Shown: positions 1 through 64,000 of the stretch, in pieces
Layout: each line of letters opens with the position of its first letter
How positions within the stretch are numbered: the stretch's first letter is position 1
NCBI GenBank assembly: GCA_012295275.1
Contig: CM022669.1
Span: 7,502,001-7,566,000 of the forward strand
Reading direction: 5' to 3'
Length of the DNA: 64,000 nucleotides
Source of the DNA: Chrysomallon squamiferum
Taxonomy: Eukaryota > Animalia > Mollusca
Position numbers and translations under genes: made by a program
Notes under the pieces: generated by a model
What the model was told of the DNA's origin: nothing
The model's database searches: none
Seen by the model: only the letters and a program-made list of their open reading frames with translations

Positions 1-1467
1 CATCGGACACGACGTAATTATACTGAGGGCCGCGTTTGAGCTCACCGTTTTCTGCTAGACAAAATAACATACAAACGCTTGACTTGTAAAACACAAATAG
101 CTTGTGCCAATCCTTAAAATACAGAGCTGCATTTACTTCTAAACGATCGCTAGGTTTGCACGTAATCTGAAATAAAAAATTTGACTGATCACTTATGGAA
201 TAAAATACACAGTATCCAATAAAAACAATAACAACAGGAATTTTAATTAATTTGAAAACATCTTGTTATTTTTGGTTATTACAAATAATGAAACGAGTAA
301 GTTTCTAAATCGCTTAACTATTAAAGTAAAAAACTGTATTCATGGTATAAAAATAAATGTCGTTAAAAATACTTTAAAATGAAAAAGATAATATATCTTT
401 TGCAAAAATTCCAGACATGAAAAATTTAAGAATCAGTTGATGCTATCGGTCAGTCTAATTTTATGTATCTGTTATTCATTTGTTTAAAGTGCAGGTATAC
501 ATCTAAAAAATGGAAGATAATTAGAACAATTATTCTTTGTTTGCAGATAAAAGTTTAATATGAAAACAAAGGGATTACAGATAAAAGTTTAATATGAAAA
601 CAAACAGTACACACACACACACACACACACACACGTGTGTTGTATAAAACAAGGATCAACACTTTATTATTGTAAAATGTTAATGATTGTGCTGAATTTA
701 TTAATAATCTAGACTGTCATCTTTCAAAAGACAATGTCAATATAGATATAGATATAGATATAGATATATGAAATCTTAATTAGAACAATATGTAGACAAA
801 ATCCCAAACAAAGCAACAAAAGAAATGTTTCCTAGATCATTCCTGCACTGTTCCAAATGTTATTATTTAGTTCATGCATACTTGTTGCTGCAGTGAAATA
901 TTTTAATCTATTGTCCGCGTATATTAGGAAAATGAATTAAGAAAAAAATTCGTTTCTGATAATCAACATGAAATGCCTAAAGAAATAACAAACGGGCTTT
1001 CTTCTTCAACAAAATTATATTATAATAAATAAATAAATAAATAAATAAACAAATATACAAAACTAACAAACAAACAAAACAAAACAGAACCAAGAATTTA
1101 CAGATGTTATCATGAAATATAAACATGTAATAAGACTTAGAATCTCACCTTTTCATAGTAGTAGCTATGTGCTGAAGGAACCATCTTTCTCGAGTCTGTG
1201 TAACTGGAAAACGTGTGACACGTGAGTTTACCGTTTACACGTGACACTTGGAAAGAACTGCACGAAGACAGATCAGAACAAAGTCTCGAGCACTGAAGAC
1301 GAGACAGTGAACCTTGGAAAGTGCCTCCAACACGTCCGTGATTGACCGGTCCATATTTGAATGTACCAGTGGGTTCTTTGCTGTTCTTCACAAACAATTC
1401 CAGTAAAACAGAAAATGAATATTAGAAATGAATTAAGTCCTGATGATGAGGAGTAAGGTGATCTCAT
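1..1467 (-). pseudogene. PAN/apple + hemopexin-like protein copy D, partial at window edge, +1 frameshift in exon 1 (pseudogene or assembly error)
   Basis: Exon 1 at 1467-1149 is 319 nt versus 318 in B and C. The extra base is at 1356-1359 (TAC ATT CAA ATA TGG versus TAC ATT CAA TAT GGA in A) and gives a stop at 1275-1273. Exon 2 starts at 166 (ITCKPSDRLEVNAALYFKDWHKLFVFYKSS...) and is open to the window edge. Confidence 0.7.
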
Positions 1468-1669
1468 TGTGGTCTTCACTCTGACTGCGATCTGATCACG
1501 TTTTGCCTCTCCTGATTCTCGGTTCTTTCTGGCATATTTGTATTCAGTGTCTACATTAATAGTGTATTTTATACTATTGCGATTGGTCGATAAACAACGC
1601 CTGTAACGGCTATTTCAGCTAGTCCCTTTTCTTACTGGTTCTGCGTATGCAACTGTAAAATATTTCCCT

Positions 1670-1704
<35 letters not shown>

Positions 1705-1792
1705 CGATCCTATGAACATATCCAAATGCGTGAGTAAATTTATTTTAGGGGCAGAGATGGTTAAAGATTTGCGTAATATTAACGTTTAATAT

Positions 1793-1832
<40 letters not shown>

Positions 1833-4488
1833 TTTTTTTCTTTATTTGTATTGTTTTTTTTTTTTTTTTTTTTTTTTTGGGGGTCTTATTTATTTAGATC
1901 ATTAATTGATTAATGTTGTAATATACGTCATTATAAAGAAATTAAATTTCCATCAAACTAAATTTATTACGAAGTAATGATAATCACGACACAGATTCAA
2001 ATGTCATTCATGTACAAACATCTGTGTACATCACAGTTCTTACTTCTTGGAAGGAAATGTCATATATATCTAGATTCATAGACCAACAAATAATAATCTG
2101 TACCACATTATGATTATAAAATAAAAGAGTAAAGACAATTTTATGTTATAAAAATTATTGTATTTTTTACCTTTGGGTCAATCTTTATCGAATTTTTTTT
2201 ATTTAATAATAACAATAATAAAAATATTTTAAAGAAAGTTCATTATATTGTCGTAAAGCTTTAAATAGCAAGCCAGCTGATCTATATTTAGCATTACCTT
2301 TTTGTGCTCGGATGATTTTGTGAAGCTGTTTTTCGCCTGGAAAGTTAGGACTTGTTCTAGAAGAGCAAAAGGATAATTATAAAAAAATAAAAATAAAAAA
2401 AAGAAGCAGTGGAGAAATATGTGTACCAAGTCAATAAAAGAGTTTTATTTCGCAAATTCAATAAATAAATAAATAAATAAAAATAACAGGCAGAACGATT
2501 GAGTTAGTGCTGGATGTTGAGCACGTCAAAAGGAAACTAGCTCTGGCATGGACGTTGTGAGTGATGGCGTAAAGAGAGAAGGAAAAATGAATGTTTAACG
2601 TCACCCGAGCACGAAGAACATATCGGCTGTTGTGTGTCAAACGAAGATAAATATACCAAAATGGTGATTACTTTTTATATATAAATTCAGCATTAATTAA
2701 AGCGCAGTGAAAAGAACTAGCTAAAATTTTAAATTAAGGTTTATGGAAAAAATTCTGTAACTCTCAAACCTTTTAAAACATTTTCAGGATCGAATCGAAA
2801 TGATTCCTTAACAATTTATTTGAACAGATGTATATTTTCGAATCTACCTAAGATGATTTCACTTCATCGAAATATGTGCGCATTGTCAGAGTACACTGAT
2901 GTTTGACGATTCTTCTTCAGAATAAATGAATGGGTCAAACACGTATGACCGATGCGAGCACGACACAAGACTATCTTATCTTTCCAATCATCTTGTAAAT
3001 GGAAAAAAAAAAAAAACATACTGGTGAATTTGACTATCTTATCTTTCCAGCACTTCTTTTAGGAGGACAGCCAATCTTCCAGCACTGACTTGAAAAAACG
3101 AAGTTTGTTCGCGTCCACATCGTTCGTTGATCTGTATATTTATGAACATTTAAAGATAAAAGTACAATAAATGCATTCTCCAAAATAGAAAAGTTTCTCA
3201 TTTCGCTATTTTACTTTTCTGCCTTTGTTTCAAAATTCTGAAAGTCAATAAATTCTAAAACGGGTAATCGATTCTGTACTTTTTTAATTGCAAAAACAAT
3301 GAACAAATGACAAATATTATAATATTCCATTCTAATTTTTAGTAACAACAACAAAATAAATAAATAAATAAATAATTGAGTAAATTAATAAACTGAACAT
3401 AATGTTTAAATAGTTTCACTCGTTGTATGGTGGACTATTAATTAGTTATAGCAGCTCTGCATGAAAATGTGTTAGATTACAAAATTTATTATAAATTAAA
3501 CAAAGGTACAATGTTGGATTTTATTAATTAAAGAAAGATTTAATATTGCAAGCCAATATTTTCATTTGATTTATAGGCATTTGCGAACATAAAAAGATAC
3601 ATTTCTTTTGAACAAAGCTCCAAATAATCCAAATTGAACTTATAGCCAGGGGAGGTAAAAGTGCTGGTTTACGAAATAAAAAATTCATTAAAAAGCAATT
3701 GTAAAAACTGTCTTAAAGGATTCTTCATGGGAAAAATGTCAAAATAAATCAAAGATTAAATAACCCTAATAGTGGAAAAAGAAAAATATTTTTTCTTCTT
3801 CTTTTTTTATGTTCTTCGCACAACAACAAACGTGCTTTTAACATTACAAAAGAGTCTTTACTGGATAATAATTCAGCTGACTGAACAAGTGCAATAATAA
3901 TAACAAATGATTTAATTATTTCGATAGTAAATTTGGCTTGCTTAATTACTATAGTATTATAGCTACCAGAATATATTTAAAGTCTACTTTTTAATGTCTA
4001 ATATACGTAGTTTAAAGAGAACTTTTACACTAACTTTCTTAATTAATAAAGAAAAATAACAACAAACTAGCAGAGCATAGACATTTTTCTCTTGTGAAAG
4101 AATTGAACTATAATGTCTTCTAATGTTATCAGAACACAAACAAAGAAGTAGTCTAACATTGACACACATGCTTGAAAGACTATTTTTACGCTTACTGTCT
4201 TAATTAATAAAGTAATATGACATGCCAGCCTGTTTCTCGCTTATCAGATCAATTGGCTTTGTCTTTTTAATCACCACTGTACAGGTTTACATTGTGATGT
4301 TCATTTTAAATCAAGGGAAGTAAGTACACTTTTCGAATTGACAAGCGAAAATTGACTTGTGACAATTCTATGCCACTTTATTGTCATTATTAGCTGAAAA
4401 CAGTTAAATTAGTAACTGAGAAATACAGAGAATTTTATTAAACGTTTTATTCATAACGCTGCAGCTAGGAAAAATATTTGTCAGCAGT

Positions 4489-5004
4489 CTATACGCACCA
4501 GTACTTAATTGGAAAACTCCGGTAACGTGGTTTTGAAACATAGTAGTACATCTTGGAGTTTTCGAACATAAGATACGACGAATGGCCAAACATCGTCACA
4601 GCAGTAACTCCAAATGGTGCCTGGGACCATCGCACTTCGTGTTCCGTCAATGGTTTACTTCCAGTTACGAAATATCTCGCCTCCGTTTTGTTGTAGGTGA
4701 GAACGTATACAACGTCGTTTCTGAACACGTTTAATTCTCGAAGGGTGTCGTCAACGTGTGTAATGTCGTCGAGATCGGAAAAGCCAGAGTAGCTGAAGTA
4801 GTCTTGGATTATATTTGTTGGACACGACACAGGCGTAAATGTTTCAGAATCTCGACTGAAACATGTCACAGAGCTTCCTAAAAGTAAAAACAAATATTTC
4901 CAACATTAACATCATCAACTTTTTCATCATCACCATCATTACTGTTGTCTGTTGTTGTTATTATTAATCTTTTTCTTGTCACATTTGTCTTGATTGTGCA
5001 AATT

Positions 5005-5055
<51 letters not shown>

Positions 5056-7119
5056 TTTTATTTTATTTTATTTTTTTATTTTTTGGGGGTATCGTTTTTT
5101 GTTTGTGATGTTTTTTGTTTGTTTTGTTTTTTAAATATATTTTTTTCAGTAATAAATAAAATGATTTGCGTAATTTATTAATAAATATTACATATTTGAT
5201 TACCTGAAATGAGCATTATATTATTTCCATAATAACGAGTGGCGCCATCTACGACAGTGGAAACGCCTGGGAACATATCGGACACGACGTAATTATACTG
5301 ATGGCCGCGTTTGAGCACAGTGTTTTCTTCTGTATAAAATAACTTACAAACGCTTGACTTGTAAAACACAAACAGCTTCTGCCAAACATTAAAATACAGA
5401 GCAGCGGTTGCTTCTAAAAGATCGCTAGGTTTGCACTTTATCTGAAATAAAAAATTAAAATTTTGAATGTGATTTGACTGATCATTTATGGAATAAAATA
5501 CACAGAGTGTATCAAAAAATCCAATAAAAACAACAACAGAAATTTTAATTAATTTGAAAACATCTTGTTATTTTTGGCTATTACAAATAATGAAACGAGT
5601 AAGTTTGTAAATCGCTTAACTATTAAAGTAAAAAACTGTATTCATGGCATAAAAATAAATGAAAGAAATATTCAGATAAATGTCATTAAAAATACTTTAA
5701 AATGGAAATTTGAAAAAGAAAATACAGTGGTACCTCGACTTATGAGTTTAATTCGTTCCGTGGTCGAGCTGGTCACTGAATTTGCTCGTATATCAAGTCA
5801 GTTTTCCCAGCTGAATTAAATTGAAGTACCATTAATTCGTTCCAGCTCACAAAAGTACCCCATGTTTTTGTAACGTGTTTTTAAATAAGAAAAATGTATT
5901 TATAAATGACAAATATTGTATAAAATAAAATAAAAGCGAATGTAAAGAAATAAATTGGTTTTGTAAAATGTTTTTATCTTGGAGATCAGACAAATTATTT
6001 TAAAGCCTTTGGCTAGAGTTACAGCCTTTATCGACTCCTTCTGCTTCAGTATGGTACTACGTTCGTACTGCCTAGCCAAGTGGACTTCATGCTCAAGTTA
6101 TTCTATGTTTTCGTGCTTTAATTCAATGTACACAATCCGCTACTTGTTCTCAGCACTGTCCTTTGCACTCACGTTCTTACGATCCATGGTCAGAAAAAAG
6201 AAATTTGGCAAAATACTGGACAAAAACGCGAACACAACTCAGCAGAGATGCTGCCACGGCCAGGTAACCCACGTGAAGTGAACGAGTGAAACGCGGGATG
6301 CTGACCAGATGTTTTGAAGTTCGTTGCGTCAACTAGCGAAGACATATCTGATGCTCGCTCGTATCTCGGATTTTTGCTCGCAAGTCAAAGCATCGAAAAT
6401 ATCGTAAGTTAGGGCACTCGTAAGTCGAGGTACCACTCTATATCTTTGGCAGAAACTGCAGACACGAAAAATTCAAGAATCAGTTGATGCCATCGCTCAG
6501 TCTAATTTTTATTTATTTCTTATGTATGCTTACATATGTGTATGTATGTATATAAATATATTTATATATTCATATGTACATATACTTGTATGTATATATT
6601 TGTACGTATATGTATGTGTATGTCTGCAGGTCAGAGCATGTTTGAACAAAAAAATTACATAAAAATTGAATAAATAAATAAATATATAAATAAATAAACC
6701 AATATACAAAACTAACAAACAAGCAAACAAAACAAAACACAACCAAGTATTTACAGCTCTTATCATGAAATATAAACATGTAATAAGACTTAGAATCTCA
6801 CCTTTTCATAGTAGTAGCTATCTGCTGAAGGAACCATCTGTCTCGAGTATGTGTATCTGGAAAACGTGTGACACGTGAGTTTACCGTTTACACGTGACAC
6901 TTGGAAAGAATTGCACGAAGGCAGATCAGAACAAAGTCTCGAGCACTGAAGACGAGACAGAGAACCTTGGAAAGTGCCTCCAACACGTCCATGATTCACC
7001 GGTCCATATTTAATGTACCAGTGGGTTCTTTGCTGTTCTTCACAAACAATTCCAGTAAAACACAAAATGAATATGAGAAGTGAATTAAGCCCTGATGAGG
7101 AGGAGTAAGGTGATCTCAT
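4489..7119 (-). CDS. Secreted PAN/apple + hemopexin-like domain protein, copy C (3 exons, 314 aa)
   Basis: Exons 7119-6802, 5441-5204 and 4877-4489 (ends YWCV*). GT-AG sites, open frame. Intron 1 is enlarged by a transposon insertion. Confidence 0.85.
5725..6438 (-). mobile_element. Non-autonomous Tigger/pogo-type (Tc1/mariner superfamily) DNA transposon, 714 bp, in intron 1 of copy C
   Basis: ~23-bp TIRs CAGTGGTACCTCGACTTATGAGT / ACTCGTAAGTCGAGGTACCACTC (2 mismatches), flanked by TA on both sides. The element is absent from the paralogous intron of copy D (~390). An internal decayed minus-strand frame from 6187 (MDRKNVSAKDSAENK*RIVYIELKHENIE*...LARQYERSTILKQKESIKAVTLAKG) resembles the N-terminal CENP-B/psq HTH of Tigger transposases. 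Confidence 0.88.
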
Positions 7120-8379
7120 TGTGGTCTTCACTCTGACTACGATCTGATCACGTTATGCCTCTCCTGATTCTCTACTCTTTCTGGCATATTTGTATTCTGT
7201 GTCTACATTAACAGAATATTTTATACTGTTGCGATTGGTCGATAAACAACGCTTTGTAACAGCTATCTCAGCTAGTGCCGTTTTTTTCGTAAGCCATTGT
7301 AAAATACTTCCTCTTTTTTTAAATGTTTCTTTTAGAAACTATAATATTGGATTTTATGAGTTAAAGAAAGATTTAATATTACATTTTATGTATTAAAGAA
7401 AGATTTAATATTGCAATCCAATATTTTCATTTGATTTATATGCATTTACGAACACATAAAGAAAAATGTCTCTTGAACAAAGCTCTTTATAATCGAAGAT
7501 ATTTGCCTAAGAACAATTCCAAATAATCAGTATTGACACTTATAGCCAGGTGAGGTAACAGCAAGAACAATAAAACAGCGCTGGTTTACGAAAAGTGTTT
7601 TATTAAAATTCAGTCGTATAAGTATCCCGTGGTTGTTTGGATAATGACCAAACCAGTGACGTGATCAGTTTGACTGCACCAAATAACAATCTATACAGAA
7701 TTATTTCTAAGTTTGTTTCTTTGAATAGTAATAAGAAAATAAAAAAACTTTTGAACGAACTTCATAGGAAAAATATCAAAATAAATCAAAGATTAAATAA
7801 CCCTAATAGTGGTAAACGAAAAGTATGTTTTTCTTCTTCTTTTTTTATGTTCTTCGCACAACAACAAAGCTGCTTTTAACATTAAAAAGAGTCTTTACCA
7901 GTGAATAATTCAGCTGAATGAACAAGTGTAATAATAATAACAACAAATGATCTAATCATCTGGATAGTAATTTTGTCTTTCTTAATTACTACACTACTGT
8001 CGCTACCAGAAAACATTTAAAGTATACCTTTTGATGTCTAATATACGTAGTTTAAAGACTACATTTTCACGTACTACCTTGATTAATAAAGAAATGTAAC
8101 AACAAACTAGGAGAGCATAAACGTTTGTCTCGTCAAAAGAATTGATCTAAAATGTGTTCTGATATTATTAGCACTCATGCAGTCACCAGTCAGTGTGTCA
8201 TGTATGTGATGACTTACCAATTCAGCTGTTTTGTAGCAGTGTTATTTTATTGTCATACATAGCCAGAGTAAACAGCTAAAAATAGTTAAAACAGTAAATT
8301 GCACATATAAACAATTTTATTAGACCATTTATTCGTGACGTTACAACAACTACATTTAAGAAAAAGGTATGTCAACAGT

Positions 8380-9749
8380 CTATTTACACCAGTACCTATG
8401 TGAGTAAACCCTGTAATTGCGTTTTGGAATGTAGTGGTGGAGCTTAGAGTTTTCGAATATGATGAAAGTGGAGTTGCCCAGGAGCGTCACGCCAGTAACT
8501 CCAAATGGAGCTCCGGACCATAGCAGATCTTCTTCCGTCAATGGTTTACTTCCAGTTACGAAATATCTCGCCTCGGTTTCGTTGTAGGTGAGAACGTATA
8601 CAACGTCGTTTTTGAAAACGTTTAATTCTCGAAGGGTGTCGTCAACGTGTGTAATGCCGTCGAGATCGGAAAAGCCAGTGTAGCTGAAGTAGTCTTGGAT
8701 TATATTTGTTGGACAGGCCACAGGCGTAAATGTTCCTGAATCTCGACTAAAACATGTCACAGAGCTTCCTAAAAAAAAAAAAAAAAAACAATTCATCATT
8801 ATCATCATCATCAACATGTTGATGATGTTGTTGTTTGTTTGTTTGTTTGTTTTTGTTGTTGTTCTTGTTGTTTTTTTCTAGGATTGTTTATATGTTCGTG
8901 TAATTTATTAATTTATTAATTACCTGAAATCAGCATTACGTTATTTCCATAATACTGAGTGGCGCCGTCTTCGACCGTGCTAACGCCTGAGAAAATATCT
9001 GGCATGTCGTAACTGTAGTGAATGCCGCCATGGAGAATATAGTTTAGTTCGTAATACATTAACCTATAAAGCGTTGTCCTGCTAAACACATACAGCCTCT
9101 GCCAGTCCTTAAAATACAGAGCTGCGGTTACTTTTACAACATCGCTAGGTCTGCACTTTAGCTGAAATAGAAAATGGAATATGAATGTGTATATATATAA
9201 TTTAAATTTAAAAAAAAATAAAAAAGGAAGAAACTAAATAGAAAGGATATAATATAAATGAAATTACTAGTTCTTGAAAATTCAAATCCCTTTTGATCTC
9301 TCTTCTTCTGTTCACTAGTATTCTACTTCACTGTATTATTGTTATCATCATCATTATGTTATTTATATGTGTGTGTACCTATAAAACTGTTATCATGAAA
9401 AGTAAAAATGTAATTAGTCTTTCAATCTCACCTCTTCGTAGTAGTATGTATCTGCTGAAGGAATCATTACTCTCTCATGTGTGTATTTGAAAAACGTGTG
9501 ACACGTGGGTTTACCGTTTTCATGTGAGACTTGGAAAGAATAACAGTAAGGCAGATCAGAACAAAGTCTGGAACACTGAAGACGAGACAGAGAACCTTGG
9601 AAAGTGCCTCCAACACGTCCATGATTGACCGGTCCATATTTAATGTACCAGCTGGTTATTTGCTGTTCTTCACAAACAATTCCAGTAAAACAGAAAATGA
9701 ATATGAGAAATGAATTGAGTCCTGATGATGAGGAGTAAGGTGATCTCAT
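8380..9749 (-). CDS. Secreted PAN/apple + hemopexin-like domain protein, copy B (3 exons, 314 aa)
   Basis: Exons 9749-9432 (318 nt), 9161-8924 (238 nt; LKCRPSDVVKVTAALYFKDWQRLYVFSRTT..., missed by the ORF track) and 8768-8380 (389 nt). Splice sites are at identical positions to the other copies and the frame is open. Confidence 0.85.
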
Positions 9750-10047
9750 TGTGGTCTTCACTCTGACTAAGATCTGATCAGTTATGCCTCTCCTGATTCT
9801 CTGCTCTTTTTGGCATATTTATATTTAGTGTCTACATTAACAGTGTATTTTATACTATTGCGATTGGTCGATAAGCAACGCCTATAACGGCTATTTCAGC
9901 CAGTGCCGTTTTTACTGGTTCTGCGTAAGCCATTGTAAAATATTTCCCATTATTTTTCAATACTATGAACATATCCAAATACTTGAGTAAATTTATTTTT
10001 CCGGCGGAGATAATTAATTCTTTTATATGTTTTTTATATTTTTATTA

Positions 10048-10087
<40 letters not shown>

Positions 10088-11859
10088 TTGCTTATTTATT
10101 TAGATCATTAATTGATTAATGCAATGATTACTCGTCATTATAAAGAAATTAAATTTCCATCAGATTTGATTTATTACGAAGTAATGAGAATCACGACACA
10201 GATTCAAATGTCATTCATGTACAAACATCTGTGTACATCACAGTTCTTACTTCTTGGAAGGAAATGTCATATATCTATGTTCATAGGACCAACAAATAAT
10301 AATAATAATAATAATAAAAATAATAATTTAGAAAACTGAAAGACGAAAAGTAGTTCTGCATATTGGGATGTCTAAAGTCAACGGCAAATCGTTGAACATT
10401 CATTCATTCGCTGCACTGCTTGAAATGAAATGAAAAAATTAATAATGTATACCATAATGAAAAATAAAGGAGTAAAGACAATTTTATATGGTATAAACAT
10501 TTCTGTAATTTTTACCTATTGTTTCAGTCTTTACAGAAAAAAATAAAATAAAACAAAATATTTTAATGAAAGTTCATTATAATGTCGAAAACATTTAAAA
10601 AGCATGACAGCTGATCAATATTTGACATTACTTTTTTGTGTTCGGATGATTTTGAGAAGCTGTTTTTCTCATGGAAAGTTAAGACTTCGTCTAGAAGAGC
10701 AAAAGGATCATCATAAAAATGAAGCAGTGAAAAAATATGTGTACTAAGTCAATAAAATACTTTTATTTCGGAAATTAACTGGAGAAACAATTGCTTTAGT
10801 GCTGGATGTTGAGCACGTCAAAACTAGTGCTAGCATGGACGTTGTGAGTGATGGCGTAAAGAGAGAAAGAAAAATGAATGTTTAACGACACCCGAGCACG
10901 AAGAACATATCGGCTGTTGTCTGTCAAACGAAGATAAATATAACAAAGTGGTGATTACTTGATATATATAAAAATTTAGTATTAATTAAAAGACACTAAA
11001 AAAAAAAAACATCTTTAGGATCGAATCGAAATGATTCCTTCACATTTATTTAAACGAATGTATCTTTCCGAATCTGCCTAAGATGATTTCACTTCATCAA
11101 AACGTGTCGCACTGTGAGAGTACACTGATGTTTGACGATTCTTCTTCAGGATAAATGAATGGGTCAAATAAATATATCCAATTCGAGCACGACAGAAGAC
11201 TATCTTATCTTTCCAGCACTTCTTTTAGGAGGACAGCCAGTCTCCCAGCACTGACTTGACAAAACGAAGTTTGTTCGCGACCACATCGTTCCAATCATCT
11301 TGTAAATGGTAAAAAGATATACTGGTGAATTTTATGTTTAAAATCAGGGTAAGGCATACCAAGCTCAAAGGTGCATGAGTTGTGTCCGTAAAGGTCACAC
11401 GTTAACAAAAATGTACCTGTCGTTGACCTGTACATTTATAAACATTTAAAGATAAGCTATCTCCAAAATAGAAAAAAGTACAATATATGCTATCTCCAAA
11501 ATAGAAAAAAGTTTATCCATTCGCCATCTTACTTATCTCCCTTAGTTTCAAAATTCTGAAAATCAAGAAATTCTAAAACGGGTAATCGATTGTGTACTTT
11601 GTTTAATACCAAAAACAATGAACAAATGACAAATATTCTAACATTCTATTCTAATTATTATGAGGAACAACATAATAAATAAGTAAATAAATAAATACCT
11701 GAATAAATTAATAAATTTTTCTTTACGTTTAATTCACCAAAATGTTCAGTTCATTTGTTCATTGGTGCACTATTAATCAGTTATCATTAAAATGTGTTAG
11801 ATTACAAAATTTATTATAGATTAATCAAAGGTACAATAGTGGATTATAGAAATTAAAAA

Positions 11860-11970
11860 AAGATTTACATTAGATTTTGTGAATTAATGGAAGATTTAAT
11901 ATTGGATTTTATGAATGAACGAAAGATTTTATATTCGATTTTATGAATTAAAGAAAGATTGAATATTGGC
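11860..11970. repeat. 32-bp minisatellite within the array spacers (copy number differs between units)
   Basis: AAGATTTAATATTGGATTTTATGAATTAAAGA-like units, about 3-4 copies here and fewer at ~3510-3550 and ~7343-7415. Confidence 0.7.
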
Positions 11971-12950
11971 ATCCAGTATATTCATTTGATGTATATGCAT
12001 TTACGAATATATAAAGAAAAGTTTCTTTTGAACAAAGCTCTTTATAATGGAAGATATTTGCCTAAGAACAGTTTAAGATAATCAATATTGACTCTTATAC
12101 CAAGGGAGGTAACAACAAGAGCAATAAAACAGTGCTGGTTCACGAAGAATGTTTTATTAAAATTCAGTGGTATAAGTATCCCGTGGTTGTTTGGATGATG
12201 ACCAAACCAGTGACGTGATCAGTTTGACTGCACCAAATATTTGTTCATATAAATCTAAACAGAATTATTTAAAGTTTTATTTATTGAATAATAAAAAAAA
12301 AAAAATTAAAAATTAAAAAACTGTTTTGAACGAACTCAATAGGAAAAATATCAAAATAAATCAAAGATTAAATAACAGTAATAGTGGAAAAAGAAAATAA
12401 GTTTTTTTTTTCTTCTTTTTCTAAGTTCTTCGCACATCAACAAAACTGCTTTTAACATTACAAAAGAGTCTTTACCAGTGAATAATTCAGCTGAATGAAC
12501 AAGTGTAATAATAATAACAAATGATCTAATCATCTGGATAGTAAATTTGTCTGTCTTAATTACTACACTACTGTCGCTACCAGAAAATATTTAAAGTATA
12601 CCTTTTGGTGTCTAATATACGTAGTTTAAAGACTACCTTTTCACTTACTACCTTGAGTAATAAAGAAATATAACAACAAACTAGGAGAGCATAAAAGTTT
12701 GTCTCGTCAAAACAGTCGATCGAAAATTTCTTCTAATGTTATTAGAATACATACAGTCATCAGTCAGTGTGTCACGTATGTGATGACTTACCAATTCAGC
12801 TGTTTTGCAGAAGTGTTATTTTATTGTCATACACAGCCAAAGTAGACAGCTAAAAACAGTTAAAACACTAAGTTGCAAATATAAACAATTTTGTTAGACC
12901 GCTTATTCTTAACGCCAAAAGTACATTTAAGAAAAAGATATGTCAACAGT

Positions 12951-14376
12951 CTATTTGCACCAGTACTTAATTAGCAAAATCCCGTAACTTAGTTTTGAAG
13001 CATAGTAGTACATCTTGGAGTTTTCGAACATAAGGTACGAGGAATTGCCAAACATCGTCACAGCAGTAACCCCAAATGGTGCCTGGGACCATCGCACTTC
13101 GTCTTCCGTCAATGGTTTACTTCCAGTTACGAAATATCTCGCCTCGGTTTCGTTGTAGGTGAGAACGTATACAACGTCGTTTTTGAACACGTTTAATTCT
13201 TGAAGGGTGTCGTCAACGTGTGTAATGTCGTCGAGATTGGAAAAGCCAGAGTAGCTGAAGTAGTCTTGGATTATATTTGCTGGACATGAGACAGACGTAA
13301 ATGTTTCAGAATCTCGACTAAAACATGTCACAGAGCTTCCTAAAAGTAAAATAAATATTTCAATCATTAACTTCTTCATCATCATCATCATTATTATTGC
13401 TCTTTTGCTGTTGTTGCTCACCTTCTTCTCTCTTTCTGTTTTGACTATGCATATTTTATGTCTTTTGGATTTTATTTCGTTCTGATCTGTTCTAAAATAA
13501 ACAATGCTGACAACGATGTGATGTTGACGATGTTGTTGTTGTTGTTGTTGTTTTTTGTTGGGGGGAGGTCGAGGTTGTTTACATGTTCGTGTAATTTATT
13601 AATAAATATTATATATTTAATTACCTGAAATGAGCATTACGTTATTTCCATAATACTGAGAGGCGCCATCTACGAAATCGGTAACGTCTGGGAACATATC
13701 GGACACGACGTAATTATGGTGAGGTCCGCCATAGAGAATATCGTTTTTTTCTTTATAAAATAACTTATAAACCGTTGTCCTGCTAAACACGTACAGCTTC
13801 TCCCAGTCCTTAAAATACAGAGCTGCGGTCGACTCTGTCAGATCGCTAGGTCCGCACTTTATCTGAAACAGAAAATGTAATTTGAGAGGGATGTGATTTA
13901 TCGCTTTTGGAATAAAATACAAATATGGATATTTTAAAACTGTTGTCTGCAAATTGGTTAACTATTAAACTAAAATCTTGTATTTATTATATTATTTATA
14001 TATGAGTGTGTACGTATAAAGCTGTTATCGTGAAAAGTAAAGATGTAATTAGTCTTTTCAGTCTCACCTTTTCATAGTAGTAGGTATCTACTGAAGGAAC
14101 CATCTTTCTCGAGTGTGAGTATCGGGGAAACGTTTGACAAGTGAGTTTACCGTTTTCACGTGAGACTTGGAAAGAAATGCACAAAGGCAGATCAGAACAA
14201 AGTCTCGAACACTGAAGTTTTGACAGAGAACCTTGGAAAGTGCCTCCAACACGTCCATGATTGACCGGTCCATATTGAATGTACCAGTGGGTTCTTTGAT
14301 GTTCTTCACAAACATTTGCAGAAAAACAGAAAAGAAAAAGGAAAAATGAGTGAAGTCCAGATGAAAATAAATTCAT
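12951..14376 (-). CDS. Secreted PAN/apple + hemopexin-like domain protein, copy A (3 exons, 311 aa)
   Basis: Exons 14376-14068 (ATG, MNLFSSGLHSFFLFLFCFSANVC signal; PAN-like CSRLCSDLPLCISF...LTC), 13862-13625 and 13339-12951 (ends YWCK*). All introns are GT-AG with compatible phases 0 and 1, giving 936 nt in frame. Hemopexin-like blade motifs: TAALYF, MFPDVTDFVDGA, LDDITH, WSQAPFGVTAV, with terminal Cys pair IKC...YWC. Confidence 0.85.
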
Positions 14377-15098
14377 GGTCGTTTTCCTTGTAAATGCTAT
14401 TTTATCTAGTTTTTCTCTCCATATATTTGTTTTAGTTCTTTTTCGTCGTTGTTTTTTTATTTTTCCCTTAGTCTCTACGGTTAGTCTCTGCTTTTTTGAA
14501 GCAGAATGGATTCTTAGATTTTTCAAATTGTCGCTGTTTCGACACCATGAAATAATCTAAAGTTCTGTCAATATCTTTAACGAGTTGCAGAGGGCTATCT
14601 GATAGACAGAGTTATTAAGCTTTGTTTTATTTATAACATTTTTTTATGTGTTTATGGTTTTACGACTGGTCGATAATTAGTGTCACACTCAAATTTCAGC
14701 CAGTACTATAGATGTTAATTGTTCGTTCTGCCTGATGTATTAAACTTTGCGAATTCTCTAATATATTTACCACTGATAATCAAATATATGATGCGAGGTG
14801 AGATATTAATTATTAATCAACAACCTCAGTAAAAAAATACATTAGTTTACCTTCATTTGAAACTGATGATGATAAAGATCATGGATCATTTTAATAACAA
14901 ATGGTAGAAGTCATAAAACAACAAAACACAAACAGAATACATGTTTTTCGACCGTTTATATATGATAGTAGTTAAATACGTAGAAATGTTCTTGTCGGCT
15001 TTCAGAAATTTGAGAAATTAACTCAGCACATTTTATGTAAATTATGTTTATTAGATGTGAGACACAAAATGTTTGTTTTATTTTAATTTATTCTATTG

Positions 15099-15160
<62 letters not shown>

Positions 15161-15229
15161 TTTATTATCATCATTATGTTCTTGTTGGTGTTTAAAAATT
15201 AAATTAATAATAATATATATATATATAAA

Positions 15230-15370
15230 TTCTCTTTCATTTTTCCTTCTGTTAAACTACATATATTAAAAAATATAAAAAATATTAATAATATATATAT
15301 AAATATATTATTATTAATCTTTTTTATATTTTTTAATATATGTAGTTTAACAGAAGGAAATGAAAGAGAA
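15230..15370. repeat. Near-perfect local inverted repeat (hairpin, ~60-bp arms)
   Basis: TTCTCTTTCATTTTTCCTTCTGTTAAACTACATATATTAAAAAATATAAAAAA ... TTTTTTATATTTTTTAATATATGTAGTTTAACAGAAGGAAATGAAAGAGAA, with a short AT loop. Confidence 0.85.
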
Positions 15371-16289
15371 ACAGAAGTACAAAAGAGTCAAGAACACGTA
15401 GATAAATCGCAGAGTTTACGAAGAAGAGAGAGACTCAGTTCATTGTTTTCATTATTTCGTATGGAAACGCACAGATTTATGGGTCAAAAAAAGAAAAATT
15501 AAATCAAATAACTCCTGCCTGTACATGATGATCATATATTTTTATTTAGTTAGTTAGTTAGTTATCGAAAAAATTACAGTCAGTAATTTTTTAATAATCA
15601 GAGTAAAATCTGAATATTTAGAAATCACAATGAGCGTTCGAAACTAGTTTTCTAGTTGAATCGTTTTCTTTATTAAAGTCAGATGAATTTTTTTGTTGTT
15701 GTAAATTGCTTGGGACATCAGTGGTGAATTTTCAAGAAAGATATTAAAGGTGGTTACCTATATTTTATAAATATATTACCAAAAAAAAAAAAAAAAAAAA
15801 TGCCCAGGTTGAACTCCATTCAGAATTCATTCAGTCCACATTAGTCATTAATGGATCTCTTTCCGTGAGATATTTCAAACAGTTATTGATTAATTGTATC
15901 TACTCTGTGTGGGTTTTTTTTTTTTTTTTTTATGATGTTCTGCTTTATATATATAAAAAAAAATAATAATTGAAATTTCGTGTCGCTTTTATAATTCAGT
16001 ATATTATTATTACATTTCTGACATAAGAATCTTTTTATTTTTTCGAAGCAGAACGAAGAAAATGAAAGTGAGAAAAATGTCAAGGGCTAAAACAAAAAAA
16101 ATACAAAAAAAAATACAAATAGCAAAAACAGATTTCAAATGCTGATTATGTTTCTTAATTCAGTGAGTCAGTCATTTCAATTTCTCATTATCTGTCATTG
16201 ATCGTTCTCTCAACTGTTTGATACATTAAAACAGTTTTGTGAAAGGCTTTTTAAAATAACATGGTAAATAAAAGTATATAACACTATTA

Positions 16290-16900
16290 AAGCTTACCGT
16301 CAGAAATTATTGTTATGCAGAATCGTTAAACATTACCGCTAAATAATATATCATTATAGACTACATTTATACAGTATCATTACATGTTATCCTTATAGCA
16401 TATCATTATGTATTAATGATACTTTGTATCATTACACACAGCCGTATTATCATACTACATTATCATTATCCAGTATCATTATAATTATATTTTTACCGCT
16501 ATTCAGTTTCATCATGTATGTACCGTTATACAATATTATATGTTACGTACCTTTTATACATCACCACTATAGAGTATCTTTATATATTTTATATCTGTTA
16601 CATAGTATCGTTATATATTAGCGCTACATAGTATATTTTCATATCAGTTACATAGTATTATTATAAATTAATGTTATACAGTATCATTATGTTTTACATA
16701 TAACTGTTACATAGTATCATTCTATATCACCGTTATACAGTGTTATTATATATTAACGTCATCCAGTATCATTATATGTTACCGTTATACAGTATTATCA
16801 TGTATGCAGTATCATTATGTATTAACATTATATAGTATTATTGCACATCAATTACATGGTTGTAATTACATATTAAAGTTATTCAGAAATATTATCAAAT
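16290..16900. repeat. Degenerate ~26-bp minisatellite
   Basis: Recurring TTATACAGTATCATTATATGTTACCG-like units. Confidence 0.65.
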
Positions 16901-18500
16901 GTTAACGAAAATTTACCGTCAAAAATAAATACACAAACAAAACAAACAAAATAAACAGTTACTTTATATCTCTGGTTTTTTTTTTTTCATTGCCGGTTAA
17001 ACAGAATTAAAAGTAAAATGTTTTCCTGTCAATAAGAAAAAGTAAATAATGAGTCATTTCGTCTTGTTTCGTGTCATTAACCTTTTTTTTTTTTTTTTCT
17101 CTTTTTTTTTTTAATGCTCCTTCACGAACAGTTTTTATATCCAGGCCATATTACACTCACATTGCCTTAAATAATGATAATCAATTAAATCTTAGATCGA
17201 TTGGGTAATGAAATGTCATGGGCAGAACGTTAGAGAGTGGCAACAAACACATTCGAAACATGATGTTGGTTATTTATATTTCTATATCGAACACCAAAAT
17301 AGCGTAAGTCGTGCGAAGTGATAAAAATCATTATTTGGTAGTGAAAAGGTAGGAAGTGCAGTAATGAAAAAAAATCAAATTTTGTTGTTATGATTTAATG
17401 TGCCGTTAAGTGTTCTTAATTCAAGCATGTTTCTCTTTTAATATTCCTTGTTGGTTTATATAAATTCATAGACGTTTTATCTGGAATAGGATTGCGATTA
17501 TAATTAGTCACCGAGCAATAACAAAAACATTATCAATTTAAAAAAGATAGATATATAGACTTGCATACGTACATACATACATACATAACTAATATACAGC
17601 TAAACATATATACAGATAGGTAGGCGGGTAGGTAGTTAAATAACTGGATGGACAGATGGTAAGACTGACAGATAAATAAGTTCTTAAACAACCATGTATA
17701 ATTAAGACAAGAATGTTCAACATTTTTGTAAGATCAAATTTATAAGGACTGAGCAATATAATCGACTCAGGAAAATTCATTAATTCACAATATTATACCC
17801 ATGCCCATATCAATAAAGACTATTACGTAATTATCGTAAATATTCTTTATTAGATTTTTTCAGTTTAAAATTTGTTCCAATTAAGATGAGTTTATTTAAC
17901 AAAAGAAAGAAAACGGAGGAAAATCTGGTTTAAAGTAGAAATAATCATAGGTCTGCTACAACAGACAAAATTAGCGACTATTTTTCTAATCAGTTTATAA
18001 ACTTTGAGTTTAACAAATAATATACCATATTTTAATTTTTTAAATGTTTATTATTTGGTTGGATTTTTTTTTTTTGTTGTTTTTTTTTTTTTTTTTTTTT
18101 TCTTCGAAACCTTCCTTAAAACAGTGTAAGAATTCTTCTAAATTAGATGTTAACTTTCTCACTACTGATTTTACCATGGATTTTACGTCTCGATTACCAT
18201 ATCACTAAAATAATTTAAGGGAGACAATTGTAATCAATTTTAAAGTAATCTTAACTGAATTACTTCCCTTTAGCTTTACTAAATGATATGGTATATTTTT
18301 AACATCAAAAAATATTATCGGTTAATATACTTCGGGAGAAAAATATTTTTAAAAAAGATGAAGAGAAAAAAATATTTATATAATTAATTTTAAATGTGAA
18401 AGTTCATCAAAGAGGACTGACTGTTTCTATTATTATTGTTGTTGTTATTCATTTATTTATTTATTGCTATTTAAAGTTTATTTCATTTTTTTTTTCTATT

Positions 18501-18539
<39 letters not shown>

Positions 18540-21500
18540 TTACTGTATGTGTTTAAGAATGTCTGTTTGTTTGAATTCATATTTTGTTTTGTTTTGTTTT
18601 GTTTTTTAATATACTTTTTTTTTTAATAAACGGTATGTAATGTTGTTCCAGATACAACACATCTTTCTAACTGATGAAGCTCCAATATCCCTTGAGTATT
18701 CCTTCAAAACAGATATGTAACAAATTTAAAAACATCACATTTATTAAATATTAAGCTTCGAGAGCTTTGACAGGAATTTATCTTCCATCTTGTGCAAGAA
18801 TTTAATGAGGAATTTTCAACTGAAAAAAAATCGATCTAAGACAAATTAATATTTTCTGTTTTGTTTTTGTTTAATATCTTGCAATAATAAAAGTCACAAA
18901 TACTAAAATATGTTTTATTTCAGCCATATTAAATAATAACGTTTTAAAATTGTGTAAAAATAAATATATTTTTTTTTTTTTTTTTTCTTTTTTACTTGGT
19001 CTTTTTCTTCCCTAAAGAGGAGTAACAATAAAGTCTATGAACAATACTATCATCTTCTAAAAAATGTATTTATTTATTCAGTCATTCATACATTTGTTTA
19101 ATTATTCTTTTTTTTCTTTTCTTTTTGTTTGTTTGTTTGTTTGCTTCTTTGTTTACTTATATATTTATTTATTCATTCATTTATTTAATTATTAAATTGT
19201 TAAATTTTGTTCTTCTTATTTTGGCTTGTTTGTATGTTAGTTTTGTTTTGTTTTTTTTTTTTTTTTTTTTTTTATATATTTGTTTGTTTGTTTATTATAA
19301 TCATTTTATTTAGTTGTTATTTATTTATTTACTTGTTTATTGTTTACTTATTTATTTGTTTGTTTATTTGTTTACTTATTTATTTATTCTTCTTTCTTTT
19401 TCTGTTTCATTTGAAATCTTTCTCAGCAAGCGCTTAATGCTTAATGATGTTGTTATTATATTATTATGATTCTTCTGCCGTTGGAAAACAAATACTAGTC
19501 ATTTATCAACAGGTATAGGTTAAAAACAATTCTTTGTTAAAAACTTTAGGAAAATATCAAAATATTTCCTAATTATAATGTAATATGTCAATTTTCCATT
19601 GCATATTTATTTATCATCATCATCAATAACATCGTATTATTATTATTACTATTGTTATTATTACTATCATTATTATAACTACTACTACTACTACTATTAT
19701 TATTACTATTAATATCATTATTATTACTATTAGTATTACTGTTATTATTATTATTATTACTATTACAATTATTATTATTATTACTGTTACCACTACAACT
19801 ACTACTACTATCATTATTATTATTGTTATTATTGTTGTTGTTATTATTATTATTATTATCATTATTATTATTATTATTATCATTATTATTTAGTGATTAT
19901 ATGAATGAGAAACATTTATAATGGTTAAACAGTTAAGGATCTGTTGCATTTTCCCTCTCATAGACAGGAAAATACATGGCTAGTGATAATCAAACAAAGG
20001 AACTAGATGTAACAGGAAATTGCCGCGAGGAAAGGACTCATTGTTCGACATGAATAGCCTTAACTCCAGTCATTGAAATATACTATAGGAACTTTATCTC
20101 AGACACTAATATACATACATTTTTAAATGTCGACTACAGAATCTATACAGATACTTCATGTTTAAAAAGCCAATCTGAAAACGCAATTAGACACTAATAT
20201 ACATACAGCACAAAGCACTGATTTGTTTGAAGTTTCGTTTTTTGTTTAGCATTGACAATTTCTCAGACGGCGCGCACGTCAAGGGGGAAATCAAGAAAAA
20301 GAAGAGACATAAATCATTTTAGCCTCGAACCGAAGGCGGACTACTCGCGATTCAACCTGACATGAATGAAAAAAGATTATCAAGCGGTCGTGATCAATAT
20401 TTGGATAACTGTGATCCGAACAATTAATCAAGTCAAAGGAATAGCGCATTCACCTCACGAGAAAGGAATTTTTCCGACATTTTCGACGATTCTGAGCCGG
20501 TGCGAGTTTCGTTCGTCTCCATTTTGGGAGATACTTGTTTGTCGTGAACCTTTCGCTTTTTCTTTTGTAGCCCTCGTAAGGAGATTTTTACATTAGGGTC
20601 TTAATTTGCTTGGGGACCTCATCAAATCAACAGGCCGTAAATTATTCATGGCCAATACAAACAGCATGACATTTTTATTCTTGCGGGATAACTCGGCATT
20701 GACGAACGGGCAACCTAGATTTGCTAAATGCCATAACCAATTTGAAAAATGTATTTACTAAGTTTCAGTAAGTGATATGGTGGCTCCATTATGGTCGAGA
20801 TCATGCCATAAAATATAAACGGAAAATAATAGGAAAAACAGACCCCTATTTCAACAACCAAATGTAAAAATTAATATTTCCTTCATTCAAATTTTTCTCG
20901 GTAATACTAATAGTTGTGAGGGAAAATAAAACGCCGAAGATATGTTTCCTATATTGCTTGGTCGTCAGTGTTTGGTGTAGCTCTGACATCCAGGAAAATC
21001 ATTTAATAATAACTTACTCTCAATGAAATAATTGATTTGTTATAATATTGCGAAATAAAAATTTTATTATTCAAATTTAGACAAACTGGCGACGAAATGT
21101 TTCTACAAATAACAGACGTAATTATTTTTTTGTTTTGTTTTGTTTTTGTTTCTTTAATTGTATACAGCTATGTGATTGTTTGAAGTAATATAAATAAAAT
21201 GTTTCAATTTAATCCACGAAAAAAAAATATCAATGAACTCTGTCTCGTCTACTGATAATAATGCTTAATTCATTTTTTTATTATTTTTTTTTTTTTTACC
21301 ATACTACCGTATAATGCTAAAGTTTAGTATGCCAAATATTCCATAATCCGAACGATATTGTTTGAAATTTTGACAATTCCAACCTGATTAGATAAAACGG
21401 TATGAACAAAGAGCCAGCAGAGGCCTGTCACCTGCACTTAGCAGTCGTTATGCAATCGTCTGTTACGCGAACAAGCCTTCGATCAATTGATAATGAAGTT

Positions 21501-24341
21501 GGAACGTAATTAAATACAAAGATGTCAACTCTCACTTTTGTTCCTCTGAGATTGGGGAATTATGAGGGATTACTACTGACAAAGGAAAACAAGAAACGAA
21601 TGATTATTAGATTTTGAAAAAGTTCTGTTGACGTGTAAGTGAACTTTTTTTTTTAATGGCTGGCACATGCCTTGTCTTTGTTATCAAATCATATGAGCAC
21701 TTAACACGTGGATTTACTGTCATTTTGTCTGTTAACTGGAAATTAAACGAGTTGATAATATTGTATCTGTGGCTTACAAACAAAATTTAATATATGCGTA
21801 AAAGTGATTTATTTATATTCAAAGAGTATCTACAGTGACTGAAAATAAATGTACCATATAAATGCTTCTGTAAAATTATTTAACAGACAAACAAACACTG
21901 ATAATTGCTTGTAATTCTTAACTTTAATCTCCAAGACAAAACATTTATTCACACAGGAAACGGAAATAATGTATATTAACGGTGTAGACTGCGCGTGTCC
22001 AGTGAGCAGGTACGTGGTAACAAAACACAACTAAGTTGTAACTAACTTGTAAATGAGAACAAGAGAACTGTGTACGATTAATACAGAAATGAGCTGAACT
22101 GACTGAAAAAAAAAAAAAAAAAAAAAAAGGTATGTCTATCGCAGATGGAAATGAGGAGGGGCGTTAGAGGTTTTACATCATCCTAATAATCTCTGTGTCC
22201 TCAAGTTAGTTATCAGCAGAAGTCAGTATCTATCACTTTTAAGGCCGAAGGTTTAACTGAAGCTGTTGCTCCCCAAAAAAACCCCATCTTGTTAAATTGT
22301 AAATGTTAATTAATTACGAACATCTGTGTTAACAGAAATAATAAATAAATGATAGTCCAAATCTTAACAGAAACAGGAAAAATAAATTATTAAAATTCAA
22401 CCTAACAAAACAACAATGAAACGAGGTATACACAAGACCGACATCCGTTCCATTTCAGGGCATAACATTTAGAAAATTTCTCAAATTTATGTACAGACTG
22501 AGTCCAGTAAGTATCTTAAATATATTTTCATAAGCTTGGGCGTTTTCGAGGTGAGTGATAATGAATATTTCATATGTTATGACACAACTACTGTAATGCG
22601 CTTGATAAAACATATTTTTGATCACATGGATATTTTAGTGATTTCATTTTCTGACGCTTCTTTGAGGAAACTGGTCTGAATTATGAAACCAAATATCTGC
22701 CTGACATAGATTATTATTATTTACAGCAATAAAACAAATATATTTAACACAATGCAGTTAAGTGAGATATGGTATAAATTATGAATGGACAACTAAACAG
22801 ATAATTCATCAAAATGAAACATATATACGATATATGCATTTAACACAAGACAGATAAACATGGAATTAACTATGTATATCATCTTTGGTACTTTCCGGAG
22901 TTTGTATGCGTTCACACACGTATATTTAAAGGCTATACGATAATTCAGAATCAAAGGGTTATAACATAATTAATTATATGATAGTCACAAACCAGACAAA
23001 ACAAGAAATAACTTTAAGTAAGACAAATATGTACAACGCTGTTGTTTATCTGTTACTCTGTTAACGACATGACCTGTCTTGGACAGAATTCTCTGGCAAA
23101 GTCAAAGTATCTTCCCATACGAGGCGTACTTGGACAGTTCTTCGTGGAATATTGCGGCTAATTACTAATCCACATAGAACAACTGATTGCTGTCATGAAT
23201 TACATCAGGATGATAATGTTTGTTTTTGTGTTAGACTTTATTCAAACTCGCAGTTAATTTCCTTATTTATAGTTTCTTCACAGAAACATAACAATTTAGA
23301 ATTCTGAGCATAATAATCAGTAAAATAGATTTTTAATCAGACAGTTCCTTTCACTTTAAGCTGTGTTTGTCGTTCGTCAGACTTTCCAGTTTTCTCACTT
23401 TTATCTTGGTGCCATTAATAGATGAGTAGAGTTCTGACACAGCAGATGTAAATCTGACACTAACACAACATCTTGTATCTAATCTGACACTTTCTCTGCC
23501 TCTCTCATCGTTAGGTGACGTCCGATCCCACAATAAAAAATCAATTTCTACCTTTGTTTAAAGTCATTTGACACTTTAGCCGATGACCTGTCTTCTACAA
23601 ACTGAATGTTTTTCAAATACTGCACTGTTGTAATATATGGTTCACCATGATGAAGTCCATACAATTCTTACTAAATTTAGAAAAACGAGTATCAAATTCT
23701 TGAAAATGGACAACAATATTTTTTTTTTTTTTTTTTTTTTTCTAAAATAAGCCTATCAATCCCCGATATTGCTGATGTACGGTCTGTAAGTCTGTGTTGT
23801 CCTAAAACAATAATTAAAATCAAATTCAGTAACTCTAACTTCAGATGGATTTCTTCCTCAAAAGTTTAAATTTTTGCCTTTTTTTTTTTTTTTCCACTCC
23901 ATAAGCGTACGTAAATCAAATAGAACGACATAAAAATAACATGTATGTGTATCTTTATCTTGATACATGATTTTGGTATCAGAGCCACTGTCAGACGTAA
24001 TCTAAAATTACTAAGCACCACTTAAGAATCTTCCTTGCAGAAAGACGTCAGACAGAATTTCGGTTCGGTTATTCCCTTTGAAAACATCAATTCAGTTCCT
24101 CTTACAATCGAATTCGGCTCTTAAACAGTCCTATTGTCTATTAAACTTTCAGATACCTGTAGCTCGGGGCATCCTCAAGTCTCAGTCCGGTTCTGTTTCC
24201 TTTGTTTTAAAATTCAGTAGTTCACATTTTAAAATCGATGGTCGTTGATGATCATATTTCATGCTTTTATATATATATATATATATATATTTTTACTTTT
24301 ATAGTTATATATACATATATAATTTGCTACAGTTTTTATCT

Positions 24342-36636
<12,295 letters not shown>

Positions 36637-36750
36637 GTGGAGGCGGATGTGACGTCAGTTATCACTTTACAAAAATCATCTGCAAAATATCAGTCTAGCA
36701 TCTTTGTAGAGTGTGTTTGAGAGATCCATACATATAATCTGAAATAACAA

Positions 36751-36842
<92 letters not shown>

Positions 36843-37868
36843 ATAAAGGTTAAAATATTAAACAATAAAGATACATACAAAACAAAAAACAAAAGCATAA
36901 AAACACATCTACACACCAGTTCATGCATTGAAAAACTTATAATTACTGTCGATCTTTTTATGAATACTACAAAGACGATAAATATGATAGGAGAAATAGC
37001 TAAGATTTTAGAAATATTGTTAATAAAATATTGTTAATAGAATATTGTTAATAAAATATATTCCAGTATAAGTAGTTGTAATATATAGATTTATATCTTT
37101 TTTGTGTTTTAGTACTAGTTTCATACAGAAAATACACGTCTAAAATTCACTGGTTATATCGAAACAACAGAAATTAGCTGTGGAGTCCGATATACTGAAA
37201 TAAAACAAATTCGACTGAGAGAGTAAAACATCTCTCGGATTTATCGAACTTATTAACCCTGATAAGCAATCTATATTTTAGTATATTCAGAGACTCTAAG
37301 AGTGAAGCTATTACAGTTGAAATGCACGCTAATATTTATAAAGTAGTTTGTTTAAAAAAACAAGTATTTATTACACGTATTTCCTACGACACTGCGACTC
37401 TTTACTCGCGTGATGGTGTATTAAACATATTAAAATAAAATAAAATTTACGTAATAAAAAGAAAGGGGGTTTTTCGTTTCTTTTTATTAAATAATGACTT
37501 ACATATGTTAGTGTGGACATTTGTGGTACCCGAGAGACCTTTTTGAAGTGCTGCTTTTAATACACTCAGGGTACTTGTCATAAACGATAAGAGAAATGTT
37601 CTGTTTAGACCACTAAGTGAAATAACGCACACTACTGGAAAAGAATAATTGATGAATAAAACATGATAATCGTTCTCTGGCGTGATTAACTATCGTATCG
37701 GTGGTGCGATCTATCACTGATACGTTGTCACGTGGTTGACGTGCAAGTGATAATGATTGCTAGGTGCGAGCACGTTTTCTGATTCGCTCCTTCATTCTGT
37801 CATATCGTGTTGATTCTGTCACATCTTGTTGATTCTTTTTATTCAGTCTGATATGTTAAAAAGATGTA

Positions 37869-37947
<79 letters not shown>

Positions 37948-39806
37948 ATACAGACTCGGACGGTGTGATGCCATATGTTTGTATATGTTAGAGAGAGAAG
38001 AGAAAGACAGAGGAGAAGAAGAAGAAGTAAAACAAAAAATGATAATAATAATGGTAAATAAAAATTAGAAGCCAACAGAGAGAGAAGAGTAAACGAAGGA
38101 GTGGATACGAACTTAAAAGCAATTATATAAAATAAAAATTAAAAAAATGGAGAATAAATAACACATTCCAATAATGCTGAGCTACGGTGTTTATTGTAAT
38201 TTTATTTTTTTCTCAGTTGAATGTGCAACTTTTTTTTAATTTTATTTTTATTTTTTATTTTATTTTTTCTATCTCTAATAATATTTTAGAAAATAGTTTA
38301 TAGATTATTATTTTTTGAGTCTTTGAAGTATTTTCTTTTTTATTTCATTTTATTTCATTTTTTATTTATTTCTGTTGTTGTTGTTATTATTGCTGTTCCT
38401 TTCTCTAACGTCTTTTATAGATTATTATTTTTATTATTCCAGTTCTTGAAGTATTATTTCTTGTTTATTATTATTATTATTTACTTTTTTTATTTATTTA
38501 TTTTGTTTTTTGTTTTAGTTTACTTTTTTATTTTTTTTTTTTTTCTTCCGTTCTCTAACGTGTACTTTAGAAAATACTGCATAGACTTTTTATTATTATT
38601 CCTATCCTTGAAGTATGGTCACATTGGCAGTACGAGGAAGAAAATCATTTAACAGACAAAACACAAAACTGGTTATTCTGTCGCTTGTTAAATGTAAAAT
38701 GTAACAGCAATAGAAATTGCAACTGTACGCAAAAATTTGGCTGTAATTTTCGTCTTCTTCAGCTAAATAACTGCCATTAACTCGCAAACTGTCCAATGCA
38801 ACACTATCGAGATGGCGATTTGTGATTGGCACCTTGCACAAACCGTGTCTGGAGTTTATCGGTTGGTTGGCACTTTCTACGAACGATAACGCTAACTACC
38901 GAAAAAAAAAAAAAAAAAAAATCCCACCCAGTTTGTGCGTCCACGATATGAATATTCATCTTCTTGGAAAATGTTGATAATTATGAATAATGGCTTATAT
39001 CGGTGTAAAGACTGATTGTCTATAATTGCCACAATTTGTGAGTAAGAAGAAGACTTTTTTTCTTTTTCCACATTTCAAAGACCAAAGCGTAGCTATCGAA
39101 ATCGCATCGAAAACACAAAGATTTATCATTAGCAGACGACAGTTTTTCAAAAGGTCGATCCGCCGAAGAGGGTTAGGTTAATAATCCTTTGAAACAAGAT
39201 ATTACAAGAGAAACCTAAAAGCCTTTTCTTTTTTCCTTCTTCTCTGTCGCAGATTGCAGGCGGTTTGTCATTAGATCGGCACTTCGCGGGTTTCAGCCAA
39301 GGACGTCTACATGTGTAGCTTTGTCCAAAACAGTCGTAAATACAACCAAAAAAATAATGAGCCTACTAATTCAGTTTTTATCTGCAGTTTTCACCCTCAC
39401 ACGGCACAAAACTACACAAATCAAAGCATTCAGTGCAAGGAAATAATTATTATTGATTTCAAATAAAATATTTTAAAGGCGCATATTCAGGATTTTTAAC
39501 AGCGGTTCCTAGCCTTTCTTACCACTTAAAGTTAAGTGTTTTTCATTCTTAGCTAACGTATATTTTATACGCGTGTGTGTGTTTGAAAAGGAAATTGTTT
39601 GTTGAATAAAATTGTTTACATCCAGGAACCTCTATTTAACAGAAATTAAGAGGTGACAATATCACTTGGGAAAAAAAAAAAATTATTGTTAAGCAACGAG
39701 GCTTCTGCTTGTAAGTTCTGGTATCGCATTCTTGGAAAATGCATCGTCTCTGTGATCCTAACTCTTCTGAAACGTCGTCCTTCGTAACAACCTGCTTTGA
39801 TTTGTA

Positions 39807-39884
<78 letters not shown>

Positions 39885-40914
39885 AGTGCTGTAACATTAA
39901 TACTTTAACACTACCTTTGATAGAGAAGCCCCGTTACTTAACTATCATTACAAACATCCTTCAACCCTGCAATGGAAGAAAGCACATTTCTCATATTTCT
40001 TTAGTTACGCTTTAATAATGCACGCACGCGTTGTCTTTCATATAGTAAACAAAAGAATGCTTTACCAAATAAAACGAAATAGAGGTTGCTATGGAGATAA
40101 GGCAGATTTTCATTTTTTTTTTTTTTTTTTTATACAGAAAGGACGAACGTTTGATCTGTATATCCGAAAATTAGATTATCCTAACTTGTGAGTCACACTT
40201 AAAATTGATTTATCGCAAATTAATAGTTTTGCGTAAATACAGCGAGACGAATATATTAGTGTGAATTAGTTCATAACTGAGGAAATAAAAAATAAAAACG
40301 TATACGAGACTGAGTGAAGTAAACAAAAAATAACGCAGTGAAGACAGCCCTGAAACATAGATAAAAACACTTACACACATACATACATACATATTTAAAT
40401 GCAGACAAATGCACGAACATAATAATTATAATAATTATACTACAATCGTAAATTACACAAAAACATATATTATAACGAGAAGAAGCATGTCAAGTGATAA
40501 ACATAGACAGAGAGAAAGATGAACAGACTGAAAGACAGATAAAAGGATAGACAGACAGACAGATACAGAATGATAATAGATGGATGGATAGATAGATGGA
40601 TAAATAGACAAATGAGATAGATATGACGCAACAACGATGCAGTATCTGAAAAATCCGTGTATGGGAATGATGACTAAGTGATAAAAGACAGACAGACAGA
40701 CAGCAGACAGAGCATTCATTTATTTTTCATAAACGATAATTCGCTTCGTTTTCACCGACATTAATGCAGCCATATCCCATTCAGATGTATTAAAGTCCAA
40801 TTTACTACATTCGTCCTGTTACAAATTCCGAACTCACAAGAGAATGTAATTTCATCTTCTGCGGTAAGCTCTTCCCACAAAAATGATGGAGAGTTTCAAA
40901 TCATGACGTCTCAC

Positions 40915-41210
40915 CTCAACCGGAAGATGAAGTGGAGAGGGAAGACGGATTGAAATCGGCGCGTTTTAAACTCGTTCTTCGGCCGTAAATGAGTCTGGCC
41001 CGGGAATCTGACAGACACGTTCTGTGCAATCGTCTCTGCGTTATGACGACTTATAGATACGAGAGGGTTTAATGATGCCAGCAGAAGAATAACTCCCCGT
41101 GAATCAGTCGCCACGACTCAGTGACACGCCGCTTGTAATTGTTGACCGAACGCCAGTCTACGGCGATTATGGGGACGTACTCGAGCGTACTGCCATCGTA
41201 GCAGATAGAG
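40915..41210 (-). other. CpG-rich segment ending in a donor-like GAG|GTGAGA; possible alternative 5' exon of the lachesin-like gene
   Basis: GC/CpG-rich island with a good minus-strand donor at 40915/40914, 4.2 kb upstream of the ATG exon. No convincing ORF. Confidence 0.3.
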
Positions 41211-42860
41211 AAACAAACCAACAAAAAAAAAAAAATAATAATAATAAATTAAAAAAATCCAACAACGCAGAGCGACCTATTTCTGAAACAGTTAGAGAGC
41301 CAACTTGACCTCGCACTGTCGACCGAAAGAGATGGGAGCAAAAATGAGTCATTATTAATCATTCACAAAATCTCGAGAGCGTGTTCCCTAATGCAGTTAT
41401 TATTAGTTTTATTAGGAAACAACCATTCTTTTTTTTTTTTTTTTTTTTTTTTGTTTCAGGTTAAATTTTGACTTGCGGCGTTCATTTGATGGACTAGAAA
41501 AATGTTTAGAAAATGGAAATTTTAAATGAATATTGCTGAATGTGCTACGTTTTGTCAAAGTTGGTTTTATTTTCTTGGTTTATGTGATTGGTTAACTATA
41601 TGTATTAGATTATAATTTGTGTATGTATGTGTTTCTGTTGTTAAGTATGTAGGTTGATATGTGTATATGTTAGTCTGTCAGTATGTAAATATGTCTCGTT
41701 GTCTGTTTGCATACATGGATGGATGGATGAATGTATACGTCCATACGTACGTATGTGAGTTCGCGTTTTTGTTATTGTTGTTCTTTGTTTTTTCTAAGCA
41801 ATCTGTTTATATCAGCTATTTGTTTTAGGACTTTATATTCCTTTCGTCTTTTTTTAAAGTGGTTGATTGTTTTTGAGAGTAATTATTATTATTATTTTTT
41901 TTTTTTTTCCTTTTTTTCTTTATACCCTCGTCTTCCATCGCGGGTCTCTTTACGGTGTTCTTGAAATATCGACAACTCTCTTCCCTTGATTGGCATTTCG
42001 TCAAGATTAGTGGTCAGTCAGTGGACGAGAGTGGACTGGCCTCTTAATGTCCAGTTTCTAATTAACTCTGTTGTGATTTTGGATAAAACTGTTTGATGAA
42101 ACTGTTTTCCATTCTGCGGTTCTCTTTTAAAAATATCTCTGATATTACTGGCTGAGAGAACGTGATTTTGTCAGTTTCACGTTTTAAATCTGACGTAAAT
42201 CAGATTGGTAATTGTTTGTAAAAATGTTGTTTTATTGAGTCTTTGTGTGGAGATCGGAGGTTTTGTTATGAAAAGAGATTTTTTAGTTATTTATGATGAA
42301 TCCAATATGATGATAATTTAATGATGATAATTAAAATGACAATGATGATGACGACCATAATGTTGATAACTATTATAATGATGATGAGGAGAATAATGAT
42401 GCCGATGACAATCATGATATTTTATATCAGAACCTTTTTCTATGCACATTTCATTTCACGAAATCAAATAATTTATTGAAAATGTTTTCAAAGTAAGTTA
42501 GAAACTATTTTCATTCTGAAATACTTGAATGCAAGAGCGAAATGTTAGAAAGAAAGAAATGGCCGTTAATCAACACGTCAGATACGCTTTGTTTTATTCA
42601 GTCTGTGACCAGACGTGTAGAGGGAACAAAATGTCTGACTTTAACACTTTAAACAGATTTTCCTAGCTGTGACGTTAATGTGGACTGTGGCGTTTTAATC
42701 ATTTTTAATTTTAATTTTAATTTTTATTTAATTTATTTAGTTATTATTATTATTATCATCATCACTACTATTATTATTATCATTATCATTGTCATTATTA
42801 TTATTGTTATTATTATCATTATTATTGTTATTATTATTATTATTATTGTTGTTGTTGTTG

Positions 42861-42933
<73 letters not shown>

Positions 42934-43036
42934 CATTACTATTGATATTATTATTATTTTACTTTTGATTTTTGATTTTTTAAATAATATTTTTTTCTTG
43001 TTATAATCTGTAAATCTCAAAGCAGTTTTTCCTCCA

Positions 43037-43277
43037 CTTCCGCAGCCGCGAGTTCTAGGAGTTACTAAATATCACAAAATTACTCTTACCCGTTTCTAGC
43101 CACTCCGTCACACTGTCACGTGACTGTCACTGACACAACAAATTGGAAACCCGACACACGTCAACGAAACACACGTTTCCGTTTTCGTCTCTTTACGAAG
43201 TTGATTGATAAACTGAAACTTTTCAGAAATTTTTAACTGAACTTAAAACCTCTCACTCTTGTTAGGCTTAATAATAA
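43037..43277 (-). repeat. 241-bp dispersed repeat, copy 2 (inverted relative to copy 1)
   Basis: About 97% identical to the reverse complement of 25691-25931. Confidence 0.9.
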
Positions 43278-43495
43278 CAGTTTTTATTAACAGTTTGTTG
43301 TTTTGTACCTCTGGGTTATTGAAAAACAGTTTGAAAAAAGTTACCATTATCTGTACTCTGTAAACTAAATTGCATAATAATAATAATGTATAATAATGCA
43401 ACATTGCATTGGACTTTTTAAAAAAAAAAAAAATTTTCTTTTATTCATTTTATTTTACTTTTGTTGTTGTTATGTTATTCTAAATGTTGCCAAGA

Positions 43496-43767
43496 AAAAT
43501 TTTAAATTACTGTTTTTCTCGGACCAAATAAAGGTAAAGAAAGATAAAATATATATCATTCAAGAAATGTTTTTTAAATAATGACAAGGTTTGTGATATT
43601 GTCACGCTGATTATAACACAAAGGACAGTTCCTAAAATTTTAAATTACTGTTTTTCTCGGACCAAGTAAAGGTAAAGATAAAATATATATCATTCACGAC
43701 ATGTTTTTTGAATAATGACAAGGTTTGTGATATTGTCAAGCTGGTTATGACACAAAGCACAGTTCCT
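43496..43767. repeat. Direct tandem duplication, 2 x ~135 bp
   Basis: AAAATTTTAAATTACTGTTTTTCTCGGACCAA...ACAAAGGACAGTTCCT is repeated head to tail. Confidence 0.85.
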
Positions 43768-45343
43768 ATTTATTTTTTACCTAACAATAAGATTTTCTTC
43801 AGTATTTTCCACTAATGTGTGTGTGTAATAACTATGACATCAGAGATGAGTTTCATTACATATTTATATGCATGTTTTTAACAACCAAAAGAACCGTTAC
43901 CTATCAGTTTTCTGTCAGTCTAAACCAAGCATTCATAAATTTTATAAATTATTTAACTCGAAAAAGTCTGAGTCCTTAGAAAACTTTCCATTTTCTGTAA
44001 TCTGATCATGAATGTTTTCAAATCCTCTGGCTGGTATGTTGACATATTGTACATATTTTTGTTATTATGTACATTATTGTAAATCCACCGTCTTGTTATA
44101 ACTGTTATAGTTATATTTAATTTTGTATCCTCACATACCGTAGTCTAGGGCTGAGTGTAAATAAAGTTCAGTTCAGTTGTGGAGGTTGGGGTATGCAGCG
44201 AAGTCTGAGAACTGTTTGATGTGAAAAAGATATCAGCGGGAAATATTGTTTGTGATGTCACATTCTGGACGAAGATAAATTAGAAGAAAAATCAGAATAG
44301 CATTTATTTATTGATTTATTGATTTATTTATTCATTTGTTTATTTATTTATTCATTCATTCATTCATTATTTTATTTTATTTTAATTATTTATTTATTCA
44401 TTTATTCGTTTATTTATGTTAATTTGGCAATTATTACTTGTCTTTTAAATTTATCTGTTTGCTATTTTTTTTTATTCTTATATTTAATTTTTTATTTATT
44501 CATTTAAATAATTAATGACGAAAAAAACTGCAATAATTAAATGTTCGATTTTTCTTAATACTTTATTCTTTTTTCTTTTCTTTACTTTTTTTTTCTTTAA
44601 TTTTAATTACTGTGTTGTTTTTTTGTTTTATTTTTTGTTTTTTGGTTTTTATGGTTTTCTCTTCTATTTTGTCGTTATTTCTTTTCTTTTCTTTTTTCTT
44701 CTTTTTTTTTTTTTTTTCTTTTTTTCTTTTTATTTCCTTTCCTGTTTTTTCCTTATCTTCTTCTTCTTCTTCTTCTTCTTTCTTCTTCTTCTTCTTCTTC
44801 TTCTTCAGACCTGAGCAAATACAAGTTAATTACTCTATTGGTTTATCTTTTTTTTAAGCAAAACGTTTTTCCCTCCGATTTTCTCCCTGCGTGATTAGTT
44901 GGGCATATATTTCAAACATTTGTCACCAAGTGATCTGATGAAGTCTTTGTTTCCAGTTCCTCGTTAATCAGTCCTTTTTACTCTTTCTCTTCTCAGATTT
45001 TCAAAACGTTTTTTTCTGTTTTCACACTTTCTGTTAAAGGGGCGTTATTCAAATGATTCGATGTCACAAGTGTGTTCTTATTTTTATTTCTTACATTTAC
45101 GTTTCTTTTGTTTCTCTTTTTGTATTTAAGGTATTTTACTAATCAATAAATAAACGAACGTTGAAGGTGTTTGCTGGAGCGGATTTCATATATTATATTT
45201 TTATTTTTTATTATTATTTTTTTTTCTAATACTAATGCGAACCACTCCTACCATTGCTATTTCTACTGATACCAATAAAATTATTATTATGACAGTGATG
45301 TTGATGATGATGATGGATATCATTATTATCATCATCATCATCA

Positions 45344-45384
<41 letters not shown>

Positions 45385-46108
45385 TTTTTTTTTTTTTTAT
45401 TACAGAAAATATCAACTAAAATAATATATTATGTGAGTGTTTGTGTGTGTGTGCGTGAGCGCGTGTGTAAAAATTAATAACAATAAAAAAATCAAATAAA
45501 AAACACGCACATGTGACTTAGATGTTAAGTGTATTTACGACATTGGTGTCCAAATATGTATAAAACTCTTCATTTTTGAACATTGCAGAGGTAAAAGCTG
45601 CATTCTTTTTAGTTTAAAGTAACAAAACACCTAAATGTGATACGAACATTTTAAAATTCAGAAAAGAAGTAAATCAATACGTTAAAAGTACGCATAACCT
45701 ATTTTTTAATTTTAACGTTACCGTTGCCACGGTTACAAAATGCGAAATAAAATAAAATAATAGTCAGTGGGCTTCTTCTTTTTCTTCCCCAATGTGTCAG
45801 GTACGAAACTAAACCAGTTAACTAGCTTTGCAGCGTTCGTGATTTTGGCGCCAAACTGTTCCTGATTGATTCTCTTTAAGTAGGACGTAAACACTAAGTA
45901 AATCAATTACGTGTTTAATTTAGACTGAAGAGGGGAGATTAAGTGTGCACAGTTTCTGTTTATTAAACACACTGATCTTTATATAATTTACATATGAAAA
46001 TAACCAGGGTTCTGCGAAGGTGTGAAAACAAACAATGCAGGCAATCACAACTCTTTTCCGTTATTTTTCCTAACAGAAGAAAATTAATTGCTAGTAAACG
46101 TTTTTTCC

Positions 46109-46140
<32 letters not shown>

Positions 46141-46296
46141 TGAAAGAAAAAAAAAAAAAAAAAATTAGCTGTTTCAAGCGTCTTTTTTTTTTTCCATTGG
46201 TTAACGGAAAAACACAAAAACAATGAGAAAAAGGAAAAAGATTTTTATGAAAAAAGCTGTTTCATGTCTGAAGACGTTTTCTGTTTTTTCGTCAGA

Positions 46297-46339
<43 letters not shown>

Positions 46340-46619
46340 TGAGACCATTATGTTATTTGTTTAGATAACAATTGAAATTACAGTTAAAATAAAAAAAATA
46401 AAATCAATTTTTCTGAAAAATTCCAGTAATATCTGAAATTTTGAGTAAAATAGTTTCTTTCAACCATTATTATGATTTTTTTTTTTTTTTTTATAGCTGG
46501 TAAGTACCTCATTTATATTCGACCAAACTACGAACTACTCCTATCCAAGAGTTGATCTGACAGTAAAAATAGTACCTGTATCTGTATGTTTGTGTGTGTG
46601 TGCGTGTATATATATATGC

Positions 46620-46745
<126 letters not shown>

Positions 46746-47150
46746 GTATGTTGTGTGTATATGTATGTGTGTATGTATGCATGTATGATAGAAAAATAAC
46801 CAACTTTAAATAAAAATAAATTTCCACTTTCTCGAGTTGGTTTTGCAGCATACGACTGAGCCCCTTTAAGAGTCCGATCCTAGCATTCACGTCCAGTCCG
46901 AGGCAGATCCTGAAGACAACGCAGTGGCAACGCCATAGCGTGACTGCACAGTCGTACACGATGCAAGCAAATGATGCCAATATGGCGAGCTTGTTCTTAT
47001 TGATCTGTCATTTCAAAATCAATAGGCCAAGTTGTATGTGTGTGTAAAACTTATCTGATAGCGAGTTATTGCATCACTAGAACAACTTTCTCAGAATTGA
47101 GATAGTATCGATTCTATTGACTGTGTTAAGTGATGATGCATAGGTTACTG

Positions 47151-47192
<42 letters not shown>

Positions 47193-47741
47193 CCTTCGCG
47201 TTCCTTTTCCATGATGACTGTTTTTATCTCTGAGATTTGTAGAGTGAAACAGTAATACGCTGTGTGCGAGTTTCAAACAGATAATAAAATGTTTTACGAT
47301 GTTAAGTATTTCTCTGAATGGATTTGCTGTTATAAAAATGCTATCTTGTTGTTGCTGATGCTTTTAGAATGCTTTCGTATTATAGAAAAATGGTTTAAAA
47401 GTCATCCTGTTGCAGTGAAAGGCTTAGAATGTTTCAAACTGGCGTTATACACTTAGTGATGTACATGCGTGAGAGAGGAAGACAGACAAACAGACAGACA
47501 GACAAAAGGACGAGGAGAAAGAGACAGAGAGGCAGGGAAAGAGGGACGAAGAAAGGAAATGAAGGAGAGAAAAGGAAATGGAAAGAGAGATGGAGAAAGG
47601 GAGTGAAGAACAGTGAGAAAGAATTAGAAAGGGAACTGAAGAACTCAGTATATTCCCGCAATTAATTTAACTCTGTGATTTTTATTTTTTATTTTATTTG
47701 GTTATTGTTTTTGTAATTTTTATTTATTATTATTATTGTTA

Positions 47742-47855
<114 letters not shown>

Positions 47856-49907
47856 TTTTAATTATTTATATTTGCACTAGGCTATATCATTATTATTAAA
47901 CAAAACATAATACATATATGCGAGGTTAATGAACAGAAGCTACATACTGATACAGAAAATCTCTCCTCGGTAGATAATAATAAAGTTATAATGAAAATGA
48001 GTGAGAGGTGAAAGGTAGATAAATGTTGGTGATTGTGAGCGAGCAAGACAGAGAGAGACACAGAAAGAGAGAAAAAGACAGACAGACAGACAAACAGAAA
48101 GAGACAAAGAGAAAGGAGAGGGAGAGATCGAAAGAGAAAGCGAGAGGTAGGTAGGAAAGAAGAAGGAAGGACAGAAAGTGAGAATAGGAAAACACGAAGA
48201 ACGGAAATGCAGGAAGATAATGTAATTATAGTTGTTGTACATTCATTCACTTAGACGTGAGATGACAGAGCTCTGAGTGTTCCTAGAGACAAAGAACCGA
48301 GAGGAAACGAGCGTCATTACCCGTCCAAGAGAGAAACCACGTCAGGAAATAACCGAGAAAGAGATTTGCAGTCTCGTCGGCATCTGCAGATCACTGAGAG
48401 GGAGAAATCAAAGAAACAAGCAAATAAGCAGGCTTAATGATATTCCAAATCACAGGTTTAATTACTAGCACTAACTAACTAGCTCTTGTTTTTACCGATT
48501 TCATCTAAGACAGGAATTGCAGTGGGTGGGTGGGGGAAGACAAGAAGTTTACAGTCATGTTTTACGATGCGAGATTTTCAAAAAGGTATTAGTATTAGTT
48601 GTAATTGTAGTAGTGATGGTGGTAGTAATAGTAGTTGTAATAATAGCAGTAGTAGTAGCAGCAACAGTAGTAGTCGTGGTAGTAGTAGTACTTACAATAA
48701 GTAGTTTAGCAACAGAAGTAGAATAAGTTGCAGCTGTAGTAGAAAAAGTAGTATTAGTAGTAGAAATATTAGTTGAAGTAATAGGGGTAATATGGGATGG
48801 TAGTAGCAGCGAAGCATTGTTGATGGTGGTGGTATATATGAGCAGTTTTAACGTGAGAGACACAAAGCCAAAGAGAGACAAAAAGAAAGACAGAAAGACA
48901 GACAGACTTATATGGATTTATAGACAAATAAACGAATTAACAATATCGTTTATGATATTACTTTATGTTTGCAGTGGGAACTAATCTATCATATTTCAGC
49001 TATTAAATTACGTAATAAAATCAATATATCTTACTTAGTCACGTGATCCAGGTTTCAAAGTAAAATGAGTAATCAATCATTATGTTTATAACTTAATAGG
49101 GTTACTAAAACTCTTCATTATATTAATTAAATCACAGGTCATGTGTCTGCGTTAATTTTTGTCTGCCTAAGAAATAATACTCTGAACAGAATCAAAATGG
49201 CGGATCCACTGTAGTATGTGGTGTAGGTAGAAAAGAATTACTCTTTAAATTCTATTTTATTTATTTTAATATCAATACGGAATACTGTAAACACCCTCAC
49301 GATTTTTGAATATTAGATCTGCCTCTACGCCTGGAAATTTAATGGGGTAAAAAGGAAACTGATATTAATTAATTACAACTTTCCGTTGTTAAGAATTCGT
49401 GAGGCAAATGAAAGAAAGGAAATGATTTCTGATATATTTACTAATCTGTACTGTCTATTCAAATGGTTTCTCTTCCAAAATCAATACCCACAAGAAAAAA
49501 AACAACAAAATATCGTTATCAGAGCAATTAGGCGCTTTTCACTTTGAATTTCCCATCATTTCACAATAAATTCGATGATTGCCGAAGATGTACGATTAAA
49601 GAACCGGAAGTGTGCGCCATTGATATGGCTCCATTAGGACGCGGTTCATTTCAAAGCGAAAAAAAAAAAATCTGTTAACATCTTGAGATTTGAATATGCA
49701 AAAAAAAATGTAATGGTTGAATATATGTGTACGAGAGGTTTTTGAAAAGATTTCTAAGTAGTTTTGTCACGAATTTGTGTTAAATTAGTTTAGTTTTGAG
49801 AGCTGGAAATAAATCTTGTTATGATTTCATCAGAAAATGCATATTTTCTTAATAATTGAAAAGTTTGTTTTTATATATTATATTATGAGTAGTATTATTA
49901 TTATTAT

Positions 49908-49943
<36 letters not shown>

Positions 49944-50223
49944 AAGTAGTAGTATTTTAACAAACCATGTATTATAATTGCTCGTTTGTCATTCCGAATA
50001 ATTCACCAACCCCAAAAAGGGATATTTTGAATTTAAAGTTAAACATTCAGACGAAGAAAAAATTCTACAACAGCACAAACAATAACCTCTTCAAAATCTC
50101 TAATTTTTTTTTTTATTTTATTATTATTATTATTGTTATTAATTTTCATGCGAGTTTTACATGCTTAAAAAAGTAAAGCAAACACAGATACAAAGAAATA
50201 GGTACTCAAGTTAGCTAATGGAA

Positions 50224-50337
<114 letters not shown>

Positions 50338-51176
50338 AATTAAAATACTTACATATGTGCAGTCTGATGTAATGAATGTTTTGAGAGAGAGAGTTTGTGT
50401 GTGTCAATCGAAAAGATCTGTAGAAACGATCATACAGAGAAAAATAAAGCCGACAAATCGAGAGTGCAACTTTGCAGAGAATGAAATGCATCATAAATAA
50501 TAAAAAAAAAACAGAAAAGGGTTTGAAAAAATATTTTTGTAAAAATAATTGAAACATCTTTTAAAATATTTCTTGGATCAGTCACTATCGGAATCAGAAT
50601 CTCAGATTTTCAATATTTAACCGTATGATTTTGTAATCTCCCTCGAGATGTAACTTGCCGATTGGTCACATCTGCCACAATAACAGTAAACTTTAGCCAA
50701 TTAGATTTGAAGCCAGTCGATAATTTTTGGCGCATAATTGTTCATAACCGTTAATAGAGTTATCTTCCCCTGATTGTCGATTAACGGATAAATACTTCAT
50801 TTCGCCCGCGTCTGCCTTTTATTACTTAATGTCGAAACTGATTGCACGTGCACGTGTTTGGCGACTTTAGCCGGACCTGTCATAATGAAACGAACTGGCC
50901 ATGTGACCTCCAAGAGACCCGGATGAGAGTGAAAATGACAAAAGAGATTAGTGGTCAGTGTTATTTACGAGGAGGCTGAAAACCAAATTGTTTTCGTTAA
51001 GAGGGGAGGAGGGTTATCCGTAACAGCCCTTTTATAATTATTTTGAACTTTGGATATGATACAGAGAGAGAGAGAGAGAGAGGGAGATGTGGCGACTGAC
51101 TGGTTTAGTTTTTTAGATACACAGAAAGAAAGACAAATAAATAAAGATGGAAATGAATATATATTATATATACCGG

Positions 51177-51216
<40 letters not shown>

Positions 51217-52469
51217 ATGTGTATTGTTGTTGTTGTTTGTTTGTTTAGGGTTTTGTTGTTGTTGTTGTGGTGTTTTGGTGGTGTTTTTTTCCTCCACAAG
51301 AGGAATGGTAAATTTACTTCGTTATGTTGTTGCCTTTTTCCTTTTATTTATTTTCCAGTTAATCTACTTACACAGAACAATTTTTTTTTTTTTAAATTAG
51401 CAACTAAAAACTACGAAAACTATATCAGCGAAGGACGCAGTGCAATAAAATGATGTTATGTTGTTGATTCAGTTTAATTCAAATCATTATAAGAAGTGCT
51501 AAATGCAATTTAAAAAAAAAAAAAAAAGAGAATAAAATACGCCAACGTCAACAAAGAAAAAAAGTGGCATTATAAATCCGTCTGAACACAAAATCATTTA
51601 TTAAAAAATAGTATGAGTATTTATTTCAATAATTCAAGCTCAGTTTGCTAACTAAATTAATCTGTTAACAAATTAAATAAAATTACAATGCTAAACACAG
51701 CTATTAACTGACATCATGAAATCTCACACAAGTGAGAGAAACTGTTATTTGTTGCTTTCACGAAAAATAAAGTCAGAAACTCCGCAAATCCGCCTTTCGT
51801 GATACATCTTCATTTTGCTTGATCGTCAAGCTTCGTCGTTTGTCGTAAAGCCTCCGATAACCAAATTGACGATGATTGACGGAAATTCCTCCAAATCTCG
51901 TAGAGCACCGCATACGATACCGCGGCAATAAAACAGTTGTTTGACGGAAACCAGTGGCGTTTATTGTGATAACGTTGTTGAGCGTGAAATCAATTAGAAA
52001 ACGTGTTGATAAATATTGACAAGGTGTAACGCAATATGGCGTTGATTCGCCGTTGGCGTTGATAAAGCGAACACTTCACTTTTCTATCGGGTTATTTGTT
52101 ACAGTATAAATACCAAAGCCTACACTCGTGGTCTTAAGGTCGCGACGCTAAACAAGTCGCTGGGAAAAACGTTTCTAATAACTCGTTTGATTGAGCTCAC
52201 ATTCTCCTCTCTTTGAAATAAACTGTACAGTCTTGTCGCCCTCTGACCGCTCTTCGTTTTTTTTTTATGTTTCTTTTCTAAATTCATTGATTCGTCCTTG
52301 TCTTAAGGGCGACATTTTTGAAAAATATTAAATTTGTAAACATGAAGTGTAATAAATAAATTATTAGTTGTCTCTGATGTCTGCCTATTGTTAATTTTTT
52401 TTTTTATTTTTTTTTTTATTTTTTTATTTATATACTCTTTTTTTAATGTCTTTCTATATTGTTTATTGT

Positions 52470-52563
<94 letters not shown>

Positions 52564-52896
52564 AATATAATTTTGACTGTGCTTAGATGCTTATTTAAAC
52601 ATGGATAAACAGGCAAGACAATGCAAATTCTGGCACAGCACTAAATTGATGTTTTTATCTGCATTGTTTTGTCACAAAGACTACATGTTAATCACTTTCT
52701 AATTGCTAGTACAGTGACGTACATTACATCTGCAAACAATGGGTTATTGTTATATGTGCAGTCATAGTCACTTAACAGCTGTGGTTTAATAAAGTGACAA
52801 AGTGAAGAGATAAATACTTTGACAACCGAATTAGTGCATGCTAATTAGTTATATTCTACAATATGTTAGTTAAACAAACAGAGGGAGGGAGGGAGG

Positions 52897-53015
<119 letters not shown>

Positions 53016-53093
53016 ATATGCAAGCAGAGATACACAGAAACAGACCTATACATAGAGATGGAGACAGAGAGTCAGAGACAGAAACAGACAGAC

Positions 53094-53203
<110 letters not shown>

Positions 53204-55523
53204 CTGTTATAGAAAGGGGGAAAGGAAATTAAGTAAATTTATTACATAATGAAAAAATTAAAATTATCATTATCGAAATCTAAAAGCACAAAACCGGTAA
53301 AATAAAACTCGGTCGAAAAGAATATAATTTTTAAAAGCGCAGAAACAAGATAACAGTAATGTGAAAATAATGACATGATTCTAAGTCAATTAGCAGTTTC
53401 TATAAATGCTGGAAACAATCTCGAGTTTCTGGTGGTTTTAAAAGCTCGACAGTGGAGAGTTGTCGATATAATAATGAGCTCAGATTAACTAGGTTAATAC
53501 AGACATTACAGAAAGTAAAATAAGAAAGATTTTTTTGTTGTTTCATTACAATTTTTTTTTTTTTTTTCCTTTCACAGATGAAATATTTTAAAGGAACTAA
53601 AACTGTAATAAAACCAAGTAGTAGTAGTAGTAATAATAATAATTTAATAATAAAACTGCTCACTGATACTAATAGTAACATAATAAATTGTAATAGCAGT
53701 GGTATATGTAGTAACAACAATAGTGGTGGTGATAGTGTTGATGGTACTACAAGTAGTAATAGTTGAATGATGATGATGTTGTTGATATGAATGATGATGA
53801 TGAATTTGGGGCGGTTATTAAAAGAATGAAACGAAGACGGTAATCAACAGTTTTATATGTAATTTTTTAATTATTTTTTTTTTTTTTTTTTTTTTTTTTT
53901 GCTTTTGCTAATTTTGTAATAAACCCAAACTCAACATATCAACATTTAGCAACAACAGCAAAAATTAACGTTATAATTATATCTGACACCGTTGTACCGT
54001 CAGGAAAAAAAACCCATAATCCACATATTAGCAAACCACTAACCGTTAAACGAAACAACGCATTTGATCTCTTAATAATAACAGATTTCTATCAAAACCC
54101 ACACGTTATGTTTTTACACCCAGTAACACCTAACATCAAAACAGTTCTAGGTATCGTTAGACAAATATTCATTTCACAAAGCACTGGCGTGCTTGTGGTG
54201 AGGGGCCAGTCCAGATTTAATGGCCGGGCAGGCAAGAACCAAAATTACTGACAAATTGAGAACGTTTATTACATTTGTCGTCAGTCGTCCGAGACCTCCA
54301 TAAATGAATTAATTATCTCAGGAGATTATGTTCAGGTGGCCTTTTAAAAAAACCACTATTAATAATTTATAATTCACCAAATAAAGGTTTACGCTGTTGA
54401 TATGATCAGCTTACGGTGTTGTGTATGCCATGTTTGCCCATGTATTAAAATAATTGGCGAACGTTGGCGGTTTGATGCCTTTAACATGTATGATACAGCT
54501 CAAGAGATCCGTGATTTAAATTACCATCGATTTCATATAGTTTAATTTTATTACACATTGTATAAAGTAGTTGAATATGTTGGTTTTTTTTTTTCCGCAA
54601 TGCTTTGTACAGGATAAATAATTATGCTTCAAAATGAAGCATGACTAATTTTGACTAATTTTGTGAGAAGGAATGACGTCATGTCGTTGATATTCTATCG
54701 CATATTCTCTTATCATTCGGAGAAACATTACGAATACTGAAAGGACGTTCTGTCTTCTTTTTTTAAAACAGCAGTTATTCATCATTCAAGCTCGAAAACG
54801 TTTTTTCTACAATGCATCAAAGTTGTAACATTGTCTTATAGACAAAAGGTAAATAAATAGAGACAGACACACACCCACAAACAGAGTTATACGCAGATAT
54901 ACAAATATACAACTGTATCGGTGTATTAATAGGTATAATAAACAGATAGACAGAGAAAGTAATATTAAAATAGATATATGTTCAAAGTCCTAATAGATAT
55001 GATGTTAGCTAGAGGATTAATAATGAATTAAATATAAAGTGAAATTACTATTTTCTGTTTGCGACTCTCTCGAGTGATTAGTGATATGTACATTTCCTTT
55101 TGTTTCGTGTACCAAGTTCACTGTGATCTGGAAAAAGATTCTGAAAATTATTAACAGCTGACTAATTGTTGTTGAAGCCAGAGTTTAGCAATTTGATCAA
55201 AACAAGAAGAGAAATTTAGTTCAGGGTTAGAGTTGTTTTATATCTGTTTTCACTTCTTTTACGTCGAATGTTCTGTGAGCTTTTTATATCGTTTTGGGAC
55301 ATTTTGGCTTAAAAAAAAAATATTTTTTTTTTAGTTGTTTGTGTGTTGAGAAGGTGATGCTACACGACAAAACATTTTCCTAATTTTAATTATGTCGAAA
55401 GCGTAATTATGAGAATTCCAAATGAAAAATGTTTTCGTAATATTTGAAGAAAGGTGTTTGTGTTTGAGTGTCTGTGTGTGTGTGTGTCTGTATGTGTGTG
55501 TTTGTGTATGTGTGTGTGTGTGT

Positions 55524-55562
<39 letters not shown>

Positions 55563-55605
55563 TGTGTGTTTAGAATATTACAATAAATATTTAAAAAAAA
55601 CTTAC

Positions 55606-56440
55606 CTGTGTATCATTATGGATAGCAATGAAACTGCCGTACTTTCCAAAAACTGCAGCAGGTCTGAATGATTGTCATAAATTTTCTCCGCTTACACAAA
55701 TCTTTCTTAGTCAGTTACAATTTTTTGAAGGTGGAATCACAAAATAAAGGTAAAACTGTTTACATCTCTTGAACACTGTCTTTGTATTTATACTGAAAAT
55801 TGGCAGTCACTGAATAACGATACAATATTCTTTTTGAATGAACATTCAGACCATCTGTTCACAACTAACGACAGAACCTGTTGAATGCTTTCACAAGTAA
55901 ATTTAAAAGAATTAAAGCAAATAAAAGTAAAGTTAGTTATAATTAGCAGTTGTTAACTAAATACTTTCATATAATTAACTGCTAACATAGTGGCGAAGAG
56001 TAACAATAAATTATGGTGATCGTCTTGCTTTGTAAATTTAAACAAATGAATAACTGCAAAACTATTTATAGTTATTGCTTGTGGACTCTCTTCTTAGTCA
56101 TGAACAGATTAAAAAGTCATTTCTGTTGTTAGGAAATACTGTATCCATACATTACTATATTTGAGCAATAATATCCAACTGAAAATGCTCTGTTACCGTT
56201 TACAAAATCAAAAAAATATATATATATGTATATATATGTTCTAATCTAAAAAAAAAAAGAACAAGAAAGAGATTAATTCCAAATAATAATGACGAACTGT
56301 TCAAACATCGATCCTCGCCATGAAAGGAACACAGGTATCTAGAATACACACCAATCCGAACGTCCACTACAACATCAAACACATCCGTGAATCGCTCACG
56401 TCGTAAATCATGCACATGGCCGTCGAAGTAATACGGACAC
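55606..56440 (-). other. Candidate non-coding first (5' UTR) exon of the lachesin-like gene
   Basis: Perfect donor CAG|GTAAGT at 55606/55605 with a CpG-rich promoter-like patch upstream. The ATG exon has its own acceptor, so an upstream exon is required. The 5' end is approximate. Confidence 0.4.
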
Positions 56441-56650
56441 AGCCGAAGCGATCTCTTTTGTCGTGAGTGCGCATTTGTCACGTGTGATATTCCTTATTGG
56501 CTTCGCATGACGCGATTGCCTGCACTGGTGGTCACGATACTTAACGAATCGATTCACGGCTAAATAACGGCATTATCTGGTCCGGCGTTCAGGGTGTCAG
56601 ACTCCTCGAACAGCGCGTGCTGGTTCGTCGTTTAGCTCTGTCCATCATCC
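56300..56650. promoter_or_regulatory. CpG-rich promoter-like region
   Basis: Dense CpGs in a very AT-rich background. Contains an E-box (GTCACGTG, ~56477), CCAAT (ATTGG, ~56496) and a CRE half-site (TGACG, ~56508). Confidence 0.4.
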
Positions 56651-57589
56651 GTTTAATGGCTGTAAGACTTCTTTAAGAACGCAACCACAGTTTTTGGAAT
56701 ATTTATTTATTTATTTATTTATTTATTTTATAAAATCATGGTCATGTTTATCAGTCATCATTACATTGATTTTTATTTTTTTATTATTAATTAGTCATCG
56801 TCATTTGTTTGTTTTTTTGTTGTTTTTTTCATTTAGTTTTAATTGTATTATTATTTTGTTTCATAACCGATTGACTTTAGTTATTAATTTAAATTTACTT
56901 TATTTTTCTTCAGCGATTTCTTTATTTAAACTTTTTTTTTTCAGATTTAATTAATTTATTTATTAATTTAATTTATTTTAATTTTATTATTATTAATTTT
57001 TTTACGTTGTCTTTACATTTAGTTCAAAAATGTGTTTAAAGAATTAACTAAATCAAAGTTGTTTACTTTGTATGTACGTAAATGTATGTTCAGATTTGCT
57101 AACTGGAATGTTCCAAACTCATCAACATAGGACAAACTGCATTATGCAGAAAAATAAATAAATCAATGTTTTTACTGCTAAAAGTTTTATTATTTATATT
57201 TTCTCTCTTTTTTTTCTCTTTTTTTTAGGAGTCATACGTTAGTTTATACGCTGACAAGTTCTCAAATATGTATCAGAAACGCACTTTTTAAAACTAAAGT
57301 TCATGCTAACAAGCACTACAACATTTTAATGTTTCGCTGTTTACGACGACATATAATTGTTGATTATATGTGTTGATAAATAAACTCCCACCGACGTACA
57401 TTTATTTGTTGTATCTAATTAGGTAATGACTTATAATTATAGTATGTACTGCAGTGCAGAGTAATTAGTTAATCACGAAAGTAATTATTAAAACTTAGAG
57501 TTGTAAGTTCTCTGTTTAATTTATCTGTCAGAATTACACATGCGCACAAACACACACTCACAGTCTCAGTCTCGTTTTAAATATTTATT

Positions 57590-57660
<71 letters not shown>

Positions 57661-58273
57661 ACCCTCGATTTATCATTCTGCCTTTTTTCTGATTTCTGTT
57701 TTTCCCTTTTCTTGCTTTACTCTTAATGACTTCTATCTATCTCTTATTTTATTATAATTATTTTCTTACTCCATTTTTCTTTTTTCATTCTTTCTTCTCT
57801 CTTTCTCTCATGTTCTCTGACTTTGTTTATCTTATTCTTTTACCTTTTTATTCTCTTTGTATTTGAAAATTTATCAACAATACTTCTTTATGCAGAATTA
57901 TTTGCAAAAATTAATACCCAATCTGTGTGCGTGTGTTTGCTTACGCACGTGTGCGCGCATGAAGATAGGAATATGCTGCAATCGATGACTTACGACGTGA
58001 AGTTACGATTCACAAAATGAAATTATTTAAATCTGTCATTTAACAAAAGAAATACGAAACGAGTGTCAGTTAATCATTCTGAAAGTGGGTTTTAAAACAA
58101 ATAATAATAATTGTGATAAAAGTGAATTATTCACATAATTGAATTTTTGTTTCACTCTCGAGAAAAGACAGCTGAGAATGCTATTAATTTAGTTGTTGCA
58201 CAAGAGAAACATTTTCAAAATAATCAACATTTGTTGTTTTATTTTATTTTGTTTCATAACGGAGGTGTGTGTC

Positions 58274-58317
<44 letters not shown>

Positions 58318-59035
58318 TTATTTATTTTATTTTAGTTTATTTTATTTTATTATATTTTATTTTTATTTTACTTTACTTATCTATTTTTATATTAAATACT
58401 GTTGTTGCTGTTTCTTTTTTTTTTTTTTTTTTTTTTTCCGTTATCTATTTAGTGATCGAAATTTCTAACTCTGAAAAACAAAGATGAATAAACAAACAAA
58501 TAACATGAAGAAAAACAACTAAATGAAAAAAAAAAAAAAAACAACAAAACAACAACAACAAAACAAAGAACAAGAACAAAAGAAATACAAACGGAAATGA
58601 CGTCTCCAGTTTCACTGACAACAATAAAAGCCCACTTAAATGGGAGCTGTTCGTGGTTTCGGGGTAAGACAATTTTTAATCAAGGTAATTTGTCTTATAA
58701 TTTCCAGTCGCACCAACCTAACAACAAGTTTCATTGAAAAATCTCACGAACTCGTGTTTCCAAATATGTACCATTCATATCCTTGAATCCCTCTCGTGCT
58801 AGGAAGCATAAAGAAAAGTCAACGGTGAAACCATATAAAAAAAAAAAGAACGCAGTTCTAGCGACGTCTAAGATGGTTGGCTACCAAAGGCCAATGTTGC
58901 CACGGGCTGAGCGGCGAAAATTCGATAAAATTTACTCATTACTCGAGAACATTTATCATTATAAGACATTATATGACGCTTCGCAATATCATTTGTATAA
59001 AAGGGTTATTTTGACGATTTCCAAAATGCTTCTTC

Positions 59036-59070
<35 letters not shown>

Positions 59071-59542
59071 CAACAACTCTCAGACGAGCTTTCCATTAAC
59101 TCGGTGGAAATCAGGCTGAAGAAATTGAATGCTTTTGACACGATGTTCAATATATTAATGATGGCAACGCGTTGCGGCTTGAACTGTCAGCCCATTTCAA
59201 TAATCGTGGAACGGCCGATCTGTCAAATTGCCGTCAATTTGTTTGATTATGGATAGGTGAACAATTATTGGCTACATGCAGTCTATGAAATGTCAATGGG
59301 CTTGCGCCATTTTCCGTGGTAGCACAGCGATGTAATTGTTATAGCATCCGGCTTTTTTTTTATTTTTTTTTTATAAAGAACAGAGTTTGTATTAGTGTAG
59401 ACAGTTTGCTTCAAGTGCGGTGTGTTTTAGGTTCAGTTCGTGGTAGTTTCATTTATATCCGGTTCTGTGAATGTAAACGCGTGATTGTTTGCAACGTACA
59501 TGTGATTTGTATGGCAGTTTATGTTTGTATTATGAGTGTGTC

Positions 59543-59600
<58 letters not shown>

Positions 59601-59611
59601 TGTGTGTGTGT

Positions 59612-59650
<39 letters not shown>

Positions 59651-59699
59651 TATATCTGTGTGTGTGCGCGTAGATTAAATAACATTTACACTAACATTT

Positions 59700-60548
59700 A
59701 AATTTATTAGTTACAATATCATTCAAATTTACTAGTTACATTATCTTTCAAGTTTACTGGTTGTGACATCATTCAATGCACCAACTACATTTTCTTTCAG
59801 GTCTGCTAGTTACATTATCGTTCACAGATACTGTTTTCATTCCTGGCTACGTTGTCATTTTAAGATTACTAGTTATATTAACGTACAAGTTTACTAGTTA
59901 CATTACCATTCAAGAGTGCTAACTATGTATTCTTCAAGTTTATTAATTAATGTATTCTTCAAATTTCCCAGTTACATTATCATTTTATGTTTACTAATTA
60001 CATTATTGTTTAAGTTCACTAGCTCCATTTTTGTTCAAGTGTACTAGCTACATATTTCCGTTTAAGTTTATAAGTTACAGTATAGTTCAAGTTCACTAGT
60101 TACATTATCATTCATGTGTACTAGTTACATTATCATTTAAGTGTCCTAGACACATTACCGTCGTTCAAGTTTAGTACTTACAGTATCGTTTAACTTTACT
60201 AATTACATTATCATTCAAGTGTGCTAGTTACATTATCATTTAAGCGTACTAGTTACATTATAGTTCAAGTTTATTAGTTACATTATAATTCAAGTGTAAT
60301 GCTTACATTATAGTTTAAGTGTAATAGTCAAAATATCATTTAAGTTTAGTAGTTACATTATCATTCAAGTTTACTAGTTACATTATAGTTGAAGTTTACT
60401 AGTTACATTATCATTTAAGTGTACTAGTTGAAGTTTACTAGTTACATTATAGGTTCAAGTTTACTAGTTACATTATAGTTGAAGTTTGCTAGTTACATTA
60501 TCATTTAAGTGTACTAGTTGAAGTTTACTAGTTACAGTATCATAGTTC
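59700..60548. repeat. ~25-bp minisatellite, about 30+ copies
   Basis: Unit ~TTCAAGTTTACTAGTTACATTATCA. Copies are degenerate at the left end and homogeneous at the right. Confidence 0.85.
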
Positions 60549-62444
60549 GAGTCGTTGTAACGAGAGAGAGAAGCGACTGACTCAAAGCATTAGATGTGGA
60601 AACGTTGGATTTCATTACAAACTCATTGCAGGAACCGGATTCTCCCGAGAGACCAAAGAGAACGATCATTGTGAAGCCGCTGAGAATAATTTACTTAAAC
60701 CATATCAGTTATATTAATGGATTATTATGTAATATCAATTCTATTTAATTGAAAAAAAAATATATATATATATATGTATATGTATATAAAAATAAATAAT
60801 AAAGGTAATTAGTGTGTATTGTTTGCGTCTGATCTCGTTTTCTTTTTTTTTTTTTTTTTTTTTTAAAGATTTTTTTTCTCATTTCTGAATCAGATATTTT
60901 TGCATTTAAAAAACAATTGTGACTCAGCTGGAGGAATTCATCTGTTTATCTTCGGGATCTTTAAAAAAAAAAGAATCTTTTTTTTTTCTTTTTGGAGGAT
61001 GATAGAGTGATTCTTGTTTGTATTGTTGTTGTTGTTGTTGTTGTTGCTGTTGTTGTTGTTGTTATTATTATCATCATTATTATTATTATGCATGTTGATG
61101 GTGAATATACCATAACATTGATGATGCAGACTATGGGATGATGATGACCATTTAGAAAACCAAGAAAAAACAAAGTAACAAATGCAGACAAAACAATTAC
61201 TTAAAAATAGACAGAGAAAAAACCCCTGAAAGTTAACTACTCGTTTATGTTTCTAACTGAAGATTTTTAACAAGTTTGATTTTTCAGTAATGAATCTTCA
61301 CAGTTATTCGAAATGGTGATAAGAAGCTTAATTATGTCTGCTGGCGCCAGTAAAACCGTTCTGAAAATTTCCTAAGAAAATTACACCAATAATACATATC
61401 TATAATGACCCGTGTCCAATCATGGTCAATTTAGAAGTGTTAAATGACCATTTGTGGTCATTATCCCCAGTCATCAAAGTCTAATGCTATTAGTTAGTCC
61501 GCAATTTGACCAATGTCCATTCAAAATTTCCCCAAAGTTCCTTATCGTCATCAAGAAAATAATTAATTTAGTTTATTACAGCAGAGGATGATCGTATCAT
61601 CTTTATGCCCACGACAGGCGTGTTTGAACATTTATTTGATAAAAGAGTGCCAGAAAGAACCCAGAGTCTGCAGAATGATTCTTCAGACTGTTTTACGACC
61701 AAGCATCTCGTCATATTTCACCATCAAAAATTCTGAGACGAAACTTTCTGTTTAAATTCTGGAGATTTGCAGGTCGCATTCTTATAATGAATGACCTGAA
61801 CCAAAATTGGAAAATACGTTGATGTTTAAGACACTTTTATTTTTTGGTCCAAATACCCCAACAAAAATTATAGTATAAAAATTACTAAGGAAGACGTTAA
61901 TTGCACCAATATCAGTGGCCCTTGACATTTGTTAAATTCTGCCAATAAAAGAGCAACGTAAAACTGTAACACCCTCTTGTTTCTGGTACTAGTCATCCAA
62001 CACACTAACAGTGATTCTACAGATATCGTGGACTGAGTTTCTGAAACAGTCTGGTGTGTGATCATTCAGAGGAAGCAAGCACGTTTCCAGCGGCTGTATG
62101 ACAGATGTAGAATTAAAACAGATGTTGCAGTTTATCAGAAATGAGTCATCAGTTTGCAGATCCTCATCTGTCCCCTGAGAAAACGTTAAAATATTTTTCA
62201 AGTTTCATTTTTCAAGAAATTGTTATTTATCCTTTTCTTTTTACCCTCTTTCTGTCTCCCTTTGTCTCCATCGCTTTCTTTAAAAAAAATATTTTTCTCT
62301 CTTTCTTTCTACTTCATATTTCGTTTCCATGTCTATAGCTCTCGCTTTTTTTTTTCATTATTTTCTTACTCTCTTCATTTCTGTATTTAATTTTTTCTTC
62401 TTTTTTTCTATATTATTTTCTATAGCAGCAACAACAACAACAAC

Positions 62445-62549
<105 letters not shown>

Positions 62550-63195
62550 TACTGCATCTATTTTTTAGACAATTCATATTTTCTCAAACCTTTAGACCAT
62601 CTCTCTCTTTGTCTCTTTCACACTTTCTGTCTCTGCCTGTCTGTCTTTCCATCTCTCTTTCTTTTTCTCTTTCTTTCTATCACTCTCTTTTTCTCTTCAT
62701 CTACTTACCTTATTATCTCTTTCTATCAGCACATTCAAAAGTTTTTGAAAAGCTGTCACAGGACCCTGGTTGGAACGAAAAATACCGTTCAACATCAAGT
62801 ATTTTTGTTACACAGAAGTCTTCGCTCGACCAGTTACGCCTGTGTAGGCACGACTGGTCAGTACAAGACAACACGTTTCCCAGGAGACTGACCAGTGAAA
62901 TTATCTGGTTGCTAATAGAACTCAAGAGTCTAATTAGATTAATCTACACTTCCAGTTATAAGACCAATTTGAAAAATGAGTTCTCTAGTGTACTCACACA
63001 GAACGTCCACTGCACGCGTGCTTAAACATTGTTTTCTCATTAAGCATGTGAAAATTTATCCATACCCACAAATGAATAATTTGTTTTTATAACTTTTAAT
63101 TGGCAGTGTTACAAACTTATCTTTATTTAGATTTTTTTATTTTGTTCTCTCTCTCTTTATTTTACTGGAAAGTTATAACTGTTGTTAGATACTTG

Positions 63196-63305
<110 letters not shown>

Positions 63306-64000
63306 CGACATCATCATCATCATAATTTTTGTGTCTGTGTGTGGTTTCATGCTACTGGCACACAATTTGTTTTTTGTGTTGTTGTTTTCTTTCGTCTTTT
63401 TTGTTTGTTTTTATTTTGTTTTCATTTTAGGTACCTTTAAACCTAAAATTCTAAGAACTGATAAAAAAAAACTGTAAACATATTTAGTTATATTGCATAT
63501 ACTCAGCTAAACACCACTTCTCAATTTTTCTTCTTCAATATGTTAATTTCTCTTTAACAAATTTATACTCTTTCATATACATATAAAAAAAAAAATCATA
63601 ATAATTCAAAAATTCAAAAAAAAAAACAAAAAAACCAACACCTGTAGTGTGTCTTATCCTTACACATAAAACTACGCAAATTTATCCAAAAAATAAATTT
63701 CCTAAAACCATCATACCTCAGTATTTCTTCTTTATGGTCATATAAATGCCTTCATTTTTTTTTTTTTTTTTTTTTTTCTCTCTCCAGTAAATGGTTTCTT
63801 TTGAAGAATTTACTTTTAATTCGAGGCAGTATATTTTGTCGCTGTTGTCTATAATTGTAAAATAGAGCAGTTAAATATTCTTACACTAAGTCGACGCATC
63901 CATCAATAATACTTGATGCGACGTGTTGCGCTTAAAGGGATTCGCTGTCAAAATGTCGGCATTAGTTTGAAGAAATGATGTACCCAGATGACTTAAAAGG

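Follow-up and report, generated by a model that had tools for sequence, protein, structure and literature searches.

Tandem gastropod genes predicted to encode a secreted PAN/apple module joined to a hemopexin propeller

To our knowledge, non-catalytic proteins built on the hemopexin propeller occur mainly in vertebrates, plants and bacteria. Vitronectin (PDB 6o5e/7u68) is secreted and combines a small N-terminal disulfide module with a single four-blade propeller closed by terminal cysteines, and PMC6739113 places the introns that split its repeats at the beta2-beta3 turn. The plant albumins (LS-24, CP4 and chickpea albumin 3s18, whose entry title reports hemagglutination) are a non-catalytic propeller alone, about 225 aa long, and the Photorhabdus photopexins/Plu1645 join a hemopexin domain to a putative carbohydrate-binding domain without an enzyme (PMC2422844). 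Four-blade propellers with clasp cysteines also form the hemopexin domains of MMP-2, -12, -13 and -14. The PAN/apple fold, with its four core cysteines, is known from the N-domain of HGF/plasminogen, leech anti-platelet protein, Sarcocystis SML-2 and mollusc proteins that combine PAN with a C-type lectin.

Here we describe a gastropod family, found in Chrysomallon squamiferum, that shares the layout of vitronectin, including the intron at the beta2-beta3 turn, but carries PAN in place of somatomedin-B, lacks RGD and long variable inserts, keeps one invariant beta1 Asp, and is 15% identical to its jawed-vertebrate counterpart. Compared with the plant albumins (10-15% identity), the family has the additional PAN module, and the photopexins differ in being bacterial and in having a C-terminal PA-IIL partner instead of an N-terminal PAN (PMC2422844). 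Compared with MMPs, the snail proteins have no propeptide, cysteine switch, zinc-binding motif or hinge, and what sets them apart from other PAN/apple proteins is the hemopexin propeller as partner. Among the 28,300 PAN proteins of PMC9249922, compared by names only, no entry is named hemopexin. Our literature search, which reached few subscription journals, found no paper describing the pairing of PAN with hemopexin, in agreement with an earlier note on this DNA, which knew of no characterized protein of this kind.

The window, that is, the whole 64 kb stretch analysed, contains on its minus strand three intact three-exon genes (A, B and C) in tandem and a damaged fourth (D). Exon 1 (309 or 318 nt) encodes the signal and PAN; it is followed by an exon 2 of 238 nt and an exon 3 with 389 nt of coding sequence. 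Exon 1 of copy A (14068..14376) runs from the ATG through a signal-like hydrophobic N-terminus and a four-cysteine PAN/apple module to a phase-0 donor, exon 2 (13625..13862) holds the first clasp cysteine, hemopexin blade 1 and strands 1-2 of blade 2, and the coding part of exon 3 (12951..13339) holds the remainder of blade 2, blades 3-4, the terminal cysteine and the stop. The corresponding three parts lie at 9432..9749, 8924..9161 and 8380..8768 in copy B and at 6802..7119, 5204..5441 and 4489..4877 in copy C, all on the minus strand. The splice sites checked (four donors, and three acceptors each side of exon 2/3 where present) were all GT-AG, and after splicing the reading frames of A, B and C are open, giving products of 311-314 aa with pairwise identities of 71-78%. 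The exon sizes and order given in the earlier note are confirmed; its statement that four paralogs share this architecture holds for A, B and C, whereas D, also on the minus strand, is frameshifted in exon 1 (1149..1467, 319 nt) and its exon 2 (1..166) is truncated by the window edge, so its exon 3 is unseen.

A six-frame scan of the 64 kb gave four instances of the pattern Cys-x3-Cys-x5-Cys-x-SF, one per exon 1. An HMM built solely from the three Haliotis proteins matched seven window frames at E 2e-10 to 3e-7, four of them exon 1 and three exon 3. It also matched one exon-2 frame (E 0.034). Reversed-window controls gave no match (2351 frames in the whole search), which excludes a chance match. 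The joining of exons 1, 2 and 3 is supported by colinear homologues, at the level of sequence. RNA contigs of X2-X4 covered neither the bins in exon 1 of D nor the inner bins in exon 3 of C, which has no bearing on expression.

Full-length, colinear homologues, all annotated as uncharacterized, were found in Gigantopelta aegis (P0001; 43-46% identical to the window copies) and in three Haliotis species (28-29% identical in the two compared), with a single full-length copy found per species; the abalone gene is recorded as LOC124147043. Since Gigantopelta belongs to Neomphalina and Haliotis to Vetigastropoda, the architecture spans two gastropod subclasses and the tandem expansion alone is recent; of the lineage-specific, locally expanded family proposed earlier, the local expansion therefore stands and the lineage-specific architecture does not. 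One copy per species in Gigantopelta and Haliotis is unlike a diversified receptor family. Two of the five matches of the homologue search (P0004 and P0005) were LRR-protein false positives and were dropped. A scan of metagenome contigs gave 43 pattern matches, none of them confirmed.

The four PAN core cysteines (C56, C60, C66 and C80; C70/74/84/96 in HGF) are invariant in all seven full-length proteins. PAN_1 scored above its gathering cut-off of 21.4 bits in P0001 (21.5) and P0010 (24.9) but below it in the three Haliotis proteins (16.5-19.3) and three window copies (15-18.5; 16.1 in copy A and 18.5 in copy C). In the model of the Gigantopelta protein, residues 20-111 matched PAN/apple domains (HGF-N, leech anti-platelet protein, factor XI and MIC4) at Z 6.8-8.9, a middling range that was consistent across rows; for the PAN region the values were 8.7 for leech anti-platelet protein, 8.4 for the HGF N-domain, 7.6 for the Sarcocystis lectin SML-2 and 7.2 for the factor XI apple. 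The model of window exon 1 alone had a pLDDT of 55 and no Foldseek match at E<=0.001.

Evidence for the propeller fold likewise comes from a model of the Gigantopelta homologue, which is about 45% identical to the window copies. Of five AF2 models, the one of P0001 was confident, with a mean pLDDT of 71.8 (the other four 46.6-55.0). With this protein, the best 24 listed Foldseek rows were all hemopexin-fold entries, and in VIA the top 11 of 50 rows were hemopexin folds (Z 13.6-18.2, rmsd 2.7-3.7, 156-190 aligned), followed by the next unrelated row at Z 9.7. The plant albumins gave the best structural match (Z 18.2, 190 aligned). An independent Atlas model matched hemopexin domains at TM 0.72-0.78 in 10 of 10 rows. 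By sequence, PF00045 (gathering cut-off 21.3) matched none of the six window exon-2/3 peptides, and its best score was 8.7 bits, in P0007. Searches of PDB sequences with single exons gave chance matches or none, and a profile comparison of exon 2 with exon 3 was weak (probability 2.5, E 0.018). Top matches in a viral structure library were insect-virus MMPs and an entomopoxvirus protein, which carry no information on function. Because the window peptides alone fall below the Pfam cut-offs, the domain assignment rests on homologues and structure: the PAN/apple module and four-blade hemopexin fold expected by the earlier note were both recovered in the Gigantopelta model, whereas in Pfam Hemopexin stayed below cut-off everywhere and PAN_1 did so in the three window copies and the Haliotis proteins.

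Cysteines C106 and C310, invariant in seven of seven proteins, lie at the ends of the hemopexin-aligned range and are predicted to form the circularising disulfide, consistent with the terminal clasp read from the sequence before. Bonding of C106 to the N-terminal cysteine, as in a six-cysteine apple, was considered and seems less probable, the clasp being favoured by spacing and alignment. The small-residue motif of beta1 (VDAAF-like) is clear in blade 2 and degenerate in blades 1, 3 and 4. Intron 2 falls within the Gly of the beta2-beta3 turn of blade 2, and the other three blades have no intron. Since vitronectin has introns at this same turn (PMC6739113), an animal origin of the propeller is suggested, and a signal and PAN exon may have been joined through a phase-0 intron to an animal hemopexin unit of the MMP/vitronectin type. 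Acquisition of the propeller by horizontal transfer, from bacteria or from plants, was rejected on the intron position, with no non-animal match identified in the homologue search.

An unlikely alternative, in our estimate, is that the family derives from an MMP by loss of the pro- and catalytic domains and, during tissue remodelling, would compete for collagen, TIMP or receptors with the MMPs themselves, much as a free hemopexin (PEX) fragment does. The hemopexin domains of MMP-12, MMP-2 and MMP-14 rank 2-5 in VIA (Z 17.1-17.5), the only PDB sequence matches were MMP-13 and serum hemopexin (E 0.66-1.4), and the repeat motifs align with MMP-13 (copy A exon 2 at E 1.4). Leech anti-platelet protein, which binds collagen, is the second-best PAN match. 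In addition, supplement 2 of PMC9249922 lists a Platynereis 'Matrix metalloproteinase 1_14 (Fragment)', A0A411F668, among the 28,300 PAN proteins, so that, going by the listing (sequence not seen), PAN and MMP coexist in one lophotrochozoan protein, an annelid MMP. Yet the fold does not single out MMPs, since their propellers share only 8-13% identity with this one and equally good scores come from plant albumins and vitronectin. The signal peptide is directly fused to PAN within one exon, and a protein that binds conserved collagen would not be expected to change rapidly in blade 1. A family profile search found no longer relative of 551-2000 aa among 5887 candidates, which is weak evidence by the tool's own note, and a word-based search for longer proteins with exon 3 found none among 64. 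HExxH is absent from all seven full-length proteins and no MMP motif (HExxHxxGxxH or the PRCGxPD cysteine switch) occurs in the six frames of the window, in agreement with the earlier view that there is no catalytic domain. The same six-frame result, together with the equal length and start of the homologues, led us to reject two further models, a fusion with the Ig gene that lies upstream and an MMP catalytic exon hidden in the locus.

Comparison of the seven full-length proteins for cysteines, motifs and hydropathy gave in each a single N-terminal hydrophobic peak (KD19 1.4-1.9 vs 0.75-1.37 elsewhere), matching the signal-like start noted previously, and a secreted product is likely, with the signal peptide judged on hydropathy alone. 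Neither RGD nor KGD was found in any of the seven. Eight cysteines are invariant beyond the N-terminal one, for which we predict two disulfides in PAN, one closing the propeller and an extra one in blade 2. A ninth invariant cysteine sits at the signal/mature boundary, with extra cysteine in copy C and in P0001, and Tyr makes up 8-9% of the window copies and the Gigantopelta protein. Free cysteines could cross-link chains, and these features would suit a structural part of secreted material (mucus, shell or scale organic matrix, egg coat) with tandem copies mainly for dosage. A CCAAT and TATA-like motif common to three of the four copies fits the same idea; it lies on the minus strand at 9848..9867 (about 105 nt 5' of the B ATG, a putative promoter), 7219..7238 (5' of C) and 1567..1586 (5' of D). 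Expanded secretion-related families are also reported for a related vent snail (PMC7142155). We nevertheless consider this role quite unlikely: the proteins have no low-complexity, acidic or repetitive tracts, the model is compact, globular and two-domain, and only one of the four beta1 aspartates of the vitronectin acidic pole is invariant here. Nor do two vent-snail genome papers mention the family, in their main text or in the supplements searched, and it is likewise absent from literature listings on abalone proteomes and mucus.

Variation among the copies is uneven. Paralogue-variable columns number 29/50 in blade 1, 27/53 in blade 4, 22/83 in PAN, 15/46 in blade 2 and 7/57 in blade 3 (chi-square P 1e-6, with post hoc grouping), and identity to Gigantopelta is likewise low in blades 1 and 4 (0.25 and 0.36, vs 0.55-0.57). 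Blade 1 has a dN/dS of 1.17 (95% CI 0.68-2.14), which does not demonstrate positive selection. Blades 2-3 look homogenised by gene conversion, which partly accounts for how little blade 3 varies, since the homogenisation extends to silent sites (third-position heterogeneity P 0.004). Blades 1 and 4 may be changing fast through relaxed constraint; outer strands are variable in all hemopexin domains.

The gene could be functional and its local expansion carry no special meaning, the copies being redundant recent duplicates that drift under relaxed selection, one of them decayed. This reading, compatible with any molecular role, seems to us plausible but somewhat doubtful. Whole-gene dN/dS is 0.67-0.79 with CIs up to 1.0 or above, and close to 1 for exon 2; copies and spacers resemble one another in a mosaic fashion, one copy was found per relative, and D is frameshifted. 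Against drift, B-C exon 3 has a dN/dS of 0.48 (CI 0.30-0.75), and A, B and C keep open frames with no internal indels over 290 codons despite 67-103 non-synonymous differences per pair, where neutrality would, by a rough uncomputed estimate, give several stops.

In copy D, one extra base near 1356 leads to an early stop, and the mature part is 96% identical to copy C. The extra base may mark a pseudogene, an allele or an assembly error. The sole X1 contig across 1356 lacks it and has a depth of 136, compared with about 45-65 in most listed contigs, and may be a collapsed paralogue. X1 depth summed over exons reaches 470-630, suggestive of further copies, but the measure is not a copy number.

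Our preferred reading, held tentatively at a little under an even chance, is that the protein is a likely secreted, non-catalytic, two-site binder that acts outside cells, linking a fixed partner of the host with a ligand that varies more. A four-cysteine PAN/apple module would be joined directly to a four-bladed hemopexin propeller, both folds being predicted. The conserved N-terminal half of PAN and blades 2-3 would dock on a constant partner, and the fast-changing blades 1 and 4 would contact a variable one, for instance a microbial surface or a matrix glycoprotein, in the manner of an adhesin or opsonin. Unequal crossing-over would have produced the copies recently, and gene conversion would have acted across blades 2-3. 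There are analogues: the vitronectin propeller binds a bacterial outer-membrane protein, and the photopexins fuse hemopexin to a lectin domain (PMC2422844).

A heme or metal scavenger akin to serum hemopexin is suggested by the fold itself and appears very improbable, since serum hemopexin requires two propellers and two axial His, and the snail family has one propeller and no invariant His across the seven full-length proteins. Photopexins are believed to be iron scavengers (PMC2422844).

The earlier note saw here a candidate for an undescribed system. The pairing is indeed one for which we found no description, but joining two common binding modules in a new way does not yet make a system; PAN with hemopexin is a new combination of known domains. 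Such combinations of familiar modules are common in secreted mollusc proteins. More speculatively, and improbably in our judgement, the two-site binder may represent an undescribed class of invertebrate recognition proteins on an animal hemopexin propeller, in which selection and gene conversion keep PAN and blades 2-3 constant and the tandem copies diverge in blades 1 and 4 to bind different microbial surfaces, possibly those of symbionts, in this relative of the vent snail Gigantopelta.

The family provides an example of a conserved gastropod propeller that is missed by Pfam Hemopexin and left uncharacterized in public annotation. The protein is small and expressible and its paralogues differ mostly in two blades, so swapping blades could show where ligand specificity lies. 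Should it bind collagen, the protein would be a gene-encoded counterpart of the free MMP PEX fragment; should it bind microbes, it would add a scaffold to mollusc innate immunity and symbiont recognition.

Positions 1-14376 of the window carry four related genes, all on the minus strand, at 28-35% GC within a surrounding genome that is AT-rich, intron-containing and animal. Three are intact: copy A (14376-12951, 311 aa), copy B (9749-8380, 314 aa) and copy C (7119-4489, 314 aa), each with three exons of 309 or 318, then 238, then 389 coding nt. Their junctions are GT-AG, in silico splicing gave open frames, an AATAAA lies within 130 nt of every stop, and the proteins share 71-78% identity. The four-paralogue array with common exon architecture described in the earlier note was confirmed for these copies but not for copy D (minus strand, from 1467), which is frameshifted by an extra base in exon 1 and truncated in exon 2 by the window edge. 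This base lies at 1356; the sole contig of sequencing run X1 across the site lacks it and may derive from a paralogue. Roughly 105 nt before the ATG, B, C and D carry a common CCAAT plus TATA-like motif. Since this proximal motif is absent from 14377-14700 in copy A, whose N-terminus is also shorter, copy A may be regulated differently.

For the domain assignment, Pfam PAN_1 scored 15-18.5 bits on the window copies (cut-off 21.4) and passed the cut-off in two of the five homologues having that region, while Pfam hemopexin had no match in the window copies. In the ESM Atlas, window exon 3 fell in hemopexin clusters (score 0.93, of low recognition value), and the C-terminal part of the Gigantopelta aegis homologue reached TM 0.72-0.78 to hemopexin. 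An AF2 model of the latter protein gave pLDDT 71.8 and pTM 0.63 (remaining four models, 46.6-55.0). The best 24 matches listed by Foldseek were all hemopexin folds, as were the best 11 of VIA-align against 48,161 chains (Z 13.6-18.2). Residues 20-111 matched PAN/apple domains, best 4a5t (Z 8.9), which we take to be plasminogen, followed by leech anti-platelet protein (8.7), HGF (8.4), SML-2 (7.6) and factor XI (7.2). Both folds are predicted for the window proteins by transfer from this model at about 45% colinear identity, a level at which fold transfer is safe by established practice, and the PAN plus hemopexin reading is supported. Across the seven full-length sequences (copies A-C, Gigantopelta and three Haliotis proteins), 47 positions are invariant, including nine Cys. 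PAN contributes four of these, each end of the propeller one, and the signal/mature boundary one more; the last two lie in blade 2 (strands 3 and 4) and likely form an extra disulfide.

When 1.84 billion representatives were searched with a profile of the three exon-3 peptides, five matched at E<=0.001, two of which were rejected as false positives (LRR proteins). The others were Gigantopelta XP_041362645 (314 aa), a Haliotis cluster (H. cracherodii XP_071108223 and H. rufescens XP_046373600, 311 aa) and an ENA fragment. A family profile, matching 4 of 3560 candidates, added H. asinina XP_067666420 and one exon-1 fragment; every named homologue is annotated 'uncharacterized'. Alignments with the window proteins run end to end and continuously over both exon junctions, at 43-46% identity for Gigantopelta and 28-29% for H. 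cracherodii and H. rufescens, which places the source animal among gastropods and nearer Gigantopelta than Haliotis. The similarity of two database fragments to the family stops precisely at the two junctions, an indication that other species share these intron positions. Judged from these sequences, the architecture is older than the Neomphalina-Vetigastropoda split, so the family is not lineage-specific as once proposed; one full-length copy per relative was found at the sensitivity of these profile searches, and the expansion thus still appears local.

Within the array, the spacers were duplicated along with the genes (75-91% identity), and with pairwise dS of 0.13-0.25 the copies are therefore recent tandem duplicates. 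The C-D spacer (1105-4142) matches the A-B spacer (9388-12755) over its whole length, yet D exons are nearest C exons, a conflict that points to a mosaic origin through conversion or unequal crossing-over. A dispersed repeat within the spacers (2586-2985, copy 10870-11291) occurs in many X1 contigs and as short pieces in RNA runs X2-X4, and is probably a common interspersed element. An insertion of about 714 bp (5725-6438) sits in the first intron of copy C; TA-flanked with near-perfect 18-nt terminal inverted repeats, it resembles a Tc1/mariner-type non-autonomous element. Outside the array lie an AT-rich near-palindrome of about 140 bp (15230-15370, 93% self-complementary) and a neighbouring multi-exon minus-strand gene (about 24850-30000). 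The latter encodes Ig domains of the V-set and I-set types (E 3e-12 for I-set) plus a stalk rich in Thr, and resembles lachesin/IgLON/DIP proteins.

Variation among the copies is uneven between domains (P 1e-6, grouped post hoc), with variable columns numbering 22/83 in PAN, 29/50 in blade 1, 15/46 in blade 2, 7/57 in blade 3 and 27/53 in blade 4; identity to Gigantopelta is distributed likewise across the domains. Over about 270 nt of blades 2-3, each of the three pairs is more similar than expected by chance (P 0.0002-0.0004). Because third positions are homogenised there too (heterogeneity P 0.004; per-pair P 0.02, 0.15 and 0.04), gene conversion in addition to constraint is indicated. Blade 1 has a dN/dS of 1.17, with an interval spanning 1 (CI 0.68-2.14) that does not demonstrate positive selection; whole-gene values are 0.67-0.79. 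For the expansion only, neutral redundancy of the copies is a possible if rather unlikely account.

None of the seven proteins contains HExxH, RGD/KGD or a strong second hydrophobic peak, no His is invariant across them, and an MMP motif is absent from all six frames of the 64-kb window. MMP identity was rejected on HExxH and the six-frame result, serum hemopexin on the missing His, with heme scavenging very improbable, and vitronectin on RGD/KGD. By analogy, the mode of action may nevertheless resemble that of vitronectin's propeller. In vitronectin, introns interrupt the repeats at the beta2-beta3 turn, whose consensus is KTYFFK-GN-KYWRY (PMC6739113). The window genes are alike, intron 2 interrupting the blade-2 counterpart of this turn at its Gly, from which we infer that the propeller descends from animal pexin genes (chance match roughly 1 in 20, a rough estimate). 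An MMP-derived collagen/MMP competitor is doubtful; it is helped by a Platynereis MMP fragment (UniProt A0A411F668), listed as PAN-containing in supplement 2 of PMC9249922. This PAN-MMP architecture, from an annelid, may likewise be undescribed. A structural component of secretion seems slightly more doubtful still.

Full-text literature searches, covering few subscription journals, found no description of PAN/apple plus hemopexin in molluscs or gastropods and no mention of six accessions, in agreement with the earlier note, which knew of no such protein; the papers that did come up were off-topic. Neither of the two vent-snail genome papers uses the word 'hemopexin' in its main text or in the supplements searched. 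Our leading, still tentative, reading is that the product would be a secreted, non-catalytic two-site binder, in which the unchanging surfaces of PAN and blades 2-3 would engage a host partner, while blades 1 and 4, which vary, would bind a changing ligand. What appears new is the domain pairing, shared with abalones, with a putative function.
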